The notes below the pieces were generated by a model. It did no database searches. It was not told the DNA's origin and saw only the letters and a list, made by a program, of their open reading frames with translations. Of a stretch of 64,000 nucleotides of DNA, positions 1 to 64,000 are shown piece by piece. The stretch comes from Escherichia coli (GTDB lineage: Bacteria > Pseudomonadota > Gammaproteobacteria > Enterobacterales > Enterobacteriaceae): the NCBI RefSeq assembly GCF_965641715.1, contig NZ_OZ282453.1; one strand, written 5' to 3'. The translations under genes were made by a program, and so were the position numbers. Numbering within the stretch: position 1 is the stretch's first letter; every line of letters begins with the position of its first letter.

Positions 1-1298
1 ATTGACGTTTTGACCGGATTATCCAGCACCGGCAGGCGTTCTATGGTAATGGTATAGGTCGATTCACGCGCGCCACTATTTCCGCCGCTGATGCCGACAT
101 TGCCCGTCAGAATAGGCAACATAGCAATAGCGCGTGCGGTCAGCTCACCGTTTGCCTGGCGTTGCGGCCCCCAGCCCTGGCAGATATAAGCGGGTTTTGC
201 TGTGCCAATTTCACGCGCCAGTTTGATGATACGGTCCTCCGGGATACCGGTAATTTGCGAAGCCCACTGCGGCGTTTTCGCTGTTTTATCGTCACCTTCA
301 CCAAGAATATAGGCTTTATAGTGACCATTTTTGGGGGCATCTGCGGGTAAGGTTTTTTCGTCATAGCCGACGCAGTATTTATCGAGAAAAGGTTGATCAA
401 CGAGATTTTCGTTAATCAATACCCAGGCAATACCCGCAACCAGCGCGGCATCGGTGCCCGGGCGAATAGGAAGCCATTCGTCTTCACGACCGGCAGCCGT
501 ATCGGTATATCGCGGATCGATAACAATCATTTTTGCGTTCGATTTTTCGCGCGCTTTTTCAAGAAGATAAGTGATGCCACCGCCGCTCATGCGGGTTTCT
601 GCTGGGTTGTTACCAAACATCACGACCAGCTTGCTGTTTTCAATATCCGTGGTGCTGTTGCCATCATTACTGCCGTAGGTGTAGGGCATGGCACAGGAAA
701 TTTGCGCAGTGCTGTAGGAGCCATACTGGTTGAGTGAACCGCCGTAGCAGTTCATCAGGCGTTTGACCGCCGAGGCTGATGGCGAAGAGCGGGTCATATT
801 GCCGCCAACGATCCCCGAAGAGTACTGAATATATACAGCCTCATTGCCATATTGTTCGACGGTTTTTTTCAGGCTACTGGCGATAGTATCCAGGGCTTCA
901 TCCCAGCTAATCCGTTCGAATTTGCCTTCACCGCGTTTACCCACGCGTTTCATTGGGTAATTCAAGCGATCGGGATGATTAATACGCCGGCGGATGGAGC
1001 GACCGCGCAAACAGGCGCGTACTTGATGATTGCCATACTCATCGCTGCCGGTGTTGTCAGTTTCCACCCAGGTCACTTCATTATCTTTAACATGTAGACG
1101 AAGTGCACAGCGGCTACCACAGTTGACGGAACAGGCACCCCAGACCACTTTTTCGCGGGCCTGTTGTACCGCTGCTGCTGCACTGCGCAGGGTAAACGGC
1201 AAAGAAAAACCGCCTGCAGCCAGCGCCAGAGAACCTATCGCGGTAGATTTAACGAGTGTTCTGCGGCTGATGCCCACCATTCGGTCATTTTTGGACAT
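1..1298 (-). CDS. ynfE: Tat-exported molybdopterin S-/N-oxide (DMSO/selenate-type) reductase catalytic subunit, N-terminal ~432 codons; the gene runs off the left edge
   Basis: Hand translation of the minus strand from ATG at 1298 gives MSKNDRMVGISRRTLVKSTAIGSLALAAGG...CSVNCGSRC, with a twin-arginine signal and an Fe-S Cys cluster. The frame stays open to position 1. It is absent from the ORF track only because there is no stop in the window. Confidence 0.9.
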   Translation of the reverse strand, partial: MSKNDRMVGISRRTLVKSTAIGSLALAAGGFSLPFTLRSAAAAVQQAREKVVWGACSVNCGSRCALRLHVKDNEVTWVETDNTGSDEYGNHQVRACLRGRSIRRRINHPDRLNYPMKRVGKRGEGKFERISWDEALDTIASSLKKTVEQYGNEAVYIQYSSGIVGGNMTRSSPSASAVKRLMNCYGGSLNQYGSYSTAQISCAMPYTYGSNDGNSTTDIENSKLVVMFGNNPAETRMSGGGITYLLEKAREKSNAKMIVIDPRYTDTAAGREDEWLPIRPGTDAALVAGIAWVLINENLVDQPFLDKYCVGYDEKTLPADAPKNGHYKAYILGEGDDKTAKTPQWASQITGIPEDRIIKLAREIGTAKPAYICQGWGPQRQANGELTARAIAMLPILTGNVGISGGNSGARESTYTITIERLPVLDNPVKTS

Positions 1299-1397
1299 AA
1301 CTCACTCCCTGTTCTTTATCGTTATATAAATGTTTATATATTGAATATTTAGCGCGCTAACAATAGAGGGGGTCTACCCATTTTGGGTTAAGAATTA

Positions 1398-1411
1398 TTA
1401 ATCCACATCAA
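1398..1411. promoter_or_regulatory. FNR-like box TTAAT-N4-ATCAA upstream of ynfE
   Basis: TTAATCCACATCAA matches 9 of 10 positions of the FNR consensus TTGAT-N4-ATCAA, about 100 nt upstream of the ynfE ATG. ynfEFGH is an anaerobic operon. Confidence 0.35.
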
Positions 1412-1496
1412 TAGAAGGGTATGAGTAATATGGTGGGATTATGTTGTATGTTCAAATCGCCGGATGTGTCATATCCGGCGTTCAGTCGATAATGTG

Positions 1497-1802
1497 TTAC
1501 TGCGGTTCGGCAGGCGCGCCATCCTGGGTAGACTGCGCGGGAGCAGAGACGTTAGCGCTGGTGGTGCGGGTGTAGAGAATTTTATGCGTATCATTAGCAC
1601 AATGCCCGACGACCTGGGAATCAGGCTGATCAACCTGGTCATTGGGTACAATACTTAACGTGAAGCTGCTTTCGGGTACGCCATTATTGATAATGCGCTG
1701 TGATATATCGCTCTGTATGCGCTCACAGGATCCCGGCGCGGCGAGTACCGCGGGTGAGGCGAGGGCGAGCAGAAGCGCGGCACAGCAGGTTGAGAGTTTC
1801 AT
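1497..1802 (-). CDS. ynfD: DUF1161 periplasmic protein
   Basis: ORF 1497..1844. The internal start MKLSTCCAALLLALASPAVLA (signal peptide) gives the 101-aa YnfD. Confidence 0.85.
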   Translation of the reverse strand: MKLSTCCAALLLALASPAVLAAPGSCERIQSDISQRIINNGVPESSFTLSIVPNDQVDQPDSQVVGHCANDTHKILYTRTTSANVSAPAQSTQDGAPAEPQ

Positions 1803-1909
1803 CATAAGCTCCTTACGCGAAGATAACTTCTTTAAGCATAGCATTTAACGTGTAAAGTACTGTATTTGCTACTATGATTGAGAATCATCTCTACTCTCTG
1901 GTGACTGTT

Positions 1910-2620
1910 GTGAAATACAAATTACTACCATGCTTACTCGCGATATTCCTCACAGGATGTGACCGCACAGAGGTAACACTTTCATTTACCCCTGAGATGG
2001 CCAGTTTCTCTAATGAATTCGATTTTGATCCGCTGCGTGGTCCGGTAAAAGATTTCACTCAGACATTAATGGATGAGCAAGGTGAAGTGACGAAACGTGT
2101 TTCGGGGACTTTGTCGGAAGAAGGCTGTTTTGATTCACTCGAATTACTGGATCTGGAAAATAATACCGTGGTCGCTCTGGTACTGGACGCCAATTATTAT
2201 CGTGATGCCGAGACGCTGGAGAAGAGAGTACGTTTACAGGGAAAATGCCAGCTAGCAGAATTACCTTCTGCCGGGGTGAGTTGGGAAACCGATGATAATG
2301 GCTTCGTGATTAAAGCCAGCAGCAAACAAATGCAGATGGAATATCGCTATGATGATCAGGGTTATCCACTGGGTAAGACCACGAAAAGTAACGACAAAAC
2401 ATTATCTGTCAGCGCCACGCCATCAACGGACCCGATCAAAAAATTAGATTACACAGCGGTTACTTTACTGAATAATCAACGAGTTGGTAATGTAAAACAG
2501 AGCTGTGAATATGACAGTCACGCCAATCCGGTGGACTGTCAGCTGATCATTGTTGATGAAGGAGTAAAACCCGCCGTCGAACGGGTTTACACCATCAAAA
2601 ATACAATCGATTATTATTAA
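1910..2620 (+). CDS. ynfC: UPF0257 lipoprotein
   Basis: ORF 1874..2620. A GTG start gives (M)KYKLLPCLLAIFLTGC with a lipobox and the 236-aa YnfC. Confidence 0.85.
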   Translation: MKYKLLPCLLAIFLTGCDRTEVTLSFTPEMASFSNEFDFDPLRGPVKDFTQTLMDEQGEVTKRVSGTLSEEGCFDSLELLDLENNTVVALVLDANYYRDAETLEKRVRLQGKCQLAELPSAGVSWETDDNGFVIKASSKQMQMEYRYDDQGYPLGKTTKSNDKTLSVSATPSTDPIKKLDYTAVTLLNNQRVGNVKQSCEYDSHANPVDCQLIIVDEGVKPAVERVYTIKNTIDYY

Positions 2621-2622
2621 TG

Positions 2623-3183
2623 CTATTGTGCGGTCGGCTTCAGGAGAGTCTGACCCGGTGTTTTGTGCTCTGCCAGATACTGATGCTGGAATATACACAT
2701 GCGAATGGCATTACGATATTGACCATTAATAAAGAACTCATGCATCAATTCACCTTCAACCGTAAAGCCAAGCTTGCGGTAAATGTGAATCGCTTTTTCA
2801 TTCTCTTTATCGACGATCAGATACAGCTTATAGAGATTGAGAACGGTGAAGCCATAGTCCATTGCTAATTTGGCGGCACGGGTTGCCAGACCTTTCCCCT
2901 GATACTCCGGGGAGATAATTATCTGAAATTCTGCGCGGCGATGTACATGGTTAATTTCCACCAACTCCACCAGACCGGCTTTTTCGCCGTCACATTCCAC
3001 CACAAAGCGTCGTTCGCTCTGATCGTGAATATGCTTATCATACAGATCAGAGAGTTCAACAAAGGCTTCGTAGGGTTCCTCAAACCAGTAACGCATCACA
3101 CTGGCGTTATTGTCGAGTTGATGTACATAGCGTAAATCTTCACGCTCCAGCGGGCGTAGCTTAACACTGTGGGCGCTTGGCAT
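2623..3183 (-). CDS. speG: spermidine N1-acetyltransferase (GNAT)
   Basis: The 186-aa [29 protein letters not shown]... matches SpeG. Confidence 0.95.
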
Positions 3184-3217
3184 AACGTGTCCTTACATTC
3201 CTTAAATCAATAACAGG

Positions 3218-3559
3218 TTAGGGGGTAATAACGCGGCCAGTTCGACGGTCCAGGCAGCGCAAAGTATTTGGCTCCCAGTAGGCATTGATGTTGGCGCTTT
3301 GCTCACATTTATCGCGGTTATCAAAAGCGGCGTCGGCTTTATCCCACTCTTTTTCAGTGCGTTTATTCACTTTCTGGCGCAGATTGCGCGTGTCATTCCA
3401 TTGCTCTTTTTCCATAGCGGCGTGCTGGCGGCTTTGTGCACTGTCGCCAGACTCAATCACCAGTTTGTTAGTTTCGGCATGAACAGTTGTGCTCAATGCC
3501 AGTGCGCAAGGCAGCAGAAAAGCGAGCAGGCCGATTCGTTTGCTGAGAGTGATTTTCAT
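3218..3559 (-). CDS. ynfB: UPF0482 secreted protein
   Basis: 113-aa ORF with a signal peptide, in K-12 synteny between speG and ynfA. Confidence 0.85.
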
Positions 3560-3693
3560 AATTCATTCCCTGTGTGAATGATTAAAGGTGATTCTACACC
3601 ATCCACTGCGGACGCAAAACGTACCAGGAGGGTGTTTATATTGATGATATTATGTCGCCCTATAACTATACATGATGTCAATAAGTGACAAAG

Positions 3694-4020
3694 ATGATTA
3701 AAACAACGTTACTATTTTTTGCTACTGCGCTGTGTGAAATTATTGGATGCTTTCTGCCCTGGTTGTGGTTAAAACGAAACGCCAGTGTCTGGCTGTTGCT
3801 TCCGGCGGGGATTTCACTGGCGCTGTTTGTCTGGTTGTTAACGTTGCATCCTGCGGCGAGTGGGCGTGTTTACGCGGCTTATGGTGGCGTTTATGTCTGC
3901 ACGGCGTTGATGTGGCTGCGCGTTGTGGATGGCGTGAAACTGACTCTTTATGACTGGACGGGTGCGTTGATTGCGCTTTGCGGCATGTTGATCATTGTTG
4001 CGGGCTGGGGGCGCACGTAG
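3694..4020 (+). CDS. ynfA: UPF0060 small inner-membrane protein
   Basis: ATG at 3694 gives [25 protein letters not shown]..., 108 aa with 4 predicted TM segments. Confidence 0.85.
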
Positions 4021-4225
4021 GAACATAAATCCATTTTATCAATAAGATACGAGGAAGTGTCAGCTGACAAAAGGTATTCTATTTCATCTTTTGTCAACCA
4101 TTCACAGTGCAAATATACGCCTTTTTTTGTGATCACTCCGGCTTTTTTCGATCTTCATGCTTGTATGGTAGTAGCTCAGTTGCGTAGATTTCATGCATCA
4201 CGACAAGCGATGCAAGGAATCGAAC

Positions 4226-5440
4226 ATGAAGATCGTAAAGGCTGAAGTTTTTGTTACCTGTCCGGGGCGTAATTTCGTCACATTAAAAATCACCACTGAG
4301 GACGGTATTACGGGCCTTGGGGATGCCACCCTCAATGGACGTGAGCTTTCCGTGGCCTCTTATTTGCAGGATCACCTTTGTCCGCAGCTTATTGGTCGCG
4401 ATGCGCACCGTATCGAAGATATCTGGCAGTTTTTCTATAAAGGTGCTTACTGGCGTCGCGGTCCGGTTACGATGTCGGCCATTTCAGCGGTTGATATGGC
4501 GCTGTGGGATATTAAAGCCAAAGCTGCCAACATGCCGCTTTACCAGTTACTCGGCGGCGCATCTCGTGAAGGGGTGATGGTTTATTGCCATACCACCGGT
4601 CACAGTATTGATGAAGCTCTGGATGATTATGCCCGTCATCAGGAGCTGGGATTCAAAGCCATCCGCGTGCAGTGCGGAATCCCTGGTATGAAAACCACCT
4701 ACGGCATGTCGAAAGGTAAAGGTCTGGCTTATGAACCCGCAACCAAAGGACAGTGGCCGGAAGAGCAGCTGTGGTCGACGGAGAAATACCTCGATTTCAT
4801 GCCGAAATTGTTTGACGCGGTACGTAACAAGTTTGGTTTTAATGAACATTTGCTGCATGACATGCACCATCGCTTAACGCCTATTGAAGCGGCGCGCTTT
4901 GGTAAAAGCATTGAAGATTATCGCATGTTCTGGATGGAAGACCCGACGCCTGCGGAAAACCAGGAATGCTTCCGTCTCATTCGCCAACATACCGTCACAC
5001 CCATCGCAGTGGGTGAAGTCTTCAACAGCATCTGGGACTGCAAACAACTGATTGAAGAGCAACTCATCGATTATATCCGCACCACGCTGACCCATGCAGG
5101 CGGAATTACCGGTATGCGCCGGATTGCCGATTTTGCTTCGCTGTATCAGGTACGTACTGGCTCACACGGTCCTTCCGATTTGTCACCAGTCTGCATGGCT
5201 GCAGCGCTGCACTTTGATCTGTGGGTCCCCAATTTCGGTGTCCAGGAATACATGGGTTATTCCGAACAAATGCTCGAAGTCTTCCCGCACAACTGGACTT
5301 TCGATAACGGCTATATGCATCCGGGAGACAAACCGGGTCTTGGTATCGAATTCGATGAAAAGCTGGCGGCGAAATATCCCTATGAACCTGCTTATCTACC
5401 AGTCGCACGTCTGGAAGATGGCACGCTGTGGAACTGGTAA
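4226..5440 (+). CDS. rspA: enolase-superfamily mannonate dehydratase-like starvation-sensing protein
   Basis: ATG at 4226 gives [27 protein letters not shown]..., 404 aa. Confidence 0.92.
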
Positions 5441-5451
5441 GGAGTAAGATA

Positions 5452-6471
5452 ATGAAAAGCATATTAATTGAAAAACCGAATCAACTGGCGATTGTCGAAC
5501 GTGAAATACCCACCCCGTCAGCGGGTGAAGTACGAGTAAAAGTGAAACTTGCCGGAATTTGTGGTTCAGATAGCCATATTTATCGTGGGCATAATCCTTT
5601 TGCGAAATATCCGCGCGTCATTGGACATGAATTCTTTGGCGTCATTGATGCGGTGGGTGAAGGTGTGGAAAGCGCCAGAGTCGGTGAACGTGTTGCTGTC
5701 GATCCGGTGGACAGCTGTGGTCATTGCTATCCGTGCTCTATAGGTAAGCCGAACGTTTGTACGACACTCGCTGTATTAGGTGTGCACGCTGACGGTGGTT
5801 TCAGTGAATATGCTGTGGTTCCGGCAAAAAATGCGTGGAAAATTCCTGAAGCAGTGGCCGATCAATATGCGGTGATGATCGAACCTTTTACCATTGCGGC
5901 TAACGTAACCGGTCATGGTCAACCGACTGAAAATGATACCGTTCTGGTTTATGGTGCCGGTCCAATCGGCCTGACGATCGTTCAGGTATTAAAAGGCGTC
6001 TATAACGTTAAAAATGTGATTGTTGCCGATCGCATTGATGAACGACTGGAAAAAGCGAAAGAGAGCGGGGCTGACTGGGTGATTAATAACAGCCAGACAC
6101 CGCTTGGCGAGATTTTCGCTGAAAAAGGCATCAAGCCGACATTAATTATTGATGCGGCTTGTCATCCTTCTATCCTGAAAGAGGCCGTAACGCTGGCTTC
6201 TCCAGCGGCACGTATTGTATTGATGGGCTTCTCCAGTGAACCTTCTGAAGTGATTCAGCAAGGAATTACCGGAAAAGAACTCTCTATTTTCTCTTCACGC
6301 TTAAATGCAAATAAATTTCCGGTCGTTATCGACTGGTTAAGTAAAGGGTTAATTAAACCAGAAAAATTAATTACCCATACGTTTGATTTCCAGCATGTTG
6401 CTGATGCCATTAGTTTATTTGAACAGGATCAAAAACATTGCTGCAAAGTCTTACTCACTTTTTCTGAATAA
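5452..6471 (+). CDS. rspB: zinc-type alcohol/polyol dehydrogenase-like starvation-sensing protein
   Basis: ATG at 5452 gives MKSILIEKPNQLAIVEREIP...GHEFFG...CGHCYPC, 339 aa. Confidence 0.92.
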   Translation: MKSILIEKPNQLAIVEREIPTPSAGEVRVKVKLAGICGSDSHIYRGHNPFAKYPRVIGHEFFGVIDAVGEGVESARVGERVAVDPVDSCGHCYPCSIGKPNVCTTLAVLGVHADGGFSEYAVVPAKNAWKIPEAVADQYAVMIEPFTIAANVTGHGQPTENDTVLVYGAGPIGLTIVQVLKGVYNVKNVIVADRIDERLEKAKESGADWVINNSQTPLGEIFAEKGIKPTLIIDAACHPSILKEAVTLASPAARIVLMGFSSEPSEVIQQGITGKELSIFSSRLNANKFPVVIDWLSKGLIKPEKLITHTFDFQHVADAISLFEQDQKHCCKVLLTFSE

Positions 6472-6528
6472 TACCAATAACGGCGAGTAAGTAGTACGCA
6501 TCTTACCTCTTTTTTAGAGATAACCATT

Positions 6529-6621
6529 ATGACAATAGAAAAACACGAAAGAAGCACTAAGGATTTGGTGAAAGCAGCAGTATCGGGATGGCTGGGCACT
6601 GCGCTTGAATTTATGGATTTC
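6529..6621 (+). pseudogene. ydfJ: 5' fragment (31 codons) of MFS transporter gene ydfJ, cut by prophage integration
   Basis: ATG 6529 gives MTIEKHERSTKDLVKAAVSGWLGTALEFMDF. The frame then runs into phage DNA and stops at 6657. The reading frame continues exactly at 52216 after the attR repeat. Confidence 0.75.
6611..6621. repeat. attL core (direct repeat TTATGGATTTC)
   Basis: Identical 11-mer at 52205-52215. It extends to about 16 bp, TGAAT(T)TATGGATTTC, with one 1-nt indel. Confidence 0.8.
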
Positions 6622-6658
6622 AAGAGTCATACGTGTCAACTATTTGATAAATATTAAA

Positions 6659-7939
6659 TTAATTTTTCATTGCTTCGTTATGGGGCATGGTTGGGGCAAA
6701 CTCGCTTAACTGTGTATTTAACAAAGCTACCTGTGCATTATTGTTTTCAGACATCCATTTTCCGTATACCTGAAATACCATTTGCGCATCTGCATGGCCC
6801 ATCTGGTTTGCTATAAATGCCGGGTTAGCACCAGCTGTCAGCGACCAGCAGGCATAAGTATGTCTCGACTGATATGATTTTCGATGGCGGAGTCCGGCAC
6901 GTTTTATCGCTGCGTCCCACATCTGCCTTATTGAGTCAACGGTAAAATGGTCACCATAATTTTTTACTCTCGCTGACACTTCAGGTTGAAAAACAAAGGT
7001 GCATTTTTGTTTTTCTGTTCTGCCATACTCTCTCAGGTGAACATCAATGATATGCTCTTTGCTCAGTCTCGTTAATGTCATCTGACTCCGGAGAGCGTCG
7101 ATTGCTGGCTTAATAAGATGAATGACCCGATTGGTTCCCGCCTGTGTTTTTGGTACCGTGAAACGGTCTTTTGCTAAATTTCTCCTGATCATCATTGTTC
7201 CATTTTTCAGATCTATGTCCTCCCATCCAAGTGCACACAGCTCACCAGGGCGAATGCCAGTATAAACAGAAACACACCATAAATTTTTTGCTTGCTGATT
7301 TCTGCACGCATCGATAAGACGGATAAATTCCTCCCGCGAAAGAGGATCCGGAATGGTTCTTGATTCCTTTAATGGCGAGATCCCCTTAAACGGATTATCT
7401 GCCAGGTAACCGTTATCAACACCAAACTGGAACACGGCGTTAAGATTTGTCATGTAATTATTTACAGTTACAGCCGATCTCCCTGGTTGTGTAACAATAT
7501 AGTTACTTTTGGGGATCTGGTATCCAGTCAGTAGCTCTTTACGAACCTCCAGTAATTTTTCTTTATTAATCGATGAGGCAAGATTTTTTTCACCGATTAT
7601 GCTCAGGATATTTTTGATGACGGCACGGTATGTGTTGAGTGATGTTTTGGCGACTTCAGTTTCTTTCAGTGCCAGAAATTTTTCAGCCAGTTCTTTTATG
7701 GTTAAATCTTGTCGGGCCTCACCAAATTTTTCCAGATTGCGTGAGGAGGGAAACTGTTTTGCATAGTCGAAAACACCAGTTTTTATTGCGTAACAAACAG
7801 AGGCGCGTAGTTCACCTGCAACGCGCCTGTTTTTTGCTGTGTCAGGAACCCCCAGATTTTCCCTGACTCTTACGCCTTTATAAACAAACCAGATACGTAA
7901 TTTCCCTCCATGGTTTTCCACGCCTGTCGGATATTTCAT
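6659..7939 (-). CDS. intQ: tyrosine-recombinase phage integrase
   Basis: ORF 6659..7954. MKYPTGVENHGGKLRIWFVYKG... with a C-terminal catalytic region ...SRHTYACWSLTAGANPAFIANQMGHADAQMVFQVYGKW (R..HxxR..Y). Adjacent to attL. Confidence 0.9.
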   Translation of the reverse strand: MKYPTGVENHGGKLRIWFVYKGVRVRENLGVPDTAKNRRVAGELRASVCYAIKTGVFDYAKQFPSSRNLEKFGEARQDLTIKELAEKFLALKETEVAKTSLNTYRAVIKNILSIIGEKNLASSINKEKLLEVRKELLTGYQIPKSNYIVTQPGRSAVTVNNYMTNLNAVFQFGVDNGYLADNPFKGISPLKESRTIPDPLSREEFIRLIDACRNQQAKNLWCVSVYTGIRPGELCALGWEDIDLKNGTMMIRRNLAKDRFTVPKTQAGTNRVIHLIKPAIDALRSQMTLTRLSKEHIIDVHLREYGRTEKQKCTFVFQPEVSARVKNYGDHFTVDSIRQMWDAAIKRAGLRHRKSYQSRHTYACWSLTAGANPAFIANQMGHADAQMVFQVYGKWMSENNNAQVALLNTQLSEFAPTMPHNEAMKN

Positions 7940-7973
7940 TTCAACTTCTCTCATTAGTTAGTGTGGCTTTTAG

Positions 7974-8225
7974 TCAAGTAAGATGACGTCTTGGTCTCGC
8001 TGATGCCTGGCGCTCAATCCAGCGATCAATTTCTTCCAGGTTGTAAAAGCATGGACTGTTATCCCATGGCATACCGTCATGAGCGACATGCTTATATTCC
8101 CTTCCTTCCATAAACGATTTTTCCCGGGCCTTTTTTAACGTACCTTTTTTTATTCCTTTCAGCGCAATTAACTGCTCTTCGGATACCCATTTGCCGGGAG
8201 AGACAATCATGATTACTTCGCTCAT
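7974..8225 (-). CDS. excisionase-like protein
   Basis: 83-aa ORF immediately upstream of int on the same strand; the small basic C-terminus is typical of lambdoid Xis-like proteins. Confidence 0.6.
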   Translation of the reverse strand: MSEVIMIVSPGKWVSEEQLIALKGIKKGTLKKAREKSFMEGREYKHVAHDGMPWDNSPCFYNLEEIDRWIERQASARPRRHLT

Positions 8226-8297
8226 CGATTTCTTTATCTCTTACATCAGACGAGCGCCGGTTGCAGAATACCAGTCACAACCGGCGACAGTTGAACA

Positions 8298-10769
8298 TTA
8301 AGAATCAGCCTGACTCGGGATCAGTTTTTGCCAGATAACTGAAACGTATTTTGCCTGGTAACGGGCGTCATCAAGTGCATTATGGCGCTCACCTTCGAAT
8401 GGAATAGCCGTTCTGGCATCGAAATCTATGGCTTTCCCCAGCTCAACGATTGTGCGTACATCGCGATCGTTGTAGTAACGCCACGGGCAGGGGATCCCCT
8501 GCCGTTCGTATGAACGGCGCAAAATCGTGTTGTCGAAGTTGGCTCCATTTCCCCAAACCTGAACAAATAATTCACCGGAGTTTTCGTCGATAAATTCCCG
8601 CAATTGTAACAGTGCATCATCTAACGGGATTTCATCGGTCATAATGGCAGATTGTGCTTCGCGTGATTGCTTAAGCCACCATTTAATGGTGTCCCGATCA
8701 ATGACTCCGCCAGCAGTTTCCAGATCGATAGTCTTACTAAATTCCGGTCCTATATCTCCGGTTTGCGGATCGAAAAATATTGCACCTATTGAGATGATCG
8801 GTGCATCAGGATTTTTTCCCATGGTTTCAAGGTCGATCATTAGATGGTCACACGTCCTGCTGGTGGATGTGATTTCGTGATGACCGTTCACCTTAATTGA
8901 GTGATCTGCCGTCTCGCCAGTTTCATTATCGCTATTGTGATGCTGATTGCCGCCAGTGTTCTCCTTGTGTGGATGTTCAGCGCCTTCCATTTCCTCCGGA
9001 TCATCTTCCTGAACTTCAACCTGATACTCTTCATCGAATGTTTCTTGGTATGTTGCGTCGCCCATCACCGCGCCACAATCAGGGCAGTTGCCGCCGCCAG
9101 TCTGACCGCAGGCGGTGCAGACTTTTTCCACTTCCTGTTGCGCCACTGGTTCAGGCTGTTTCGTTTCTGGCTCGTTTTGTAACGCATTTGGGCTGTTTTG
9201 TTCCGCTTTTTGGTAGTTCCGTTCCGATTCATGCTGGTTCTGGTTCACAGAATCGCGGGTCTGGATCCCCTTAACCCATTTCGGATCATTCGGGTCACTA
9301 ATCCCTTCAACAAATTCACCATGTGATGCAGCAAGCAACTTATCGGCGTCAGGCTGGCTGATATTGGCTGCCTGCATAATTTTGTTTACTTCGTCAGCGG
9401 TAACTTTTATCGGCTCTGGTTGTTCTGAATCTTCAGCGGTATCTACATTTTGCGGTAAGCCCGTGTATGTGCCATTTTTTCGGGCAAAATATTCTTCTTT
9501 TGTGATTTCAGTGGCGCCAGCAGCCAGTGCCTTATCCAGACCAGAAAGTTTGTTTGCGCGACCGTATTTTTCTCCGTCCTTATCTGCGAAGAGGAAATAG
9601 AACGGCCCCTCACGCTCTACAGATGGTTCAGCTTCCGGCGCGGTTTCATTTTTTGGGATATCAGATACCTCAGTTTCCACTGCATCAGTTTGTGTTTCTG
9701 ATGACTGGAGAACATCAACAGTGCCCAGGTCTGTTTCTTCATTCTCAAACACGCCCTTTGTCGTCAGGTATTCGCAGATATATTTGTTCAGTGCTACGGG
9801 ATCTTTGTGAATGTCGATCGGACGCTCACGGACAAGGCCAAAAATAGTTTGGCGGTCGTAGCGAAGGGCATCAGGCTGTTTGCGCATTGATGCCGAGATA
9901 CGCTTCCAGTCTTCGCGGTCGTTGTCGATAACTTCTTTTTTTGCCCAGCGATGGATGCTGCCGTCAATGTTTCCGGCATCCACATCACCAGGCCAGAGAG
10001 CGTAGGCCAGTTCGTCATCCAGTGTTTTCCATGTCTGCTTGTATTCGCGATGAATGGCAGCAATGACCGGGCTGATTTTTCCTGTTGAATTTTCAGTGTA
10101 CTGTTGATTGGCTCTGGCGCGGGCGAGATCAACAACAGACGTGTATTTTCCGGTTTCCTTGCGTTCACCTTCGCGACGTTTTTTCCAGATGCGCATCTCT
10201 GCCTGAATTTCGGGCCATTTAGCACCAGGAATACATTTATGCTTAACCCACCCAATGGCGTGCAACTTAAGCTCCGGATACATGGCGTTAACTTCTGGCA
10301 TTTTCATCAACGCTTCAACGATATGTCCGTCGAATGTTGCCATGTCTTCCTGCAACAATTCCTGTGCGCTAATAACCATATCAACGGTGATGTTTTCACA
10401 TGTGTCGAACTTAACCATGACAGCGTTCTGTACTTCAGGGGCCAGCTTGTCAAAAGTGACGTTCATCGGATCGGATTCAGTCTCAACCGGGACAAAAGAA
10501 GCTGACTCCTCATCCCAGCGGTTTTCCTGCATATATTCAGCATCCCATGAATCGAGGGCAGGGCGGGGTATGCCAGGTTTATCCTCGCAGACAATAAATT
10601 TATAAGCGCAGTCCTGAGCAGCCGGATAATGTTCCAGGAACTGCCAGTGAAATTTTGCTCGAGCACGGCGTTCGTCGCCAGCTTCAATGGCTGTGGCTAC
10701 AGCCACAGCGCCTTCTTCCCTTGTTGCCAGTTCGTCAGGAATAGCGGCGCAAATAAAGACTTTACTCAT
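8298..10769 (-). CDS. ydfE: 823-aa multidomain early protein: YdfE-like N-terminal region, acidic linker, CxxC..CxxC zinc ribbon, C-terminal DEDDh 3'-5' exonuclease domain
   Basis: The N-terminus MSKVFICAAIPDELATREEGAV... matches the K-12 YdfE fragment. The C-terminus carries Exo motifs DLETMG, NGANFDNTILRR and HNALDDARYQAKY. Zinc ribbon: CTACGQTGGGNCPDCG. Confidence 0.8.
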   Translation of the reverse strand: MSKVFICAAIPDELATREEGAVAVATAIEAGDERRARAKFHWQFLEHYPAAQDCAYKFIVCEDKPGIPRPALDSWDAEYMQENRWDEESASFVPVETESDPMNVTFDKLAPEVQNAVMVKFDTCENITVDMVISAQELLQEDMATFDGHIVEALMKMPEVNAMYPELKLHAIGWVKHKCIPGAKWPEIQAEMRIWKKRREGERKETGKYTSVVDLARARANQQYTENSTGKISPVIAAIHREYKQTWKTLDDELAYALWPGDVDAGNIDGSIHRWAKKEVIDNDREDWKRISASMRKQPDALRYDRQTIFGLVRERPIDIHKDPVALNKYICEYLTTKGVFENEETDLGTVDVLQSSETQTDAVETEVSDIPKNETAPEAEPSVEREGPFYFLFADKDGEKYGRANKLSGLDKALAAGATEITKEEYFARKNGTYTGLPQNVDTAEDSEQPEPIKVTADEVNKIMQAANISQPDADKLLAASHGEFVEGISDPNDPKWVKGIQTRDSVNQNQHESERNYQKAEQNSPNALQNEPETKQPEPVAQQEVEKVCTACGQTGGGNCPDCGAVMGDATYQETFDEEYQVEVQEDDPEEMEGAEHPHKENTGGNQHHNSDNETGETADHSIKVNGHHEITSTSRTCDHLMIDLETMGKNPDAPIISIGAIFFDPQTGDIGPEFSKTIDLETAGGVIDRDTIKWWLKQSREAQSAIMTDEIPLDDALLQLREFIDENSGELFVQVWGNGANFDNTILRRSYERQGIPCPWRYYNDRDVRTIVELGKAIDFDARTAIPFEGERHNALDDARYQAKYVSVIWQKLIPSQADS

Positions 10770-10862
10770 TTTGTTTTAACCTCATGACAGATTTAAGGAT
10801 GAACAAATCCCTGCCATTGCTGGCATATAAGAATGAAACCGGATATTTATTACGGAACTGTT

Positions 10863-11054
10863 TTAAAGACCTGCCGGGATTTCGATATTATCCTGGTGAA
10901 TAACTTTATCGACCGGGTAACAGTTACCGGGAATTTTCTGTTCGGTTGCTGCAGTCATACACTCCTGCATTGTCCTGTGAACACTGTCTGCAATATCAAC
11001 TGGCTCTCCGGAAACAAGAAAAGCTGTCAGAACAAGCGCAAATGCTGAATTCAT
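10863..11054 (-). CDS. ydfD: small secreted/lysis-associated protein YdfD
   Basis: Internal ATG gives MNSAFALVLTAFLVSGEPVDIADSVHRTMQECMTAATEQKIPGNCYPVDKVIHQDNIEIPAGL (63 aa). Its start overlaps the dicB stop. Confidence 0.85.
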   Translation of the reverse strand: MNSAFALVLTAFLVSGEPVDIADSVHRTMQECMTAATEQKIPGNCYPVDKVIHQDNIEIPAGL

Positions 11055-11239
11055 TGTGTACATCCTTTTGGCATCAGACGTAAACGAGCCAGCATTGAAA
11101 CAATGCATATTTTATTTAATAGCTCCCGTTCTTGTTTTCTCTTGTTAATGGCATCTTCAGTAAATACAGGGTTACTGATAGTGACACCAATTTCAAAACA
11201 ACCTTCAGACGTATTAACGTTTGGTAATAACGTTTTCAT
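11051..11239 (-). CDS. dicB: cell-division inhibitor DicB
   Basis: MKTLLPNVNTSEGCFEIGVTISNPVFTEDAINKRKQERELLNKICIVSMLARLRLMPKGCTQ (62 aa), near-identical to K-12 DicB from memory. Confidence 0.92.
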   Translation of the reverse strand: MKTLLPNVNTSEGCFEIGVTISNPVFTEDAINKRKQERELLNKICIVSMLARLRLMPKGCTQ

Positions 11240-11407
11240 TATCGCGTCCTCAACAATGAATTTTGTGATGCAGTGCCTGGTGCCTCCAGGTGACGTTAAC
11301 CAGTTAACAATTAACGCCGGATACAGAGAATCCACCCATAACACTGTTTTTGGTTTTAACTGTTCCGCGTGCGCTTAGCCGCATTCACCGCATCACAAAA
11401 TTCACTT

Positions 11408-11465
11408 TAAAAACGGCGGCAGAGCAGTCACGGAGTAAAACTGATACCGCCAAACGTCACCAGAA
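11408..11465 (-). ncRNA. dicF: DicF small regulatory RNA (ftsZ-targeting)
   Basis: The minus strand reads TTTCTGGTGACGTTTGGCGGTATCAGTTTTACTCCGTGACTGCTCTGCCGCCGTTTTT, which is the DicF sequence with its terminator hairpin and U-tail, directly upstream of dicB. Confidence 0.9.
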
Positions 11466-11497
11466 AATTGATAACAGAGGGCGTTGCAGCGGGGTTG

Positions 11498-11728
11498 TCA
11501 CTTAAGCGTATGGTCAACCTGACAACTCGGTGTCCTCAACGGGGAAGGAATAACCCCGCCATACTTACCGCCGCGCCATTTCGCGGGTTGCCACAACCGG
11601 AAGCGCACGGTCGAATTAAATTTAACGACACCGTACAGTGAGACGAACTTCGCCGTGCGCTTTCGTGTTGTGTGCCTGCTTTTAACCACGTCAGGCGAGG
11701 TGGTATCCTTCTTATCCAGAATAACCAA
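11498..11728 (-). CDS. ydfC: hypothetical basic protein upstream of dicF (ydfC position)
   Basis: 76-aa ORF ending 33 nt before the DicF 5' end. Assigned by synteny only. Confidence 0.4.
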   Translation of the reverse strand: MVILDKKDTTSPDVVKSRHTTRKRTAKFVSLYGVVKFNSTVRFRLWQPAKWRGGKYGGVIPSPLRTPSCQVDHTLK

Positions 11729-11741
11729 GAAGGAAATCTAT

Positions 11742-11942
11742 ATGACTAAAGAAGAATTTGTCTCTTATATTTTTGATAAAACGGTTGAAATGTATGCCGC
11801 TACTTACGGGTCCTGTAATCCTCTGAATAAACCAGAGGGGAAAGATGATTTCGACAAAATTTACCGCTTCTTGGAGGACCGCTATATCAAAAGGTTAGAG
11901 GACGCAGGGATCAAATCCCCAGTGAAGTCACCATTGTCCTGA
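11742..11942 (+). CDS. hypothetical 66-aa acidic protein, antisense to the dicB operon
   Basis: ATG 11742 is preceded by AAGGAA (11730-11735). MTKEEFVSYIFDKTVEMYAATYGSCNPLNKPEGKDDFDKIYRFLEDRYIKRLEDAGIKSPVKSPLS. Confidence 0.4.
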   Translation: MTKEEFVSYIFDKTVEMYAATYGSCNPLNKPEGKDDFDKIYRFLEDRYIKRLEDAGIKSPVKSPLS

Positions 11943-12288
11943 GAACTTGCAGGACGTCATGATCGTAACTTCCATCCAAACCGCGACGGCAAATTGCTTC
12001 TCGTATTACCGGAAGCAGTTCGCTGGAAATCTCGGTGCATATTTCACCTGATAATACGCCTGGCTCAAGTGAGAATATTGGTGAACTTACGGTCTTGGTC
12101 TCGACAGTTTCAGAGTCAGTGCCAACATTATAAAGCTCAACGAAAGCGGTCTTGATTTTCCGGGCCAGATCTTTTGCTGGCTCGCTTGCAATATCTTTCC
12201 CGATTTCTCGCAGCACAGAATGCAATGTATGAGCTGCTGTTTTCTGTACATCAGACGGTAAATCTTTAAATTCCATCGTCAGCCTCAT
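11911..12288 (-). CDS. hypothetical 125-aa protein of the dicB operon
   Basis: The ORF start overlaps the ydfA stop in an ATGA arrangement (translational coupling). No recognisable motif. Confidence 0.55.
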   Translation of the reverse strand: MRLTMEFKDLPSDVQKTAAHTLHSVLREIGKDIASEPAKDLARKIKTAFVELYNVGTDSETVETKTVSSPIFSLEPGVLSGEICTEISSELLPVIREAICRRGLDGSYDHDVLQVLRTMVTSLGI

Positions 12289-12440
12289 CAGTCAGTGTTT
12301 CTGGCTAACCAGCAACGCGCGCCAGATTCGGTTTTAAACGTTTTGCTTTTGGTATATGTCATCGCGGTGAACGTACCGTCCTGGTTGGGGAACACGCCAC
12401 ATACCAGAGATTCGCTGTTGCCAAGATCGATAGTATCCAT
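12288..12440 (-). CDS. ydfA: small protein YdfA
   Basis: MDTIDLGNSESLVCGVFPNQDGTFTAMTYTKSKTFKTESGARCWLARNTD (50 aa) resembles K-12 YdfA. Confidence 0.8.
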   Translation of the reverse strand: MDTIDLGNSESLVCGVFPNQDGTFTAMTYTKSKTFKTESGARCWLARNTD

Positions 12441-12555
12441 GCTGACCTCATTTCCCCTTAACGCCGGGGTAGCGGAACTGTTTGCTGAGAACACCGTGCG
12501 GTGTCTTGATGGAAGTAATTTAGTTTTCTCATTATTTTTCGTCAAGGTTTTTTTA

Positions 12556-12575
12556 TGAGAAAACTCAAGTATTGG
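12556..12575. promoter_or_regulatory. operator-like palindrome (copy 2) upstream of ydfA / dicB operon
   Basis: TGAGAAAACTCAAGTATTGG matches 13091-13110 at 19 of 20 positions. Confidence 0.5.
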
Positions 12576-12632
12576 CGCAAGATAAAGCCAATACATTGAA
12601 ATGTAAGGCTTTAAAATTTTGTGAAGGGATGA

Positions 12633-13040
12633 TTATTGATGCTTGTTGCGTTTGCGAGCCTCTAATAGCTCGGTGAACAGGCGATTAAAATTCTCAACGC
12701 GGGCGCGGAGTTCGCTGAGTTGTGCTTGTTGCTCTGATTTAGGAAGTGCGCGATACAAACGCAGCATCTCTAACTCATCTTCCGATAAGTCTAAGGCACT
12801 ATCGAGTGAAACAGGGGGAGCTGGTGTTTTGTCCTCGTCGCCAAACAGTATCCAGGTTGGTGAACATTGCAATACCTCGGCGAGGCGATGCAAATTTTGC
12901 CCGCGCGGGGCTGTATGGTCACTTTCCCATAATGAAATTGATGAGCCAGATACGCCAGCAGCTTTGCTTAAACCGTTTTGACTTAAGCCTACCTGCTTAC
13001 GTCTTTCTCTAATGCGTTGACCTAAAGTTTTCTCGTTCAT
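12633..13040 (-). CDS. dicA: XRE-family HTH prophage repressor (DicA homologue, cI analogue)
   Basis: ATG 13040 gives MNEKTLGQRIRERRKQVGLSQNGLSKAAGVSGSSISLWE...VLQCSPTWILFGDEDK... (135 aa), with the same length and conserved blocks as DicA. Confidence 0.8.
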   Translation of the reverse strand: MNEKTLGQRIRERRKQVGLSQNGLSKAAGVSGSSISLWESDHTAPRGQNLHRLAEVLQCSPTWILFGDEDKTPAPPVSLDSALDLSEDELEMLRLYRALPKSEQQAQLSELRARVENFNRLFTELLEARKRNKHQ

Positions 13041-13090
13041 ATTTAGATATCTTAATAACCCTTGACTTGAGATTCCTTGAGTGATTAGCA

Positions 13091-13110
13091 TTGAGAAAAC
13101 TCAATATTGG
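13091..13110. promoter_or_regulatory. operator palindrome TTGAG-AAAA-CTCAA in the dicA/dicC divergent region
   Basis: Perfect 5+4+5 palindrome between the divergent repressor genes. A second copy lies at 12556-12575. Confidence 0.55.
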
Positions 13111-13117
13111 AGGTGCG

Positions 13118-13345
13118 ATGTTTAAATCAGACGTAATTAATTTTTACGGTACGAAAGCCAAAGTAGCGAAAGCTGCTGGCGTTGACCCATCTGCTGTTTC
13201 TCAATGGCAAGAGCTGGTTCCTGAAGGTCGCGCGATGCGTCTACAGGAGGCATCTGGCGGCGAGCTTCTGTATGATCCCAAGGTTTATGACGAATATCGT
13301 AAGACGAAGCGGGCGGGGCGGTTGAACAATGAAAATCACTCCTGA
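13118..13345 (+). CDS. dicC: Cro-like regulator (DicC/YdaS family)
   Basis: SD GGAGGTG then ATG 13118. MFKSDVINFYGTKAKVAKAAGVDPSAVSQWQELVPEGRAMRLQEASGGELLYDPKVYDEYRKTKRAGRLNNENHS. Confidence 0.75.
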   Translation: MFKSDVINFYGTKAKVAKAAGVDPSAVSQWQELVPEGRAMRLQEASGGELLYDPKVYDEYRKTKRAGRLNNENHS

Positions 13346-13850
13346 ACAGGCTCGTGAGGCTCTGGATGCCTGGATATGTCGACCAGGAATGACACAGGAG
13401 CAGGCGACGATATTAATCACTGAAGCATTCTGGGCTTTGAAAGAGCGCCCGAACATCGATGTTCAGCGTGTCACAGATGAAGGTGGCGCGGTTGATCAGC
13501 GAGCGCTTGGCGTTAATCGAGTGAAGATATTCGAACGCTGGAAGGCTATCGACACTAGGGATAAGCGTGAAAAGTTCACGGCGCTAGTGCCTGCAATTAT
13601 GGAGGCTATCCGGATTAATGATTTCAGGTTGTATCGTGAAATTAGTGACGGAAAAAGCATCACGTACATGATCGCCGGGTTAAACAAAGAATATGGCGAT
13701 GTGGTGGAGTCCGGACTGCTTTTTGCTGATCCTGCCGTAGTGGATCGTGAAACTGACGAACTTATAGAAAAAGCAATTGCTTTCAAACTTGCGTATCGAC
13801 AGCAATACCAACAAAAAGCTGGATGGAATTATGAGCCTTCTTTTTGCTGA
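13329..13850 (+). CDS. YdaT-family (CII-analogue) regulator
   Basis: 173 aa. The block FERWKAIDTRDKREKFTALVPAIMEAI resembles Rac YdaT HRWLKGETKTQREKIQKLIPAILAIL. It lies downstream of the cro-like gene. Confidence 0.6.
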   Translation: MKITPEQAREALDAWICRPGMTQEQATILITEAFWALKERPNIDVQRVTDEGGAVDQRALGVNRVKIFERWKAIDTRDKREKFTALVPAIMEAIRINDFRLYREISDGKSITYMIAGLNKEYGDVVESGLLFADPAVVDRETDELIEKAIAFKLAYRQQYQQKAGWNYEPSFC

Positions 13851-14796
13851 ACGCCCACTGGTTATAAACACACAGCTTGCGATGAAGATTGGCTTAAATG
13901 AAGCCATTGTGTTGCAGCAGTTGCATTACTGGTTGAGAGATACCAATTCCGGCATGGAATGTGATGGTGTTCGCTGGATTTACAACACAACGGAACAATG
14001 GCTGGAACAGTTCCCATTCTGGTCAGAGTCAACGTTAAAGCGCGCGTTTGCAAGTCTGAAAACGCTGGGGCTTTTGCGTTGTGAAAAGCTCAATAAATCA
14101 AAGCGCGATATGACCAATTTCTACACGATCAACTACGGGAGCGAGCTTTTAGATGGTGGCAAATTGAGCGAATCCATCGGTTTAAAATGCGCCGCTCCAT
14201 CAGGTCAAAATGACACGATGGAAGAGGTCAAAATGAAACGCTCCATTGGTTCAAAACGACCCAATGTCATCGGGTCAAAATGGCCTGATGATCTTACAGA
14301 GAATACAACAGAGATTACTACAGAGAATAAAAACACTTTTCGTCCGGAAGCTTCGCAACCGGACCCGCAGACCGCTGAACAGGATTTTTTAACCCGGAAC
14401 CCCGACGCGGTTGTGTTTAGTGCGAAAAAACGCCAGTGGGGTAGCAGGGAGGATTTGGCGTGTGCGCAGTGGATTTGGGGGCGGATCGTGAACCTTTACG
14501 AACAGGCTGCCAGCGACGATGGAGAGATCATGCGACCAAAAGAGCCTAACTGGACAGCCTGGGCCAATGACGTGCGCACAATGCGGATGCTGGATGGCAG
14601 AAGCCACAGACAAATTTGCGAAATGTTTGGTCGGGTACAGCGAGATCAATTCTGGGTAAAAAACATCATGAGCCCGTCAAAACTCCGCGAAAAATGGGAC
14701 GAACTGGTCATCCGCCTGGGACGTTCACCTGTACAGCGTTGTATGAATCATATTTCTGAACCGGATACAGAAATTCCGCCTGGTTTCAGAGGATAA
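13831..14796 (+). CDS. replication initiator / replisome-organiser-like protein
   Basis: ATG 13831 gives MSLLFAERPLVINTQLAMKIGLNEAIVLQQLHYWL... (winged-helix-like N-terminus), at the position of lambda O. Confidence 0.6.
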   Translation: MSLLFAERPLVINTQLAMKIGLNEAIVLQQLHYWLRDTNSGMECDGVRWIYNTTEQWLEQFPFWSESTLKRAFASLKTLGLLRCEKLNKSKRDMTNFYTINYGSELLDGGKLSESIGLKCAAPSGQNDTMEEVKMKRSIGSKRPNVIGSKWPDDLTENTTEITTENKNTFRPEASQPDPQTAEQDFLTRNPDAVVFSAKKRQWGSREDLACAQWIWGRIVNLYEQAASDDGEIMRPKEPNWTAWANDVRTMRMLDGRSHRQICEMFGRVQRDQFWVKNIMSPSKLREKWDELVIRLGRSPVQRCMNHISEPDTEIPPGFRG

Positions 14797-14836
14797 GTTT
14801 TGATTTCAGGTCATGAGGTAATTTTAAGGGGGACTT

Positions 14837-15238
14837 GTGGCAAAAGTTTTTACACAAGAAGAGCGGGAAAAAATTAAAGGGCAGGTGGTGGAACTCGTGC
14901 GCCAGAGCGGTCGTGAGACGTTACGGCAACTGGAAGCTAAAACAGGTGCGACTAGATATCTGATGAGCGTTCTTGCCAGAGAGCTGGTAGCCAGTGGCGA
15001 TGTATACAACTCCGGCTACGGGTTATTCCCGTCTGAACAGGCGCGTAAGGACTGGCAAAACGCCCGCAAAAAACTATCGAGGGCAAAGGTGAAGAAAACA
15101 GCTGTGGTTGATCCGGACCTTATCTGGTCGTTACCTGATGGAGAAATACGTCGCTACGACAGTCGCCTAAACATAATCTGTCGCGAGTGCCGGATGAGTG
15201 AAGTTATGCAGCGCATACTGGCATTTTATCAGGGATAA
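14837..15238 (+). CDS. hypothetical 133-aa protein (winged-helix-like N-terminus, basic linker)
   Basis: GTG-start ORF after the replication gene. No helicase-loader motifs seen. Confidence 0.5.
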   Translation: MAKVFTQEEREKIKGQVVELVRQSGRETLRQLEAKTGATRYLMSVLARELVASGDVYNSGYGLFPSEQARKDWQNARKKLSRAKVKKTAVVDPDLIWSLPDGEIRRYDSRLNIICRECRMSEVMQRILAFYQG

Positions 15239-15619
15239 TGTTAGGTATTTTAGACGTTACTAGATTAAAAAGCATTAGTTCAGGAGTGAATTGACATTCT
15301 CATTTTTCATGGCACAGGGTAGATCTGGCGTGGTTGTCCGCTTTGTGCCAAGAGCGGACGTTGGTATGCAAGAGCCCTCCAAAAGTTGATGGTTGGTTTG
15401 CAGGGGGGCTTAAAGAAACTGCACTTATCAAGTTGAAGTTCTGTATTCAGCGAAATCGTAGCACTCTGACGATAAGTAACTCCGGTACTCCGCTCTTCGA
15501 TGAAGAACCAGAGTAATCCCCCCGAAAAACCAGCGCATCAAAATTGGATCTTCAGCGGTAGCTTATCGGCTATCGGAAGTACAGGTGTGGATTCGTGGTG
15601 AATTGCTTTGATAATAAAC

Positions 15620-15645
15620 GATTAATACGGAAAAACGTATTAATC
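15620..15645. terminator. hairpin GATTAATACG-gaaaaa-CGTATTAATC, terminator of the 449-aa gene
   Basis: Perfect 10-bp inverted repeat 28 nt downstream of the stop at 15673, with T-rich flanks on the minus strand. Confidence 0.6.
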
Positions 15646-15672
15646 ATTTATTAGCTTTTAGTAAACCACAAT

Positions 15673-17022
15673 TTATTCCGTTTTACATATCATAGTAGTC
15701 GATTGGAGAATATAGTTTCTGGGAATGTACTCTTCAAAGTGTTCGTCCTTTTTAAATACATGAACTACATTTGGGAATAATTGATAGTCAACAGGGTGTA
15801 TAGCGTTTGGATTATGGTACATGTACATGGCTGTACACCATGGTTCTTGATAGTTAGGGTCACTTACATCGGCTGAAAATGGATGTGGGGCTGCATCCTG
15901 ATCAGTTTTAACACCACTGACGTACACTTTGAATCCACTCGCCTCTACACCTGCAAGAATTCCCATCCGGTTAAACTTAGGTATGGTTGCTTGAGTAGTG
16001 AGTAAAACGGCAGAAACATAATTATTTTGTTCTGAGCCAAAAAAGTTCGACTTGATACTTCTATTTTCATCTGTATGTCTTTCAATAGAAATGCCTGACT
16101 CAATATCAATCCCGTACAAATAGCTATGCAAGGCTTCGCTTGAGAAGGCCATGGACATTCTTTTTGAATAATCCTGCATTGCTATGACAAATGGTTTGTT
16201 CTTTGTATGGTTGAGTTCCCAGTAATGAACTTTCTCTGGCTCAGGGCAATGCCGGACTTTTTTTAATAAACTTCTTGCAAACTTAAAAGGCATGACATTT
16301 AGAACATGTTTTCTTAATTCATCCATCTGTTCATCGTTAATGACTTTTCTTTCAAGAGGGGCTTCTGCTTCAGCAATGCTTACAGCCTCTACAGCAATTT
16401 CCACTCCAAATTTAGATAGCAGAAAATCTGGTTGATTGTATTCTCTATTCATTTCAAAGTCGAGTTCATAAAATACAGCGTTCAAATATAATTCAAATAA
16501 CCTTGAATTAAATGCATCACTTTGAAAATCCCTTATAAATATTCCATCAGGATCTTTGAACCAGTATGCAAGTTCCTCAAGAACAATATATGCAGGGAAA
16601 TGAGGAGGGTCTTCGAGGAGCATTTTTATATAAACATTCCTTTTTTTCTCTGGGACTTTACTCAAGAATAATGAAAAAGGTTTGGTTGATTCATCGCCTT
16701 GCATGAATGTACCATTTTGGTGCTGCGCCAGCATCTTTGGTATGTCATCGTTCAAATTATTAAGCAAGACATCCATTGAATCAAATGAAGCCAAGACGTT
16801 TATTGCTCTGAATTTTTTATCTAAATCCCGACCTAAGACTATTGCGTTAAAATCTTTATCAATATTGCATATGATTATTGTGGATAACAATGTTATCCCA
16901 TTCCCCTCATATTTAAACCAGCGTATCTCCTCAGAAAATGTCTTAAGGTAAGGTGAGCGACCGTAAAAATAAATATCAAATTGTTCTTTGCTGATCTCAC
17001 TGAAGTGTAATCCTGCGTTCAT
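15673..17022 (-). CDS. 449-aa orphan cytoplasmic protein; possible degenerate PD-(D/E)xK-like nuclease core; candidate defence/abortive-infection gene
   Basis: Single long ORF with SD AAGGAA. Strongly AT-rich and opposite in orientation to the flanking phage genes. Motif string RLFE177LYL...QPD199FLLSKFGVE208IAVE212AV. No TM segment, signal peptide or Walker A motif. Confidence 0.85.
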   Translation of the reverse strand: MNAGLHFSEISKEQFDIYFYGRSPYLKTFSEEIRWFKYEGNGITLLSTIIICNIDKDFNAIVLGRDLDKKFRAINVLASFDSMDVLLNNLNDDIPKMLAQHQNGTFMQGDESTKPFSLFLSKVPEKKRNVYIKMLLEDPPHFPAYIVLEELAYWFKDPDGIFIRDFQSDAFNSRLFELYLNAVFYELDFEMNREYNQPDFLLSKFGVEIAVEAVSIAEAEAPLERKVINDEQMDELRKHVLNVMPFKFARSLLKKVRHCPEPEKVHYWELNHTKNKPFVIAMQDYSKRMSMAFSSEALHSYLYGIDIESGISIERHTDENRSIKSNFFGSEQNNYVSAVLLTTQATIPKFNRMGILAGVEASGFKVYVSGVKTDQDAAPHPFSADVSDPNYQEPWCTAMYMYHNPNAIHPVDYQLFPNVVHVFKKDEHFEEYIPRNYILQSTTMICKTE

Positions 17023-17123
17023 ACCAATTCCTTTTCAATGAATAATTGGCCTTTAGGAGTGATTCCCTTTGTCTTTAATTCAGTTCTAACTAGTTCTTTA
17101 ATCCAATAGCCTAAGCTCATCAT
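17019..17123 (-). CDS. possible 34-aa leader/partner ORF translationally coupled to the 449-aa gene
   Basis: MMSLGYWIKELVRTELKTKGITPKGQLFIEKELV. Its TGA overlaps the ATG of the 449-aa gene (GTATGAAC). No clear SD. Confidence 0.25.
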   Translation of the reverse strand: MMSLGYWIKELVRTELKTKGITPKGQLFIEKELV

Positions 17124-17163
17124 GCAGTTGGATCATAAGACAACGCCCTATAGTGCTCGTGAT

Positions 17164-17191
17164 ACTATAGGGCATCTGACCACACTGTTAA
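17164..17191 (-). promoter_or_regulatory. predicted sigma70 promoter of the 449-aa gene (TTAACA-N16-TATAGT)
   Basis: On the minus strand the -35 is at 17186-17191 and the -10 at 17164-17169. The -10 lies inside the palindrome at 17145-17173. Confidence 0.45.
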
Positions 17192-17464
17192 CTGGAGTAA
17201 CGACTATGGCAGGAATACAGCATAACCAAACTCACCCCAAACTTACATAGCGCTTTCTGGCCGTGAGCATAACAAGGTCCACTCCTCGCTCAAAGCGGAC
17301 TAGAAGGTTAGCTTGTGTCGGACTTTGCGTATTAAATGACTAGTGGTTGAGCCCCATTTCCACAGAAAAAATCAGAGAAACTATACCCAATAGTTGTATT
17401 GAATCACTGACGAGACAGCCTCATATTCATCAGGACTGGTGTACGTCCAATACAGGAGGTTGTG

Positions 17465-17554
17465 GTGCTGGTTCTCAAATGTGCGCTGGCTATTACGGCT
17501 GTAATGGCGATTTATTGTCTTGCTATTGTTCTTATGGATCGCCTTTCTGACTGA
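17465..17554 (+). CDS. 29-aa hydrophobic peptide (30 aa if started at the adjacent GTG 17462): small membrane protein / type I toxin-like
   Basis: AGGAGG (17454-17459) lies 5 nt before GTG 17465. (M)LVLKCALAITAVMAIYCLAIVLMDRLSD, stop at 17552-17554. Confidence 0.45.
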   Translation: MLVLKCALAITAVMAIYCLAIVLMDRLSD

Positions 17555-17649
17555 TTTCACATTGGCGAGGTAACGGTAGTTAAGTAGAATGGCTGCGGGT
17601 GCTTGAGGCTATCTGCCTCGGGCATGAACACCAACGGCAGATAGAGAAA

Positions 17650-17717
17650 AGCCCCAGTTAACATTACGCGTCCTGCAAGACGCTTAACATTAATCTGAGG
17701 CCAATTTCATGCTAGAC
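17650..17717 (-). ncRNA. sok: Sok-like antisense RNA (approximate limits)
   Basis: Minus-strand promoter TTGCCT (17747-17752)-N17-TAACCT (17724-17729), antisense to the mok start region. The 3' end was not determined. Confidence 0.35.
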
Positions 17718-17921
17718 ACATGTAGGTTAGCCTCTTACGTGCCGAAAGGCAAGGAGAAGCAGGCTATGAAGCAGCAAAAGGCGATGTTAATCGCCCTGAT
17801 CGTCATCTGTTTAACCGTCATAGTGACGGCACTGGTAACGAGGAAAGACCTCTGCGAGGTACGAATCCGAACCGGGCAGACGGAGGTCGCTGTCTTCACA
17901 GCTTACGAACCTGAGGAGTAA
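17709..17921 (+). CDS. mok: Mok (modulator of killing) reading frame overlapping hok
   Basis: 70-aa ORF that starts upstream of hok and reads through it in the same frame. This is standard hok/mok architecture. Confidence 0.6.
   Translation: MLDTCRLASYVPKGKEKQAMKQQKAMLIALIVICLTVIVTALVTRKDLCEVRIRTGQTEVAVFTAYEPEE
17766..17921 (+). CDS. hokD: Hok/Gef-family type I membrane toxin
   Basis: MKQQKAMLIALIVICLTVIVTALVTRKDLCEVRIRTGQTEVAVFTAYEPEE (51 aa). Confidence 0.9.
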   Translation: MKQQKAMLIALIVICLTVIVTALVTRKDLCEVRIRTGQTEVAVFTAYEPEE

Positions 17922-17989
17922 GAGACCCGGCGAGGGAGAAATCCCTCGCCACCTCTGATGTGGCAGGCATCCTCAACGCACCCGCACTT

Positions 17990-18012
17990 AACCCGCTTCG
18001 GCGGGTTTTTGT
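17990..18012 (+). terminator. rho-independent terminator of hok mRNA
   Basis: ACCCGC-ttcg-GCGGGT followed by a T-run. Confidence 0.75.
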
Positions 18013-18137
18013 TTTTATTTTCAACGCGTTTGAAGTTCTGGACGGTGCCGGAATAGAATCAAAAATACTTAAGTAGCGCGCAGGGATAAGAGGGATGGTC
18101 CCTTAAAGGGGAGAGCTAATTATCCGGAAGGATTCTG

Positions 18138-18389
18138 ATGATGAACATCGAAGAACTGCGTAAAATTTTTTGTGAAGATGGCCTCTATGCGGTGTGCGTT
18201 GAAAATGGAAATCTTGTTAGTCATTACCGCATTATGTGTTTGCGAAAGAATGGGGCTGCGTTAATTAATTTTGTGGATGGTCGAGTGACAGACGGATTTA
18301 TCTTGCGCGAAGGTGAGTTTGTCACTTCATTACAGGCACTGAAAGAGATCGGAATAAAAGCAGGCTTTTCAGCTTTTGCAGAAGAATAA
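18138..18389 (+). CDS. rem: 83-aa protein at the rem position
   Basis: SD GGAAGGA. Same length (83 aa) and synteny (hok - rem - ydfU) as K-12 Rem. Sequence identity not verified. Confidence 0.5.
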   Translation: MMNIEELRKIFCEDGLYAVCVENGNLVSHYRIMCLRKNGAALINFVDGRVTDGFILREGEFVTSLQALKEIGIKAGFSAFAEE

Positions 18390-18455
18390 ACTCATCTACA
18401 ATCTTGCGCGGGGCTGAACTCCCGCTGAGTAACACCGTGCCACCGGAGAAAACCG

Positions 18456-18734
18456 ATGGCACGCAACGTAAAATATTACAATTCTGATAATTCGCCCGTT
18501 CTTGCCTGCACGCACGAGCGGTATTCTCACGCATTCAAGTCTGAATGGTTCCAACACCCTCCATGCACTGAAGAGCAGGCTGAATGGATAATTCAGTGTT
18601 ACTGCAGGCGCGGATACGAGGTTAAGAAAGCCCTTAGTCTCGACTACCGTCACTGGATAATCTCAGTCAGATTGCCTTACTCCGAACGCCCACCACGTGC
18701 GTCCCGCACTTTCCAGCAACGGATCTGGAGGTAA
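18456..18734 (+). CDS. hypothetical 92-aa Cys/His-containing protein
   Basis: SD GGAG 8 nt upstream. The stop abuts the ydfU start (coupled). Confidence 0.5.
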   Translation: MARNVKYYNSDNSPVLACTHERYSHAFKSEWFQHPPCTEEQAEWIIQCYCRRGYEVKKALSLDYRHWIISVRLPYSERPPRASRTFQQRIWR

Positions 18735-18735
18735 C

Positions 18736-19785
18736 GTGCGGGTATTACTTAGACCTGTTCTGGTGCCTGAGCTTGGGCTGGTGGTCCTTAAGCCGGGCCG
18801 TGAATCCATACAGATATTTCATAATCCTCGAGTGCTGGTGGAACCGGAACCAAAAAGCATGCGTAATCTGCCATCCGGAGTCGTTCCTGCCGTTGGCCAG
18901 CCGCTGGCGGAAGACAAAACATTGCTGCCGTTTTTTAGTAACGAACGGGTGATTCGTGCTGCTGGCGGCGTTGGCGCATTGTCTGACTGGCTATTACGTC
19001 ATGTTACATCCTGCCAGTGGCCTAATGGAGATTACCATCACACTGAAACAGTCATTCACCGTTATGGTACCGGCGCAATGGTGTTGTGTTGGCACTGCGA
19101 CAACCAACTGCGTGACCAGACATCGGAATCACTGGAGCTGCTTGCTCAACAAAATCTGACAGCATGGGTGATTGACGTCATCCGTCACGCAATAAGCGGT
19201 ACGCAGGAGCGGGAATTATCTTTGGCTGAATTATCCTGGTGGGCGGTCTGCAATCAGGTGGTGGATGCACTACCTGAGGCTGTATCGCGTCGTTCGCTGG
19301 GATTACCAGCGGAAAAAATCTGCTCGGTGTACCGCGAAAGCGACATCGTACCGGGAGAGCAGACCGCCACCAGCATACTGAAACAGCGCACAAAAAATCT
19401 TGCGCCGCTGCCTCACGCCCACCAGCAACAGAACCCACCACAGGAAAAGACGGTGGTCAGCATTGCCGTTGATCCTGAGTCTCCGGAATCTTTCATGAAA
19501 CGACCTAAACGTCGCCGCTGGGTTAACGAGAAATACAAACGCTGGGTGAAGACACAGCCGTGTGCGTGTTGTGGTAAGCCAGCCGACGATCCCCATCACC
19601 TGATTGGTCATGGTCAGGGCGGAATGGGGACAAAATCTCACGATATTTTCACGCTACCGCTGTGTCGGGAGCATCACAACGAGCTTCATGCGGATCCTCT
19701 GGCGTTCGAAGAAAAGCATGGTTCTCAGGTTGATTTAATTTTTCGTTTTCTTGATCACGCCTTTGCAACTGGCGTGCTTGGGTAA
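18736..19785 (+). CDS. ydfU: DUF968 protein with C-terminal HNH-like zinc motif
   Basis: GGAGG then GTG 18736 gives 349 aa. C-terminus: CACCGKPADDPHHLIGHGQGGMGTKSHDIFTLPLCREHHNELH. Confidence 0.8.
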   Translation: MRVLLRPVLVPELGLVVLKPGRESIQIFHNPRVLVEPEPKSMRNLPSGVVPAVGQPLAEDKTLLPFFSNERVIRAAGGVGALSDWLLRHVTSCQWPNGDYHHTETVIHRYGTGAMVLCWHCDNQLRDQTSESLELLAQQNLTAWVIDVIRHAISGTQERELSLAELSWWAVCNQVVDALPEAVSRRSLGLPAEKICSVYRESDIVPGEQTATSILKQRTKNLAPLPHAHQQQNPPQEKTVVSIAVDPESPESFMKRPKRRRWVNEKYKRWVKTQPCACCGKPADDPHHLIGHGQGGMGTKSHDIFTLPLCREHHNELHADPLAFEEKHGSQVDLIFRFLDHAFATGVLG

Positions 19786-19797
19786 AAGAGGTGACTG

Positions 19798-20154
19798 ATG
19801 CTCATAGATTTGGTTTTACCTTACCCGCCGACGGTGAACACTTACTGGCGACGCCGTGGCAGCACATATTTTATCTCGGAGGAGGGAAAGCGTTATCGCC
19901 GGGCTGTGGCGCTTATTGTTCGCCAGCAGCGGCTGAAATTAAGCCTGTCCGGAAGGCTGGCGATAAAGGTGATTGCAGAGCCACCGGATAAGCGTCGTCG
20001 CGACCTGGACAATATCCTGAAAGCACCGCTGGATGCGCTGACGCATGCGGGAGTGTTAATGGACGATGAGCAGTTTGATGAAATCAATATCGTTCGTGGT
20101 CAGCCAGTATCTGGCGGACGTCTGGGGGTGAAGATTTACCCCATAATGCATTAA
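19798..20154 (+). CDS. rusA: RusA-family Holliday-junction resolvase
   Basis: 118 aa. ...PPDKRRRDLDNILKAPLDALTHAGVLMDDEQ... matches the RusA catalytic Asp cluster. Confidence 0.88.
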   Translation: MLIDLVLPYPPTVNTYWRRRGSTYFISEEGKRYRRAVALIVRQQRLKLSLSGRLAIKVIAEPPDKRRRDLDNILKAPLDALTHAGVLMDDEQFDEINIVRGQPVSGGRLGVKIYPIMH

Positions 20155-20168
20155 GAGCAGGTCAAAAA

Positions 20169-20990
20169 ATGAAACTGGAAGATTTACCGAAATACTACTC
20201 CCCAAAATCCCCTGGCCTGACCGATGCATCGGCCTCAACGTCAAAAGATGCGCTGAGTATCACTGATGTGATGGCCGCGCAGGGCATGACACAGAATCGG
20301 GCTGAGATGGGTTTTTCTGCGTTCCTGGGGAAAATGGGCATCAGTATGAATGACAGGGCGCGGGCAACAGAATTACTGGCAGATTATGCACTCCGTCGGT
20401 GCGATCGTGTGGCGGCGTTGAGAAAACTTCCGGCAGAAATAAAACCGGTAGTGATGCGCATTATGGCTTCGTACGCTTTTGAGGATTATGCCCGCAGCGC
20501 AGCGAGTAAAAAGCAGTGCCCTTGTTGCTATGGGGAAAAATTTATTGAAAGCATAGTTTTTACAAACAAGGTCCAGTATCCGGATGGTAAGCCGCCGGTA
20601 TGGGCAAAGTGTACGAAAGGTGTGTATCCGTCTTACTGGGAAGAATGGAAAAAAGTCAGGGAGGTGGTAAAAGTTGCCTGTCCGGAGTGTGGCGGAAAGG
20701 GTGAGGTTTCCACCGCCTGTAAGGATTGCCGTGGGCGTGGTGTCGCCATTCATCGTGAAGAGTCGGTAAAACGTGGTATGCCTGTTATCAGAGATTGCCA
20801 GCGTTGTGGTGGTCGTGGCTATGAAAGACTACCATCAACGGAGGCATTTAATGCTATATGCGAGGTGACAAACCAGATAACACGCGCGTCATGGGAAAAA
20901 ACAGTTAAGAAATTCTATGATGCGCTGGTGACCCGGTTTGATATTGAAGAAGCATGGGCTGAGCGGCAGTTAAAAAAGGTAACTAGGTAA
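20169..20990 (+). CDS. quuQ: late-gene antiterminator Q (zinc-finger type)
   Basis: 273 aa with CPECGGKGE..CKDCRGRG..CQRCGGRG motifs. Followed by a PR'-like promoter and terminator. Confidence 0.8.
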   Translation: MKLEDLPKYYSPKSPGLTDASASTSKDALSITDVMAAQGMTQNRAEMGFSAFLGKMGISMNDRARATELLADYALRRCDRVAALRKLPAEIKPVVMRIMASYAFEDYARSAASKKQCPCCYGEKFIESIVFTNKVQYPDGKPPVWAKCTKGVYPSYWEEWKKVREVVKVACPECGGKGEVSTACKDCRGRGVAIHREESVKRGMPVIRDCQRCGGRGYERLPSTEAFNAICEVTNQITRASWEKTVKKFYDALVTRFDIEEAWAERQLKKVTR

Positions 20991-20995
20991 CAAGG

Positions 20996-21023
20996 TTGAT
21001 TTTTCCGGAATCTGTGGTAAATT
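20996..21023 (+). promoter_or_regulatory. PR'-like late promoter TTGATT-N16-TAAATT
   Basis: Resembles lambda PR' (TTGACT-N17-TAAATT) and lies immediately after Q. Confidence 0.6.
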
Positions 21024-21070
21024 CGTCATAATGATGGGCTTTTTATGCCTGACGTTAGAAGAGTTTCTAC

Positions 21071-21096
21071 AACCCGCCGCCGAGCGGGTTTTTTAT
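21071..21096 (+). terminator. tR'-like terminator
   Basis: AACCCGC-cgccga-GCGGGTT followed by TTTTTATT. Confidence 0.7.
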
Positions 21097-21133
21097 TGCG
21101 GAATTAATTACGGACCGTTATTATTCTGCTCCC

Positions 21134-21209
21134 GGCCCTTTAGCTCAGTGGTGAGAGCGAGCGACTCATAATCGCCAGGTCGCTGGTTCAAATCCAGCAA
21201 GGGCCACCA
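21134..21209 (+). tRNA. ileZ: tRNA-Ile2 (anticodon CAU, ileX/ileZ-like)
   Basis: Manual cloverleaf with acceptor GGCCCTT/AAGGGCC, anticodon loop CTCATAA, T-loop TTCAAAT and a 3' CCA. Close to E. coli ileX. Confidence 0.85.
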
Positions 21210-21216
21210 TCACAAA

Positions 21217-21296
21217 CCGCCATTAGCTTATCAGGAAGAGCAGACGACACGATAACAGGGTTGTTGGTGCGGGGGCGGGTCCCCGATGGCGGTCCA
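21217..21296 (+). tRNA. degenerate tRNA-like element (possible pseudo-tRNA, argN position)
   Basis: The acceptor (CCGCCAT/ATGGCGG, then T-CCA), D stem (GCTT/GAGC) and a 5-bp T-like stem all pair. The anticodon arm is aberrant (11-nt loop) and the T-loop lacks TTC. Confidence 0.3.
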
Positions 21297-21309
21297 TTAT
21301 CGGTATTCA

Positions 21310-21386
21310 GCGTTGTTAGCTCAGCCGGACAGAGCAATTGCCTTCTAAGCAATCGGTCACTGGTTCGAATCCAGTACAGCGCGCCA
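21310..21386 (+). tRNA. argO: tRNA-Arg (anticodon UCU)
   Basis: Acceptor GCGTTGT/ACAGCGC, anticodon stem ATTGC/GCAAT with loop CTTCTAA, T-loop TTCGAAT, CCA end. Confidence 0.85.
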
Positions 21387-21523
21387 TATTCATTCTTCCA
21401 GATTCCTTCCGGCAGAGCCTTATACTGGAATATACCTGGCTCAGGATATTGTTGAAAACATAATATGTTTGTCAAAAATAAAAGTTCTGTTAAGTATTGA
21501 TTGAGTGTTTGTTATACGGTCTA

Positions 21524-21850
21524 ATGGTTTTTTCAGCATTAAATATTTATCATTCATATGGTGTGGGTAGAGTGAATATTGATGAGGCGTCGGGGTGTTT
21601 CATCCTTAGGCAGCGTATTGATATAGTCAATGCAGCACGAGCAAAGGCCTTCAGCCGTTTGACAGTTTTGTTCTGTGCTCCTGATCGTCTTTCGGGAAGA
21701 GACGTTATTATTCTGAATAGTGATGCTATACAGAGGGTTTGCGATGAGTTCATGGTTGCTAATTCAGAATTATTTGCTCTTGTTCAGGAGTACAACAGAA
21801 TAGCTAGGACCTGTGGTATGGATGAACTTCGGATTACTCATCTGGGGTAG
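21524..21850 (+). CDS. hypothetical 108-aa protein (117 aa from TTG 21497)
   Basis: ORF-track entry 21497..21850. No SD and no recognisable motif. Confidence 0.35.
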   Translation: MVFSALNIYHSYGVGRVNIDEASGCFILRQRIDIVNAARAKAFSRLTVLFCAPDRLSGRDVIILNSDAIQRVCDEFMVANSELFALVQEYNRIARTCGMDELRITHLG

Positions 21851-22324
21851 ATACATATCTGGATTATCACCTGTTACGGTAAAAAGTGATTGCTTACTGT
21901 TTTTGTGAATGGCATTGCAGCAGCCGGATAATGTCAGTGCTGGCTGACGGTGTGCTGGTGGCGGGTGTGGTGGTTGTTGCTTTCCCGTTGCTGAAAAAGA
22001 AAACGCCAGACTGTTAGCCGGGTATCAGTTAGCGGGAGAAATTTTTAAATACTTCACAATTCAGGCGGTTGACTGTTCTCTGGTTTGCGGGGAGTTTGTT
22101 AAAAGAAACTGGCATGGTGAATCCCCCTGTGCGGAGGGGCAATCAGCGAGTAGGTATATGGGATAATCGCGGATTCAGGTGCTGGTACTGAATTCACCGG
22201 GAGGCACCCGGCACCATGCACTTCAATAGATTCTCTCCACATTATGGATATTCTTTCAGAATATCCCACGCAGACTTTGTGTAAATGTTAACAAATGTGC
22301 GTTTTATTTGATCTGATTCGCTGT

Positions 22325-22354
22325 TTGAGCATCCAAAACAACGGTATATATAAT
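22325..22354 (+). promoter_or_regulatory. predicted sigma70 promoter TTGAGC-N18-TATAAT for the TolA-like lipoprotein genes
   Basis: Perfect -10 hexamer 30 nt upstream of the ATG at 22384. Confidence 0.45.
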
Positions 22355-22383
22355 CCTTTACTATATGACATATGTGAGGAAAA

Positions 22384-22812
22384 ATGGGTTTTCGTAGCGC
22401 ATCAATTCTTACGTTGATTATTAGTGGGATTATTATCGGGTGCACTGATGCTGTATCGACAAATTATCATGACCGTACATCATATTACTCCGATAAAGCA
22501 ATAGAGACACAGTATGTGAGTTCATCTGAACGTACTTCTGATGTTAGTGAGGATATCCGTCTGTATGCCCATCAAATCAAGAGCGCCATCGAAAAACAGT
22601 TCGGGGATGCGAGTAAGTATTCAGGAAAAGAGTGTACACTGAGAATGCATATGGCCCCGAATGGCCTTCTACTGGAGGTTAAAAGAGAAAGTGGAGACCT
22701 CGATTTATGTCGTGAAGCGATGAATGCGATAAAGAATGCTGATATACCTGCCCCCCCTTCGCCGGAAGTATATAAAGTATTTCAAAATGGGGTGCTGGAT
22801 TTTAAACCCTGA
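22384..22812 (+). CDS. lipoprotein with TolA C-terminal (domain III)-like domain, copy 1
   Basis: Lipobox IIGC. C-terminus YAHQIKSAIEKQFGDASKYSGKECTLRMHMAPNGLLLEVKRESGDLDLCREAMNAIKNADIPAPPSPEVYKVFQNGVLDFKP, compared with TolA YAGQIKSAIESKFYDASSYAGKTCTLRIKLAPDGMLLDIKPEGGDPALCQAALAAAKLAKIPKPPSQAVYEVFKNAPLDFKP (from memory). Confidence 0.85.
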   Translation: MGFRSASILTLIISGIIIGCTDAVSTNYHDRTSYYSDKAIETQYVSSSERTSDVSEDIRLYAHQIKSAIEKQFGDASKYSGKECTLRMHMAPNGLLLEVKRESGDLDLCREAMNAIKNADIPAPPSPEVYKVFQNGVLDFKP

Positions 22813-22962
22813 TATTTATTGTTTTGTAATAAACGGTTTCGGCTTAGGTTTGTTCTGACACAACTACGGCACTGAGCTAAATTTAGCGGATAGTCAGCTC
22901 TGAGCCAGTGGCGGACGTAACAACTACTATTGCTGAGATTTTAATGGATTGAGGAGCAAGAA

Positions 22963-23358
22963 GTGGGATTAAAGAAAATCGTTATGTTGACTTTTTGGGT
23001 CGGTTTTGTTGCGGGATGCACACCTTTACACCCTTCAGATTGCCACAAAACTACTGCTACAGGTAGTTGCAGTTCAGGACGCTGGGATGATCAGGATGAA
23101 TGGGGGGCGCAAGCGCGGGGAATCAGAGCTGCAATTAATGCCAAACTTGATGAGCCGCATAACTGGAAAGGGAAAAAATGCAGGTTGCATATGGAATTCT
23201 CTCAGGATGGCACGGCGTTAAAAATATCTACCAGTAACGGTGATAAAGCCTATTGCGAAGCGATAAAGTCCGCAGCTCATAAAGCCAAATTTCCGGCCTT
23301 CAACAATCCGGAAGTCTACAGAGATTTTCAGAAATCTGGCTTTGACATGCGAGGTTAG
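22963..23358 (+). CDS. lipoprotein with divergent TolA domain III-like domain, copy 2
   Basis: SD GAGGAG then GTG. Lipobox VAGC. ...IRAAINAKLDEPHNWKGKKCRLHMEFSQDGTALKISTSNGDKAYCEAIKSAAHKAKFPAFNNPEVYRDFQKSGFDM keeps the two Cys residues and the EVY..F block. Confidence 0.75.
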   Translation: MGLKKIVMLTFWVGFVAGCTPLHPSDCHKTTATGSCSSGRWDDQDEWGAQARGIRAAINAKLDEPHNWKGKKCRLHMEFSQDGTALKISTSNGDKAYCEAIKSAAHKAKFPAFNNPEVYRDFQKSGFDMRG

Positions 23359-23483
23359 CTCTTCAATTACTATATCTCATTCATAGCAAACTGACAGATT
23401 TGATGATGTTCTATATACGAAACCTGTGATGTCAAGTCTGAGCTAATACAAATAAACATAATATCAGAGAAATACATTTTATT

Positions 23484-23506
23484 AGCTCGCTACGGCGAGC
23501 TTTTTA
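23484..23506 (+). terminator. rho-independent terminator after the TolA-like gene pair
   Basis: AGCTCGC-tacg-GCGAGCT followed by TTTTT. Confidence 0.7.
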
Positions 23507-23609
23507 TATTGCATCGTCTCCAGCATATATATCAATTAAGGCTCTGATTGATGTGTCTGGAGGCCTACACATAATAACTATGCCATCCGTTCCGTGCGGA
23601 GGTGAGGCT

Positions 23610-23825
23610 ATGAAATCCATGGACAAAATTTCAACAGGTATTGCCTACGGCACCTCCGCAGGCAGTGTTGGCTACTGGTTTTTACAGCTGCTCGATAAAG
23701 TCACGCCCTCACAGTGGGCAGCAATAGGTGTGCTGGGTAGCCTGGTATTTGGCCTGCTGACGTACCTGACAAATCTTTATTTCAAGATTAAAGAAGACAG
23801 GCGTAAGGCTGCGAGAGGAGAGTAA
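23610..23825 (+). CDS. essQ: phage-21-type pinholin (dual-start MKSM motif)
   Basis: [71 protein letters not shown] (71 aa), approximately S21. Confidence 0.9.
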
Positions 23826-23829
23826 TCCA

Positions 23830-24137
23830 ATGACTCAAGACTATGAACTGGTTGTGAAAGGAGTCCGTAATTTTGAGAATAAAGTTACGGTAACTGTAGC
23901 CTTACAGGACAAAGAACGCTTTGACGGTGAAATTTTTGGCCTGGATGTCGCCATGGACCGTGTTGAAGGAGCTGCGCTGGAGTTTTATGAGGCAGCAGCC
24001 AGAATGAGCGTCCGGCAAGTCTTCCTGGAAGTAGCAGAAAAATTGTCAGAAAAAGTTGAGTCTTATCTGCAGCATCAGTACTCCTTTAAGATTGAAAATC
24101 CTGCCAATAAGCACGAGCGTCCTCATCATAAATATCT

Positions 24138-24141
<4 letters not shown>
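23830..24141 (+). CDS. ydfR: DUF1327 protein between holin and endolysin
   Basis: 103 aa, with the same size and position as K-12 YdfR. Confidence 0.7.
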
Positions 24142-25165
<1,024 letters not shown>

Positions 25166-25528
25166 ATTAATATTAAATCGGATTATTTTTAGCGCTGAAT
25201 GTGAAATTTAAATAAAAAGGACTCTTCCATGAGTCAAAATCCTTGAAATCTTAAGGGTAAGATAAAAGGTCATTAGACAGAATGACACGTTTTATTAATA
25301 AATAAAGCTATTGTTTCATTCGTGTGTTTTTCTTTACAAAAGTAATCCTTGCTATGGTTGGTTAATCATGCGTTAATGGTGTTCTGGTTTGTTACAAAAT
25401 TATCTGAAGCAGTCATTGTTATAATTTTATTATTTGTACCTCTTGAGATTTCCTTGTTGGTTTTTCTCTCTGATATTTTTTTTCGGACCATTCTGCCCAA
25501 GGGCTAACTTCTTCAAAAGGTAATAATG

Positions 25529-25741
25529 ATGTCTAACAAAATGACTGGTTTAGTGAAATGGTTTAACCCTGAAAAAGGTTTTGGTTTCATCACGCCGAAA
25601 GATGGTAGCAAAGATGTGTTTGTGCATTTCTCAGCTATTCAGAGCAACGATTTCAAAACGTTAACTGAGAATCAGGAAGTCGAATTTGGTATTGAGAACG
25701 GACCTAAAGGCCCTGCAGCTGTTCATGTAGTGGCACTTTGA
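25529..25741 (+). CDS. cspI: cold-shock protein CspI
   Basis: [70 protein letters not shown]. Confidence 0.92.
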
Positions 25742-25775
25742 GGTAGAAAATATTACAAACCATATTCACTTTAGA

Positions 25776-25940
25776 TGCCCGTGTTGCCATGGTTCTCAGT
25801 ATAGAACATCATCTTTTGATGTTTCTGACAGAAATCCTTTCGGGGCAAAATGTATCTTTTGTAAATCAATGATGATTACATTTGATAATATTTCACAATA
25901 CTTAAATGTTAGCCATCTGTCGTTAGATTTAAGAAAGTGA
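25776..25940 (+). other. zinc-ribbon-like small reading frame lacking a canonical start (possible ynfQ/ymcF-family small protein or its remnant)
   Basis: CPCCHGSQYRTSSFDVSDRNPFGAKCIFCKSMMITFDNISQYLNVSHLSLDLRK. The frame is open from 25731 but has no ATG, GTG or TTG upstream. A terminator follows. Confidence 0.3.
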
Positions 25941-25948
25941 AAATGAAG

Positions 25949-25968
25949 GCTCCTTCGGGAGCTTTTTT
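25949..25968 (+). terminator. rho-independent terminator
   Basis: GCTCC-ttcg-GGAGC followed by TTTTTT. Confidence 0.75.
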
Positions 25969-26012
25969 GCTTAGTGTCTAGTCGATGGATACTCACATAT
26001 TACGGTAACATT

Positions 26013-26243
26013 ATGAAAAAAATAATAGTTTTTTTTAACTCTGAACCAGCAATGGTAGTGCCAGTGATGACCGGAGTTAACACCATCATGCGTGAATATC
26101 CAAATGGCGAAACAACACACCTCACTGTAATGGCTGCAGGGTTTCCATCTCTGACCGGAGATCATAAAGTCATTTATGTAGCAGCGGATCGACATGTAAC
26201 TTCAGAAGAAATTCTGGAAGCAGCAATGAGACTCTTGAATTGA
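26013..26243 (+). CDS. hypothetical 76-aa protein
   Basis: The internal ATG of ORF 25974..26243 gives MKKIIVFFNSEPAMVV.... Confidence 0.4.
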   Translation: MKKIIVFFNSEPAMVVPVMTGVNTIMREYPNGETTHLTVMAAGFPSLTGDHKVIYVAADRHVTSEEILEAAMRLLN

Positions 26244-26412
26244 TTTGATTCTAATGCATTGATAATAAATGATAATCATCTTTATCTGTTTGTGTGAAAT
26301 TTAGACCGTCGTATGTTGATTATTGCGATGTTTCATCTTATCTTTTATACGTTTGCTCCATATAATTGACACTACTGTGTACCAGGACAGTCATAACAGA
26401 CTAAAAGAGGAA

Positions 26413-26589
26413 ATGATGAACATTGAAGAGTTAAAAACAAAAACAGAAGCAGATATTTCTGAATATATAACAAAAAAAATCATTGAGCTTAAGAAAAAGA
26501 CTGGGAAAGAAGTTACCAGTATCCAGTTTACTGCACGGGAAAAAATGACTGGTCTTGAAAGCTATGATATCAAGATTGATTTAATCTAG
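26413..26589 (+). CDS. gnsB: GnsA/GnsB-family small protein
   Basis: SD AAGAGG. MMNIEELKTKTEADISEYITKKIIELKKKTGKEVTSIQFTAREKMTGLESYDIKIDLI resembles GnsB. Confidence 0.8.
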   Translation: MMNIEELKTKTEADISEYITKKIIELKKKTGKEVTSIQFTAREKMTGLESYDIKIDLI

Positions 26590-26884
26590 CATGTTTATAG
26601 TATTAGCATCAATTTCTCATCAGATGCTATTCAACAATACAAATTACCCATAAACCTCGTTTTTACGGGGTTTTGTTATATTTAAACATTACCGAATAGA
26701 TATAAATCTCGATTGTCGATGGTATTGGTTGTGTGACAATACCTAGTCTTTCCGGTATGCCTGAAGAGAATACAAACGACAGATTATGTAAGGGAAACGC
26801 GCTGAAACTTTCACTCTTTCATGCTGAGTGATTTGACGTTATATTTTTAGCCGCAAGTGAAGAGCAAACGAATGGAGCGACAAA

Positions 26885-27091
26885 ATGCATAAAGATCAAT
26901 ACACTGATGCCCCCTCCCAGGAGCAGGTTCGTGTAAAAACTATGCTTAATAGCACCATTTCGATGGGTTACCCGGATGTTGTAATTGCATGTATAGAACA
27001 TCAAGTATCTCTGGAAGCATTCAGGGCAATTGAGGCCGCGTTAGTAAAGCACGATAAGAATACGAAGGATTATTCCCTGGTGGTTGACTGA
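26885..27091 (+). CDS. hypothetical 68-aa protein
   Basis: ORF-track entry. Position upstream of cos and the terminase. Confidence 0.45.
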
Positions 27092-27457
27092 TCACCATAA
27101 CTGCTAACCATTCTGACCATTTCACAAGTGACAGAGTCAATATCGTATTCTGTCACTGTAAGGCTAATACAGTACTGCAATTCAACTACAGCAATGCCTC
27201 GTATTTAGGTGAATTTACAATATCGTCCAGTTCGGATGCCGGCTGCATTTCTGAAGATAAGGCATTTCGGTTCGCGTATTTTCCCCTCATGCTCGTCAGT
27301 CCTGCGCGTAGTAAGAAACAGGACACTCACACTAATTTGTGTGGGCATGCTGTGATGTCCTTCTGAATTATCCCCATGCCATTATGTAACGCTCTGTTTC
27401 AGATGCTCGTCACGGTTGTCAGGCTGTCGGGTCCTCCCAGTGGGGGTCCCTGCCACG

Positions 27458-27469
27458 GGGCGGGAGCGT
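27458..27469. other. putative cosN cohesive-end sequence GGGCGGGAGCGT
   Basis: cacGGGGCGGGAGCGTcgcgg resembles lambda cos GGGCGGCGACCTcgcgg. It lies about 175 nt upstream of the small terminase gene. Confidence 0.55.
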
Positions 27470-27643
27470 CGCGGAAAAAGGCTAGTTTTTGAAATTTTAT
27501 TCGTCATCACCACTACTTTAATTGATTGATATTACAGTGGTTTTATTTTTATGGTGTCGATTCTGATTGTTTTTTGTTCATCACTAACACCGTTTGCCTA
27601 AAGTTGTTCGCAAGATGCATGTTTAAAACATTCTGGAGCGGGT

Positions 27644-28138
27644 ATGGATCGAGAGTTAAAAAATCTGACGCTGAATATCAGTCAACTGGCGGCATTGTCA
27701 GGTGTACATCGCCAGACTGCTGCGGCAAGGCTGCAAAATCTACCCGTTGCAGGGGGGCATGAAAGCAACCTCAAGCTTTATCGGGTGGTTGATATTGTGT
27801 CGGCATTTCTGGCATTACCACCGCCGGTTGCAGAAGGCGAAATGGACGCGCATGAGCGCAAAGCCTGGTATCAGTCTGAACGTGAGCGTCTTAAGTTCGA
27901 ACAGGAAACGGCACAACTCATTCCGGCCAGTGATGTCAGACGGGAATTTGCCATCTGGGCAAAAGCGGTCGTGCAGGTGCTGGAGACATTACCGGATATT
28001 CTTGAACGTGACTGCGGTCTGCAGCCTGCCGCTGTGAGCCGTGTTCAGTCCATTATTGATGATCTGCGCGATCAGATAGCCCTGCGGGTGACTGAAGCAG
28101 GTGCGGATGATGAGGAGGAATTACAGCAGGAGGAGTAA
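27644..28138 (+). CDS. terminase small subunit (Nu1-like winged-HTH)
   Basis: 164 aa with an N-terminal HTH LNISQLAALSGVHRQTAAARL. Directly precedes TerL. Confidence 0.75.
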   Translation: MDRELKNLTLNISQLAALSGVHRQTAAARLQNLPVAGGHESNLKLYRVVDIVSAFLALPPPVAEGEMDAHERKAWYQSERERLKFEQETAQLIPASDVRREFAIWAKAVVQVLETLPDILERDCGLQPAAVSRVQSIIDDLRDQIALRVTEAGADDEEELQQEE

Positions 28139-30240
28139 TGCTGAATCAGGAAACCGCAAAGGCAGCACGAACCGATTCAGGTTATATCCTTCGCGCACCG
28201 AGACGAATGCGGGTTGCTGATGCCGTTGCTCAGTATATGCGGGTGCCTATGGGGGCAGGGAACTCAGTCCCGTGGGATCCGCTGGTGGCACCGTATGTTA
28301 TTGAGCCTATGAACTGCCTGGCCTCGCGTGAATACGACGCAGTGATATTTGTTGGCCCGGCACGAACCGGCAAGACTATCGGCCTGATTGACGGCTGGGT
28401 GATTTACAACGTGATTTGCGATCCTGCTGATATGCTGATCATTCAGATGACGGAGGAAAAAGCCCGCGAACACTCCAAAAAACGACTCGCCAGAACGTTT
28501 CGCGTCAGCCCGGAAGTGGTCAGTCGCCTGAGTCCGAACAAAAATGACAACAACGTTTATGACAGAACATTCCTTGCTGGCAACTACCTGAAAATCGGCT
28601 GGCCGTCAGTCAATATCATGTCTTCATCAGATTATAAATGCGTGGCGCTGACGGATTATGACCGTTTTCCGGAAGATATTGATGGTGAGGGGGATGCCTT
28701 CTCTCTTGCCTCAAAACGTACCACCACATTTATGTCCAGTGGTATGACGCTGGTGGAGAGTTCCCCCGGCAGGGATGTGAAGGATGTGAAATGGCGACGG
28801 ACTTCACCGCATGAGGCTCCACCAACCACGGGGATCCTGTCGCTCTATAACCGTGGCGATCGCCGTCGCTGGTACTGGCCCTGTCCACACTGTGGTGAGT
28901 ATTTTCAGCCCTGCGGCGATGTGGTTGCTGGTTTCCGTGATATTGCCGATCCTGTGCTGGCAAGTGAGGCGGCTTATATTCAGTGTCCTTGCTGTTCAGG
29001 ACGGATTTTGCCTGAACAAAAACGCGAGCTGAACGGACGTGGGGTCTGGTTACGGGATGGTGAATCCATCAATGCAGATGGCAGTCGTTATGGTGATCCC
29101 CGGCGTTCACGTATTGCGTCATTCTGGATGGAGGGTCCGGCAGCTGCTTATCAGACACTCTCGCAACTCGTTTACAAACTGCTTACTGCAGAACAGGAAT
29201 ACGAGACAACCGGAAGTGAAGAGACACTCAAGACGGTTATCAATACCGACTGGGGATTACCTTATCTTCCCCGCGCCAGCATGGAGCAACGAAAAAGTGA
29301 ATTGCTTGAGCAGCGGGCAGAGCCAGTTCCTTCCCGCAGTGTGCCGGATGGCGTTAATTTCCTTGTGGCGACAGTGGATGTGCAGGCGGGACGTCATCGC
29401 CGTTTTGTGGTTCAGGTAACGGGCTATGGCAGCCGTGGCGAACGCTGGATTATTGATCGTTACAACATCACGCAGTCATTGCGCGGTGACAGCGACGGGG
29501 AGAGCCAGCGAATTGATCCGGCCAGCTATCCGGAAGACTGGGATGTCCTGCTGACGGATGTTTTTCATAAAAGCTGGCCGCTGGCCTCCGATCCTTCTCA
29601 ACAAATGCGACTGATGGCAATGGCGGTGGACTCCGGCGGTGAAGACGGGGTCACTGATAATGCCTATAAATTCTGGCGTCGTTGCCGTCGTGATGGCCTT
29701 GGTAAACGTATTTACCTGTTTAAGGGTGACAGCATCCGGCGCGCAAAACTGATCAGCCGTACATTCCCTGATAACACCGGACGAACGGGCCGCCGGGCGC
29801 AGGCCGCAGGTGATGTGCCGCTCTGGCTTCTTCAGACGGATGCCCTGAAAGACCGGGTGAATAACGCGTTATGGCGTGACTCGCCAGGTCCCGGCTATGT
29901 GCATTTCCCTGACTGGCTGGGGAGCTGGTTTTACGACGAACTGACGTATGAAGAGCGGAGCAGTGACGGGAAATGGAGTAAGCCGGGTCGCGGTGCCAAC
30001 GAAGCTTTTGACCTGATGGTGTATGCCGAGGCTCTGGTCATTCTGCATGGATACGAAAAGATCCGCTGGCCGGATGCACCGGAGTGGGCGAGCCGGGAAA
30101 CCTGGCTGGAGTGTGTCCCGGACAGTACCGAACCGTCACCCACACCGGAACCGGTATCCACGCCTGTTAAAAAACAAAAACGGAAGAAAACAGTAACTGA
30201 CGATGTTAACCCCTGGCTGACTTCCGGAGGATGGTTATGA
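28138..30240 (+). CDS. terminase large subunit (lambda gpA family)
   Basis: 700 aa. Walker-A-like VGPARTGKT. Position and size fit the family. Confidence 0.88.
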   Translation: MLNQETAKAARTDSGYILRAPRRMRVADAVAQYMRVPMGAGNSVPWDPLVAPYVIEPMNCLASREYDAVIFVGPARTGKTIGLIDGWVIYNVICDPADMLIIQMTEEKAREHSKKRLARTFRVSPEVVSRLSPNKNDNNVYDRTFLAGNYLKIGWPSVNIMSSSDYKCVALTDYDRFPEDIDGEGDAFSLASKRTTTFMSSGMTLVESSPGRDVKDVKWRRTSPHEAPPTTGILSLYNRGDRRRWYWPCPHCGEYFQPCGDVVAGFRDIADPVLASEAAYIQCPCCSGRILPEQKRELNGRGVWLRDGESINADGSRYGDPRRSRIASFWMEGPAAAYQTLSQLVYKLLTAEQEYETTGSEETLKTVINTDWGLPYLPRASMEQRKSELLEQRAEPVPSRSVPDGVNFLVATVDVQAGRHRRFVVQVTGYGSRGERWIIDRYNITQSLRGDSDGESQRIDPASYPEDWDVLLTDVFHKSWPLASDPSQQMRLMAMAVDSGGEDGVTDNAYKFWRRCRRDGLGKRIYLFKGDSIRRAKLISRTFPDNTGRTGRRAQAAGDVPLWLLQTDALKDRVNNALWRDSPGPGYVHFPDWLGSWFYDELTYEERSSDGKWSKPGRGANEAFDLMVYAEALVILHGYEKIRWPDAPEWASRETWLECVPDSTEPSPTPEPVSTPVKKQKRKKTVTDDVNPWLTSGGWL

Positions 30241-30449
30241 ACCAGAATGATATCGAAGCCATGATTCAGCGTTATACGGAAGCTGAAATGGCGGTGCTGG
30301 ACGGAAAATCCGTCACCTTTAATGGTCAGCAGATGACCATGGAAAACTTATCTGAGATCCGGCAGGGACGGCAGGAGTGGGAGCGCCGCCTTGCGGCTCT
30401 GATTACACGACGACGGGGGCATCCCGGGTACCGGCTGGCGAGGTTCTGA
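30237..30449 (+). CDS. head-tail joining protein gpW-like
   Basis: 70 aa, ATGA overlap with TerL, C-terminus ...RRRGHPGYRLARF like lambda W. Confidence 0.7.
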   Translation: MNQNDIEAMIQRYTEAEMAVLDGKSVTFNGQQMTMENLSEIRQGRQEWERRLAALITRRRGHPGYRLARF

Positions 30450-31957
30450 TGGCAATTCTTGATGATGTGATTGGCGTTTTTTCACCAGGATGGAAAGCGG
30501 CAAGGCTGCGTTCCCGTGCGGTGATCCAGGCTTATGAGGCCGTAAAAACGACACGGACACACAAAGCCCGGCGGGAAAACCGAACTGCCGACCAGTTAAG
30601 CCAGTACGGGGCCGTGTCGTTACGTGAGCAGGCCCGTTACCTTGATAACAACCACGATCTGGTTATTGGTGTATTTGACAAGCTGGAAGAACGGGTGGTG
30701 GGGAAAAACGGGATTATTGTCGAGCCACATCCGGTATTACGCAATGGGGCCATTGCCCGTGATCTGGCAGCGGAGATACGCACCCGATGGAGTGAATGGT
30801 CTGTCAGTCCGGAAGTCACCGGGCAGTTTACCCGTCCGATGCTGGAACGTCTGATGCTGCGTACCTGGCTGCGCGATGGTGAGGTGTTTGCCCAGATGGT
30901 TTCCGGGCGCATAAACAGCCTGACGCCTTCTGCCGGTGTTCATTTCTGGCTGGAGGCGCTCGAGCCGGACTTTATTCCCATGACCAGTGATGAGAGCAAC
31001 AGGCTGAATCAGGGCGTGTTTGTTGATGACTGGGGGCGTCCCGAAAAATATCTGGTGTATAAAAGCCGTCCCGTATCCGGGCGGCAGATGGAAACCAAAG
31101 AAGTGGATGCAGAGCGAATGCTGCATCTTAAATTTGTTCGCCGTCTGCACCAGATGCGCGGGACGTCTTTGTTGTCCGGTGTGCTGATCCGCCTCAGTGC
31201 CCTGAAAGAGTATGAAGATTCTGAGCTGACTGCAGCAAGGATCGCCGCTGCTCTGGGGATGTACATCCGGAAAGGCGACGGGCAGAGCTATGAACCGGAT
31301 GGTAATGGCAGCAAGGAGAATGAACGCGAGCTTACCATTCAGCCAGGCATTATTTACGACGATCTGAAACCCGGCGAAGAAATCGGAATGGTGAAGTCGG
31401 ATCGTCCCAATCCTAACCTTGAAACTTTTCGTAATGGTCAGTTGCGTGCCGTGGCGGCGGGCAGTCGTCTGAGTTTTTCCAGTACGGCACGCAACTATAA
31501 CGGCACTTACAGCGCCCAGCGTCAGGAGCTGGTTGAATCCACTGATGGCTACCTGATCCTGCAGGACTGGTTTATTGGTGCCGTCACCCGCCCGATGTAT
31601 CGTGCCTGGCTGAAACAGGCTGTGGCATCCGGTGTTATCAGGCTACCTCGCGATCTTGACCGTTCTTCACTGTATACCGCGGTGTATTCCGGACCGGTGA
31701 TGCCGTGGATTGACCCTGTTAAGGAGGCTGAGGCCTGGAAAATTCAGATTCGTGGTGGAGCGGCGACAGAATCAGACTGGGTACGTGCAGGTGGTCGTAA
31801 TCCGGATGATGTCAAACGTCGGCGCAAGGCCGAAATTGATGAAAACCGCAAGCTGGATCTGGTATTTGATACCGATCCGGCCAGTGATAAAGGAGGCAGC
31901 AGTGCCGCAACGAAACGACAGGAGCCGCAGCACACCGACGACCAGTCCGAAGAATAA
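30449..31957 (+). CDS. portal protein (lambda gpB family)
   Basis: The ATG overlaps the W stop. MAILDDVIGVFSPGWKAARL...; 502 aa. Confidence 0.88.
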   Translation: MAILDDVIGVFSPGWKAARLRSRAVIQAYEAVKTTRTHKARRENRTADQLSQYGAVSLREQARYLDNNHDLVIGVFDKLEERVVGKNGIIVEPHPVLRNGAIARDLAAEIRTRWSEWSVSPEVTGQFTRPMLERLMLRTWLRDGEVFAQMVSGRINSLTPSAGVHFWLEALEPDFIPMTSDESNRLNQGVFVDDWGRPEKYLVYKSRPVSGRQMETKEVDAERMLHLKFVRRLHQMRGTSLLSGVLIRLSALKEYEDSELTAARIAAALGMYIRKGDGQSYEPDGNGSKENERELTIQPGIIYDDLKPGEEIGMVKSDRPNPNLETFRNGQLRAVAAGSRLSFSSTARNYNGTYSAQRQELVESTDGYLILQDWFIGAVTRPMYRAWLKQAVASGVIRLPRDLDRSSLYTAVYSGPVMPWIDPVKEAEAWKIQIRGGAATESDWVRAGGRNPDDVKRRRKAEIDENRKLDLVFDTDPASDKGGSSAATKRQEPQHTDDQSEE

Positions 31958-33929
31958 TTCCTGGTTCAGGATGCAGGCAGGTCACCAGAGTGACGCGGAT
32001 ATTTATATTTATGACGAGATTGGTTTCTGGGGTGTTACAGCGAAGCAGTTTATCAGTGATCTGAATGCACTGGGCGATATCACCCACATTAATCTCCATA
32101 TTAATTCACCGGGTGGCGATGTCTTTGAAGGCATCGCCATTTTTAATGCACTGAAAACACATGGTGCGTCCATTACCGTTTATGTCGACGGTGTGGCGGC
32201 GTCAATGGCGTCGGTCATTGCGATGGTGGGAAACCCGGTCATTATGCCGGAAAACTCCTTCATGATGATTCATAAACCATTTGGCTTTACGGGCGGTGAT
32301 GCGGAGGACATGCGCACCTATGCCGACCTGCTCGATAAAGTTGAGGCGGTTCTGTTACCCGCTTATGCACAGAAAACCGGGAAAACCACCGATGAAATTG
32401 CTGCCATGCTGGCGGATGAGACCTGGATGTCCGGTGCCGAATGTCTGGCACAGGGATTTGCTGATCAGGTGACACCAGCCGTTAAGGCAATGGCATGTAT
32501 TCAGTCAAAACGTACAGAGGAATTTAAAAAGATGCCGGAATCCATTCGAAACATGATTACTCCGCCACGCAACAGTGCTCCACGCGTACAGGATGATGAA
32601 CCTGCAGCCTCCCGGACGCCAGTGCAGGCAGCAGCACCCGTGGTGGATGAAAACAGTATCCGTGCGCAGGTACTGGCAGAGCAAAAAGCGCGTGTAAACG
32701 GTATTAATGATCTGTTTGCCATGTTTGGCGGGCGTTATCAGACGCTGCAGGCCCAGTGTCTTGCCGATCCTGAATGTTCGCTGGAGCAGGCCCGTGAAAA
32801 GCTGTTGAACGAGATGGGGCGCGAGTCCACGCCATCCAATAAAAATACCCCGGCTCATATTTATGCCGGTAACGGTAATTTTGTGGGGGACGGGATTCGC
32901 CAGGCGCTGATGGCGCGTGCCGGATTTGAAAAAACCGAACGTGATAATGTCTACAACGGGATGACCCTGCGTGAATATGCCCGTATGTCACTAACTGAAC
33001 GGGGTATTGGGGTTTCCGGTTATAACCCGATGCAGATGGTCGGTGCGGCGTTCACACACAGTACGTCTGACTTCGGTAATATTCTGCTGGATGTTGCGAA
33101 CAAAGCCATTCTGCAGGGCTGGGAAGATGCCCCTGAAACCTATGAACAGTGGACGCGGAAAGGTCAGTTGTCTGATTTTAAAATTGCCCATCGTGTGGGT
33201 ATGGGGGGCTTCAGTGCTCTACGTCAGGTGCGTGAAGGGGCGGAATATAAATACGTCACCACCGGAGATAAACAGGCCACTATTGCACTGGCGACCTATG
33301 GCGAGCTGTTCAGTATCACCCGTCAGGCCATTATCAATGATGATCTGAATATGCTGACCGATGTCCCGATGAAACTGGGCCGTGCGGCGAAATCCACTAT
33401 TGCCGATCTGGTTTATGCCATTCTGACGTCTAACCCGAAAATCTCCACAGATAATGTAAGTCTGTTCGATAAAGCGAAACATGCAAACGTACTGGAGAGC
33501 GCTGCAATGGACGTGGCATCGCTGGATAAAGCCCGCCAGTTGATGCGCGTTCAGAAAGAGGGGGAGCGTCATCTGAATATTCGTCCTGCGTTCGTACTGG
33601 TACCGACGGCGATGGAGTCTGTTGCTAACCAGGTCATTCGCTCCTCAAGTGTCAAGGGGGCTGACATTAACGCCGGTATTATTAACCCGGTGAAAGATTT
33701 TGCGACCGTTATTGCAGAGCCTCGTCTTGATGATAACAGCCAGACCACCTTCTACCTGGCTGCGTCAAAAGGCTCCGATACGATTGAAGTGGCTTATCTC
33801 AACGGTGTGGATACGCCATATATTGATCAGATGGAGGGCTTCAGTGTGGATGGCGTGACAACGAAAGTGCGTATTGACGCCGGTGTCGCGCCAGTTGATC
33901 ACCGCGGTCTGGTGAAATGTACGGCGTAA
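31902..33929 (+). CDS. prohead protease (ClpP/S49-like) fused to scaffold and major capsid protein
   Basis: AGGAGG then GTG 31902. The N-terminus DIYIYDEIGFWGV...NSPGGDVFEG...ASMASVIAM is ClpP-like and the C-terminal ~350 aa is capsid-like. 675 aa. Confidence 0.8.
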   Translation: MPQRNDRSRSTPTTSPKNNSWFRMQAGHQSDADIYIYDEIGFWGVTAKQFISDLNALGDITHINLHINSPGGDVFEGIAIFNALKTHGASITVYVDGVAASMASVIAMVGNPVIMPENSFMMIHKPFGFTGGDAEDMRTYADLLDKVEAVLLPAYAQKTGKTTDEIAAMLADETWMSGAECLAQGFADQVTPAVKAMACIQSKRTEEFKKMPESIRNMITPPRNSAPRVQDDEPAASRTPVQAAAPVVDENSIRAQVLAEQKARVNGINDLFAMFGGRYQTLQAQCLADPECSLEQAREKLLNEMGRESTPSNKNTPAHIYAGNGNFVGDGIRQALMARAGFEKTERDNVYNGMTLREYARMSLTERGIGVSGYNPMQMVGAAFTHSTSDFGNILLDVANKAILQGWEDAPETYEQWTRKGQLSDFKIAHRVGMGGFSALRQVREGAEYKYVTTGDKQATIALATYGELFSITRQAIINDDLNMLTDVPMKLGRAAKSTIADLVYAILTSNPKISTDNVSLFDKAKHANVLESAAMDVASLDKARQLMRVQKEGERHLNIRPAFVLVPTAMESVANQVIRSSSVKGADINAGIINPVKDFATVIAEPRLDDNSQTTFYLAASKGSDTIEVAYLNGVDTPYIDQMEGFSVDGVTTKVRIDAGVAPVDHRGLVKCTA

Positions 33930-33952
33930 ACGTCGCAGACAACAACTCTGAT

Positions 33953-33972
33953 GGCCCGTAAGGGCTTTTTTT
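33953..33972 (+). terminator. terminator after the capsid gene
   Basis: GCCC-gtaa-GGGC followed by TTTTTTT. Confidence 0.6.
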
Positions 33973-34015
33973 GTACCTGAAATCAGCCCCTGAACGGGGC
34001 TGTGCGGAGACAGTT

Positions 34016-34339
34016 ATGGCAAAGAATTTTGTAGAAGAAGGAAAAACGGTGGCGATTGTTGCCAGTGCAGCCATCAGCAGCGGAGATCTGGTGCAGGTGG
34101 GCGATGTTTTTGCGGTGGCGCTGACCGATATTCCACAGGGTGAAACAGGCGACGGCATGACCGAAGGTGTGTTTATGCTGCCTAAGCTGAAAACGGATGA
34201 CATGAAAACGGGTAAGAAGGTTTATCTGAAGTCCGGAAAAGTTCAGCTGACTAACAGCGGCTCTGATCCGCTGGTCGGGGTTGTCTGGGCAGATGCCGGA
34301 ACCAGTGCAGAAGAAGTGCCGGTAAAACTCAATGTCTGA
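34016..34339 (+). CDS. DUF2190-type head decoration/cement-like protein
   Basis: SD GGAGA. MAKNFVEEGKTVAIVASAAISSGDLVQVG..., 107 aa. Confidence 0.6.
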   Translation: MAKNFVEEGKTVAIVASAAISSGDLVQVGDVFAVALTDIPQGETGDGMTEGVFMLPKLKTDDMKTGKKVYLKSGKVQLTNSGSDPLVGVVWADAGTSAEEVPVKLNV

Positions 34340-34607
34340 TCCCTTTTCCCGGCTGGCAGCGCGTATGGATGCTATCACGGTCAGAAAGATGGGAAAGACA
34401 GCCTCGATTAATGATGTCGATATGACTGTGATCCCGGGAGAAACACTGGCAGAGCTGAATGCTCTGTCCGGACCTGCGGTCTCTCTGGTGGTGTTTTCTT
34501 CGGGATACCGCCCACGGCGCGGGGATCGCGTTGTTTATGACGGACAACAATGGACGGTCACACGGCATGAACGTTTTAACGGTAAGCCAATGATCTTTAT
34601 TGAGTAA
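34332..34607 (+). CDS. head-tail attachment (FII-like) protein
   Basis: 91 aa. Position between the head and tail-completion genes. Confidence 0.55.
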   Translation: MSDPFSRLAARMDAITVRKMGKTASINDVDMTVIPGETLAELNALSGPAVSLVVFSSGYRPRRGDRVVYDGQQWTVTRHERFNGKPMIFIE

Positions 34608-34618
34608 AGAGGTGTGGG

Positions 34619-35197
34619 ATGAAGGGGCTTGAGAATGCCATCCGTAATCTGAACAGCCTTGATACCCGTATGGTGCCACAGGCCAGCGCATGGGCGATAA
34701 ACCGTGTGGCACAGAAAGCGGTCTCGGTCGCCACCCGGCAGGTTGCCGGGAATACCGTTGCGGGAGATAACCAGGTGAAAGGGATCCCCCTGAAACTGGT
34801 ACGTCAGCGTGTCCGGGTGTTTAAAGCCAGTCCGTCAGGAAAAATGACGGCCAGGATCCGCGTTAACCGGGGCAATCTGCCCGCTATTAAGCTGGGGACA
34901 GCCCGGGTCAGACTGGCCCGGCGTGGTGGAAAACTGCAGTACCGTGGCAGTGTGCTGAAGGTGGGTAAATATCTTTTCCGGGATGCGTTTATTCAGCAAC
35001 TGGCGAATGGTCGCTGGCATGTGATGCGGCGTATTGATGGCAAAAATCGTTACCCCATTGATGTGGTGAAAGTCCCGCTGTCCGGACCGCTGACACAGGC
35101 ATTTGAAGATGCCCGCGACCGCATTATTGCTGCGGAAATGCCGAAACAGCTGGGGTATGCACTGAAACAACAACTGAGGTTATGGCTGACCCGATGA
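34619..35197 (+). CDS. Z: tail completion protein Z
   Basis: 192 aa. ...NGRWHVMRRIDGKNRYPIDVVKVP... matches lambda gpZ. Confidence 0.85.
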   Translation: MKGLENAIRNLNSLDTRMVPQASAWAINRVAQKAVSVATRQVAGNTVAGDNQVKGIPLKLVRQRVRVFKASPSGKMTARIRVNRGNLPAIKLGTARVRLARRGGKLQYRGSVLKVGKYLFRDAFIQQLANGRWHVMRRIDGKNRYPIDVVKVPLSGPLTQAFEDARDRIIAAEMPKQLGYALKQQLRLWLTR

Positions 35198-35595
35198 ACC
35201 GACATACACAAATCCGCCAGGCCGTACTGGCACGCCTTCGGGAACAGTGTGGAGACAGCGCCACGTTTTTTGACGGGCTTCCGGCATTTATTGATGCGCA
35301 GGAACTGCCTGCCGTGGCGGTGTGGCTGAGTGATGCTCAGTACACCGGAAAAATGACGGATGAAGATGACTGGCAGGCTGTTCTGCATATTGCTGTCTTC
35401 ATCCGGGCACAGGCACCGGATTCAGAGCTGGATATGTGGATGGAGAGCACCATTTTCCCGGCCCTGAATGATATACCGGCACTTTCCGGACTCATCGACA
35501 CCCTGATCCCTCTCGGTTTTAACTATCAACGTGATAATGAGATGGCCACCTGGGCGATGGCGGAAATCACGTACCAGATCACGTACACGAATTAA
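35194..35595 (+). CDS. U: tail terminator protein U
   Basis: ATGA overlap with Z. ...ATFFDGLPAFIDAQELPAVAVWLSDAQYTG... resembles lambda gpU. Confidence 0.85.
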   Translation: MNRHTQIRQAVLARLREQCGDSATFFDGLPAFIDAQELPAVAVWLSDAQYTGKMTDEDDWQAVLHIAVFIRAQAPDSELDMWMESTIFPALNDIPALSGLIDTLIPLGFNYQRDNEMATWAMAEITYQITYTN

Positions 35596-35606
35596 AGGAG
35601 GTGGCA

Positions 35607-36350
35607 ATGACCACACCAAATCCACTGGCAAAAACGAAAGGTGCGGGAACGACGTTCTGGATGTACACCGGCAAGGGCGATGCGTTTGCGAACCCTTTAT
35701 CGAACACTGACTGGCTGCGTCTTGCGATGGTGAAGGATCTGCAACCTGGCGAAATGACCGCTGATGCAGAAGATGACACTTATCTCGATGATGAAGATGC
35801 AGACTGGAAAACGACAACCCAGGGGCAGAAATCCGTCGGTGATACTTCGGCGACGCTGGCCTGGCGTCCGGGTGACAGCGGGCAGAAAAAACTGGTTCAG
35901 TTGTTCGACTCCGGTGAAGTCTGCGCGTTTCGTATCAAATATCCCAACGGCACTGTTGATGTTTTCCGTGGCTGGCTGAGCTCACTGGGTAAAACCATTG
36001 CCTCAAAAGACGTGATGACCCGCACAGTGAAAATCAGCGGTGTGGGGCGTCCGTATCTGGCAGAGGAAGGCACTGAAACAGTGAGCGTTACCGGGCTGAC
36101 GGTGGCACCGGCATCTGCCAGTGTAAAAGTGGGAGCAACCACCACGCTGACCTTTACAGTAAAACCTGACGGAGCCAGTGACAAAGCGATCAGTGTGCAT
36201 TCGACAGATCCACAGACTGCCACTGTGACCCTGAACGGGCTTGTGGCCACGGTGAAAGGCGTGAAGCAGGGCAGTGTCAGCATTGTGGGCATGACTTCTG
36301 ACGGCGATTTTGTGGCAGTGGCTGCGGTGGCTGTCAGCGCCGCAGGTTAA
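35607..36350 (+). CDS. V: major tail protein V with C-terminal Ig-like (Big_2) domain
   Basis: SD AAGGAGG. ...KGAGTTFWMYTG...FRGWLSSLGK... resembles lambda gpV. Confidence 0.9.
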   Translation: MTTPNPLAKTKGAGTTFWMYTGKGDAFANPLSNTDWLRLAMVKDLQPGEMTADAEDDTYLDDEDADWKTTTQGQKSVGDTSATLAWRPGDSGQKKLVQLFDSGEVCAFRIKYPNGTVDVFRGWLSSLGKTIASKDVMTRTVKISGVGRPYLAEEGTETVSVTGLTVAPASASVKVGATTTLTFTVKPDGASDKAISVHSTDPQTATVTLNGLVATVKGVKQGSVSIVGMTSDGDFVAVAAVAVSAAG

Positions 36351-36370
36351 CAGGACGATACTCATCATTT

Positions 36371-36394
36371 GCCCCGGTTATCCGGGGCTTTTTT
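36371..36394 (+). terminator. hairpin/terminator after V
   Basis: GCCCCGG-ttat-CCGGGGC followed by TTTTTT. Confidence 0.6.
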
Positions 36395-36407
36395 GCAGGT
36401 GGAGAAC

Positions 36408-36797
36408 ATGATGTTTCTGAAACAGGGCACGTTTAATTATGAAAAGCAGTCCGTGGTGCTCAGTGAGCTGTCCGGGCTGCAGAGAATTGAATATCTGGCG
36501 TTTGTTCAGCAGCGAACGGCAAAGTTTGATGCCGAAGAGGGAGAACTGCCGGAGGCTGAACGACAGATTGCTTTTCTGCGGATGGGGATGGATATCAATG
36601 CCTGGCTGGTTTCCCGCTCACTGTGGAATGCGGAACAGTCTCAGGATGTTGAGACGCTTTGCGCATCCGTTATTACAACATGGTCGTATGATGCCCTGGG
36701 AGCGGGGGCGGAGATGGTTCTGTCGCTGAGCGGTATGGGAGTCATTGAGAATGCCGGGGATTTGGAGCATGAGGTGCTGACGCCGGAAAAGTCCTGA
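36408..36797 (+). CDS. G: tail assembly chaperone G
   Basis: MMFLKQGTFNYEKQSVVLSELSGLQRIEYLAF... resembles lambda gpG. Confidence 0.85.
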   Translation: MMFLKQGTFNYEKQSVVLSELSGLQRIEYLAFVQQRTAKFDAEEGELPEAERQIAFLRMGMDINAWLVSRSLWNAEQSQDVETLCASVITTWSYDALGAGAEMVLSLSGMGVIENAGDLEHEVLTPEKS

Positions 36798-37135
36798 CGC
36801 GGGAAATGCAGTTTGTCATGCGGCTTGCCCGGGAGTTCCGGCGGGCAGACTGGCGGCGGATGCTGTCGGAAATGTCGGCCACTGAGCTTGGTGAGTGGGG
36901 CGATTATTTCCGGATGCAGAGCTTCAGTGATGTGTGGATGGATGCGCAGTTTGCCTCGCTGAAGGCATTGATCGTGAGAATGGTGTCCGGTAGCAGTGAT
37001 GCTGCGGTGGCTGATTTCAGCCTTTTACCGGAAGAGAACGGGATACCGGAGCGAACGGACGAAGAACTGATGCATCTTGGGGAAGGTATTTCCGGAGGTG
37101 TGCGTTATGGACCAGATAGCCAACCTGGTCATTGA
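36785..37135 (+). CDS. T: T portion of the G-T frameshift product (-1 frame relative to G)
   Basis: The -1 frame is open from the end of G. ...REMQFVMRLAREFRRADWRRML...GGVRYG resembles lambda gpT. Candidate slip site CCG GAA AAG (36783-36791). Confidence 0.7.
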   Translation, partial: GKVLTREMQFVMRLAREFRRADWRRMLSEMSATELGEWGDYFRMQSFSDVWMDAQFASLKALIVRMVSGSSDAAVADFSLLPEENGIPERTDEELMHLGEGISGGVRYGPDSQPGH

Positions 37136-40100
37136 TTTGGGGATTGATGCGGCAGAGTTTAAAAATGAAATTCCCCGTATCAAAAACCTTCTGAATGGTG
37201 CAGCCAGCGATGCAGAACGGTCTTCTGCCCGTATGCAGCGTTTTATGGAGCGTCAGACTCAGGCCGCCCGGCAGACAATGCAGGCGGCTTCTTCGGCTGC
37301 AACAGCCGCATCCGTCCATGCGCAGACGGTGGAGAAGAGCGCACAGGCTCATGAACGCATGGCCCGCGAGGTGGAGCAAACCCGCCAGCGTATGGAGGCA
37401 CTGAGCCAGAAAATGCGCGAGGAACAGGCGCAGGCCATGGCTCTGGCGGAGGCTCAGGATAAAGCGGCTGCCGCGTTTTATCGTCAGATTGACAGTGTGA
37501 AACAGGCCAGTGCGGGGCTGCAGGAATTACAGCGTATTCAGCAGCAGATCCGACAGGCCAGAAACAGTGGCGGGATTGGTCAGCAGGATTATCTGGCGCT
37601 GATTTCTGAGGTTACGGCGAAAACCCGTGTTCTTACGCAGGCTGAGGAAGAGGCTACCCGACAGAAAGTGGCGTTTATCCGTCAGCTTAAAGAGCAGGCA
37701 ACCCGCCAGAATCTTTCTTCTTCTGAGTTGCTTCGTGCTAAGGCTGCCCAGTTGGGGGTAAGCAGTGCTGCAGAAGTGTATATCCGCAAAATGGAGCAGG
37801 CAGGAAAAGCCACGCATTCGCTGGGTCTGAAAAGTGCAGCGGCCCGCCAGGAGATTGGCGTTCTGATAGGTGAACTGGCCCGCGGCAATTTAGGGGCGCT
37901 GAGGGGATCCGGGATAACGCTGGCTAACCGTGCCGGATGGATAGACACTCTGATGTCACCGAAAGGCATGATGCTTGGCGGGGTTATTGGCGGTATTGCC
38001 GCGTCCGTCTATGGTCTGGGTAAAGCCTGGTATGACGGTCAGAAGGAGGGGGAAGAATTTAACCGCCAGTTGTCGCTGACGGGGCATTATGCCGGAGTCA
38101 CTGCCGGGCAGCTGTGGACGCTCAGTCGTGCTATTTCCGGGAATGGTATCACGCAACATGCTGCAGCCGGTGCGCTGGCTCAGGTGGTGGGGAGTGGTGC
38201 ATTTCGTGGAAACGATATCGGTATGGTGGCGAGAGCTGCCGCACAGATGGAGCGATCGGTTGGCCAGTCGGTCAGCGATACCATAAATCAGTTTAAGCGG
38301 CTGAAGGATGATCCTGTAAATGCCGCGAAGGCTCTGGACAATGAGCTGCATTTTCTTACTGCCACTCAGCTTGAGCAGATACGTGTCCTTGGGGATCAGG
38401 GACGGTCCAGTGATGCTGCACGGATAGCCATGTCTGCACTGGCAGAGGAAACCGGTCGGCGTACTGCGGATATTGATAATAACCTCAATGCGCTTGGCAG
38501 TACGCTGAAGTATCTGTCTGATTTGTGGAGTCGTTTCTGGGATGCGGCCATGAATATTGGTCGTGAAGACTCGCTGGATGAACAGATTGCCGCTTTACAG
38601 GAGAAAGTGTCGCGGGCGAAAAGACTCCCCTGGACGGCATCATCTTCTCAGGTTGAATACGATCAGCAGCGTCTTAACGATCTTCAGGAGAAAAAACGCC
38701 AGAAGGATTTGCAGGATGCAAAAGAGCAGGCAGAGCGGAATTATCAGGAGCAACAGAAACGACGTAATGCTGAAAATGCTGCACTGAACCGGATGAATGA
38801 AACGGAAGCAGCACGACATCAGCGTGAAATTGCGCGTATTAATTCCATGCAGTACGCCGATCAGGCTGTCAGGGATGCAGCGATACAACGTGAAAATGAA
38901 CGTTACGAGAAAGCCCTGGCATCCGGTAAGAAAAAAACACGCGAACCCCGTAATGATGAGGCCACCCGGTTATTGCTGCAGTACAGTCAGCAACAGGCAC
39001 AGGTGGAAGGACAGATTGCTGCTGCCAGACAGTCAGCAGGCATTGCCACGGAAAGGATGACAGAAGCGCATAAACAGCTTCTGGCTCTGCAGCAGCGCAT
39101 CAGCGACCTGGACGGGAAAAAACTGACGGCAGATGAAAAGAGTGTGCTGGCCCGTAAAGATGAACTGATTCAGGCACTGACGCTGCTGGATGTAAAACAG
39201 CAGGAGCTTCAGAAACAGACGGCACTCAACGAGCTGAAGAAAAAAACAATTCAGCTGACCAGTCAACTGGCTGAAGAAGAGCGCGCTCAGCGTCAGCAAC
39301 ATGACCTGGATATCGCCACGGTGGGTATGGGTGATCAGCAGCGGCAGCGATATCAGGTACAACTGAGTCTTCGCCAGAAATACCAGCAACAGCTGGAGCA
39401 GTTGAGGCGGGATAGTGAGCAGAAAGGAACATATAACACGGATGACTACAGAAAGGCCGAGCAGGCGCTGACGGAGAGCCTGAACCGACAACTGAATGAG
39501 AATCGCCGTTACTGGCAACAGCTTGAAGTTGTGCAGGGTAACTGGAAAAACGGAGTCCTGCGTGCATTTCAGGATTTTACCGTGGATGCAGATAATACGG
39601 CAGGAACAGCAGAACAGGTGTTCTCGTCAGCCTTCAGCAACATGGGAAATGGCCTGGCAACTTTTGTCACTACCGGCAAACTCAATTTCAAATCCTTCAC
39701 CTCTTCTGTGCTGTCAGATATGGCGAAAATCCTGGCGCAGGCAACCATGATGAAATCGATAAAAGGGATTGGCAGTGTGCTGGGATTTGATCTCAGCAGC
39801 CTTTCCCTGAATGCCAATGGGGGGATTTATCAGTCTGCTGATTTGAGTCGTTACAGTGGCACGGTGGTTAACCGTCCGACGTTTTTTGCTTTTGCAAAAG
39901 GCGCGGGTGTGATGGGGGAAGCGGGACCTGAAGCCATTCTGCCACTGCGTCGTGGTGCTGACGGTAAGCTGGGGGTTGTGGCGGATATTGGTGGTTCAGG
40001 TATGGCGATGTTTGCCCCGCAGTACAACATCGAGATCAATAACGATGGCACGAACGGGCAGATAGGTCCGGCTGCCCTGAAGGTGGTTTATGACCTTGGG

Positions 40101-40172
40101 AAAAAAGCGGCAGCGGACTTTATGCAACAGCAGGCCCGTGATGGTGGTCGGTTAAGTGGAGCATATCGGTAA
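37107..40172 (+). CDS. H: tail tape-measure protein H
   Basis: About 1021 aa, coiled-coil-rich, in the lambda H position. Confidence 0.9.
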   Translation: MDQIANLVIDLGIDAAEFKNEIPRIKNLLNGAASDAERSSARMQRFMERQTQAARQTMQAASSAATAASVHAQTVEKSAQAHERMAREVEQTRQRMEALSQKMREEQAQAMALAEAQDKAAAAFYRQIDSVKQASAGLQELQRIQQQIRQARNSGGIGQQDYLALISEVTAKTRVLTQAEEEATRQKVAFIRQLKEQATRQNLSSSELLRAKAAQLGVSSAAEVYIRKMEQAGKATHSLGLKSAAARQEIGVLIGELARGNLGALRGSGITLANRAGWIDTLMSPKGMMLGGVIGGIAASVYGLGKAWYDGQKEGEEFNRQLSLTGHYAGVTAGQLWTLSRAISGNGITQHAAAGALAQVVGSGAFRGNDIGMVARAAAQMERSVGQSVSDTINQFKRLKDDPVNAAKALDNELHFLTATQLEQIRVLGDQGRSSDAARIAMSALAEETGRRTADIDNNLNALGSTLKYLSDLWSRFWDAAMNIGREDSLDEQIAALQEKVSRAKRLPWTASSSQVEYDQQRLNDLQEKKRQKDLQDAKEQAERNYQEQQKRRNAENAALNRMNETEAARHQREIARINSMQYADQAVRDAAIQRENERYEKALASGKKKTREPRNDEATRLLLQYSQQQAQVEGQIAAARQSAGIATERMTEAHKQLLALQQRISDLDGKKLTADEKSVLARKDELIQALTLLDVKQQELQKQTALNELKKKTIQLTSQLAEEERAQRQQHDLDIATVGMGDQQRQRYQVQLSLRQKYQQQLEQLRRDSEQKGTYNTDDYRKAEQALTESLNRQLNENRRYWQQLEVVQGNWKNGVLRAFQDFTVDADNTAGTAEQVFSSAFSNMGNGLATFVTTGKLNFKSFTSSVLSDMAKILAQATMMKSIKGIGSVLGFDLSSLSLNANGGIYQSADLSRYSGTVVNRPTFFAFAKGAGVMGEAGPEAILPLRRGADGKLGVVADIGGSGMAMFAPQYNIEINNDGTNGQIGPAALKVVYDLGKKAAADFMQQQARDGGRLSGAYR

Positions 40173-40501
40173 TGGAGACGTTTCACTGGAAAGTGCGCCC
40201 GGATATGAATGTGGTATCAGAGCCGAAAGTGGTGACAGTGAAGCTGGGCGATGGTTATGAACAGCGTCGTGCGGCGGGACTGAATAACCAGTTGTCGATT
40301 TACAGCGTGACGATACGTGTTCGTAAATGTGAACACCCATCTTTAAAAGCCTTTCTGGAACGGCACGGTGGCGTCCGCGCATTTCAGTGGACGCCACCTT
40401 ATGACTGGAAGCCGATCAGGGTGGTTTGTCGTAAATGGTCGGCAAGCGTGGGGGCGTTGTGGGTAACCATAACGGCAGATTTTGAACAGGTCGTGGCATA
40501 G
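40172..40501 (+). CDS. M: minor tail protein M
   Basis: METFHWKVRPDMNVVSEPKV..., 109 aa as in lambda M. Confidence 0.9.
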   Translation: METFHWKVRPDMNVVSEPKVVTVKLGDGYEQRRAAGLNNQLSIYSVTIRVRKCEHPSLKAFLERHGGVRAFQWTPPYDWKPIRVVCRKWSASVGALWVTITADFEQVVA

Positions 40502-40510
40502 GAGGCTCTG

Positions 40511-41209
40511 ATGCAGGATATTCCACAGGAAACACATCATGAGACGACACGCCTCACTCAGTCAGCCCAGGTGGTGCTCTGGGAAATCGATCTGACAGAG
40601 GTCGGTGGTGAACGTTATTTTTTCTGTAATGAGCAGAACGAAAAAGGTGAGCCGGTTACCTGGCAGGGGCGGCAGTATCAGGCATACCCCATTCAGGGGA
40701 CGGGATTTGAACTGAATGGCAAGGGCAGTGCTGCCCGTCCGACACTGACGGTTTCTAACCTGCACGGCATGGTCACCGGGATGGCGGAAGATCTGCAGAG
40801 TCTGGTCGGCGGAACGGTGGTCAGGCGTAAGGTTTACGCCCGTTTTCTGGTTGCGGTGAACTTCGTCAACGGAAACAGTGACGCCGATCCGGAGCAGGAG
40901 GTGATCAGCCGCTGGCGCATCGAGCAGTGCAGCGAACTGAGCGCGGTGAGTGCCTCTTTTGTACTGTCCACGCCGACGGAAACGGACGGTGCCGTTTTTC
41001 CGGGGCGCATCATGCTGGCCAACACCTGCACCTGGACCTATCGCGGTGACGAGTGCGGTTATCACGGTCCGGCGGTCGCGGATGAATATGATCAGCCGAC
41101 GTCCGATATCACGAAGGATAAATGCAGCAAATGCCTGAGCGGCTGTAAGTTTCGCAATAATGTCGGCAACTTTGGCGGCTTCCTTTCCATTAACAAACTT
41201 TCGCAGTGA
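40511..41209 (+). CDS. L: minor tail protein L
   Basis: 232 aa, near-identical to lambda L over most of its length (from memory). Confidence 0.92.
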   Translation: MQDIPQETHHETTRLTQSAQVVLWEIDLTEVGGERYFFCNEQNEKGEPVTWQGRQYQAYPIQGTGFELNGKGSAARPTLTVSNLHGMVTGMAEDLQSLVGGTVVRRKVYARFLVAVNFVNGNSDADPEQEVISRWRIEQCSELSAVSASFVLSTPTETDGAVFPGRIMLANTCTWTYRGDECGYHGPAVADEYDQPTSDITKDKCSKCLSGCKFRNNVGNFGGFLSINKLSQ

Positions 41210-41958
41210 ATCCCATGACAGAGACAGAATCAGCGATTCTGGCGCACGCCCGGCGATGTGCGCCAGCGGAGTCGTGCGGCTTCGTGGTGAGAACACCGGA
41301 GGGGGAAAGATATTTTCCCTGCGTGAATATCTCTGGTGAGCCGGAGGCGTATTTCCGGATGTCGCCGGAGGACTGGCTGAGTGCAGAAATGCAGGGAGAG
41401 ATTGTGGCGCTGGTCCACAGCCACCCCGGTGGTCTGCCCTGGCTGAGTGAGGCCGACCGGCGGCTGCAGGTGCAGAGTGATTTGCCGTGGTGGCTGGTCT
41501 GCCGGGGGGCGATTCATAAATTCCGCTGTGTGCCGCATCTCACCGGGCGGCGCTTTGAGCACGGGGTGACGGACTGTTACACGCTGTTCCGGGACGCTTA
41601 CCATCTGGCGGGAATTGAGATGCCGGATTTTCATCGCGGGGATGACTGGTGGCGTCACGGCCAGAATCTCTATCTGGATAATCTGGAGGACACAGGGCTG
41701 TATCAGGTGCCGTTGTCAGCGGCGCAGCCGGGCGATGTGCTGCTGTGCTGTTTTGGTTCATCGGTGCCGAATCATGCCGCCATTTACTGTGGCGACGGCG
41801 AGCTGCTGCACCATATTCCTGAACAACTGAGTAAACGAGAGAGGTACACCGACAAATGGCAGCGACGCACACACTCCCTCTGGCGTCACCGGGCATGGCA
41901 CGCATCTGCCTTTACGGGGATTTGCAACGATTTGGTCGCCGTATCGACCTTCGTGTGA
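41206..41958 (+). CDS. K: tail assembly protein K (MPN/JAB + NlpC/P60)
   Basis: ...ALVHSHPGG... (JAMM-like) and ...GVTDCYTLFRDAY... (NlpC/P60 Cys). Confidence 0.9.
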   Translation: MNPMTETESAILAHARRCAPAESCGFVVRTPEGERYFPCVNISGEPEAYFRMSPEDWLSAEMQGEIVALVHSHPGGLPWLSEADRRLQVQSDLPWWLVCRGAIHKFRCVPHLTGRRFEHGVTDCYTLFRDAYHLAGIEMPDFHRGDDWWRHGQNLYLDNLEDTGLYQVPLSAAQPGDVLLCCFGSSVPNHAAIYCGDGELLHHIPEQLSKRERYTDKWQRRTHSLWRHRAWHASAFTGICNDLVAVSTFV

Positions 41959-42503
41959 AAACGGGGGCTGAAGCCATCCGGGCACTGGCCACACAGCTCC
42001 CGGTGTTTCGTCAGAAACTGAATGAGGGCTGGTATCAGGTGCGCATTGCCGGGCGTGATGCAGGCGAAAATGAATTATCTGCCCGTCTTAATGAGCCGCT
42101 GGCAAATGGTGCCGTGATCCACATCGTGCCGCGTCTGGCGGGAGCTAAAAGTGGCGGTGTGTTTCAGGTGGTGCTTGGGGCGGCGCTGATTGCGGTGGCA
42201 TGGTGGAACCCTGTGGGCTGGCTGGGGGCCGCGGCTGTATCGGGCATGTATGCGGCAGGGGCCAGTATGATCCTGGGCGGAGTGGCGCAGATGCTGGCAC
42301 CGAAAGCCAGGACGCCCACGGCAGCCAGTACAGATAACGGCAAACAGAACACCTATTTCTCCTCACTGGATAACATGGTTGCCCAGGGCAATGTTCTGCC
42401 TGTTCTGTACGGTGAAATGCGCGTGGGGTCACGTGTGGTTTCTCAGGAGATCAGCACGGCAGACGAAGGGGATGGTGGTCAGGTTGTGGTGATTGGTCGC
42501 TGA
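41856..42503 (+). CDS. I: tail assembly protein I
   Basis: MAATHTLPLASPGMARICLYGDLQRFGRRIDLRVKTG... as in lambda gpI. Confidence 0.88.
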   Translation: MAATHTLPLASPGMARICLYGDLQRFGRRIDLRVKTGAEAIRALATQLPVFRQKLNEGWYQVRIAGRDAGENELSARLNEPLANGAVIHIVPRLAGAKSGGVFQVVLGAALIAVAWWNPVGWLGAAAVSGMYAAGASMILGGVAQMLAPKARTPTAASTDNGKQNTYFSSLDNMVAQGNVLPVLYGEMRVGSRVVSQEISTADEGDGGQVVVIGR

Positions 42504-42560
42504 TGCAAAATGTTTTATGTGAAACCGCCTCCGGGCGGTTTTATCGTTTATGGAGCGTGA

Positions 42561-45971
<3,411 letters not shown>

Positions 45972-45980
45972 CCCAGAACG

Positions 45981-46005
45981 GGCGTCAGAAATGACGCCTT
46001 TTTTA
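45981..46005 (+). terminator. terminator after J
   Basis: GGCGTCA-gaaa-TGACGCC followed by TTTTTT. Confidence 0.75.
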
Positions 46006-46028
46006 TTGCAGAAAAGCGAGAGGTAATT

Positions 46029-46628
46029 ATGCGTAAACTTTATGCCGCCATTTTGTCCGCAGCCATTTGTCTGGCCGTATCCGGTGCGCCTGCATGGGCG
46101 TCTGAACATCAGTCCACGCTGAGCGCGGGGTATCTTCATGCCCGGACGAACGTTCCCGGCAGTGATGATCTGAACGGGATTAACGTGAAATACCGTTATG
46201 AGTTTACGGACACACTGGGGCTGGTGACGTCATTCAGCTATGCAGGAGACAAGAATCGCCAGCTTACCCGTTACAGCGATACCCGCTGGCATGAAGATTC
46301 CGTGCGTAACCGCTGGTTCAGCGTGATGGTGGGGCCGTCTGTGCGCGTGAATGAATGGTTCAGCGCGTATGCGATGGCGGGTATGGCTTACAGCCGTGTG
46401 TCGACTTTCTCCGGGGATTATCTCCGCGTAACTGACAACAAGGGGAAAACGCACGACGTGCTGACCGGAAGTGATGACGGTCGCCACAGCAACACGTCTC
46501 TGGCGTGGGGAGCTGGCGTGCAGTTTAACCCGACCGAATCCGTGGCCATTGATATTGCTTATGAAGGCTCCGGCAGTGGCGACTGGCGCACTGACGGTTT
46601 CATCGTGGGTGTCGGTTATAAGTTCTGA
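46029..46628 (+). CDS. lom: Ail/Lom-family outer-membrane beta-barrel protein
   Basis: 199 aa with a signal peptide and the C-terminal ...[10 protein letters not shown]. Confidence 0.9.
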
Positions 46629-46654
46629 TTAGCCAGGTAACACAGTGTTATGAC

Positions 46655-46682
46655 AGCCCGCCGGTTCAGGCGGGCTTTTTTG
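46655..46682 (+). terminator. terminator after lom
   Basis: AGCCCGCC-ggttca-GGCGGGCT followed by TTTTTT. Confidence 0.75.
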
Positions 46683-46692
46683 TGGGGTGAAT

Positions 46693-49608
46693 ATGGCAGT
46701 AAAGATTTCAGGTGTACTGAAAGACGGCACAGGAAAACCGGTACAGAACTGCACAATCCAGCTGAAAGCAAAACGTAACAGCACCACGGTGGTGGTGAAC
46801 ACGCTGGCCTCAGAAAATCCGGATGAAGCCGGGCGTTACAGCATGGACGTTGAGTACGGGCAGTACAGCGTTATTCTGTTGGTGGAAGGATTCCCGCCGT
46901 CACATGCCGGGACCATCACCGTGTATGAAGATTCTCAACCCGGTACGCTGAATGATTTTCTCGGTGCCATGACGGAGGATGATGCCCGTCCGGAGGCACT
47001 GCGCCGTTTTGAACAGATGGTGGAAGAGGTGGCGCGTAACGCGTCCGTGGTGGCACAGAACACGGCAGCCGCGAAGAAGTCAGCCAGTGATGCCGGCACA
47101 TCTGCCCGTGAGGCGGCAACCCATGCGACTGATGCTGCAGATTCAGCACGTGCAGCCAGCACGTCAGCCGGACAGGCCGCTTCGTCGGCTCAGTCAGCGT
47201 CTTCCAGCGCAGGAACGGCATCAACAAAGGCCACTGAAGCGGAAAAAAGTGCTGCCGCTGCAGAGTCCTCAAAAAGCGCGGCAGCTACCAGTGCCGCTGC
47301 CGCGAAAACGTCAGAAACGAATGCTGCAGCGTCACAACAATCAGCCGCCACTTCTGCATCCACCGCGACTACGAAAGCGTCAGAAGCTGCCACCTCAGCC
47401 CGGGATGCGTCGGCTTCAAAAGAGGCGGCAAAATCATCAGAAACGAACGCATCCTCGAGCGCCAGTAGTGCAGCTTCCTCGGCAACGGCGGCAGCAAATT
47501 CCGCGAAGGCGGCAAAAACGTCCGAGACGAACGCCAGGTCTTCTGAGACGGCAGCGGGACAGAGCGCCTCAGCTGCGGCAGGCTCAAAAACAGCGGCTGC
47601 GTCGTCTGCCAGTGCCGCGTCAACAAGTGCCGGGCAGGCCTCAGCCAGTGCCACCGCTGCCGGAAAATCGGCAGAAAGCGCCGCATCGTCCGCTTCAACA
47701 GCCACAACGAAGGCTGGCGAAGCCACTGAACAGGCCAGCGCAGCAGCGAGGTCTGCTTCCGCAGCGAAGACATCCGAGACGAACGCGAAAGCGTCGGAAA
47801 CCAGCGCAGAATCCTCAAAAACGGCTGCCGCATCGTCCGCCAGTTCGGCGGCGTCATCGGCATCATCTGCGTCTGCTTCAAAAGATGAGGCGAGCAGACA
47901 GGCGTCAGCAGCAAAGGGCAGCGCCACGACGGCATCCACGAAGGCGACAGAGGCAGCTGGCAGTGCGACGGCGGCAGCTCAGAGCAAAAGTACGGCGGAA
48001 TCCGCGGCAACGCGCGCCGAGACAGCGGCAAAACGGGCAGAGGATATTGCATCCGCCGTGGCGCTTGAGGATGCGAGCACGACGAAAAAGGGGATAGTAC
48101 AGCTCAGCAGTGCGACTAACAGCACTTCCGAGTCACTGGCGGCAACGCCAAAAGCCGTTAAGGCCGCGTATGAGCTGGCTAACGGGAAATACACCGCACA
48201 GGATGCAACGACAGCACAGAAAGGGATAGTTCAGCTCAGCAGCGCGACCAACAGCACATCTGAAATGCTGGCGGCAACGCCAAAGTCGGTAAAGGCAGCC
48301 TATGACCTTGCTAACGGGAAATATACTGCTCAGGACGCTACGACAGCACAAAAAGGAATTGTCCAGCTCAGTAGTGCAACCAACAGCGCATCTGAAACGC
48401 TTGCCGCGACACCGAAAGCAGTGAAAGCAGCTAATGATAATGCGAATGGTCGGGTACCTTCTGCCCGTAAGGTGAATGGTAAGGCGCTTTCAGCGGATAT
48501 AACACTGACGCCGAAAGATATTGGTACGCTTAACTCAACAACAATGTCATTCAGCGGTGGTGCTGGTTGGTTCAAATTAGCAACGGTAACCATGCCACAG
48601 GCGAGTTCTGTTGTTTCAATTACGTTGATTGGTGGCGCGGGATTTAACGTGGGGTCACCTCAACAGGCAGGTATATCTGAACTTGTTTTGCGTGCAGGTA
48701 ATGGTAATCCGAAGGGGATTACTGGTGCTTTATGGCAGCGCACATCGACAGGGTTTACAAATTTTGCCTGGGTCAATACATCTGGTGATACTTACGATAT
48801 TTACGTTGCAATCGGAAATTATGCGACTGGTGTAAATATTCAATGGGATTATACCAGTAATGCCAGCGTGACTATTCATACGTCACCAGCATATTCTGCT
48901 AATAAGCCGGAAGGGTTAACGGACGGTACAGTTTATTCACTCTATACGCCATCAGAGCAGTTTTATCCGCCTGGCGCACCAATCCCGTGGCCATCAGATA
49001 CCGTTCCGTCTGGTTATGCCCTGATGCAGGGGCAGACTTTTGACAAATCTGCTTACCCGAAACTTGCAACCGCTTATCCGTCAGGCGTGATCCCTGATAT
49101 GCGTGGCTGGACGATTAAGGGCAAACCTGCCAGTGGTCGGGCCGTATTGTCTCAGGAACAGGACGGCATTAAATCGCACACCCACAGCGCCAGCGCATCC
49201 AGTACGGATTTGGGGACGAAAACCACATCGTCGTTTGATTACGGCACTAAATCCACGAATAACACCGGGGCGCATACGCACAGTGTGAGCGGTACAGCCG
49301 CAAGTGCCGGAAACCATACTCATAGTGTCACAGGCGCATCAGCAGTCAGCCAGTGGTCACAAAATGGGTCAGTACATAAGGTAGTGTCTGCGGCCAGTGT
49401 GAATACAAGTGCTGCAGGAGCGCACACTCATAGTGTCAGCGGCACAGCTGCATCTGCAGGTGCTCACGCACATACTGTCGGTATTGGTGCTCATACGCAC
49501 TCTGTTGCGATTGGCTCACATGGACACACCATCACCGTTAACGCTGCTGGTAACGCGGAAAACACTGTCAAAAACATCGCATTTAACTACATTGTGAGGC
49601 TTGCATAA
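46693..49608 (+). CDS. stf: side tail fibre Stf (Ala/Ser-rich shaft, fibre repeats, HxH C-terminal domain)
   Basis: [36 protein letters not shown]... and C-terminus ...[19 protein letters not shown], as in Ur-lambda Stf. Confidence 0.9.
48079..48440 (+). repeat. about 2.7 tandem copies of a 132-nt coding repeat inside stf
   Basis: [41 protein letters not shown] repeated (phage tail-fibre repeat). Confidence 0.85.
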
Positions 49609-50183
49609 TGGCATTCAGAATGAGTGAACAACCACGGACCATAAAAATTTATAATCTGCTGGCAGGAACTAATGAATTTATTGGTGAAGGTGACGCATAT
49701 ATTCCGCCTCATACAGGTCTGCCAGCAAACAGTTCCTATATTGCACCGCCAGATATTCCGGCTGGCTTCGTGGCTGTTTTCAACAGTGATGAGGCATCGT
49801 GGCATCTCGTTGAAGATCATCGGGGTAAAACCGTCTATGACGTGGCTTCCGGCGACGCGTTATTTATTTCTGAACTTGGCCCATTACCGGAAAATATCAC
49901 CTGGTTATCCCCGGAAGGGGAGTTTCAGAAGTGGAACGGCACAGCCTGGGTGAAGGATACGGAAGCAGCAAAACTGTTCCGGATCCGGGAGGCGGAAGAA
50001 ACAAAAAACAACCTGATGCAGGTAGCCAGTGAGCATATTGCGCCGCTTCAGGATGCTGCAGATCTGGAAATTGCAACGGAGGAAGAAATCTCGTTGCTGG
50101 AAGCATGGAAAAAGTATCGGGTATTGCTGAACCGTGTTGATACGTCAACTGCACAGGATATTGAATGGCCAGCACTGCCGTAG
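49608..50183 (+). CDS. tfaQ: tail fibre assembly chaperone Tfa
   Basis: [41 protein letters not shown]..., 191 aa. Confidence 0.9.
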
Positions 50184-50280
50184 GGTAAAACATATAAATT
50201 CTATAATTAGATGTATCTTTCCATTTACGGCAAGGAAGGGGGCTTGGAAGACGTAAAGCATCTCACACCGAGATTATTTT

Positions 50281-50871
50281 TTATATGTCAGGTGTCTGAA
50301 GTTTTGCTTTGGCTCTTAAAATGGTTTGCCGCGAGGTTTTGAATTCCCGGGCAATGGCACTTATACTTACACCTGACTTAATTCGTTCGAATACCACCTG
50401 TTTCTGTTCTTCATTTAACACAGGTGGTCGACCAAAACGTTTCCCTGCGCCGCGGGCTCTTACTATCCCGGAATGAGTGCGTTCAAGTAAAAGGTCTCGT
50501 TCAAATTCAGCGACTGCTGAAATTACTTGCATCATCATTTTTCCTGTTGGACTGGTCAGGTCAATGCCCCCCAATGCTAAGCAATGCACTCTGATACCTG
50601 TTTCGGTCAGTTGTTCCACTGTTTTCCTGATATCCATTGCATTACAACCAAGGCGATCCAGTTTTGTCACAATCAATTGATCACCACATTTCAGGCGAGC
50701 AAGCAACCGGTTAAAACCAGGACGCTCACTGGTTGCTGCTGAGCCGCTAATGTGTTCTTCGATTATTTGCTGAGGTTTGATTTTAAAACCTGCACTTTCG
50801 ATTTCCCGGCGTTGATTTTCGGTGGTCTGATCCAGCGTTGATATCCGACAGTAAGCAAAAATTCGAGACAT
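50281..50871 (-). CDS. pinQ: serine-recombinase DNA invertase (Pin/Hin/Gin family)
   Basis: [20 protein letters not shown]... with a catalytic Ser and a C-terminal HTH; 196 aa. Confidence 0.9.
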
Positions 50872-51187
50872 AGTGAGATTCTATACGAAATTGGTGTTCA
50901 TATCATAATGCATCTCAGAAAATAATTTTGATTATTTTTGTACATATTTGTATGTACACGTTCGAAAATAAACGAATGCGTATGCAACCCCGTAATTTTG
51001 GTGAGACCCAAAATCGATTTTGTGAAAAATGGCTTTAACTCGGTTTGTTTTTCGAGTTCCGGGCGGACTCAAGGAAGAAGAATAGTGTTGCGTGTTATTT
51101 TAACCAGATTTCAAGTTGTTTGGTCGTGGAAAAGTGGAGCAAAATGTTGTTAAAGTGGAAAAATGATAAAAAAGTAAGTTTATTATA

Positions 51188-51421
51188 TTACATTTTACCA
51201 TTTAAATTTTGGTTGTCTTTAAGAACTGATATCGCTGTTTGTAATAATTCTTTGTTATCCAGCCATGATTTTTTCTTTATGTTTCCTTCAATGTAATCAA
51301 GCAATGTTCTGGTATTGATAGGTCTTCCCTGTTTTGCTACTTCCACTACAGCATCCCCTAGGATAATTCTTACTTCAGGAAGCTGCGCAGGGAACCACTT
51401 TAGGGTGTCTTTTGATTTCAT
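51188..51421 (-). CDS. ydfK: cold-shock-induced protein YdfK/YnaE family
   Basis: MKSKDTLKWFPAQLPEVRIILGDAVVEVAKQGRPINTRTLLDYIEGNIKKKSWLDNKELLQTAISVLKDNQNLNGKM (77 aa). Confidence 0.85.
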   Translation of the reverse strand: MKSKDTLKWFPAQLPEVRIILGDAVVEVAKQGRPINTRTLLDYIEGNIKKKSWLDNKELLQTAISVLKDNQNLNGKM

Positions 51422-51489
51422 GAAGATATTCCTTAAAATATTATTGATTTTCATTGCGATATTGTATGTCTGATTCAGGATATGTTGGC

Positions 51490-51603
51490 TTATACATCGG
51501 TTTTGTCTGGGTTATTGGATATGCCAATCCCTAATTTTATTAGGGCATGACTAAAAATGCTGAATATGATAAGGAGAGAAGTGATTATCAGTATGCTGTT
51601 CAT
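51490..51603 (-). CDS. possible 37-aa single-TM small protein
   Basis: SD GAGG 5 nt before the [40 protein letters not shown]. Confidence 0.3.
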
Positions 51604-52204
51604 ATAGCCTCGAATTAGTAATGTGTTATATATGATATAGTTGACAATTTTTATCTTGGGTGTTCTTAAAGTTCGTAGATAAACATTGTCGTTTCAGGTA
51701 TACAGGAATGCTAACAGGTGGCAGCAAAAATCAGGCGGTTTATGGCGCAAGCTGAAGCGGCAACTGCAAACTATCTTATGCAGAGACTCTACACGGATTG
51801 GGTTTAAAAGTATACATAGATAACAGTTTTTATCTGAAGAAGAAAAATATCAAGGTGATATAGCCTATATGCCTTTGATGCGGAGGAATGAATGTGATGG
51901 GAGTGATGTATCTGAATAGTTGAAAAACCGCAGACACGCCTTATGCAAGAACGTGCTGCGGTTGGCTGGTAAATTTTTCGATAGTGTGAGTATTGAATGA
52001 TTTCCAGCCGTTCTTGATTTTACGCATAAATCCATGAAAAAACTACTTATCTGTTGGGGAGTTTTTTTGGGGCATATATGGGACAGAAATAGGCCCCAGA
52101 TAGACACTGAGATCGAACTTAGGATGCTTTTTAAAAAATGCAACTATCTGAAAAAACCTAGAAAACGCCAAGGAAACCACAGGATGGGAAAAAACACCTG
52201 TGAA

Positions 52205-52215
52205 TTATGGATTTC
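52205..52215. repeat. attR core (direct repeat TTATGGATTTC)
   Basis: Identical to 6611-6621. Confidence 0.8.
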
Positions 52216-53490
52216 CAGTTATATTCGCTCGGCGCAGCGTTAGTGTTTCATGAAATATTTTTTCCTGAATCATCAACGGCAATGGCGTTAATTCTGGCAA
52301 TGGGAACCTACGGTGCAGGTTATGTGGCGCGTATTGTCGGAGCATTTATTTTCGGCAAAATGGGCGACAGAATAGGGCGTAAAAAAGTGCTCTTTATTAC
52401 CATCACCACGATGGGGATCTGTACCACCTTAATTGGTGTGTTACCGACCTATGCACAGATTGGTGTTTTTGCACCCATCTTGCTGGTGACGCTGCGTATT
52501 ATTCAGGGGTTGGGTGCAGGTGCGGAAATTTCCGGTGCCGGTACGATGCTGGCGGAATATGCGCCAAAAGGTAAGCGCGGAATTATCTCCTCATTTGTAG
52601 CTATGGGAACTAACTGCGGAACCTTGAGCGCAACGGCAATCTGGGCCTTTATGTTCTTCATTCTCAGTAAAGAGGAACTGCTGGCGTGGGGATGGCGTAT
52701 ACCGTTCCTGGCGAGCGTTGTCGTGATGGTCTTTGCTATCTGGTTACGTATGAATCTGAAAGAAAGCCCGGTCTTTGAGAAGGTTAATGACAGCAACCAA
52801 CCGACAGCAAAACCTGCACCTGCTGGTAGCATGTTCCAGAGCAAATCCTTCTGGCTGGCAACAGGGCTGCGTTTTGGTCAGGCGGGTAACTCCGGGTTAA
52901 TTCAGACTTTCCTTGCAGGCTATTTAGTGCAGACGTTATTGTTTAACAAAGCAATTCCAACAGATGCATTGATGATTAGTTCGATTCTCGGCTTTATGAC
53001 CATTCCGTTCCTTGGTTGGTTATCCGATAAAATTGGTCGCCGGATCCCGTATATTATTATGAATACCTCCGCGATTGTGCTGGCATGGCCAATGCTTTCT
53101 ATCATCGTAGATAAAAGCTATGCCCCGAGCACCATTATGGTTGCACTGATTGTGATTCATAACTGTGCGGTGCTGGGATTATTTGCTCTGGAAAACATTA
53201 CCATGGCAGAAATGTTCGGCTGTAAAAACCGTTTTACCCGGATGGCTATTTCTAAAGAAATTGGTGGTCTTATCGCTTCCGGTTTTGGTCCTATCCTGGC
53301 GGGTATTTTCTGCACCATGACGGAATCCTGGTATCCGATCGCCATTATGATCATGGCATATTCAGTGATTGGTTTAATCTCTGCGCTGAAAATGCCAGAA
53401 GTGAAAGACCGTGATTTAAGTGCGCTGGAAGACGCTGCGGAAGATCAACCGCGTGTTGTAAGAGTTGCGCAACCTTCCAGAAGTCTGTAA
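52207..53490 (+). pseudogene. ydfJ: 3' part (427 codons) of MFS transporter ydfJ, separated from its 5' end by the prophage
   Basis: The ATG inside the att core gives MDFQLYSLGAALVFHEIFFPESST..., a multi-TM MFS protein. Joining 6529-6621 to 52216-53490 restores one 455-codon frame. Confidence 0.8.
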
Positions 53491-53578
53491 ATCCTCAATC
53501 CCTTCTCTTACCGGAGAGGGGATTTTTATTCATATAACAAAACATGTAGCTTGCCATATTTAAATTTAAGGAATTGTT

Positions 53579-55039
53579 ATGGGAAATAATTTGTTATCAG
53601 CAAAGGCGACACTCCCTGTTTATGATCGTAATAACCTGGCCCCAAGAATTGTTCATTTAGGCTTTGGTGCATTTCACCGTGCGCATCAGGGCGTGTATGC
53701 CGATATTCTTGCTACAGAACATTTCAGTGACTGGGGATATTATGAGGTCAACTTAATCGGCGGCGAACAGCAAATTGCCGATTTACAACAGCAAGATAAT
53801 CTTTATACCGTTGCGGAAATGTCGGCCGATGCGTGGACGGCTCGCGTCGTTGGCGTCGTTAAAAAAGCCTTGCACGTACAGATTGATGGCTTAGAAACCG
53901 TGTTGGCTGCGATGTGTGAACCGCAAATCGCGATTGTCTCTCTGACAATCACCGAAAAAGGGTATTTCCACTCTCCGGCGACCGGACAGTTAATGCTCGA
54001 TCACCCGATGGTCGTTGCCGACGTGCAAAATCCCCACCAGCCGAAAACAGCAACAGGGGTGATTGTTGAGGCGCTGGCTCGCCGTAAAGCGGCAGGACTT
54101 CCCGCATTTACCGTCATGTCATGTGACAACATGCCAGAAAACGGTCATGTTATGCGTGACGTTGTCACTTCCTACGCGCAAGTCGTTGATGTAAAACTGG
54201 CACAATGGATCGAAGATAACGTGACTTTCCCATCAACAATGGTGGACCGTATTGTGCCCGCAGTGACAGAGGATACGCTGGCGAAAATCGAACAGCTTAC
54301 CGGTGTGCGCGATCCTGCTGGCGTTGCCTGTGAACCTTTCCGCCAGTGGGTAATCGAAGATAACTTTGTTGCCGGACGTCCGGAATGGGAAAAAGCGGGA
54401 GCAGAACTGGTTAGCGATGTACTGCCTTATGAAGAGATGAAGTTGCGCATGCTCAACGGCAGTCATTCATTCCTGGCGTATCTGGGTTATCTTGCCGGAT
54501 ATCAGCACATTAATGACTGTATGGAAGATGAACATTATCGTCATGCGGCGTATGCCTTGATGTTGCAGGAACAAGCGCCGACGCTGAAAGTGCAGGGCGT
54601 TGATTTGCAAGATTACGCTAACCGATTAATTGCACGCTATAGCAACCCGGCGTTACGCCATCGAACCTGGCAGATCGCGATGGATGGCAGCCAGAAATTG
54701 CCACAGCGGATGTTGGATTCTGTTCGCTGGCATCTGGCGCATGACAGCAAGTTCGATCTGCTGGCGCTGGGCGTCGCGGGTTGGATGCGTTATGTCGGTG
54801 GTGTTGATGAACAGGGAAATCCGATAGAAATCAGTGACCCACTGTTACCTGTTATTCAGAAGGCTGTACAAAGTAGTGCCGAAGGGAAAGCGCGCGTCCA
54901 GTCATTGCTGGCGATTAAAGCAATCTTTGGTGATGATTTGCCAGACAATAGCTTGTTTACTGCAAAAGTGACGGAAGCGTACTTGTCTTTATTAGCGCAT
55001 GGCGCGAAAGCGACCGTGGCAAAATATTCCGTGAAGTAA
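53579..55039 (+). CDS. ydfI: mannitol/mannonate-dehydrogenase-family oxidoreductase
   Basis: 486 aa. ...[15 protein letters not shown]... Rossmann N-terminus. Confidence 0.88.
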
Positions 55040-55046
55040 AAAAAGC

Positions 55047-55067
55047 AATGCCGCCATCGGCGGCATT
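55047..55067. terminator. bidirectional hairpin between ydfI and ydfZ
   Basis: AATGCCGCC-atc-GGCGGCATT. Confidence 0.6.
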
Positions 55068-55074
55068 CACACGC

Positions 55075-55278
55075 TTAGTTCATGCCGAGACGAATCAGGT
55101 CCAGTGGTGCCAGTTTCTCTTCACAACCTTCAACAACTACGGTTTTTCCGCGGCGGATTTGCTCAGCGGTCAGACCTTCAGTATCAATCGACAGGATCTT
55201 GCCAGTGTGACCGGTGCCGCTAACCATAACACGGCTGCCAGTGGTGATTGCGTTACGGTTACGATCGTAGGTCGTCAT
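55075..55278 (-). CDS. ydfZ: small selenium-binding-type protein YdfZ
   Basis: [67 protein letters not shown] (67 aa). Confidence 0.9.
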
Positions 55279-55454
55279 AGGTGTTTTCTCCTTTCTGATT
55301 TACAGTCGAAGCCCACGTAACGGGCGCAATATAAATACTCCTGTCGAGTGAAATATTTTTTGTTTTTGATCAAGCTCACATCTTTTTTGATGCATGCATG
55401 AGCCATAAGGCGGGGGTAAAGACTCTCACCCCGGATGGGATGAGAGGAAATGAA

Positions 55455-56141
55455 TTACTCTTCGCTAAACCAGTCGCTGTTTTCCTGGCGGATCTGGCGC
55501 ACGGATTCGCTGATTTCCTGCAAATGTTGCGTCATTGCACGTTCTACCGCATCGCCATCACGTTTTTGCAGGGCAGAGAAAATATCAAGATGCTGGCGTA
55601 ACAGCATTTCTGGTGGAGAAACGTGGTCGAAACTCATATAGCGCACGCGATCAACGGTCGCTTTCAGGTTCTCAATGGTATCCCACGCCAGTTGACAGTC
55701 GGCAATCTGCGTCAGGAGTTGATGGAAGTTGTCATCAAGTTCAAAAAAATCATCCAGTTGCTTGCGCTCAATGGCAATGCGTTGCTGGTGAAGATTTTGT
55801 TCCAGTTGGTAGCACTGGCTTTCGGTAATCATGCTCGCCGCCCGACGCGCCACCGCGCACTCAATGGCCTGACGGATAAAACTGCCGTTGCGCACCTGGG
55901 CCATGGAAATTTTGTTGACGTAGCTGCCACGCTGCGGACGAATTTGAATCAGGCCGTTTTCCGCCAGTTTAATAAAGGCTTCACGAACCGGCTGGCGTGA
56001 CACATTGAAACGAACAGAAACTTCTTTTTCCGACAACGGTGTGCCTGGAGCAATCAGGCAATGGACAATGTCGCGACGAAGGATACGATAAATTTGCTGA
56101 TTGACAGGCTGTGTGGGATTAAGTTGCGTTTCGACGGTCAT
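55455..56141 (-). CDS. ydfH: GntR/FadR-family transcriptional regulator (RspR)
   Basis: 228 aa with an N-terminal wHTH ...[40 protein letters not shown].... Confidence 0.9.
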
Positions 56142-56229
56142 TCGTTCTTGCTTGTGAGTGAGTTAACTGCATGAGTCTACCACTTTTTTGTGACAAGCAA
56201 TAACCCGGCAGTTACGCCGGGTATAAAAA

Positions 56230-56976
56230 TTACTGACGGTGGACATTCAGCCCGGCATAGCTTTGGGTAACCGGCATCATTTCCAGGGTATTGATATTGA
56301 CGTGAGCAGGCAGCGTTGACACCCACCAGACGGCTTCGCTGACATCTTCTGGCGTTAATGCAACGGTATTTTGATAGGTTTTTTCCGCTTTACCGTCATC
56401 GCCTTTAAAGCGGACATTGGAAAACTCGGTGCCACCCACCAGACCCGGTTCGATGTCGGTGACGCGCACCGCCGTACCATGCAGGTCCGTACGCAGATTC
56501 AGGCTAAACTGACGAACAAACGCTTTCGTCGCACCGTAAACGTTACCACCGGCATACGGCCAGCTGCCTGCCGTTGAGCCAATGTTAATAATATGACCAT
56601 GATTACGTTCAACCATACCCGGTAAGACGGCGCGCGTCATATATACCAGGCCTTTGTTGTTGGTATCAATCATCGTTTCCCAGTCTTCAATGCTGGCTTT
56701 ATGCGCAGGCTCCATGCCCAACGCCAGGCCGGCATTATTTACCAGGATATCAATATTGCTCCACTCGGCAGGGAGCGATGCCAGCATCTCTTCAATAGCG
56801 GCGCGGTTGCGAACGTCCAGTTGGGCGATGTACAGATTATCTCCCAGTTCGTCTTTTAACTCCTGCAACCGTTCCTGGCGACGGCCAGTGGCGATAACTT
56901 TATGCCCTTGTTGAATAAAACGACGAGTAATGCATTCACCAAAACCTGCCGTTGCTCCAGTTACTAAAACGATCAT
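56230..56976 (-). CDS. ydfG: NADP-dependent 3-hydroxy acid (malonic semialdehyde) dehydrogenase, SDR family
   Basis: MIVLVTGATAGFGE... 248 aa. Confidence 0.92.
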   Translation of the reverse strand: MIVLVTGATAGFGECITRRFIQQGHKVIATGRRQERLQELKDELGDNLYIAQLDVRNRAAIEEMLASLPAEWSNIDILVNNAGLALGMEPAHKASIEDWETMIDTNNKGLVYMTRAVLPGMVERNHGHIINIGSTAGSWPYAGGNVYGATKAFVRQFSLNLRTDLHGTAVRVTDIEPGLVGGTEFSNVRFKGDDGKAEKTYQNTVALTPEDVSEAVWWVSTLPAHVNINTLEMMPVTQSYAGLNVHRQ

Positions 56977-57112
56977 CTCACTGTTCCTCAACGCTTTTGT
57001 GTGTCAATAACATAGCACGTGATGCTTAAGAGCGGGTAATACTGGTTTGCAAGATTGCACTCCGTTATCAGTAAGCCTACGCTATGGAACACCTCGCGTT
57101 CAGGAGAAGAAA

Positions 57113-59158
57113 ATGACAACAATGAATCCTTTCCTTGTGCAAAGCACACTGCCGTATCTGGCTCCTCATTTTGATCAAATTGCCAATCATCACTATCGCC
57201 CGGCATTCGATGAGGGAATGCAGCAAAAGCGGGCAGAAATTGCTGCCATCGCGCTTAACCCGCAAACACCTGATTTCAACAATACTATTCTGGCACTGGA
57301 ACAAAGCGGAGAATTACTTACCCGCGTTACCAGCGTCTTTTTTGCGATGACTGCGGCGCATACCAATGATGAATTACAGCGTCTTGACGAGCAGTTTTCC
57401 GCTGAACTGGCGGAACTGGCTAATGATATCTATCTGAATGGTGAATTATTCGCGCGGGTAGATGCTGTCTGGCAGCGCCGTGAATCTCTTGGGCTTGATA
57501 GTGAATCCATCCGCCTGGTGGAGGTGATTCATCAACGTTTTGTCCTTGCCGGAGCCAAACTTGCACAAGCTGATAAAGCAAAATTAAAAGTACTGAATAC
57601 AGAAGCTGCGACCCTGACCAGCCAGTTTAACCAGCGGTTACTGGCAGCAAATAAATCCGGCGGTCTGGTTGTGAACGATATCGCGCAGCTGGCAGGAATG
57701 AGTGAGCAAGAGATTGCGCTGGCGGCAGAGGCGGCTCGCGAGAAAGGTCTGGATAACAAATGGCTGATTCCGCTGCTGAATACCACCCAACAACCGGCGC
57801 TTGCCGAAATGCGCGATCGTGCGACGCGTGAAAAACTGTTTATTGCGGGCTGGACGCGAGCGGAAAAAAATGATGCCAATGATACCCGCGCTATCATTCA
57901 ACGTCTGGTGGAGATCCGTGCACAACAGGCAACATTACTTGGTTTTCCTCATTATGCCGCATGGAAAATCGCCGATCAGATGGCAAAAACACCTGAAGCA
58001 GCACTTAACTTTATGCGGGAAATTGTTCCAGCGGCGCGTCAACGTGCGAGCGATGAATTAGCCTCCATACAGGCGGTTATCGATAAGCAGCAAGGCGGGT
58101 TTAGCGCGCAGCCGTGGGACTGGGCATTTTATGCCGAACAGGTACGGCGGGAGAAATTTGATCTTGATGAGGCGCAGCTCAAGCCATATTTTGAATTAAA
58201 CACGGTGTTGAATGAAGGTGTATTCTGGACCGCGAATCAGCTCTTCGGTATTAAGTTTGTCGAACGTTTTGATATTCCTGTCTACCATCCTGACGTTCGG
58301 GTGTGGGAAATTTTTGATCATAATGGCGTGGGGCTGGCGTTATTTTACGGTGATTTCTTCGCCCGTGATTCAAAAAGCGGCGGTGCATGGATGGGCAATT
58401 TTGTTGAGCAATCAACGCTTAATGAAACGCATCCGGTAATTTATAACGTCTGCAATTATCAGAAACCTGCTGCCGGTGAGCCTGCGTTGTTACTCTGGGA
58501 TGATGTCATAACCTTATTCCATGAATTTGGTCATACACTGCACGGCCTTTTTGCCCGCCAGCGTTATGCCACGCTCTCCGGTACCAACACGCCGCGTGAT
58601 TTTGTCGAATTTCCGTCGCAAATCAACGAACACTGGGCAACGCATCCGCAGGTATTCGCTCGCTACGCCCGGCATTATCAGAGCGGGGCAGCAATGCCTG
58701 ACGAACTGCAACAGAAAATGCGTAATGCCAGCCTGTTCAACAAAGGGTATGAGATGAGCGAACTGCTTAGCGCCGCACTTCTCGATATGCGCTGGCATTG
58801 CCTGGAAGAAAACGAAGCAATGCAGGATGTCGATGATTTTGAATTGCGGGCGCTGGTGGCGGAAAATATGGATCTTCCTGCTATACCGCCACGCTATCGC
58901 AGCAGTTATTTTGCCCATATTTTTGGTGGCGGATATGCCGCAGGTTATTACGCTTATCTGTGGACGCAAATGTTGGCCGATGATGGTTACCAGTGGTTTG
59001 TTGAGCAGGGCGGATTAACGCGTGAAAATGGGCTGCGTTTTCGCGAGGCGATCCTTTCCAGAGGTAACAGCGAAGATCTGGAACGCCTGTATCGACAATG
59101 GCGCGGTAAGGCTCCTCAGATTATGCCGATGCTGCAACATCGTGGCTTGAACATATAA
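57113..59158 (+). CDS. dcp: peptidyl-dipeptidase Dcp (M3 zinc metallopeptidase)
   Basis: MTTMNPFLVQSTLPYLAPHF...HEFGHTLH zinc motif; 681 aa. Confidence 0.93.
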   Translation: MTTMNPFLVQSTLPYLAPHFDQIANHHYRPAFDEGMQQKRAEIAAIALNPQTPDFNNTILALEQSGELLTRVTSVFFAMTAAHTNDELQRLDEQFSAELAELANDIYLNGELFARVDAVWQRRESLGLDSESIRLVEVIHQRFVLAGAKLAQADKAKLKVLNTEAATLTSQFNQRLLAANKSGGLVVNDIAQLAGMSEQEIALAAEAAREKGLDNKWLIPLLNTTQQPALAEMRDRATREKLFIAGWTRAEKNDANDTRAIIQRLVEIRAQQATLLGFPHYAAWKIADQMAKTPEAALNFMREIVPAARQRASDELASIQAVIDKQQGGFSAQPWDWAFYAEQVRREKFDLDEAQLKPYFELNTVLNEGVFWTANQLFGIKFVERFDIPVYHPDVRVWEIFDHNGVGLALFYGDFFARDSKSGGAWMGNFVEQSTLNETHPVIYNVCNYQKPAAGEPALLLWDDVITLFHEFGHTLHGLFARQRYATLSGTNTPRDFVEFPSQINEHWATHPQVFARYARHYQSGAAMPDELQQKMRNASLFNKGYEMSELLSAALLDMRWHCLEENEAMQDVDDFELRALVAENMDLPAIPPRYRSSYFAHIFGGGYAAGYYAYLWTQMLADDGYQWFVEQGGLTRENGLRFREAILSRGNSEDLERLYRQWRGKAPQIMPMLQHRGLNI

Positions 59159-59202
59159 ACACCACCAATGGCTGTCCTGGAGATATCGCCAGGCCAGCCT
59201 GG

Positions 59203-59721
59203 TTATAGCAGTAACTGCAGCAGCTGGGCGAGGGCAAATCTCACCGCTAAAGCTAATACCGTTTCGCAGTCGCCAGCAAAATGCATAACCGCAGTGTAGT
59301 TCTGGCCTTTAATATGCCACGCGAACCAGACGGTGCCCGCTGGCGTACCATCTTCACCGCCCTCCGGTCCGCCGTAGCCGGTAATGGCAATACTGACATC
59401 AGCATCTGCACGCTCTATGGCACCGGTTGCCATTTCTGCTGCCACTTTCTCACTCACCGCAGAATATCGTTCAAGAGATTGCTGGCTTACGCTGAGGATT
59501 TTCATCTTTGCCTGATCGGTGAAAGTAACAAAGCCTGCACCGTAAAATTTGGGTGTATCTTCAGCTGCACACAGGGCGCTAGCCAACTTACCGCCGGTGC
59601 ATGATTCGGCGGTAGTTAAGCGTAATTGATCCGCGATAAGTCTTTGACTCAACGCGGATGTCAGGTTTTCAATAGTGTCGGTATCTGCGAGTTGTACAAT
59701 TTTATCTTTATTAATGTTCAC
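59203..59721 (-). CDS. ydeJ: CinA C-terminal / PncC-like (nicotinamide-nucleotide amidase family) protein
   Basis: 172 aa. ...TAESCTGGKLA... motif. Confidence 0.85.
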   Translation of the reverse strand: MNINKDKIVQLADTDTIENLTSALSQRLIADQLRLTTAESCTGGKLASALCAAEDTPKFYGAGFVTFTDQAKMKILSVSQQSLERYSAVSEKVAAEMATGAIERADADVSIAITGYGGPEGGEDGTPAGTVWFAWHIKGQNYTAVMHFAGDCETVLALAVRFALAQLLQLLL

Positions 59722-59996
59722 TGTTTTTTGTCCACGCTATTATATGTAAAGGTGATTTGCTTTTTCTGTATGCTCGTCCAATATAATAATTTTCAAACAT
59801 ATAAATACGATTATTCTGAAAATATGTTTAAGACTCTTCAATCTTCTTAACTTTAGTGAGTTAAATTCTCTGAATATTTGACAGCTAGTTGGCTGATTTT
59901 AAATGCCTTATAACAATTGGCAGTATTCTTATTTGGCAATTATAAAAATAGCAACCAGACTTAATAAGTCAAACCAAACGCAATTAAGGAGTTAGT

Positions 59997-60389
59997 ATGA
60001 AATTTCAGGCCATTGTATTAGCAAGTTTTCTTGTCATGCCTTATGCGTTGGCAGATGACCAGGGCGGTTTAAAACAGGATGCAGCGCCACCGCCGCCTCA
60101 TGCAATAGAAGATGGCTATCGCGGAACCGATGATGCAAAAAAAATGACCGTTGATTTCGCAAAAACCATGCACGATGGCGCTTCGGTTTCACTACGCGGT
60201 AATTTGATTTCTCACAAAGGAGAGGACCGTTACGTTTTTCGCGATAAGAGCGGTGAAATTAATGTTGTTATTCCTGCGGCCGTTTTTGATGGACGAGAAG
60301 TTCAGCCGGACCAGATGATCAACATTAGCGGCAGTCTGGATAAGAAAAGCGCGCCGGCCGTCGTTCGGGTCACTCATTTGCAGAAATAA
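59997..60389 (+). CDS. ydeI: periplasmic OB-fold (BOF) stress protein
   Basis: 130 aa with a signal peptide, in K-12 synteny. Confidence 0.85.
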
Positions 60390-60642
60390 AAATAAATTAG
60401 CCCGATGGCCTGAACTACTGGGCCATTAGGGTTTGGGTTATGCTTTTTGTCATCCTTTTATTTACGATAATGCAGAGGTAATTTACAGAATTAAACACTT
60501 TTTTATCCGCTGATTTTGTTTTAAATCACAATGTTATCTCAGATATGACTCATAACTTCGGATTTCTATGAAAATATTGACGTAATTTTGCTTTTCTCTC
60601 GTTAGAATAGCGCGCACAAGGAACTGTGAAAAAGGAGTGGCA

Positions 60643-61533
60643 ATGATCAAGAAGACAACGGAAATTGATGCCATCTTGTTAAATCTCAATAAGGCTATCG
60701 ATGCCCACTACCAGTGGCTGGTGAGTATGTTTCACAGCGTGGTCGCGAGAGATGCCAGTAAGCCAGAAATAACGGATAACCATTCTTATGGACTGTGCCA
60801 GTTTGGTCGGTGGATTGATCATCTGGGGCCACTCGATAACGATGAATTACCTTACGTTCGGCTAATGGATTCTGCCCATCAACATATGCATAACTGTGGT
60901 CGGGAATTAATGCTGGCTATTGTTGAAAATCACTGGCAGGACGCGCATTTCGCCGCTTTTCAGGAAGGGTTACTTTCTTTTACTGCGGCATTAACCGATT
61001 ACAAAATTTATTTGCTGACAATCCGTAGCAATATGGATGTTTTGACGGGATTGCCGGGGCGTCGGGTTCTTGATGAATCCTTTGATCATCAGTTACGCAA
61101 CACTGAGCCTCTGAATCTTTATTTAATGTTGTTGGATATTGACCGATTTAAATTGGTTAATGATACCTACGGGCATTTAATCGGCGATGTAGTATTACGC
61201 ACCCTGGCAACTTACTTAGCCAGTTGGACGCGTGATTACGAAACGGTTTATCGCTACGGGGGCGAAGAATTTATCATTATTGTCAAAGCGGCTAATGATG
61301 AAGAAGCATGTCGTGCAGGTGTCAGAATTTGCCAGTTAGTCGATAACCATGCCATCACACATTCTGAAGGGCATATCAACATTACCGTGACAGCAGGTGT
61401 CAGTCGCGCATTTCCTGAAGAGCCTCTGGATGTGGTCATTGGAAGAGCAGACCGGGCAATGTATGAGGGTAAGCAAACCGGAAGAAATCGCTGCATGTTT
61501 ATTGACGAACAAAATGTGATTAACCGAGTTTAA
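60643..61533 (+). CDS. dgcZ: zinc-sensing diguanylate cyclase DgcZ (CZB + GGDEF)
   Basis: MIKKTTEIDAILLNLNKAIDAHYQWL... with an RYGGEEF active site; 296 aa. Confidence 0.92.
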   Translation: MIKKTTEIDAILLNLNKAIDAHYQWLVSMFHSVVARDASKPEITDNHSYGLCQFGRWIDHLGPLDNDELPYVRLMDSAHQHMHNCGRELMLAIVENHWQDAHFAAFQEGLLSFTAALTDYKIYLLTIRSNMDVLTGLPGRRVLDESFDHQLRNTEPLNLYLMLLDIDRFKLVNDTYGHLIGDVVLRTLATYLASWTRDYETVYRYGGEEFIIIVKAANDEEACRAGVRICQLVDNHAITHSEGHINITVTAGVSRAFPEEPLDVVIGRADRAMYEGKQTGRNRCMFIDEQNVINRV

Positions 61534-61578
61534 GCTCCGTTTAACATTCATTGAGAAAACTGATGCTACTGTGTCAAC

Positions 61579-61677
61579 GATCCGTTATCAGTGCAGGAAA
61601 ATGCCTGTTAGCGTAAAAGCAAAACACAAATCTATCCATGCAAGCATTCACCGCCGGTTTACTGGCGGTTTTTTTTT
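61579..61677 (+). ncRNA. mgrR: MgrR small RNA (PhoP-regulated, Hfq-dependent)
   Basis: About 98-nt unit ending in the terminator CACCGCCGG-tttac-TGGCGG followed by T9, between dgcZ and mgtS as in K-12. The 5' end was inferred from a TACTGT -10-like hexamer. Confidence 0.7.
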
Positions 61678-61752
61678 CGCCGTCATAAAAATCAGGCCCC
61701 TTGTACACAACTGTAACAAGGGGCCGGTTAGGTGAGGGATTATCTCCGTTCA

Positions 61753-61848
61753 TTAGTCATCCCATTTGTGGCTGAAATACGCGGCCAGAAAACCAGAAAA
61801 TAAAATTATTCCCAGTACGGCCATAAAAACATTCATATTACCCAGCAT
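61753..61848 (-). CDS. mgtS: 31-aa membrane protein MgtS (YneM)
   Basis: Hand translation gives MLGNMNVFMAVLGIILFSGFLAAYFSHKWDD. Below the ORF-track size cutoff. Confidence 0.9.
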   Translation of the reverse strand: MLGNMNVFMAVLGIILFSGFLAAYFSHKWDD

Positions 61849-61974
61849 TATTTGCCTCCGTTTATGGTGTGGTGTGTTTCCTCGCTTACCTTAATTTTCA
61901 TCTCAATGAGAAACATATTAGCAGAGGTAACCTAAACGAAGGCTGAATTAAATTTTTATTGTGTTCGACTTAAA

Positions 61975-63162
61975 TCAACAAAGCGCGGGCTGCCTCCACG
62001 GTCTTGCACGAATCCCTTTTAACATCAGTACCCACGCAGCAATAATCACCAACGCTAAGATGATAAACAGCGAGGAAGGCGGCAGGTTGGTTAGCACTAG
62101 GCCACTCACTAATGGGTTAATTGCGGCACCAAGCCAGCCTAAAGACTGGGCGGAAAAATAGCTGGCTTTCATTCCTGGCGGCGCAATATGGTCAATCAAC
62201 ATATACTCGCCCGGCGCATAAATTATTTCACCGACAGTAAATACCGCAGCTGACATACCCCACAATAGCAGGCTGTTTCCGGAAAAAATAAAACCGACCA
62301 GACCGATGACGAAACAGAGGGTGCCTGCTGTCATCAGCGCGCGGATGTTAGCCGGGTTAAGTCGGCGGCCCACGGAATATTGCAACGTAACTACCATGGC
62401 GGCATTCACCGGAAGAACAACCGCGACCACCTTTTCGGCAAAATCACCATCAGCAATCACCATCACATATTGTGAAATGCATGAAGCAAATGCGCCACTA
62501 ACAAAAGAAGCCAGAAAGCCAGAGCAGGTAAACCACAACAGTGCCTTATCTTGTAATAAAACTTTCGGCGACCAGACACTGCCTGTTTCCGTGGCGATGA
62601 TTTTCTCGCTGCGCTTTACCCAAATTTGAATGAAAAACATGGGAAACGCAGAGCAGATAGCGGCCAGCCAAAAGGGCAGATTGATGCTCTGCATGACCAA
62701 CAGCGTGCCGAGTGGCGGGCCGACGGTCCAGCCAATATTGAGCATGGTGTAGTTGATCGAGAAGATCTTCGTTTTGCTGGTGGATGAAAGATTGTCGGCA
62801 AACCAGGCTTTCAACACTGTGGCAAAAACGGAATAGGCGCAGTTGATGAGTGCGAAAAAAAGTACCACCAGCGTGACGCTGTCCACCAGGGGAATAGCAA
62901 TAAAACCGCTGGCGAAGGCCGTAATTGCCAGTAACATATAGCGTTTCTTGTCGAACTTATCCGCCAGGATACCAAAACCGAGGCTAAAAACGACGCCAAT
63001 AGTGAGCGCAATTGTCATCGCATAACCAATGAGATCGACACTCAGGCTGTACTGACGACTTAAGTAAATGGTCATAAATGGCAGCGTAGCGCCGCGTCCG
63101 ATGGTTAATAACAACGACGAGGCAAGAAGGGCGCTGGTAGAGCGTCGTAGGGATAAGTTCAT
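61975..63162 (-). CDS. ydeE: MFS exporter YdeE
   Basis: 395 aa, 12-TM MFS protein, in K-12 synteny. Confidence 0.9.
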   Translation of the reverse strand: MNLSLRRSTSALLASSLLLTIGRGATLPFMTIYLSRQYSLSVDLIGYAMTIALTIGVVFSLGFGILADKFDKKRYMLLAITAFASGFIAIPLVDSVTLVVLFFALINCAYSVFATVLKAWFADNLSSTSKTKIFSINYTMLNIGWTVGPPLGTLLVMQSINLPFWLAAICSAFPMFFIQIWVKRSEKIIATETGSVWSPKVLLQDKALLWFTCSGFLASFVSGAFASCISQYVMVIADGDFAEKVVAVVLPVNAAMVVTLQYSVGRRLNPANIRALMTAGTLCFVIGLVGFIFSGNSLLLWGMSAAVFTVGEIIYAPGEYMLIDHIAPPGMKASYFSAQSLGWLGAAINPLVSGLVLTNLPPSSLFIILALVIIAAWVLMLKGIRARPWRQPALC

Positions 63163-63356
63163 TTGTCTGTCCGGCAGTGCGTTTCGTTATGTTTTGTTTT
63201 AGAGATGTAAAGAAATAGCATGGCAAAAATCCGAAGTATAGCGACTTATTTGCGCATTAATGCCGTCGTAACCGGCGACTAACGAATCAACTGTTAAAGA
63301 AAAGTAAATTCAGCTAAGTTGATTGCTTACAAAAGATGAAATTCAGAGGCGGTAGA

Positions 63357-64000
63357 ATGTCGCGAAAAGATGGGGTGTTGGCGCTACTGGTAGTGGTCGT
63401 ATGGGGGCTAAATTTTGTGGTCATCAAAGTGGGGCTTCATAACATGCCACCGCTGATGCTGGCCGGTTTGCGCTTTATGCTGGTCGCTTTTCCGGCCATC
63501 TTTTTTGTCGCACGACCGAAAGTACCACTGAATTTGCTGCTGGGGTATGGATTAACCATCAGTTTTGCACAGTTTGCCTTTCTCTTCTGCGCCATTAACT
63601 TTGGTATGCCTGCTGGACTGGCTTCGCTGGTGTTACAGGCTCAGGCGTTTTTTACTATCGTGCTTGGCGCGTTTACTTTCGGTGAGCGACTGCATGGCAA
63701 ACAATTGGCGGGGATCGCCTTAGCGATTTTTGGCGTACTGGTGTTAATCGAAGATAGTCTGAACGGTCAGCATGTGGCGATGCTCGGCTTTATGTTGACC
63801 CTGGCGGCAGCATTTAGTTGGGCGTGTGGCAACATCTTCAATAAAAAGATCATGTCGCACTCAACGCGTCCGGCGGTGATGTCGCTGGTAATCTGGAGCG
63901 CATTAATCCCAATCATTCCCTTCTTTGTTGCCTCGCTGATTCTCGATGGTTCCGCAACCATGATTCACAGTCTGGTCACTATCGATATGACCACTATCTT
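63357..64000 (+). CDS. eamA: cysteine/O-acetylserine exporter EamA (DMT family), N-terminal ~214 codons; runs off the right edge
   Basis: ATG 63357 gives MSRKDGVLALLVVVVWGLNFVVIKVGLHNMPPLMLAGLRF.... Open to the window end, so absent from the ORF track. Confidence 0.9.
   Translation, partial: MSRKDGVLALLVVVVWGLNFVVIKVGLHNMPPLMLAGLRFMLVAFPAIFFVARPKVPLNLLLGYGLTISFAQFAFLFCAINFGMPAGLASLVLQAQAFFTIVLGAFTFGERLHGKQLAGIALAIFGVLVLIEDSLNGQHVAMLGFMLTLAAAFSWACGNIFNKKIMSHSTRPAVMSLVIWSALIPIIPFFVASLILDGSATMIHSLVTIDMTTI

Follow-up and report, generated by a model that had tools for sequence, protein, structure and literature searches.

A PD-T7-1 defence cassette bounded by paired 24-bp sites in an Escherichia coli prophage, and its probable movement by site-specific exchange

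The window analysed here is a 64,000-nt stretch of Escherichia coli DNA (RefSeq assembly GCF_965641715.1, contig NZ_OZ282453.1), in which an earlier note had described positions 15239-18012 as an accessory islet of three toxin/defence-like modules within a prophage. All three modules are present in the sequence (Table 1): a reverse-oriented 449-aa ORF, a small hydrophobic peptide ORF with an SD sequence, and a hok/mok/sok locus. The G+C content drops to 0.33-0.40 within the 449-aa gene, from about 0.45-0.54 on either side.

Table 1. Coordinates of the features of the islet (positions in the window)
Feature	Position	Strand	Basis
Backbone intergenic stretch, following the DUF977/Ren-like gene	15239-15335	.	
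Site A, left boundary, GTCCGCT-TTGTGCCAAG-AGCGGAC	15336-15359	+	Exact match
AlpA-like HTH pseudogene remnant, 27 codons, C-terminal 26 aa	15531-15611	+	RefSeq annotation of identical region
A+T-rich hairpin, 17-bp stem	15613-15652	.	-11.4 kcal/mol, z = -6.5
PD-T7-1 anti-phage defence gene, 449 aa	15673-17022	-	PADLOC model match
34-codon upstream ORF, overlaps PD-T7-1 start (ATGA)	17019-17123	-	ORF list
Inverted repeat GCCCTATAGT-N9-ACTATAGGGC	17145-17173	.	Fold -9.0 kcal/mol, z = -4.4
Predicted sigma-70 promoter of PD-T7-1, TTAACA-16-TATAGT	17164-17191	-	Consensus scan, 10/12 positions
Site B, right boundary, minus-strand reading GTCCGCT-TTGAGCGAGG-AGTGGAC	17277-17300	-	Site search
Predicted small-ORF promoter, TTGAAT-17-CATATT	17399-17427	+	Read from sequence; missed by consensus scan
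Hydrophobic small ORF, 29 aa, M-LVLKCALAITAVMAIYCLAIVLMDRLSD, SD AGGAGG at 17454-17459	17465-17554	+	ORF list
hok mRNA promoter, TTGGCG-17-TAGAAT	17562-17590	+	Consensus scan
Full-length hok mRNA	17597-18012	+	Rfam, Pfam, RefSeq, promoter/terminator scan, fold
Sok-target leader	17597-17771	+	Rfam RF01794
mok, 70-aa ORF with hok in frame within	17709-17921	+	ORF list
hok	17766-17921	+	Pfam HOK_GEF (PF01848), E = 3e-23
3' fbi element	17972-17984	+	Minimum-energy fold
hok terminator	17990-18007	+	Terminator scan

By its sequence, the 449-aa gene is PD-T7-1, a single-gene defence system, and defence by this copy is presumed. The earlier description of the gene as an orphan was mistaken, for over its full length it matches PDLC04073, the PADLOC model built on PD-T7-1 (E = 4.2e-157), with residues 8-447 aligned to positions 2-448 of the 452-position profile. 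Its homologues number more than 200. Its core is putatively PD-(D/E)XK nuclease-like. PD-T7-1 has been validated experimentally as a single-protein defence system (Vassallo et al. 2022, PMC9519451); the original clone, taken from ECOR46 and labelled 'Nuclease', comprised the ORF with 302 nt upstream and 45 nt downstream, and protected E. coli (PMC9519451). The copy in the window shares with the original its ORF length (1,350 nt), single-gene organization, own upstream region and prophage location, but its prophage is lambdoid (mEp460-like), and the gene has the replication module on one side and the Q module on the other. Its predicted promoter falls inside the 302 upstream nucleotides that sufficed in the original clone, and the inverted repeat that overlaps the predicted -10 element is a candidate operator. 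The 34-codon ORF overlapping the start of the gene is probably a mere leader sequence; it has no family match in Pfam, NCBIfam, PHROGs or PADLOC, and its exact sequence is missing from a collection of 15 billion proteins.

The DNA to the left of the gene (15239-15672), which had been taken for a single non-coding stretch, indeed holds no intact ORF, but is made up of three distinct parts: backbone DNA, site A and, at 15360-15672, the 3' tail of the PD-T7-1 cassette. The backbone part forms a leader in which GGCACAG (15311-15317) is the reverse complement of the site-A core; this leader also precedes site A in many lambdoid loci, and a similar one occurs in P2-like phages. The tail contains the AlpA-like remnant, whose translation ends in VAYRLSEVQVWIRGELL and a stop codon, and a putative, terminator-like hairpin 20 nt past the PD-T7-1 stop. 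The cassette holds one intact ORF and a predicted promoter, and probably stands alone as a 1,965-bp unit that supplies its own promoter and a terminator-like hairpin. PD-T7-1 would be expressed from it in the repressed prophage and would defend the lysogen by cleaving the nucleic acid of T-even and T7-type phages.

To the right, the small ORF as listed has 30 codons and starts at GTG 17462, but other alleles carry GTC at that position, and the true start is therefore GTG 17465. The 29-aa peptide has one predicted membrane-spanning stretch. All 14 alleles are in frame, their variable sites are distributed 6/5/11 over the three codon positions, and pN/pS is about 0.28; this looks like a real gene under purifying selection. 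It is found in 1,720 of 5,426 complete E. coli genomes (about one third) and annotated in none of them, so that a conserved gene has gone without annotation throughout; in protein collections its product is named only 'hypothetical', and it has no match in Pfam, NCBIfam, PHROGs or PADLOC. Nothing beyond hydrophobicity stands behind the label of toxin/defence-like that the peptide had been given, and a search for an antisense RNA returned no Rfam match and, in the consensus scan, no minus-strand promoter over the ORF. The block from 17399 onward, which begins with the predicted promoter of the gene, is retained even beside unrelated upstream DNA, as in phage HannyBb.

The hok/mok/sok locus is canonical, as had been proposed, and looks intact. 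The identical hok gene is annotated hokD in RefSeq, the leader scores 115.3 bits against RF01794 (gathering score 59; model positions 1-157 of 157), and in the minimum-energy fold the 5' end of the mRNA (GGGUGCUUGAGG, 17597-17608) pairs with its 3' end at the fbi element (z = -7.5). For the Sok promoter there is a weak by-eye match, TTAACA-18-TAGCCT, on the minus strand near 17791-17750, which the consensus scan did not report. The unstable Sok antisense RNA would block translation of mok and hok, and the stable hok mRNA would kill cells that cease Sok synthesis. The locus has the Hok peptide, overlapping mok, RF01794 leader, end pairing and terminator of the plasmid R1 and chromosomal hokD-'hokW' systems, and differs from hok/sok of R1 in residing on a prophage. 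We read the right flank (17301-18012) as a conserved membrane-peptide gene followed by hok/mok/sok.

The limits of the cassette are resolved to base level. It is homologous at 98.9% to DNA of a P2-like Yersinia phage, at 96% to that of a Morganella phage and at 99.6% to that of E. coli IPCEC31. The homology starts no more than 2 bases from 15336 and ends at 17300/17301, at two 24-bp sites in which a 10-bp centre lies between inverted arms of 7 bp (GTCCGCT/AGCGGAC). Site A has the consensus GTCCGCT-yTGTGCCArr-AGCGGAC, and an invariant 7-bp core distinguishes the sites: TGTGCCA in A, at the left end, and TGAGCGA in B, inverted at the right end. The window contains two exact site matches, against 0.5 expected by chance at up to two mismatches, and in an arms-only scan of viral contigs the loops fall mainly in two classes. 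An Rfam search of 15200-17650 at a permissive threshold gave no match in the palindromes, in the small-ORF region or in the non-coding tail of the cassette. As single-stranded DNA, site A folds at -8.4 kcal/mol (z = -3.8), the site B of the window folds poorly, and a covariation check revealed mostly one-sided arm changes, outnumbering compensatory ones; a hairpin- or structure-dependent mechanism is therefore unsupported and was dropped.

Comparison of the interval across prophages, as the earlier note had suggested, confirmed a cargo hotspot between the replication-side DUF977/Ren-like gene and hok, at which many different cassettes occupy the same place. Its extent has to be corrected from 2.8 kb to 1,965 bp, given that the exchangeable cargo is confined to 15336-17300; what lies beyond, the small ORF with hok/sok, had been counted among the cargo but is a constant right flank that co-occurs with many different cassettes. 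Alternative cargos at the hotspot include GIY-YIG + PD-T7-1 + integrase + a 326-aa gene; the 326-aa gene + HEC-08 + integrase + DUF4365; GFA + HEC-08 + integrase + DUF4365; a regulator with an acetyltransferase; and NUDIX + HAD. Further combinations also occur there. Cargo genes lie in both orientations, with their own promoters or regulators, and hotspots that are identical in other respects carry their cassettes in a different order. The 57 site pairs retrieved, obtained by searching for the A(+)...B(-) arrangement itself, all have the form A(+)...cargo...B(-) and enclose about 40 distinct cargos. In tandem arrays, B is followed by A after about 17 nt. The genome collection contains 117 such junctions, nearly all in Enterobacterales; no P2 gpG/FI or lambdoid flank genes were found near them, which indicates that many arrays lie outside both phage backbones. 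At least one site copy is present in 1,607 of the 5,426 E. coli genomes (median 1, maximum 4; 70% without), a copy number too low for REP, BIME or REPIN repeats, which were ruled out.

Unrelated backbones carry the same cargo, and their homology breaks off at the repeats, as in cassettes of the P2 Z/fun type. In phage P2 itself (NC_001895), fun(Z) is flanked by a site A (15335-15358) and a degenerate site B (17432-17455); in Yersinia phage vB_YpM_46 the fun(Z) locus is occupied by the PD-T7-1 cassette. The earlier note had allowed for modules that are either independent or functionally linked. The comparison shows them to be independent: PD-T7-1 is carried by P2-like and Morganella phages that lack hok and the small ORF. 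That the three form one functional unit, with the small peptide or hok/sok acting for instance as effector or regulator of PD-T7-1, is highly improbable: the modules do lie less than 1 kb apart, with the small ORF divergent from the PD-T7-1 promoter, but PD-T7-1 alone confers defence with 302 nt upstream, the small ORF and hok accompany many other cassettes, and the genome frequencies are unequal. The flanks of the hotspot occur in thousands of E. coli genomes and the PD-T7-1 cassette in only 200 of 5,426, with one copy in each and at least 99% of the unit length among the matches listed. We consider it likely that the islet combines one exchangeable cassette with two resident backbone modules, and that the cassette moves by site-specific exchange at the A and B sites.

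Flank-swap analysis locates the point of exchange. When two loci share the outside flank but not the cassette, their sites differ at positions 16-24; when they share the cassette but not the outside flank, the differences fall at positions 1-8. The pattern is the same for A and B, which places the crossover within positions 9-15. Of 100 same-outside-flank pairs, 17 show a further difference at position 8 of site A. Homologous recombination restricted to the conserved core could yield a similar breakpoint pattern. From such comparisons we infer a mechanism in which A and B would serve as core sites for a tyrosine recombinase, with strand exchange inside the 7-bp core. Since the two cores differ at two positions, A would recombine with A and B with B, never A with B, and class-restricted pairing would have cassettes swapped or stacked among phages, islands and plasmids rather than simply deleted. 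The candidate enzyme is a 200-aa tyrosine recombinase encoded inside some B-A junctions, with a B half-site on one side of its gene and an A half-site on the other. The protein, of a generic catalytic-domain type, scores under every curated family cut-off, occurs in only 5 of 237 site-bearing loci, and has no relative within the window and no distant relatives among the site-bearing loci fetched.

Two other accounts of the palindromes have to be weighed against site-specific exchange. They might be conserved for a role in regulation or insulation, like terminators or operators, with cassettes shuffled by ordinary homologous recombination (RecA, Red, RecET). Arbiol and colleagues are said to have proposed homologous recombination in 2010 for promoter/stem-loop cassettes of T4-type phages, and lambdoid phages encode efficient short-homology recombinases, which favours such an account here. 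The sites are moreover the sole sequence common to different cassettes, so that any homologous exchange must fall within them; most site-bearing loci have no recombinase nearby, and site A forms a stable hairpin. We nevertheless regard this account as unlikely, because breakpoints cluster in the 7-bp core even though conservation is just as strong in the arms, which are also 7 bp long, and because the two core classes are strictly separate, with A-left/B-right polarity in all 57 retrieved pairs. The palindromes also lack a trailing T-run and lie outside the predicted transcription unit, 24 bp is very short for efficient homologous exchange, and a tyrosine recombinase gene sits exactly between half-sites. 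The lack of an unoccupied site likewise counts against this account and in favour of site-specific exchange: none of the 5,426 genomes joins both lambdoid flanks via a single site.

Much less probable still is a non-autonomous transposon (MITE- or REPIN-like) with terminal inverted repeats of about 24-34 bp, moved in trans by a transposase or by a hairpin-recognising HUH/RAYT enzyme. Site A and the reverse complement of B do form imperfect inverted repeats, in the PD-T7-1 cassette their similarity runs about 10 bp further inward (GTTGGTATGC against CTTGTTATGC), and B-linker-A doublets look like REP doublets. Other cassettes do not share the inward similarity, however, copy number is very low, and no associated transposase was found. 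Transposition was ruled out by the absence of a target-site duplication in all three insertion contexts and by the outer site arms, which segregate with neighbouring DNA and not with the cassette.

Returning to site-specific exchange, a broader form of it may be put forward tentatively, as a possibility short of an expectation: the A/B palindromes would constitute a natural heterospecific cassette-exchange system across Enterobacterales, run by the minimal 200-aa tyrosine recombinase in the junctions and shuttling defence and metabolic genes. Its defence cargo would be PD-T7-1, Fun, HEC-08, and TIR and GIY-YIG proteins, and its carriers P2-like, lambdoid and other phages, genomic islands and megaplasmids. 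If true, it would provide a mechanistic cause of 'defence hotspots' that is distinct from integrons and extends beyond the P2 Z/fun case of 2004. Hotspots in phages and prophages are now regarded as major reservoirs of anti-phage systems, in which the entry and exit of cargo are mostly unexplained. The A/B sites bound a validated defence gene, the classical fun moron of P2 and, in unrelated phages and throughout Enterobacterales, dozens of other cargos. They offer a concrete, testable proposal, site-specific exchange at two heterospecific sites with a candidate enzyme. Their signature can be used to mine cassettes, and hence candidate defence genes, regardless of gene content.

The inverted repeats on either side of P2 fun have been on record since 2004 (Nilsson, Karlsson & Haggard-Ljungquist, Mol Biol Evol 21:1, as summarised in PMC8987985). 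The Z/fun cassettes have the same 24-bp sites and embody the same idea of exchange between phage and bacterial genomes at repeats; in the window, the hotspot that the sites enclose belongs to a lambdoid backbone unrelated to P2. The present account further describes two core classes, tandem arrays, a mapped window of exchange and a candidate recombinase. Relative to the 2004 description as summarised in PMC8987985, what appears to be new is the extension to lambdoid prophages, the division into two site classes and the candidate recombinase. Searching the literature for the site sequences as text strings returned nothing relevant, and repeats, hairpins or recombinases at hotspots go unmentioned in Rousset 2022 and Vassallo 2022.

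Integrons (IntI, attI, attC) likewise carry arrays of diverse cassettes that include defence genes, with short, imperfectly palindromic sites, a tyrosine recombinase and shuffled cassette order. The A/B system differs from them in having no IntI-type integrase and no GTTRRRY core, in the two different sites of each cassette, and in a candidate recombinase located inside the junction and not at a platform; integron cassettes are promoterless and co-oriented, whereas A/B cassettes have their own promoters and either orientation. An integron was ruled out, as the site consensus lacks GTTRRRY and integron-integrase models score the 200-aa recombinase at 16.7 and 15.9 bits, far under their cut-offs of 435 and 265. 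The pdif (XerC/D) modules of Acinetobacter plasmids are also bounded by oppositely oriented short recombination sites, in tandem, but the hosts of A/B are Enterobacterales phages and chromosomes, and its enzyme is only a candidate; the arms of the A/B sites are, we take it, unlike the XerC/XerD binding sequences of dif. The proposed scheme is similar to recombinase-mediated cassette exchange with heterospecific sites, as engineered with lox or FRT, in which differing cores would permit swapping without deletion.

The window is a lambdoid prophage: over 14800-18400 it shares 99.9% identity both with Escherichia phage mEp460_ev081 and with prophages in several E. coli chromosomes. The four features that the earlier note had described between the replication and Q modules (15239-18012) are all found in the sequence, and its reading of this islet as a cargo hotspot was right, but its limits and the standing of its components had to be corrected: the cargo is a 1,965-bp cassette at 15336-17300, and the DNA from 17301 onward forms the unvarying right-hand edge of the hotspot, following the right-hand site whatever the cargo. 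The 434 nt described as non-coding contain no intact ORF, but they are not a single unit, comprising backbone, a palindromic site and the cassette tail. The modules, left as either independent or functionally linked, are probably independent, since they occur apart and at very different frequencies and PD-T7-1 works alone. None of the components is unusual in itself, each being known or ordinary; what is of interest is a base-precise, site-bounded cassette architecture that also occurs in P2 and many further elements, together with the exchange mechanism it implies, which can be tested.

Features of the islet, its surroundings and other annotated elements of the window
Feature	Position	Strand	Detail
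DicF	11414-11465	minus	Rfam, gathering level
Replication protein	13777-14796		preceded by cI-like repressor, cro, YdaT, in that order
DUF977/Ren-like protein	14837-15238		directly before islet
Backbone stretch	15239-15335
Site A, left cassette end	15336-15359		24-bp palindrome, GTCCGCTTTGTGCCAAGAGCGGAC
AlpA-like pseudogene remnant	15531-15611		cassette tail; annotation of identical region, translation
Strong A+T-rich hairpin	15613-15652		cassette tail; fold
PD-T7-1 (449 aa)	15673-17022	minus
34-codon ORF	17019-17123	minus	overlaps PD-T7-1 start codon by ATGA
Perfect 10-bp inverted repeat	17145-17173		GCCCTATAGT-N9-ACTATAGGGC
Predicted PD-T7-1 sigma-70 promoter	17191-17164	minus	TTAACA-16-TATAGT, good match
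Site B, right cassette end	17277-17300	minus	24-bp palindrome, GTCCGCTTTGAGCGAGGAGTGGAC
Putative promoter of 29-codon ORF	17399-17427	plus	TTGAAT-17-CATATT
Shine-Dalgarno of 29-codon ORF	17454-17459	plus	AGGAGG
29-aa hydrophobic ORF	from 17465	plus	GTG start
hok promoter	17562-17590	plus	TTGGCG-17-TAGAAT
Rfam RF01794	17597-17771		115 bits; gathering score 59
mok	17709-17921	plus
hok	17766-17921	plus	Pfam HOK_GEF, 3e-23
hok terminator	17990-18007	plus
Rem	18138-18389		first after islet
92-aa ORF	18456-18734		overlaps start of DUF968/YdfU
DUF968/YdfU	18697-19785		followed by RusA, Q
tRNAs	21134-21206, 21310-21383	plus	Rfam, gathering level; downstream of Q
STnc100	22083-22273	plus	Rfam, gathering level
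Lipoprotein-like ORFs (paralogous)	22384-22812, 22963-23358
Third, diverged site	22893-22916		GTCAGCTCTGAGCCAGTGGCGGAC, core TGAGCCA
cspA-type thermoregulator	25371-25787	plus	Rfam, gathering level; ahead of CspA-family ORF
CspA-family ORF	25526-25741
IS009	49951-50149	plus	Rfam, gathering level
STnc560	61545-61759	plus	Rfam, gathering level

The cassette boundaries are where homology to other genomes starts and stops. The P2-like Yersinia phage vB_YpM_46 matches 15336-17301 (98.9%) and carries the cassette between its tail-fibre assembly and FI sheath genes, Morganella phage IME1369_01 matches 15338-17301 (96%) and carries it between a tail-fibre gene and umuDC, and the PD-T7-1-bearing part of E. 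coli IPCEC31, a strain with a three-cassette array, matches 15336-17300 (99.6%). All 200 cassette-bearing genomes among the complete E. coli genomes searched hold essentially the whole unit in one copy each. Its ends are two inverted sites with 7-bp arms (GTCCGCT/AGCGGAC), A having the core TGTGCCA and B the core TGAGCGA. Outside site A, 15306-15335 resemble the P2-like backbone (L130, phage P2, 1806-1835; ..ATGGCACAGrGTA..), although the adjoining lambdoid and P2-like genes are unrelated; this 30-nt leader contains the A core in reverse complement, as GGCACAG, and P2-like flanks (AATCTGACA before A, TGTCAGATT after B) lengthen the inverted repeat outward. The third site of the window, with a hybrid core and a left leader of the same kind, lies in the Q-to-lysis interval between the two lipoprotein-like ORFs; it may be the decayed remnant of a second cassette boundary in this prophage.

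Pairwise comparison of site instances over 24-mer positions 1-24 was used to map the point of exchange. For both A and B, when two instances share the outside flank but not the cassette, the differences fall almost only at positions 16-24; when they share the cassette but not the outside flank, the differences fall at positions 1-8. The right arm of B tracks its neighbour with any cassette (AGCAGAC in P2-like backbones, AGCGGAC in the lambdoid one, AAGGGAC beside the recombinase gene considered below), and a cassette encoding a 326-aa protein retains TGTGCCATAAGCGGAA-gtattt... while its left arm varies with the neighbour. Since outer positions follow the flank and inner positions follow the cassette, the crossover is placed inside the invariant 7-bp core, positions 9-15. 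The same pattern is expected of a tyrosine-recombinase core site, in which two inverted binding arms surround an overlap region. The A and B cores differ at two positions, which would prevent A x B recombination; in line with this, lambdoid left and right flanks joined through a single site occur in none of 5,426 E. coli genomes, and the hotspot is always occupied.

The sites extend well beyond this prophage. Scanning viral contigs with the arms alone (GTCCGCT-N10-AGCGGAC) gave at least 120 loci, and among those listed the 10-nt centres are non-random, yTGTGCCArn (A) and wTGAGCGArr (B) dominating over a few minor classes. Further loop classes at the same arms (TTCGGTCAGA, TCCGGCCAGA and TTGGGTCAAA, viral loci L008-L127) may correspond to yet other site specificities within this system. 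A search for the arrangement A(+)-cargo-B(-) retrieved 57 pairs. They enclose about 40 different cargos, 0.6-5 kb in size, in either orientation and for the most part G+C-poor; these include PD-T7-1, TIR-domain proteins, a RelA/SpoT-like protein, a large helicase-nuclease, a ParA-like three-gene set, HEC-08, a GIY-YIG nuclease, regulators with dehydrogenases, NUDIX with HAD, acetyltransferases and transporters. The same sites bracket fun(Z) of phage P2, as they do the corresponding locus of L-413C, phage 899 and further phages. Stacked cassettes meet at a joint made up of B, a semi-conserved linker of about 17 nt, and A. Scanning one genome per species found this joint in 117 stretches, nearly all from Enterobacterales (Pantoea, Erwinia, Rahnella, Klebsiella, Citrobacter, Serratia, Kluyvera and others) and on both chromosomes and large plasmids, with one record titled as an uncultured Veillonella assembly; arrays reach five cassettes in 8 kb, and their cargo is chiefly genes for regulators, exporters, reductases and arsenic resistance. 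The sites are uncommon in E. coli, with any copy in 1,607 of 5,426 genomes (median one, maximum four), and a REP-type repeat is therefore excluded.

Other strains carry different cargo in the lambdoid hotspot: a GIY-YIG nuclease-family protein (314 aa, L005 2090-3034), the defence candidate HEC-08 (366 aa, E = 1e-173, L248 3515-4615), a DUF4365 protein (331 aa, L248 5928-6923) and a widespread 326-aa protein without family (L005 6211-7191), the last two being candidates for a defence function. Also found there is a gene for a 200-aa tyrosine recombinase (for example WP_113419545.1 or WP_001305361.1; Pfam Phage_integrase, Xer-like, below every curated cut-off), placed exactly within a joint, between a left-hand B half-site and a right-hand A half-site. 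Cassette order varies among the hotspots bearing this gene (int): GIY-YIG / PD-T7-1 / int / 326-aa, 326-aa / HEC-08 / int / DUF4365, and GFA / HEC-08 / int / DUF4365. The gene also lies beside HEC-08 in a chromosomal island and is present in 912 of 5,426 E. coli genomes. It is a candidate for the exchange enzyme. Its lack in the window and in 232 of 237 fetched site-bearing loci speaks against it; were it the enzyme, it would act in trans or have acted in the past.

Site-bounded exchange was already known in principle for P2, from the work on its Z/fun repeats (Nilsson et al. 2004, via PMC8987985), and recent hotspot papers (Rousset 2022, Vassallo 2022) do not mention the repeats. As far as can be told from the accessible account of the P2 work, the present analysis extends this to the lambdoid hotspot and PD-T7-1, distinguishes two classes of core, maps the window of exchange, and adds that the site is always occupied, that arrays occur across Enterobacterales and that a recombinase gene is embedded in a junction.

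The 449-aa reverse-oriented ORF had been called an orphan; it has no Pfam or NCBIfam family but matches the PADLOC PD-T7-1 model across its whole length (E = 4.2e-157), with a weaker match to the related PD-T7-5 model. PD-T7-1 was recovered from ECOR46 by functional selection, in a clone holding a single ORF of equal length with 302 nt upstream and 45 nt downstream; the protection it gave was greater for T-even phages than for T7, and its authors label it "Nuclease" (PMC9519451). At E <= 1e-5 the family numbers more than 200 proteins, found across the Proteobacteria. Given this label, a confident AlphaFold2 model (pLDDT 89.8, pTM 0.89; 33-sequence alignment as input) and the invariance of D199, E212 and K255 in the family alignment, where K247 is nearly invariant, a nuclease-based mechanism is likely. 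The predicted promoter falls inside the upstream stretch sufficient for function in the original clone, and the inverted repeat overlapping its -10 may be an operator. The 34-codon ORF, which has no family match and whose exact sequence is absent from a collection of 15 billion proteins, is probably only a 5' leader.

In the right flank, the small hydrophobic ORF is present with its consensus Shine-Dalgarno, but of the 29-30 aa proposed only the shorter form holds: other alleles have GTC for the first GTG, placing the start at the second. Its 14 alleles among 18 distinct sequences are all in frame, with changes by codon position of 6/5/11, the third dominating, and a pN/pS of about 0.28 that is indicative only, as the pairs are not independent. 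The unit from putative promoter to stop persists in phage HannyBb despite unrelated DNA upstream of it, and in two loci with the hok promoter replaced. The ORF occurs in 1,720 of 5,426 genomes; it is never annotated in RefSeq, and its peptide is named "hypothetical" in protein collections. Rfam and a promoter scan gave no antisense RNA signal, and no protein family was found. The ORF probably encodes a genuine small membrane protein; its description as toxin-like is a guess.

The neighbouring hok/mok/sok locus is canonical, as had been described, with mok and hok frames, Pfam and Rfam matches, promoter and terminator. Folding of the full-length hok transcript pairs its 5' end with 17972-17984 (z = -7.5), predicting the closed form expected of hok mRNAs. 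Further downstream, the RefSeq equivalent of the 92-aa ORF is marked as frameshifted in one strain, whereas another strain has it intact.

Follow-up and report, generated by a model that had tools for sequence, protein, structure and literature searches.

The minus-strand gene described here, found in a stretch of 64,000 nucleotides of Escherichia coli DNA (contig NZ_OZ282453.1; hereafter called the window), is a real anti-phage defence gene, yet one that is already known and not new. It is very probably a copy of the single-gene system PD-T7-1 that travels as cargo of a Qin/mEp460-like lambdoid prophage, and we are almost certain that the gene functions as a PD-T7-1 defence system. A first-pass annotation of this DNA had proposed an undescribed anti-phage defence gene. 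The defence assignment stands with the membership in PD-T7-1, while the word undescribed has to be dropped, since this system was found and validated in E. coli by Vassallo et al. (2022).

When scored against the PADLOC profile for PD-T7-1 (PDLC04073), the 449-amino-acid protein matched from end to end, with residues 8–447 covering positions 2–448 of the 452-position profile (E = 4.2e-157; 521.5 bits); judged by this match, it is a full-length member of the PD-T7-1 family. Residues 117–427 also matched the PADLOC profile for PD-T7-5 (PDLC04110; E = 1.2e-40), and both profiles were matched by each of the 38 homologues that we aligned. The description of the protein as an orphan that was not recognised as any named defence family can thus not be upheld, because the PADLOC check places it over its full length in a family that comprises 2,781 clusters at 50% identity. 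Among 5,426 complete genomes of E. coli, 200 (about 3.7%) contain PD-T7-1. Sequence-profile searches of Pfam, NCBIfam and the PDB, conducted with the protein and with the alignment, yielded no match, and RefSeq still lists the protein as a 'hypothetical protein'; its annotation should read PD-T7-1, a validated defence system.

The Nat Microbiol report (Vassallo et al., 2022; PMC9519451) traces PD-T7-1 to E. coli strain ECOR46, in which its coding sequence (RCQ85672.1) is labelled 'Nuclease'. According to this report, PD-T7-1 was selected on phage T7 and tested in K-12 as a single open reading frame with its native promoter, protected more strongly against T2, T4 and T6 than against T7, and left adsorption unaffected. 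The clone (2138–3835) surrounds the reading frame (2183–3533) with flanks of about 300 bp and 45 bp; if the ECOR46 gene had the same orientation as the gene studied here, the cloned 300 bp would lie on its 5′ side and would cover the predicted promoter described below. The discoverers already pointed out the weak Hjc/PD-(D/E)xK similarity of residues 171–219; their HHpred analysis returned Hjc with 80% probability for residues 177–219, along with PDDEXK_5, FokI_C, Vsr and RmuC. In an independent study of NILS69, a PD-T7-1 copy protected against PDP351_P2 (a Teseptimavirus) and shrank T7 plaques, an effect that was seen upon expression in K-12 and not from a native deletion. The literature that we searched contained no nuclease assay and no catalytic mutant of PD-T7-1.

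The gene and the signals that accompany it are arranged as follows:

15336 to 17300, no strand assigned: whole mobile cassette, 1,965 bp, 38.6% G+C
15336 to 15359, no strand assigned: left boundary hairpin with loop type A (GTCCGCTTTGTGCCAAGAGCGGAC); single-stranded DNA fold of -8.4 kcal/mol, z = -3.8
15531 to 15611, plus strand: C-terminal fragment of an AlpA-family regulator, annotated as a pseudo-CDS by RefSeq in identical loci
15612 to 15653, minus strand: AT-rich hairpin with 18-bp arms, 19 nt after the stop codon
15673 to 17022, minus strand: gene for the PD-T7-1 defence protein, 1350 nt, ATG start, 449 amino acids
17028 to 17033, minus strand: Shine-Dalgarno sequence AAGGAA, 5 nt upstream of the ATG, read from the sequence
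17145 to 17173, no strand assigned: perfect 10-bp inverted repeat GCCCTATAGT-N9-ACTATAGGGC, overlapping the -10 hexamer
17164 to 17191, minus strand: predicted sigma-70-like promoter TTAACA-N16-TATAGT, matching the consensus at 10 of 12 positions
17277 to 17300, no strand assigned: right boundary hairpin with loop type B (minus strand GTCCGCTTTGAGCGAGGAGTGGAC); dG -3.9, z -1.5

All flanking genes lie on the plus strand, so that the single gene is transcribed against all of its neighbours, as had been noted in the first-pass annotation. RefSeq annotation of a 99.9%-identical locus identifies these neighbours as YdaT, a replication protein and DUF977 to the left, and hokD, rem, ydfU, rusA and Q to the right. 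The AT-rich composition that had drawn attention to the gene is borne out as well: the reading frame has a G+C content of 36.5%, as compared with 48–51% for the modules on either side and 48.9% for the window. The cassette holds only this one 449-codon reading frame, and the next longest frames (82–89 amino acids) lie inside it on the opposite strand; hence, there is no partner gene within the 1,965 bp, in keeping with the single-gene nature of PD-T7-1, and a small co-oriented partner frame of the kind found in type II toxin-antitoxin loci is absent from the locus.

Each of the expression signals predicted earlier is present. The promoter hexamers are plausible as a promoter candidate and are not a demonstrated promoter, because the region has no clear excess of promoter-like sites (11, with 6.7 ± 2.4 expected). 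The inverted repeat that overlaps the -10 hexamer folds as single-stranded DNA with -9.0 kcal/mol (z = -4.7) and is identical across all cassette copies compared; it is a possible operator. Just downstream of the -10 hexamer lies CACTATAGGG (17146–17155), which occurs once in the window with 0.06 occurrences expected. We considered whether it might be a promoter for T7 RNA polymerase through which T7 would switch on the gene. This is unlikely, because it mismatches the T7 consensus at all of the positions -8 to -11, which determine specificity, and because the motif is also an arm of the perfect palindrome. Downstream of the gene, the 10-bp hairpin reported earlier (15620–15645) is real and longer than had been claimed, as it extends to arms of 18 nt (15612–15629 and 15636–15653) that are 94% complementary. 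Folded as RNA, it reaches -19.7 kcal/mol (z = -4.0), and its tail (GTTTATTAT) is T-rich with no clean U-run; this element is likely to serve as a terminator or to form the 3′ end of the mRNA.

The gene resides in a discrete mobile cassette whose ends form a 34-nt inverted repeat (arms 15336–15369 and 17267–17300; 82% complementary). Using blastn, we recovered the exact cassette from the P2-like Yersinia phage vB_YpM_46 (98.9% identical) and from the Morganella phage IME1369_01 (96.1–96.2% identical), in both of which its flanks are unrelated; the homology with these two phages stops at 15336/15338 and at 17301. A copy in E. coli DJH_183 (99.5% identical; blastn) is part of a larger island, where it occupies the same slot between DUF977 and hokD and is placed between other cargo. 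The translation of the AlpA remnant, which is part of the cassette, ends with ...KIGSSAVAYRLSEVQVWIRGELL*; an intact, convergently oriented alpA gene follows the homologues found in integrase islands of Serratia and Enterobacter. Collectively, these observations agree with the view, already put forward from composition and orientation, that we are dealing with a self-contained and horizontally acquired single-gene moron, an AT-rich cassette that recurs in unrelated phages.

Within the terminal repeats, the boundary hairpins A and B are 24 bp long and inverted relative to each other, and type B folds more weakly than type A. The type-A hairpin is also found at the border of different cargo in this slot (loci L003 and L006), the type-B hairpin also closes other cassettes, and a conserved 18-nt linker (CTTYAGCTCAGTKAYMTC) separates hairpin B from hairpin A of adjacent cassettes. 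On more than 120 viral contigs, these hairpins enclose other cargo as well, namely DarT, Pycsar, Tmn, the TIR candidate PDC-S35 and many unknown genes. Sequence changes in the hairpin are mostly wobble-compatible single changes (at one pair, T.G 18 versus C.A 2) with few double compensations; this covariation is no more than suggestive, and the copies are not independent of each other. We did not call the boundary hairpins as terminators since T-runs do not follow them. Nor did we call the cassette an IS-like transposon, as no target-site duplication is evident in the flanks and different cargos share only the 24-bp hairpins.

The host element is a Qin/mEp460-like lambdoid prophage, and its DUF977-hokD slot is a site of variable cargo. 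Most otherwise collinear prophages lack the gene and have unrelated cargo in its place: a DUF4209 protein (PADLOC candidate PDC-S39; E = 8e-103), an Sll1717 P-loop ATPase or a DUF5677 protein. In Qin of K-12, relB-relE directly adjoins hokD. The earlier recognition of relBE as the occupant of the equivalent Qin slot, and of such inter-module positions as hotspots for cargo and defence genes, was therefore well founded. Homologues reside in islands with integrase and AlpA genes and in satellite-like elements, among them a Serratia homologue beside a PIN-TPR-GreABC protein. Several distant homologues have no obvious defence neighbours, and the mixed neighbourhoods of the distant homologues do not by themselves prove enrichment in defence islands.

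The AF2 model of the 449-residue protein (pLDDT 90.6; pTM 0.90) shows three domains:

Residues about 8 to 100: N-terminal alpha+beta domain
Residues about 125 to 345: PD-(D/E)xK-like core
Residues about 360 to 447: C-terminal beta-rich domain

The modelled core consists of a helix (171–186), strands at 190–192, 200–204 and 207–216, a second helix (230–257) and a strand (278–284), and a domain-only model reproduced the same elements of secondary structure. This model supports a PD-(D/E)xK-like nuclease fold, as had been guessed from the spacing of the residues E177, D199, E208 and E212, whose numbering was correct (KPFVIAMQDY follows at 276–285). Among the 38 aligned homologues E177, P198-D199, E212-A213 and K255 are invariant, while E208 varies among family members and drops out of the proposed site. 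The canonical lysine is absent, as had been remarked: the motif reads E212-A-V214, with V214 at the position of the lysine. The invariant K255 on the following helix is a candidate to replace it. A C-terminal motif, H403-N404-P405, was recorded alongside the invariant residues. The protein is devoid of a Walker A motif, and its highest 19-residue hydrophobicity (1.36) is that of a protein without a transmembrane segment, in agreement with the first-pass annotation. A PHROG profile for Holliday-junction resolvases touches residues 196–239 weakly (E = 0.23). In the structural comparison, CdiA-CT toxins matched the core best; McrC and MspJI are also among the fold matches.

From these features, we envisage that in a lysogen the gene would be driven by the sigma-70 promoter of the cassette itself, in antisense to the early and late operons of the phage and without depending on them. 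The 449-residue protein would then act as a stand-alone effector whose central PD-(D/E)xK domain uses E177, D199 and E212, with K255 probably taking the place of the canonical lysine, while the N-terminal and C-terminal domains most likely contribute target recognition or activation. Upon infection by a T-even or T7-like phage, the enzyme would block phage production by cleaving nucleic acid, phage DNA being the most likely substrate. We lean towards the view that catalysis of nucleic-acid cleavage at the E177/D199/E212 site underlies the defence.

The protein might instead be an abortive-infection toxin that, once triggered, destroys nucleic acids of host and phage alike (e.g., tRNA or chromosomal DNA). 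We regard this as rather unlikely; in its favour are the structural matches of the core to CdiA-CT toxins, of which that from Burkholderia pseudomallei 1026b is a tRNase and that from EC869 a DNase. No methylase or other partner for discriminating self from non-self is encoded in the cassette, and protection spans T7, whose DNA is described as unmodified, and the T-even phages with their modified cytosine; targeting of both argues against recognition of one DNA chemistry. In the discovery study, 12 of the 21 systems behaved as Abi, but 7 of the 11 nuclease-like systems conferred direct immunity (Vassallo et al., 2022; PMC9519451), and a toxin would have to be reconciled with stable carriage under an apparently constitutive promoter, without an antitoxin, in the 200 complete E. 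coli genomes.

A modification-dependent, Type IV-like restriction enzyme, with flanking domains that recognize modified bases and a PD-(D/E)xK core that does the cutting, seems improbable to us. The stronger protection against T-even phages than against T7 (Vassallo et al., 2022), the single protein without a methylase, the McrC and MspJI fold matches and a 2026 review that places PD-T7-1 among the restriction-modification systems would suit such an enzyme, but the system was selected on the unmodified DNA of T7, Pfam and fold searches revealed no known modified-base reader domain (SRA, YTH etc.), and the discoverers see no resemblance to Type IV systems in any of their orphan DNase-like proteins. 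That the gene merely resembles defence cargo and encodes an ordinary phage housekeeping nuclease for recombination or junction resolution is hardly credible. The weak similarity to Holliday-junction resolvases and the adjacent replication module hint in this direction; yet the prophage already possesses RusA, most collinear prophages do without the gene, the AT-rich cassette moves among unrelated phages and non-phage islands, and a defence phenotype has been published for the family. For the favoured reading as a nuclease-based defence protein, E177, D199, E212, K255 and H403-N404-P405, together with the three-domain model, provide concrete targets for mutagenesis.

Three different phage backgrounds, namely the lambdoid prophage, the P2-like phage and the Morganella phage, share one cassette, which shows that unrelated phages have recently exchanged a defence gene; its hairpin boundaries are an inexpensive sequence mark by which temperate phages can be searched for new defence cargo. 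We tentatively raise the possibility, which we hold to be doubtful, that hairpins A and B and the linker between them are sites of a dedicated and still active recombination process, possibly acting on single-stranded hairpins, that moves cassettes of one to three genes. If so, defence cassettes would pass in this way among temperate phages, P2-like and lambdoid ones included, in the manner of an integron that has no linked integrase, and hairpin-bounded cargo of no known family would constitute a ready list of new defence genes. The P2 fun(Z) repeats were already reported in 2004; new would be only the breadth of their occurrence, the grammar of the cassette arrays and their connection with modern defence systems.

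Among known systems, PD-T7-1 of ECOR46 is the closest counterpart: both genes are single-gene units with a promoter of their own (here a predicted one) and are found in E. coli prophages and islands, the listed lengths of the reading frames differ by 1 nt (1,351 nt as listed versus 1,350 nt, compared by length only), in both proteins residues of about 171–219 give a weak Hjc/PD-(D/E)xK signal, and we found no structural difference. PD-T7-5, likewise a single-gene putative nuclease selected on T7, shares the core and the C-terminal module, but it lacks the N-terminal domain of roughly 115 residues (profile of 346 positions; reading frame of about 390 amino acids), and the protein studied here scores far higher on the PD-T7-1 model. 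Other defence effectors that are single PD-(D/E)xK proteins (Shedu SduA, Upx, the nuclease domains of Avs4 and Cap4) and the CdiA-CT toxins have no detectable sequence similarity to it and differ in their accessory domains, and we claim no membership in these groups; unlike in those PD-(D/E)xK effectors, its lysine is not at the (D/E)xK position. The relBE genes of K-12 Qin are also accessory cargo without a phage function between the early region and hokD, but these two genes make up a type II toxin-antitoxin operon that points the same way as hokD, whereas a single, oppositely oriented gene without an antitoxin is found here.

For the cassette as a whole, the nearest precedent is P2 fun(Z), around which inverted repeats were described by Nilsson et al. 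(2004), as summarized in one sentence of a review (PMC8987985). In the P2 sequence, we find a type-A hairpin after gene G and a degenerate type-B hairpin before FI, so that, judged by this sequence and the review's sentence, our boundary hairpins match the repeats of 2004. The Z/fun locus is named a second P2 defence hotspot by Vassallo et al. (PMC9519451), and in Yersinia phage vB_YpM_46 the PD-T7-1 cassette sits at this very position. As in P2, the cargo is bracketed by the same two inverted hairpin types, at which homology between hosts ends; unlike P2 fun(Z), the cassette described here occupies the DUF977-hokD slot of a lambdoid prophage, and its cargo is PD-T7-1 instead of fun.

The PD-T7-1 gene, an ATG-initiated open reading frame of 449 codons read from the window at 15673-17022 on the minus strand and carried by a 1,965-bp cassette (15336-17300) in the DUF977-hokD slot of the prophage, runs against its substantial neighbours, all of which are on the plus strand. 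Its G+C content is 36.5% (48-51% in the flanking modules), a promoter-like site, a Shine-Dalgarno sequence and a 3' hairpin are each present, and neither a Walker A motif nor a hydrophobic segment was found in the 449-aa protein. The first-pass annotation had reported an AT-rich, reverse-oriented gene with its own expression signals and a product free of Walker A and transmembrane segments, and had placed relBE at the equivalent slot of K-12 Qin, where relB-relE indeed adjoins hokD; the feature is real and was accurately described. In the RefSeq chromosome of E. coli P15-385, our reference annotation (99.9% identical across 15400-17400), the counterpart region is annotated as a prophage whose integration adjoins rspB, in the order int, xis, exo, ydfD, dicB, repressor, cro, YdaT, replication protein, DUF977, an opposite-strand "hypothetical protein" (the PD-T7-1 counterpart), hokD, rem, ydfU, rusA, Q and two tRNAs. 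The stretch 15000-17800 is collinear with, and 99.9% identical to, Escherichia phage mEp460_ev081 (L008). The accompanying features are:

11414-11465, minus strand, DicF sRNA (Rfam)
15531-15611, plus strand, C-terminal remnant of an AlpA-family regulator gene, in the cassette just past the 3' hairpin
17145-17173, minus strand, perfect 10-bp palindrome GCCCTATAGT-N9-ACTATAGGGC, overlapping the -10 hexamer of the PD-T7-1 gene promoter
17597-17921, hok/sok locus beside the cassette (Rfam sok at 17597-17771, 115 bits)
21134-21206 and 21310-21383, plus strand, two tRNA genes downstream of Q
22083-22273, plus strand, STnc100 sRNA (Rfam)

DicF, the tRNA pair and STnc100 are ordinary for prophages of the Qin/mEp460 type, and hokD is annotated as a pseudogene with an internal stop in the 99.9%-identical RefSeq locus. 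The palindrome, unchanged across every cassette copy compared, may be an operator; one arm yields CACTATAGGG, which corresponds to positions -7 to +3 (the core) of T7 RNA polymerase promoters, whereas positions -8 to -11 all mismatch.

Searches of Pfam and NCBIfam with the 449-aa protein gave no match, and PHROGs matched it to an unnamed family only. PADLOC identified it as PD-T7-1 (E=4.2e-157; residues 8-447 against profile positions 2-448 of 452), with the PD-T7-5 model as second match (residues 117-427). PD-T7-1, published and validated in 2022, is one of 21 systems obtained when genomic libraries of E. coli were put through a functional selection; it stems from strain ECOR46 (CDS RCQ85672.1) and was cloned as a lone ORF under its native promoter (Vassallo et al. 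2022, PMC9519451). The span listed for the ECOR46 ORF, 2183-3533, differs in length by no more than 1 nt from the 1,350-nt ORF in the window. In a later study, a copy from NILS69 in K-12 gave protection against a Teseptimavirus and smaller T7 plaques. The earlier suggestion of an undescribed orphan therefore fails, while that of an anti-phage function was right: PD-T7-1 had its name and its experimental validation beforehand, and the standard tools for defence annotation cover it.

A word-indexed search recovered 205 homologue clusters (60-94% identity in Enterobacteria, about 50% in Pseudomonas/Burkholderia, 35% in a further group), and an exhaustive profile search 2,781 clusters (50% identity) at E up to 1e-3, 652 of them at E up to 1e-30. 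Among the positions that never vary in an alignment of 38 sequences are E177, P198-D199, E212-A213, K255, D284, H316, R352, E393, W395 and H403-N404-P405; three of the four acidic residues singled out previously are among them, but E208 varies. The AlphaFold model built from this alignment (pLDDT 90.6, pTM 0.90) has three parts: an N-terminal alpha+beta domain (about residues 8-100), a core with a helical lead-in, helix 171-186, strands 190-192, 200-204 and 207-216, helix 230-257 and strand 278-284, and a C-terminal beta-rich domain (about residues 360-447). E177 lies on the first core helix and E212 on the third core strand, with P198-D199 directly ahead of the second strand. This predicted layout is that of a textbook PD-(D/E)xK core, except that V214 occupies the position of the canonical lysine; a candidate substitute is K255, invariant and carried by the following helix. 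Fold searches with the whole protein were uninformative; the modelled layout and the invariant E177, D199 and E212 support the PD-(D/E)xK fold guessed earlier, and the corresponding catalytic chemistry is probable. The published HHpred table gives low-probability matches at residues 135-220 to Hjc (80%), PDDEXK_5, BsuBI/PstI, FokI_C, Vsr and RmuC (Vassallo et al. 2022, PMC9519451); later papers class PD-T7-1 with single-gene PD-(D/E)xK systems and describe its RmuC similarity as poor. Many relatives (e.g., proteins P0167, P0188, P0210 and P0215) start at the nuclease core, profile positions 110-450 aligning to their residues 3-350, and are extended at the C terminus by about 100 residues that the profile matches as a separate, second segment; others, PD-T7-5-like and about 345-380 aa long, consist of the core only. 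Hence, the N-terminal domain seems to be exchangeable or permuted.

The literature that we searched contained no mechanism for PD-T7-1. We propose that it would act as a stand-alone, constitutively expressed nuclease that cleaves phage nucleic acid upon infection, its flanking domains supplying recognition or activation. The main rival is an abortive-infection variant, in which cleavage, once triggered, would be indiscriminate. T7 DNA carries no modification, which makes a Type IV-like reader of modified DNA less likely.

Joined flanks of the slot were searched against 5,426 complete E. coli genomes. Its content differs between prophages: besides relBE in K-12, occupants are a DUF7380/DUF4209 protein (PADLOC candidate PDC-S39, E=8e-103), a P-loop ATPase of the Sll1717 family, a DUF5677 protein and a multi-cassette island with PD-T7-1 among its cargo. 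At least 80% of 15400-17400 is present in 200 of these genomes (3.7%), and the exact protein sat in the same slot in 24 of 24 contigs read. A Serratia homologue resides in a P4-type integrase island, where an intact AlpA gene in convergent orientation and a PIN-TPR-GreABC/HetE-N pair come after it, and an Enterobacter homologue in a within-prophage int-alpA satellite-like element. In both, intact AlpA occupies the matching relative position, which explains the remnant at 15531-15611 and suggests that the cassette derives from a P4-type integrase/AlpA element. A Burkholderia homologue has an AAA_15/AAA_21 ATPase nearby; next to two distant homologues, no obvious defence genes were seen. In Pseudomonas fluorescens HK44, the homologue (51% identical) overlaps an upstream reverse transcriptase gene by 4 nt (locus L139, 6748-8004 and 8001-9410; PADLOC RT, RT_UG17 E=4e-35), a single example that may represent a two-gene RT-plus-nuclease defence variant.

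The P2-like Yersinia phage vB_YpM_46 (98.9% identity) and Morganella phage IME1369_01 (96%) share exactly 15336/15338-17301 with the window and are unrelated to it outside. These limits coincide with a 34-nt inverted repeat, whose outer 24 bp form hairpins GTCCGCT-N10-AGCGGAC with two loop types:

15336-15359, left boundary, type A (..TGTGCCA..)
17277-17300, right boundary, type B (..TGAGCGA.., other strand)

The same hairpins bound other cargos of the slot. Among the matches listed from a pattern scan of IMG/VR (at least 120 contigs), at least 42 pairs follow the order A, 0.85-5.8 kb of cargo, B reversed; 12 of 14 junctions between adjacent cassettes read B reversed, an 18-nt linker (CTTYAGCTCAGTKAYMTC) and A; and at least 53 loci carry P2 markers and at least 28 lambdoid markers.

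The cargo, at least 24 clusters in more than 120 viral contigs, comprises PD-T7-1, DarT with a partner gene, a Pycsar cyclase with an adjoining 177-aa ORF, Tmn, a TIR candidate (PDC-S35), a RES-domain protein, and protease-like and MBL-like proteins whose domains match those in known defence proteins; judged from sequence only, an MFS-transporter-like membrane protein and an alpha/beta-hydrolase-like protein are non-defence cargo. In a PADLOC scan of 20 representative proteins, 12 had no match, and most of these had none in Pfam either (one has a RES domain). Examples are L092 234-1431, L098 8697-10427, L125 3487-6761, L094 274-2121, L023 6741-9253, L048 11521-13895 and L069 996-3122 (locus handles). 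Because of their position in hairpin cassettes, we regard the PADLOC-unmatched cargo as candidate new defence genes. What remains of value is the mechanism of PD-T7-1 and the hairpin-bounded cassette as a signature with which to mine defence cargo.

Inverted repeats around P2 fun(Z) were reported in 2004 (Nilsson et al., summarised in PMC8987985). In the P2 sequence, gene G is followed by a type-A hairpin and FI is preceded by a degenerate one of type B; the cassette hairpins match the repeats around fun(Z), so that, as far as the summary relates the earlier report, the hairpin-bounded arrangement is not wholly new.

Follow-up and report, generated by a model that had tools for sequence, protein, structure and literature searches.

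The closest described counterparts of the small open reading frame (ORF) analysed here are type I toxins and other very small membrane proteins of bacteria. The mRNAs of hok, tisB, shoB, and zorO carry long leaders that lock translation, and small hydrophobic peptides are often toxic if overproduced, whatever their native role. Other bacterial proteins of up to 50 amino acids with a single transmembrane segment act by modulating larger membrane proteins or the membrane. With the toxins of the pairs TisB/IstR-1, ShoB/OhsC, ZorO/OrzO, and DinQ/AgrB, the product of our ORF shares a single hydrophobic helix in a peptide of 26–29 amino acids, a short polar end, and a location on accessory or horizontally acquired DNA; with Hok/Gef (PF01848), it shares the character of a small membrane peptide, the same prophage module, and adjacent promoters. 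The ORF lies in a stretch of 64,000 nucleotides of Escherichia coli DNA (GCF_965641715.1, NZ_OZ282453.1), referred to as the window throughout its full length, and was noticed there from the sequence as a small hydrophobic frame with a consensus Shine-Dalgarno (SD) sequence beside hok. Its coordinates were confirmed and the frame turned out to be conserved. With a probability of about 60%, we consider it to encode a genuine small membrane protein that is not controlled by antisense RNA, an orphan inner-membrane peptide carried on an autonomous, moron-like cassette.

The sequence reads AGGAGG at positions 17454–17459 of the plus strand, followed by GTG at 17462, a second GTG at 17465, and TGA at 17552–17554. 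The second GTG was invariant in the alignment, first of 15 and then of 102 loci, and is ATG on the pINV plasmids, whereas the first reads GTC, GCC, TAT, or GTT among homologues. Because GTG 17462 varies while GTG 17465 does not, the product has 29 and not 30 amino acids; of the two starts and the 29–30 residues originally proposed, the 29-residue form stands and the 30-residue form, beginning at a codon that is not conserved, falls away. The ORF of 29 codons plus stop thus occupies 17465..17554 (+) and encodes MLVLKCALAITAVMAIYCLAIVLMDRLSD. The GGAG(G/A) of the SD was invariant in all loci aligned, with GGAG 5–6 nt before the start. As to spacing, AGGAGG (17454..17459, +) ends 5 nt 5' of GTG 17465, a normal distance, and 2 nt from GTG 17462, which is too short.

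The peptide has one transmembrane helix, with K5 towards its N-terminus and a DRLSD tail. Its GRAVY value is 1.74, the mean over residues 6–24 being 2.58, and AlphaFold2 modelled the 30-amino-acid form as one continuous helix spanning residues 2–29 with a pLDDT of 92. In size and shape it is what is expected of a type I toxin, namely shorter than 60 amino acids, hydrophobic, and with one predicted transmembrane helix. Judging from K5 and the acidic DRLSD end, it probably inserts in the inner membrane in an N-in/C-out orientation.

Loci for comparison were drawn from complete E. coli genomes, from a search of one genome per species, and from IMG/VR (295 stretches matched, 80 of which were fetched); the one-genome-per-species search returned E. 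ruysiae, E. albertii, Shigella, and E. coli-like contigs in mis-binned MAGs. All 102 loci, comprising 21 nucleotide haplotypes and 12 peptide variants, retained an open frame of 29 codons with a GTG start and a TGA stop. Across these loci, polymorphic sites in the peptide frame were distributed over codon positions 1:2:3 as 7:5:15, and pN/pS was 0.23, the lowest value of all six frames; the other plus-strand frames gave 0.70 and 1.35 and the minus-strand frames 0.35–0.77. Seventeen of the 29 minimal mutational events were synonymous, compared with the 8.7 expected from a simulation of random mutations that kept the observed transition bias (P ~ 0.001), and the 12 replacements (L/M, A/T/V, I/V, M/V/T, D/E, R/H, C/Y) were more conservative than random ones (P ~ 0.009), both P-values being approximate, given that no more than 87 nt were available and that the haplotypes are related (81–100% identity).

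Two longer frames overlap the ORF, one of 67 amino acids at 17347..17550 (+) and one of 59 amino acids at 17381..17560 (−). Both had been suspected of being artefacts, and a comparison of the conservation of the three frames had been proposed. Indeed, only the peptide frame was conserved: the lengths of the others varied from 22 to 104 codons, the pN/pS of 1.35 belongs to the 67-amino-acid frame, and one minus-strand frame was interrupted by stops in 6 of the 21 haplotypes. The small ORF accordingly combines a constant start, stop, and length with an SD at working spacing and purifying selection in the peptide frame only.

Further insight into this selection came from plasmids. A tblastn search found matches on 143 Shigella and E. 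coli plasmids, most of them with a 72%-identical copy, MLVLKGTLAIAAVMTIYCLIVVLMERFSD. On the EIEC plasmid that was examined, the copy lies between ospZ and icsP, its stop being located 291 bp upstream of the icsP start codon; it begins with ATG and has kept the SD and the −35 and −10 boxes, while downstream only a degenerate hok promoter and a leader stub are left, the hok gene itself being gone. Between this copy and the ORF of the window we counted 21 nucleotide differences, distributed 10:1:10 by codon position, with a dN/dS of 0.18. Since the pINV copy is constrained without hok, it is the peptide itself that is under selection, irrespective of hok. Taken at the level of substitution patterns, the comparisons show the amino-acid sequence to be under purifying selection, also where hok has been lost.

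The ORF appears to have its own expression signals. A sigma-70 promoter is predicted at 17399..17427 (+), with TTGAAT (17399–17404), a 17-nt spacer, and CATATT (17422–17427), just as had been read from the sequence originally; it would start transcription at about 17433–17436 and leave a 5' UTR of about 30 nt. In a relaxed consensus scan of 17380–17640, this was one of three plus-strand matches, the other two being overlapping versions of the hok promoter. In five lineages (the main one; L004 and L015; L074 and L073; L013; and pINV), TTGAAT, TTGAAG, or TTGAGT with CATATT at the same 17-nt spacing was found equally far from the start codon, and the boxes were kept although the spacer and the DNA further upstream had diverged or become unalignable. 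The boxes thus form a phylogenetic footprint, and the promoter that they would constitute is a predicted one. Within the UTR, the motif TACGTC(C/A)A (17442..17449, +) was invariant, in contrast to adjacent bases, in four lineages (main, L004/L015, L074/L073, and pINV). Pairing of DicF with the TACGTC motif was considered by inspection and dismissed, as only about 5 bp would pair. Folding of the mRNA from 17434 to 17600 was no better than that of shuffled sequences (z = +0.32), and pairing of the SD was weak and not conserved. A terminator scan revealed no convincing terminator between the ORF stop at 17554 and the hok transcription start at about 17597. A weak terminator-like element inside the ORF (17489–17508) was discarded, having no real T-run behind it and not being conserved in L015.

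Segment identities across loci delimit a minimal conserved cassette of about 175 bp (17396..17570, +), which comprises the predicted promoter, the UTR, the ORF, and about 16 nt beyond the stop. In locus L015 the ORF is 81% identical, and the upstream and downstream DNA only 30% and 34–38%, respectively; these flanks are therefore unrelated, and the ORF is the best-conserved island between them. L014 and L015 belong to Rac-like prophages, where a convergent TehB-family gene follows the cassette in place of hok. In BL21/C43, the ORF has been kept downstream of a DUF977 gene fusion that has replaced all of the DNA before the SD. These contexts show that the cassette moves on its own, tied neither to hok nor to either flank. 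Usually, but not always, it is followed by the hok transcription start at a distance of 43 nt.

In the window, this neighbour is a complete hok/sok locus (17597..18007, +), as originally supposed. Its leader and sok region at 17597–17771 match Rfam RF01794 (sok/hok-leader) with 115 bits, beginning 7 nt after the hok −10 box; the hokD coding sequence at 17766–17921 matches Pfam HOK_GEF (1e-23) and bears the PGAP name hokD in identical genomes; a terminator follows at 17990–18007. The hok promoter found in the promoter scan, TTGGCG-17-TAGAAT (17562..17590, +), lies outside the cassette except for its −35 box.

The stretch from 17020 to 17770 recurs with 100% identity in E. coli chromosomes, for instance NZ_AP017610, where it is part of a Qin-like lambdoid prophage with the order dicB, cI/cro-like, ydaT-like, replication genes, a DUF977 gene, a minus-strand gene of 449 amino acids, hokD, rem, ydfU, rusA, and Q; the viable phage mEp460_ev081 has the identical arrangement. 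The cargo at this place in the window is a homologue of the anti-phage defence system PD-T7-1 (15673..17022, −; PADLOC PDLC04073, E = 4e-157), which has been validated by Vassallo et al. 2022 (PMC9519451). Other loci hold RelA/SpoT-domain, DUF4145, TPR, QueH, or transporter genes instead. Between cargo and cassette, the main lineage has an upstream block (17277..17398) which, because of 14-nt and 1-nt indels, is not coding. It starts with a hairpin, GTCC(A/G)CT-N10-AGCGGAC (17277–17300), at or in which homology begins among loci with unrelated cargo. As homology starts there and the content to the left is variable, the cassette delimits a cargo/defence hotspot on its right. The combination of PD-T7-1 cargo with the upstream block was found in only 11 genomes, while the block itself is widespread.

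At a coverage of at least 80%, the cassette was present in 1834 of 5426 complete E. coli genomes (34%), mostly unannotated and in up to three places per genome, and it also occurs in phages mEp460, Tritos, Evi, and HannyBb. The peptide family is restricted to Escherichia and Shigella and is borne by prophages and plasmids. In ST131 and O157, cargo has overwritten the first ~20 codons, leaving remnants that end in ...MDHLSD or ...LMGRLSF directly before the stop; the cassette, being overwritten in such major lineages, is dispensable. It is also absent from the Qin prophage of K-12, the strain with Ribo-RET data, where relBE stands at its position, so that K-12 small-protein screens would have missed the ORF. 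Of the features of a moron, the cassette has a predicted promoter of its own and a patchy presence among syntenic phages; a terminator of its own was not found. The distribution is mildly interesting in itself, combining a hotspot boundary with retention on pINV upstream of icsP.

Searches with the peptide against Pfam, NCBIfam, and PHROG profiles (E ≤ 10) and PADLOC (E ≤ 1) gave no match. HMMER against 1.84 billion representatives recovered only the peptide's own family at 83–100% identity, with spurious N-terminal extensions due to gene callers; as only near-identical matches appeared, there is no distant family, and the idea of a remnant of a longer protein was rejected on the same results. 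Compared with Hok (including the HokD of the window), TisB, ZorO, DinQ, ShoB, Ldr, and Ibs, the peptide scored no better than shuffled sequences, and none of the toxin families tested (Hok/Gef, Ldr, TisB, Ibs, ShoB, ZorO, DinQ, Fst) gave a significant match. Among small membrane proteins, YshB scored best with P ~ 0.003 before correction for 16 comparisons. A degenerate duplicate of hok was ruled out in the absence of any protein or DNA similarity, and YnfS, a 29-amino-acid Qin protein of K-12, was judged unrelated by inspection of its translated sequence.

Database entries of the same 29-amino-acid family do exist, namely WP_000960667.1 and ACT39199.1/ACT43394.1 (REL606/BL21), which are 86–93% identical and also located upstream of hokD. 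The first is a PGAP coding sequence in one genome and corresponds exactly to the 29-amino-acid ORF; the REL606/BL21 entries are computational only, being labelled "conserved hypothetical protein" or "membrane protein" with no name, family, or function. In most genomes, including those identical to the window, the PGAP entry is missing. Described as unannotated in the original prediction, the ORF is thus missing from most PGAP annotations, while PGAP or GenBank do annotate it in some genomes. Literature searches by accession, by peptide, for hokD or prophage small proteins, and for the icsP/ospZ intergenic region yielded no description of the peptide. Listed in the databases without a name, as a hypothetical or "membrane" protein, it is an orphan among the small single-pass membrane proteins of mobile elements.

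The original prediction had put the ORF in the type I toxin class, with a small regulatory membrane protein as the alternative. As a toxin, the peptide would depolarise or permeabilise the inner membrane, and its mRNA would be neutralised by an sRNA so far unrecognised, a reading that we regard as unlikely. Its size, its hydrophobicity, and its short charged tail do recall TisB, ZorO, DinQ, and ShoB, and it sits in a prophage beside another type I system, hok. As in istR/tisB, ohsC/shoB, and orzO/zorO, the candidate antitoxin would be transcribed divergently, here as an RNA of about 100 nt on the minus strand (~17377 to 17277): the main and pINV lineages have a candidate divergent promoter, (G/T/C)TGA(T/C)T-16-TATAGT (−35, reverse complement of 17402–17407; −10, reverse complement of 17380–17385), and the hairpin at 17277–17300 lies distal to it. 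Against this, the promoter and the upstream block are missing from L004/L015 and L074, which keep the ORF; the block, in place of which three lineages have other DNA and which BL21 has lost, is therefore not co-inherited with the ORF. In BL21/C43, where the upstream region is replaced and the ORF retained, any upstream antitoxin would consequently have been lost without loss of the ORF. That no cognate antisense RNA had been noticed by eye was borne out by Rfam, promoter, repeat, and duplex searches. Rfam placed no known sRNA over or beside the ORF in 15000–20000, its matches being hok/sok and, below threshold, isrK, rsmX, and ceN48. A scan with the sigma-70 consensus, which a weak or non-sigma-70 promoter could escape, gave no minus-strand match of at least 8/12 within 17410–17640 of the window and none conserved across six lineages, be it within or 3' of the ORF. 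Direct or inverted repeats of at least 10 nt that could give an sRNA–mRNA duplex were not found. Neither strand of the upstream block showed consistent complementarity to the mRNA in duplex prediction, where the minus strand of L015 alone reached z = −2.75 in one of eight tests, and neither strand folded better than its shuffles. The predicted leader is unstructured, only ~30 nt long, and leaves a consensus SD exposed, whereas in known type I toxin mRNAs a long leader blocks translation; no toxin-family model matched the peptide. As neither a conserved antisense promoter nor a complementary repeat was found, the predicted leader is short and unstructured, and similarity to known toxins is absent, the type I assignment was not upheld: the ORF resembles a type I toxin in size and hydrophobicity only, both of which are common to many benign small membrane proteins, and "small regulatory membrane protein" fits better.

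A function tied to the location appears improbable as well. The peptide might help defence cargo in superinfection exclusion or abortive infection, or modulate Hok or the timing of lysis; it always stands at the right edge of the cargo hotspot (PD-T7-1, RelA/SpoT-domain, DUF4145, and TPR genes, among others), usually abuts hok, and is found in viable temperate phages. The cargo is, however, unrelated between loci, so that no specific partner co-varies with the ORF, which is moreover kept on pINV without hok or a prophage context, and lineages with a truncated ORF still have functional hok loci. Another possibility is that the ORF is merely a translated leader and the element a regulator of hok, with read-through from its promoter over the hok promoter causing promoter occlusion or a 5'-extended hok mRNA. 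The absence of an intrinsic terminator from the stop at 17554 to the hok start at ~17597 and the overlap of the cassette's 3' edge with the hok −35 box would fit, but selection on the amino acids (dN/dS 0.18–0.23, conservative replacements), persistence of the ORF where hok is absent, and the many hok loci without the ORF make this very unlikely. It is equally hard to believe that there is no gene at all and that a chance frame was conserved by hitch-hiking with hok or by recent recombinational spread. The ORF is very short, its haplotypes are closely related (81–100% identity), and PGAP leaves it unannotated in most genomes; yet the third-position excess, the lowest pN/pS of six frames, and the simulation (P ~ 0.001) speak for a coding sequence, as do the change of GTG to ATG on pINV with codon position 2 almost invariant in a 77%-identical copy, the position of the ORF as the best-conserved island between unrelated flanks, and the footprinted SD and promoter. 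More daring is the notion of a new orphan family of membrane-active peptides, either an unconventionally controlled toxin or an effector of phage exclusion or prophage maintenance, that was domesticated on the Shigella/EIEC invasion plasmid; control would then not involve cis-antisense RNA and might be transcriptional, proteolytic, or exerted by a lineage-specific divergent sRNA. We hold this to be rather doubtful.

Following our preferred reading of a genuine small membrane protein, the 29-amino-acid single-pass peptide would be made from its own sigma-70 promoter via a UTR of ~30 nt, a consensus SD, and a GTG start, and, as the ORF is on the strand of the early-right phage operon, would probably be transcribed from that operon as well. 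It would insert into the inner membrane and probably bind and modulate either the bilayer itself or a larger protein in it, which would make it a moron-type function that the prophage expresses; it is probably not a lethal toxin restrained by antisense RNA. In Escherichia and Shigella, its cassette sits in lambdoid prophages of the Qin/Rac type, where it occupies the right-hand margin of the cargo/defence hotspot.

What our analysis uncovers is an annotation gap, as the cassette is found, mostly unannotated, in about one third of the complete E. coli genomes as well as in several temperate coliphages and on most invasion plasmids of Shigella. Here, a small ORF under selection is beyond the reach of K-12-based small-protein catalogues, K-12 having relBE in its place, and the cassette offers a landmark for mining the cargo/defence hotspot in Qin/Rac-like prophages. 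If it is a true membrane-active effector, the peptide would represent a new family of small membrane proteins from prophages; if not, it adds to the number of such proteins that are uncharacterised.

Compared with known systems, the peptide differs from Hok/Gef in having no Pfam match, no periplasmic Cys-containing domain, and no mok, sok region, or fbi elements. It shares with toxins governed by divergent sRNAs a candidate divergent promoter upstream, in this case in some lineages only, and differs from them in that neither similarity nor a complementary sRNA is detectable and the putative sRNA region is not co-inherited. KdpF, AcrZ, MgtS, MgrB, CydX, and PmrR are of the same length class, likewise with one transmembrane helix and hardly any soluble part; in contrast to proteins of the KdpF/AcrZ type, our ORF is not beside a candidate partner gene and showed no homology, but like them it has an ordinary promoter and SD and no antisense partner. 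Finally, though the cassette is much smaller than classic morons, has no identified terminator, and its expression in the lysogen is a prediction only, it resembles the lambda morons bor and lom in its own promoter, its patchy presence in similar prophages, and its position at a module boundary.

A cargo hotspot, lying at about 17023-17300 in the window and at the equivalent slot in the compared loci L002-L015 and L102-L104, separates the DUF977 (ydaW-like) gene from the module formed by the small ORF, a 29-codon membrane peptide gene (17465..17554), and the type I toxin gene hok. Its contents differ by prophage and include PD-T7-1, a RelA/SpoT-domain protein, DUF4145, a TPR protein and QueH, as well as MFS/BCCT transporters and a LysR regulator in some prophages. 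The cargo in the window is a 449-aa homologue of the PD-T7-1 anti-phage defence protein (15673-17022, minus strand; PADLOC E = 4e-157), which lacks any Pfam domain and is common at this site to only 11 complete genomes. Homology among loci with differing cargo sets in exactly at a hairpin, GTCC(A/G)CT-N10-AGCGGAC (17277-17300), whose left arm is semi-conserved. It is matched at 17 of 19 positions upstream of relB in the Qin prophage of K-12 (L107, about 4982-5000), and could represent a recombination boundary or a terminator-like element.

Replacement of cargo has severed the small ORF in the major lineages ST131 and O157:H7, where only its last 7-11 codons remain upstream of hokD, reading MDHLSD-stop in ST131 (L104, about 1199-1224) and VVVLMGRLSF-stop in O157:H7 (L105, about 1196-1231). 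The C43(DE3)/BL21 lineage (L005) has a DUF977 gene shortened from 402 to 360 nt (1204-1563), fused into the DNA immediately 5' of the Shine-Dalgarno sequence of the small ORF and overlapping its start; here, the small ORF is intact though its own promoter has been deleted. An intact, 72%-identical copy with an ATG start is carried by the Shigella/EIEC invasion plasmid (pINV; L109 3001-3090, corresponding to 133249-133335 of the E. coli/EIEC plasmid NZ_CP011417), and further copies are found on 142 other Shigella/E. coli plasmids. The invasion-plasmid copy, which carries no annotation, is located in the ospZ-icsP intergenic region, with 291 bp between its stop codon and the downstream icsP start codon, and is followed by a decayed stub of the hok promoter and leader.

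Upstream of the small ORF, the DNA block at 17277..17398 is shown to be non-coding by two indels taken together: a 14-nt segment, AGAAGTGCTGGTGG, present in many homologues and missing from the window (at 17337/17338), and a 1-nt indel close by (17368). A candidate divergent promoter on the minus strand (GTGATT, 16 nt, TATAGT; 17380-17407) stands back-to-back with that of the small ORF in the main lineage and pINV and is lacking in three other lineages; no product was found for it. In the predicted 5' UTR, the motif TACGTC(C/A)A (17442-17449) is invariant across all five lineages, while the surrounding UTR diverges between them.

In the prophages L009, L055, L073 and L076, the hok leader is interrupted by an insertion at one common point, about 30 nt 5' of the hok start codon (junction …CAAGGAG/ATGTATGGG…), and the small ORF upstream is intact; in L009, the inserted element is an IS481-family transposase. 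The Rfam model isrK matches the stretch covering the 3' end of hok and its terminator (17930-18011) below threshold, at 25.7 bits vs. a gathering score of 50, a hit that probably reflects no more than terminator-like structure. The 5' end of the hok mRNA, GGGUGC (17597-17602), is complementary to GCACCC (17978-17983) just 5' of the terminator. This complementarity fits the fold-back-inhibition pairing that is established for the hok mRNA of plasmid R1.

Follow-up and report, generated by a model that had tools for sequence, protein, structure and literature searches.

A prophage cassette upstream of the lysis genes encodes two lipoproteins with TolA domain III, candidate periplasmic decoys for colicins and filamentous phages

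[quoted passage not shown] In the host protein this domain is the handle by which many colicins and filamentous phages gain entry to the cell. The question arises from a 64,000-nucleotide stretch of an Escherichia coli contig (NZ_OZ282453.1; the window), in which a first-pass annotation had singled out two tandem lipoprotein genes, here ORF1 and ORF2, and had suggested that their products could act as decoys or competitors of TolA in the periplasm. The features considered below are collected in Table 1.

Table 1. Coordinates of the lipoprotein cassette, its two genes and the neighbouring prophage features in the window
Feature	Position	Strand	Remarks
Late antiterminator Q	20169..20990	+	Pfam PF03589, E = 9e-55
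tR'-like terminator	21071-21090		
tRNAs	21134-21209 and 21310-21386		
Cassette (moron) with both genes	22193..23560 (approx.)	+	edges from alignment with Rac-like locus L023
Sigma-70 promoter-like site	22325..22354	+	TTGAGC-18-TATAAT; consensus match
ORF1	22384..22812	+	142 aa, TolA-like "type A" lipoprotein with TolA-III domain
ORF1 signal peptide and lipobox IIGC	residues 1-20; Cys20 codon 22441-22443	+	sequence reading
ORF1 Ser/Thr/Tyr-rich linker	residues 21-54; 22444-22545	+	
ORF1 TolA-III domain	residues 55-142; 22546-22809	+	
ORF2 Shine-Dalgarno GAGGAG	22951..22956	+	6 nt ahead of GTG; sequence reading
ORF2	22963..23358	+	131 aa, GTG start, "type B" TolA-III lipoprotein
ORF2 signal peptide and lipobox VAGC	residues 1-19; Cys19 codon 23017-23019	+	
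ORF2 Cys-loop linker	residues 20-44; 23020-23094	+	C27...C37, SSGRWDDQDEW; conserved
ORF2 TolA-III domain	residues 45-131; 23095-23355	+	
Intrinsic terminator (predicted)	23484..23506	+	7-bp GC-rich stem (23484-23501), 4-nt loop, T5
S21-type holin, first lysis-cassette gene	23610..23825	+	Pfam PF04971, E = 9e-36

ORF1 reads as first described, with its length, its lipobox and its cysteine pair all in place. The start codon follows a Shine-Dalgarno GAGG by 4 nt, the n-region MGFR leads into a hydrophobic core, and the lipobox I-I-G-C20 carries Thr rather than Asp at +2 by sequence reading. Pfam PF06519 matches the protein with E = 2.4e-23 and 82.6 bits (gathering threshold 25 bits), and phmmer against the PDB TolAIII chains (1s62, 3qdp, 1tol) returns E ~1e-28. 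The resemblance to TolA, claimed to be almost residue-for-residue, turns out to be looser: BLASTP against TolA 334-421 finds 52 identities in 86 positions (60%) in a gapless alignment over TolA 336-421. Within it the C-terminus LDFKP is common to both proteins, and the cysteines C84/C109 are 25 residues apart, as are C363-C388 of TolA. Because the single-sequence AlphaFold model of ORF1 was poor (pLDDT 56) and was set aside, we infer its TolAIII fold from the 60% gapless identity to solved chains.

ORF2 is more distant from TolA (32% identity to domain III) and has the same kind of domain, with E = 1.3e-14 and 54.6 bits against PF06519 (same threshold) and E = 5e-9 by phmmer against the same PDB chains. 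Its AlphaFold model has a mean pLDDT of 80.5, with most of the domain residues above 90, and superposes on 3qdp with E = 8e-9, a target-normalised TM score of 0.89 and an rmsd of 1.1 Å; the BFVD library of viral structures held no significant match to it. The fold comparison proposed in the first-pass annotation is thus borne out for both proteins. ORF2 also keeps a cysteine pair (C73/C98) at the TolA spacing of 25, and its lipobox V-A-G-C19 is again followed by Thr and not Asp as read from the sequence. Its GTG start is supported because plasmid orthologues have ATG at the same codon. There is also a weak similarity between SGRWDDQDEW, a stretch of its linker, and the TolB box of colicins, DG(S/T)GWSSE...W.

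The two lipoproteins are only 29% identical to each other. A recent tandem duplication can be ruled out on that figure and because each subtype is also found alone, so that the length, lipobox and cysteine pair initially noted for the second copy stand, and its description as a paralogue does so with the qualification that the two are not recent copies. ORF1 and ORF2 are better placed, on sequence comparison, as members of two separate subfamilies of secreted TolA-III-only proteins.

Could ORF1 then simply be a dead piece of tolA picked up by a phage? Such a reading is invited by existing annotation, since PGAP labels ORF1 in NZ_CP075627.1 a "pseudogene, missing N-terminus", and ORF1 exceeds the cut-off of the TolA model TIGR02794 (75.6 against 59.45). 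That pass is owed to domain III alone, the TIGR02794 matches covering only profile positions 265-362 of 362, which explains the "TolA" annotations; with NF007065 ORF1 scores 107.8 (cut-off 213) over profile positions 293-386 of 387, the domain III region, and ORF2 falls below both cut-offs (53.7 with NF007065, 47.2 with TIGR02794). The gene itself contradicts a dead fragment, being intact with its Shine-Dalgarno sequence, signal peptide and lipobox; the 142-aa length and the lipobox are kept by all variants at 66-91% identity, dN/dS against the variant of E. coli 89-3156 is 0.33, and the same architecture recurs in dozens of diverged clusters. Of 5426 complete E. coli genomes, furthermore, 887 (16%) carry ORF1, 781 of them at ≥99% identity. 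We regard decay as extremely improbable. ORF2, which occurs in 1268 of the 5426 genomes (23%) with 525 places on plasmids, has dN/dS values of 0.08-0.13 against plasmid, Enterobacter and Serratia orthologues, and both genes thus appear to be under purifying selection. At least one such gene is carried by about one in four complete E. coli genomes.

The cassette lies between antiterminator Q and the holin gene, directly upstream of the lysis genes, with DUF1327, lysozyme and a DUF2514 protein (annotated rzpQ) 3' of the holin. Its left edge falls inside an STnc100-like element, on the right it tapers off into the 5' part of the holin gene, and its GC content is 41.4%, against 49.8% for the prophage. 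The promoter-like site is the joint-best consensus match (10/12) in 20900-23700 and differs in the Rac-like background by one spacer base and nothing else; the terminator is identical there. The cassette genes and the spacers that follow them are at least 98.7% identical across some 157 prophage loci of IMG/VR, in which Q, the tRNAs, DUF3927, the holin gene, ydfR and the lysozyme gene are either variable or missing. The cassette moves among late regions of the Qin-like, Rac-like and Stx-like kinds. Of 50,697 deposited phage genomes, mEp460_ev081 alone carries the genes. E. coli 89-3156 has a single diverged ORF1 right after Q-methylase-tRNAIle-tRNAArg and upstream of a nanS-p-like esterase, and this variant occupies the stx position in an Stx-phage-like late region. 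The promoter-like site, the terminator, the atypical composition and the presence or absence between related phages together point to a moron, in agreement with the moron signature and the stx-equivalent location that the first-pass annotation had read. In its low GC, its own predicted promoter and terminator and its mosaic spread the cassette resembles the lambdoid morons stx and, in lambda, bor and lom; it shares with stx the slot from Q-tRNA to holin, with different cargo and no known virulence role. At locus L176 a Bor homologue adjoins a TolA-III gene.

The best explanation of these features is a lysogenic-conversion moron for two copies of TolA-III that would be anchored on the periplasmic face of the outer membrane, a routing predicted because both lipoboxes are followed by a residue other than Asp. 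The comparison with E. coli TolA makes plain what has been kept and what is missing. Both proteins share fold and disulphide spacing with TolA domain III (residues ~334-421; PDB 1S62, 3QDP, 1TOL, 3QDR, 2X9A), and they lack domain I, the inner-membrane anchor that couples TolA to TolQ-TolR and the proton motive force, as well as the long Ala/Lys-rich helical domain II, in place of which they have flexible linkers of ~25-35 residues that are non-helical in models. Whereas TolA is held in the inner membrane, a lipoprotein signal and a short linker would thus place ORF1 and ORF2 on the opposite side of the periplasm.

TolA-III-only secreted proteins form a large mobile family, made up mostly of lipoproteins, whose genes reside on bacteriocin plasmids of the CloDF13-like kind, on IncI-complex and IncF plasmids (pO157 among them), on phage-plasmids and in chromosomal islands. 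Among the best 150 representative clusters at 50% identity, 71 are 100-190 aa long, and these short clusters include at least 41 with a lipobox, about 10 with a plain Sec signal and none with Asp at +2; of the 56 short members with a GKxC motif, 53 have their cysteines 25 residues apart. A further homologue search with a family profile found almost nothing beyond the members already identified, PADLOC gave no match for the proteins, and PHROG 5772 is listed as "unknown function". The earlier statement that no function had been characterised also holds for the full-text literature, where we found no functional study of these proteins and only passing mentions of plasmid "tolA" genes.

Most of the family neighbourhoods examined have to do with mobility or competition: late regions of prophages, colicin loci and a CDI locus, transfer regions, a phage-plasmid and defence islands. 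Three times, in contexts unrelated to one another, the TolA-III gene is paired with a small secreted protein consisting of a TonB C-terminal domain (TonB-CTD), and colicin genes adjoin in two. On Klebsiella CloDF13-like cloacin plasmids, an operon for a TolA-III lipoprotein and a secreted TonB-CTD adjoins the cloacin, immunity and lysis genes; a metagenomic colicin/immunity island holds a TonB_C lipoprotein, a pore-forming colicin domain, an immunity-like protein, Bor, a TolA-III lipoprotein and a second immunity-like protein; and on large plasmid-like contigs of Enterobacter/Leclercia a TonB_C lipoprotein, a 144-aa periplasmic protein and a TolA-III lipoprotein form a translationally coupled operon. 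The proteins K and L of CloDF13 were considered as frameshifted TolA/TonB homologues and rejected, tblastn being negative and the slot having different cargo. Elsewhere, a diverged type B + type A tandem adjoins a cdiB/cdiA-like locus in Klebsiella michiganensis, and a Hafnia prophage has a further subfamily member downstream of Q. On plasmids that encode pili, ORF2 orthologues are located in the transfer region or the leading region, in the latter on pO157 and directly 3' of the relaxase genes nikA-nikB on IncK2/Z-type plasmids, where a type I mating-pair system makes pili.

This company circumstantially favours a role as periplasmic decoys for Tol-dependent colicins and filamentous phages, through the TonB-CTD pairing, the colicin neighbours and the pilus-plasmid locations; on context and inference, we give such a role about an even chance. 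In a lysogen the cassette would be expressed from its own promoter, and the terminator would stop its transcripts before the holin and lysis genes; once the prophage is induced, polymerase modified by Q would pass that terminator. Tethered below the outer membrane, the decoys would meet colicin translocation domains or g3p before inner-membrane TolA, of which a cell has only 400-800 copies, at rest below the peptidoglycan (PMC8928145). Invaders would be trapped unproductively because the decoys have neither domains I and II of TolA nor the TolQR link, and tolerance to group A colicins and Ff/If1-type phages would follow. According to PMC4339652, TolA-III binds parasite ligands with affinities of ~1 µM and TolB with ~40 µM, so that modest decoy levels could block invaders with little harm to Tol-Pal.

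How well the ligand sites are kept was assessed by mapping them onto TolA-III from PMC4339652 and PMC3365938; TolB, colicin N and g3p-N1 all bind the β3 edge strand by β-strand addition. The β3 strand LDFKP of ORF1 is identical to that of TolA, and its colicin A site is mostly kept, with LLDIKP changed to LLEVKR and both K379 and K396 retained. Ligand contacts are nonetheless not enriched in identities in ORF1 (44-70% at contacts against 60% overall; 11/16 for α2, 7/10 for β3, 4/9 for the colicin A site); being about as conserved as the domain as a whole, they provide no specific signal of ligand retention. In ORF2 the colicin A face is charge-reversed (K368E, D377K, K379S), and the two subtypes probably cover different ligands.

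That same exact β3 strand, the TolB-binding one, would also suit proteins that modulate the host Tol-Pal system for the benefit of the element, by binding the TolB N-terminus or Pal and so locally disabling the TolA-driven release of TolB from Pal and loosening the outer membrane. The element might gain because lysis and the exit of phage become easier, because more vesicles are formed or more toxin is set free, because colicin escapes from plasmid hosts, or because induction of Rcs/capsule brings broad phage resistance. The cassette is directly 5' of the holin on the Q-dependent late transcript, homologues adjoin colicin lysis genes, and a full tol phenotype results when mutations in TolA abolish its contact with TolB (PMC4339652). 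Conversely, the cassette's own predicted promoter and terminator point to expression in the lysogen and not just at lysis, the family is also found on plasmids and at chromosomal loci without lysis function, the repeated TonB-CTD pairing is left without a role, and the TolA-TolB affinity given above is weak. We think modulation of Tol-Pal unlikely. Several points nevertheless weigh on the decoy proposal from this side: a decoy that binds the TolB N-terminus could itself produce a tol phenotype, the cassette, placed immediately 5' of the lysis genes, should be induced along with them, and one paper describes a CP-933O gene, likened there to TolA, as induced 32-fold by ciprofloxacin.

A second difficulty for decoys comes from Enterobacter and Serratia, where ORF2-type genes are stable single chromosomal genes amid housekeeping or defence genes, which could point to an endogenous envelope role. 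The proteins might then serve a function unrelated to invaders, for instance as outer-membrane adaptors or chaperones that use the TolA/TonB-CTD fold for another β-strand ligand, with the phage and plasmid copies as ordinary cargo. The Enterobacter genes are single-copy and syntenic, with 15 more similar places; the low dN/dS of ORF2 extends to its Cys-loop linker, which is absent from TolA; and the charge reversal of its colicin A face fits the same idea. Against it stand the mostly mobile or competition-related contexts, and E. coli K-12 is not known to carry a TolA-III lipoprotein gene of this sort, which argues that the envelope does not need one. An endogenous function seems to us unlikely.

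The decoy mechanism has a laboratory counterpart. Levengood-Freyermuth et al. reportedly found in 1993 that TolA-III exported to the periplasm renders wild-type cells colicin-tolerant and leaky. Competition of the free domain with TolA, leading to colicin tolerance, is the mechanism we propose for ORF1 and ORF2, with the difference that the laboratory domain was artificial and soluble and its cells leaky, whereas the lipoproteins are natural, predicted to be lipid-anchored, mobile and of two diverged subtypes. Natural parallels come from phages. Cor (phi80, N15, HK022) and Llp (T5) are small phage outer-membrane lipoproteins that disable FhuA, an entry route for phages and colicins; they resemble ORF1 and ORF2 in being small phage lipoproteins and are unrelated to them in sequence and fold. 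Cor and Llp probably act by inactivating a receptor in the outer membrane, whereas TolA-III lipoproteins would mimic a periplasmic co-receptor and compete with it. In Ff-infected cells, g3p gives superinfection immunity and colicin tolerance through the interaction of g3p-N1 with TolA-III. There the real TolA is blocked, whereas the TolA-III lipoproteins would block the invader's ligand, a mirror image of the same interaction.

Extending the proposal to the family, mobile elements of Enterobacterales might make wide use of envelope-tethered mimics of the tips of both import energisers, TolA-III lipoproteins in two cooperating subtypes and, often beside them, secreted TonB-CTD proteins, as a general co-receptor decoy immunity against bacteriocins that depend on Tol or TonB and against filamentous phages specific for pili, a generalisation that we offer tentatively and hold to be somewhat doubtful. 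Should the proteins be decoys, then hosts owe their protection to phage and plasmid copies of one of their own periplasmic co-receptors, parked at the entry point; in known protective examples a surface receptor is altered or a toxin neutralised, so that a decoy would be a new principle. Annotation would gain in any case, as "TolA", "tolA pseudogene" and "colicin import membrane protein" are the labels that the genes bear at present. Targeted antibacterials have been proposed that consist of colicins or of filamentous phages dependent on plasmids, and such applications would have to reckon with the frequency of the genes: among complete E. coli genomes 16% have ORF1 and 23% an ORF2-type gene, and the carriers include pO157 and resistance plasmids of the IncI complex. 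Finally, resistance to colicins or klebicins in the absence of a cognate immunity gene is seen in many natural isolates of E. coli and Klebsiella, and decoys, if real, may help to explain this natural insensitivity and would be a previously unrecognised contributor to the high colicin resistance of isolates.

The lambdoid prophage of this Escherichia coli window resembles the K-12 Qin prophage; its sequence over the region carrying ORF1 (142-aa TolA-like type A lipoprotein) and ORF2 (131-aa type B TolA-III lipoprotein) recurs identically in phage mEp460_ev081 and many E. coli chromosomes. Both genes lie on the same strand between the late antiterminator gene Q and the holin gene, and the dedicated promoter and terminator assigned to them by the first-pass annotation are recovered as a promoter-like consensus match and a clean intrinsic terminator (see table). 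The 117-aa ORF upstream has no match in Pfam or PADLOC; in IMG/VR loci it co-occurs with the Q/tRNA background of this window. Just before the ORF1 promoter, and crossing the left cassette joint, is a member of the STnc100 sRNA family (Rfam RF02076, scoring 114 bits where the gathering score is 47). E. coli 89-3156 has further copies in its Stx-phage-like late region, a single one after a lone ORF1 variant and four in tandem before a nanS-p-like esterase gene. The element has the appearance of a module of about 200 nt that is repeated beside morons in lambdoid late regions, and may represent either an sRNA or a joint for recombination.

Features of the window and of comparison loci (L003, Klebsiella CloDF13-like plasmid; L005, Klebsiella IncF plasmid; L023, Rac-like prophage; L176, metagenomic colicin locus; L184, E. 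coli 89-3156 late region; L187, Enterobacter/Leclercia contig); positions lacking a prefix are window positions
Feature	Position	Strand	Remarks
Late antiterminator Q	20169-20990		PF03589
tR'-like terminator	21071-21090		upstream of ORF1/ORF2
tRNA-Ile2(CAT), tRNA-Arg(UCU)			upstream of ORF1/ORF2
117-aa ORF	21497-21850	+	between tRNAs and DUF3927 gene
DUF3927 gene			upstream of ORF1/ORF2
STnc100 element	22083-22273	+	RF02076
Promoter-like site	22325-22354		TTGAGC-18-TATAAT; joint-best consensus match of region, 10/12
ORF1	22384-22812	+	142 aa
ORF2	22963-23358	+	131 aa, GTG start
Intrinsic terminator	23484-23501		followed by T5
Holin	23610-23825		PF04971
STnc100 elements	L023:3704-3890; L184:5468-5680 and 7440-8419
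TonB-CTD-only proteins	L003:1841-2206; L176:2946-3392; L187:5112-5570	-; -; +	beside TolA-III lipoproteins
144-aa periplasmic protein	L187:5567-6001	+	coupled between TonB_C and TolA-III lipoprotein genes
Soluble TolA-III protein	L175:6001-6333		110 aa, Sec-type
Secretin	L175:6391-7719		442 aa
TolA-III lipoprotein	L005:5229-5777		directly after Dsb-like gene

The N-terminus of each protein has a short basic n-region followed by a hydrophobic core and then a lipobox (IIGC20 in ORF1, VAGC19 in ORF2), with Thr at +2. In Enterobacterales the residue at +2 after the lipobox Cys predicts lipoprotein destination, and both are therefore predicted to be outer-membrane lipoproteins. Their domain is a clear member of PF06519, the TolA C-terminal family (E = 2.4e-23 for ORF1, 1.3e-14 for ORF2), and phmmer against the PDB matched all E. 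coli TolAIII chains (about 1e-28 and 5e-9, respectively), in agreement with the initial assignment of both as TolA-III-like lipoproteins; the Cys pair is likewise kept at TolA spacing in both. ORF1 residues 57-142 align gaplessly with TolA 336-421, LDFKP ending both, at 60% identity rather than almost residue-for-residue as had been claimed. The proposed structural comparison with TolAIII supports the fold: an ORF2 model built from a 69-sequence alignment (mean pLDDT 80.5, above 90 over most of residues 45-131) fits 3qdp with an rmsd of 1.1 Å and a target-normalised TM of 0.89, the remaining TolAIII complexes ranking after it. The BFVD viral structure library gave no structural match. The view of ORF2 as a divergent paralogue of ORF1 stands for the common TolA-III fold but not for a recent duplication, identity being only 29%. 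The ORF2-family linker (ORF2 residues 20-44; window 23020-23094), C27-HKTTATGS-C37-SSGRWDDQDEWG, has two extra cysteines and, in phage, plasmid and chromosomal copies alike, is conserved to the same degree as the domain; its Gly/Ser-Trp-acidic-Trp pattern may bear a faint likeness to the colicin TolB box (ColE9 GASDGSGWSSENNPW).

In some RefSeq genomes ORF1 carries the PGAP label 'tolA, pseudogene, missing N-terminus' (L002:8353-8613, corresponding to about 22552-22812 of the window), and in others it is called a full 'cell envelope integrity protein TolA'; PGAP also starts ORF2 seven codons downstream of its likely GTG start, so that the lipoprotein signal peptides are hidden by these calls. 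As TolA domains I and II are absent and the TolA profile match is limited to C-terminal positions, neither protein is TolA. With dN/dS of 0.33 for ORF1 against its variant and 0.08-0.13 inside the ORF2 family, both genes are under purifying selection, which contradicts the pseudogene label; together with the intact architecture, this selection makes a dead tolA fragment a scarcely credible origin. PADLOC has no model for these TolA-III lipoproteins, PHROG 5772 is listed as 'unknown function', and plasmid 'tolA' genes turned up in our literature search in passing mentions only.

The cassette is a mobile moron. As the suggested prophage survey brought out, about 157 prophage loci in IMG/VR share ORF1, ORF2 and the spacers that follow at 98.7% identity or more, with flanks that vary from locus to locus, the window's Q, tRNAs and DUF3927 gene being present in only about 40%. 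The commonest background is K-12 Rac prophage-like, with a different Q, no tRNAs, another lysozyme (read as signal-anchor-release endolysin), an Rz/Rz1-like pair and a trkG-like gene; promoter hexamers and terminator are identical in both backgrounds. By alignment the left joint falls near 22193 and the right decays within the holin gene, and GC content is 41.4% in the cassette versus 49.8% in the prophage. In E. coli 89-3156 a diverged ORF1 stands alone, directly after Q, a methyltransferase gene, tRNA-Ile and tRNA-Arg and upstream of the esterase gene, which is where Stx phages have stx, in line with the stx-equivalent site first proposed between the Q/tRNA cluster and holin.

ORF1-type DNA is present in 887 of 5426 complete E. 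coli genomes, nearly always chromosomal, and ORF2-type DNA in 1268 of 5426, including 525 plasmid places. ORF2 orthologues at about 88% amino-acid identity are carried by about 600 Escherichia and Shigella plasmids: on pO157 in the leading region after psiB-psiA-hok, and on IncK2/Z-type plasmids (type I mating-pair system) directly after the nikA-nikB relaxase genes, adjoining trbABC. Orthologues at 78-89% identity are single chromosomal genes in Enterobacter (among housekeeping-type genes), Citrobacter, Serratia (beside GmrSD/HEPN defence genes), Raoultella and Klebsiella oxytoca; the synteny of such chromosomal genes and the strong constraint on them would suit an endogenous envelope role, which we nonetheless consider improbable. 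In an exhaustive HMMER search across 1.84 billion representative proteins, 333 clusters reached E <= 1e-3. The best 150 include 71 of 100-190 aa; a lipobox is present in at least 41 of these 71, a plain Sec signal in about 10 and Asp at +2 in none. Hosts named for the family include Serratia, Kosakonia, Hafnia, Klebsiella, Enterobacter, Leclercia and Dryocola.

On Klebsiella CloDF13-like 10-kb plasmids a TolA-III lipoprotein gene (lipobox LTAC) overlaps that of a small secreted TonB-CTD protein, the pair being divergent from cloacin-like bacteriocin, immunity and lysis genes; in CloDF13 itself unrelated genes K and L fill that slot. The metagenomic colicin locus encodes, in order, a TonB_C lipoprotein, a pore-forming colicin domain, an immunity-like membrane protein, a Bor lipoprotein, a TolA-III lipoprotein and a second immunity-like protein. 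Enterobacter/Leclercia plasmid-like contigs carry a translationally coupled operon for a TonB_C lipoprotein, a 144-aa periplasmic protein (no Pfam match), which may be a third component, and a TolA-III lipoprotein, near a retron-like reverse-transcriptase/SLATT gene pair and Ter genes. The TonB-CTD-only secreted proteins of these three unrelated mobile contexts (121-152 aa; Sec signal in one, lipobox in two) may serve as decoys on the TonB-dependent route of import.

In Klebsiella michiganensis an ORF2-type gene (49% identity to ORF2) and a TolA-type gene (41% to ORF1) stand in tandem directly upstream of cdiB/cdiA-like genes, and the window's pairing of types A and B therefore recurs in a very distant setting. 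Another subfamily member lies downstream of Q in a Hafnia prophage, and one family member on a contig, apparently a phage-plasmid, of about 110-120 kb. The soluble TolA-III gene of L175 is tail-to-tail with a secretin gene, beside a truncated acrA, an arrangement pointing to an inserted element that may be filamentous-phage-like or pilus-related. On Klebsiella IncF plasmids the gene directly before that of the TolA-III lipoprotein encodes a thioredoxin-fold (Dsb-like) protein, and IncK2/Z plasmids have a DsbC-family gene close by, within the trb genes; these neighbours could be related to forming the TolA-III disulphide.

TolA-III is a periplasmic hub whose ligands attach by beta-strand addition, strand beta3 being bound by TolB, colicin N and g3p-N1, and strand beta2 (residues 375-380) with K368, K379 and K396 forming the colicin A site (PMC4339652; PMC3365938). 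ORF1 has LDFKP exactly and LLEVKR for LLDIKP, and keeps K379 and K396, with K368 replaced by His; ORF2 keeps the beta3 pattern (FDMR), with a charge-reversed colicin A face (E78, K87, S89) and a conserved Cys-loop linker. Because TolA is scarce (400-800 copies per cell) and in current models rests below the peptidoglycan until energised (PMC8928145), and because colicin N binds TolA-III at about 1 uM versus about 40 uM for TolB (PMC4339652), a TolA-III domain anchored beneath the outer membrane without coupling to TolQR would be the first to capture g3p or arriving translocation domains, and would burden Tol-Pal only modestly. In a lysogen, the cassette promoter would drive ORF1 and ORF2 and the terminator would shield the holin, an expression pattern that, we infer, the moron design fits. 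The simplest reading of the recurrent TonB-CTD pairing next to colicin genes is one of decoys against both routes of import. We give this mechanism as a whole, from trapping through lysogen expression to both import routes, an even chance. The kept TolB site and adjoining lysis genes would also agree with modulation of Tol-Pal for lysis, release, vesicles or capsule, a doubtful alternative that leaves the cassette's own promoter and terminator, the non-lytic contexts and the TonB partners unexplained.

The decoy reading has relatives among known systems. Laboratory TolAIII overproduction, which reportedly makes cells colicin-tolerant, is among its nearest analogues, g3p-mediated tolerance is its mirror image, and the Cor and Llp exclusion lipoproteins share a similar lifestyle but neither homology nor target. 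New here would be a natural, lipid-anchored and mobile family of co-receptor decoys, an idea that is easy to test.
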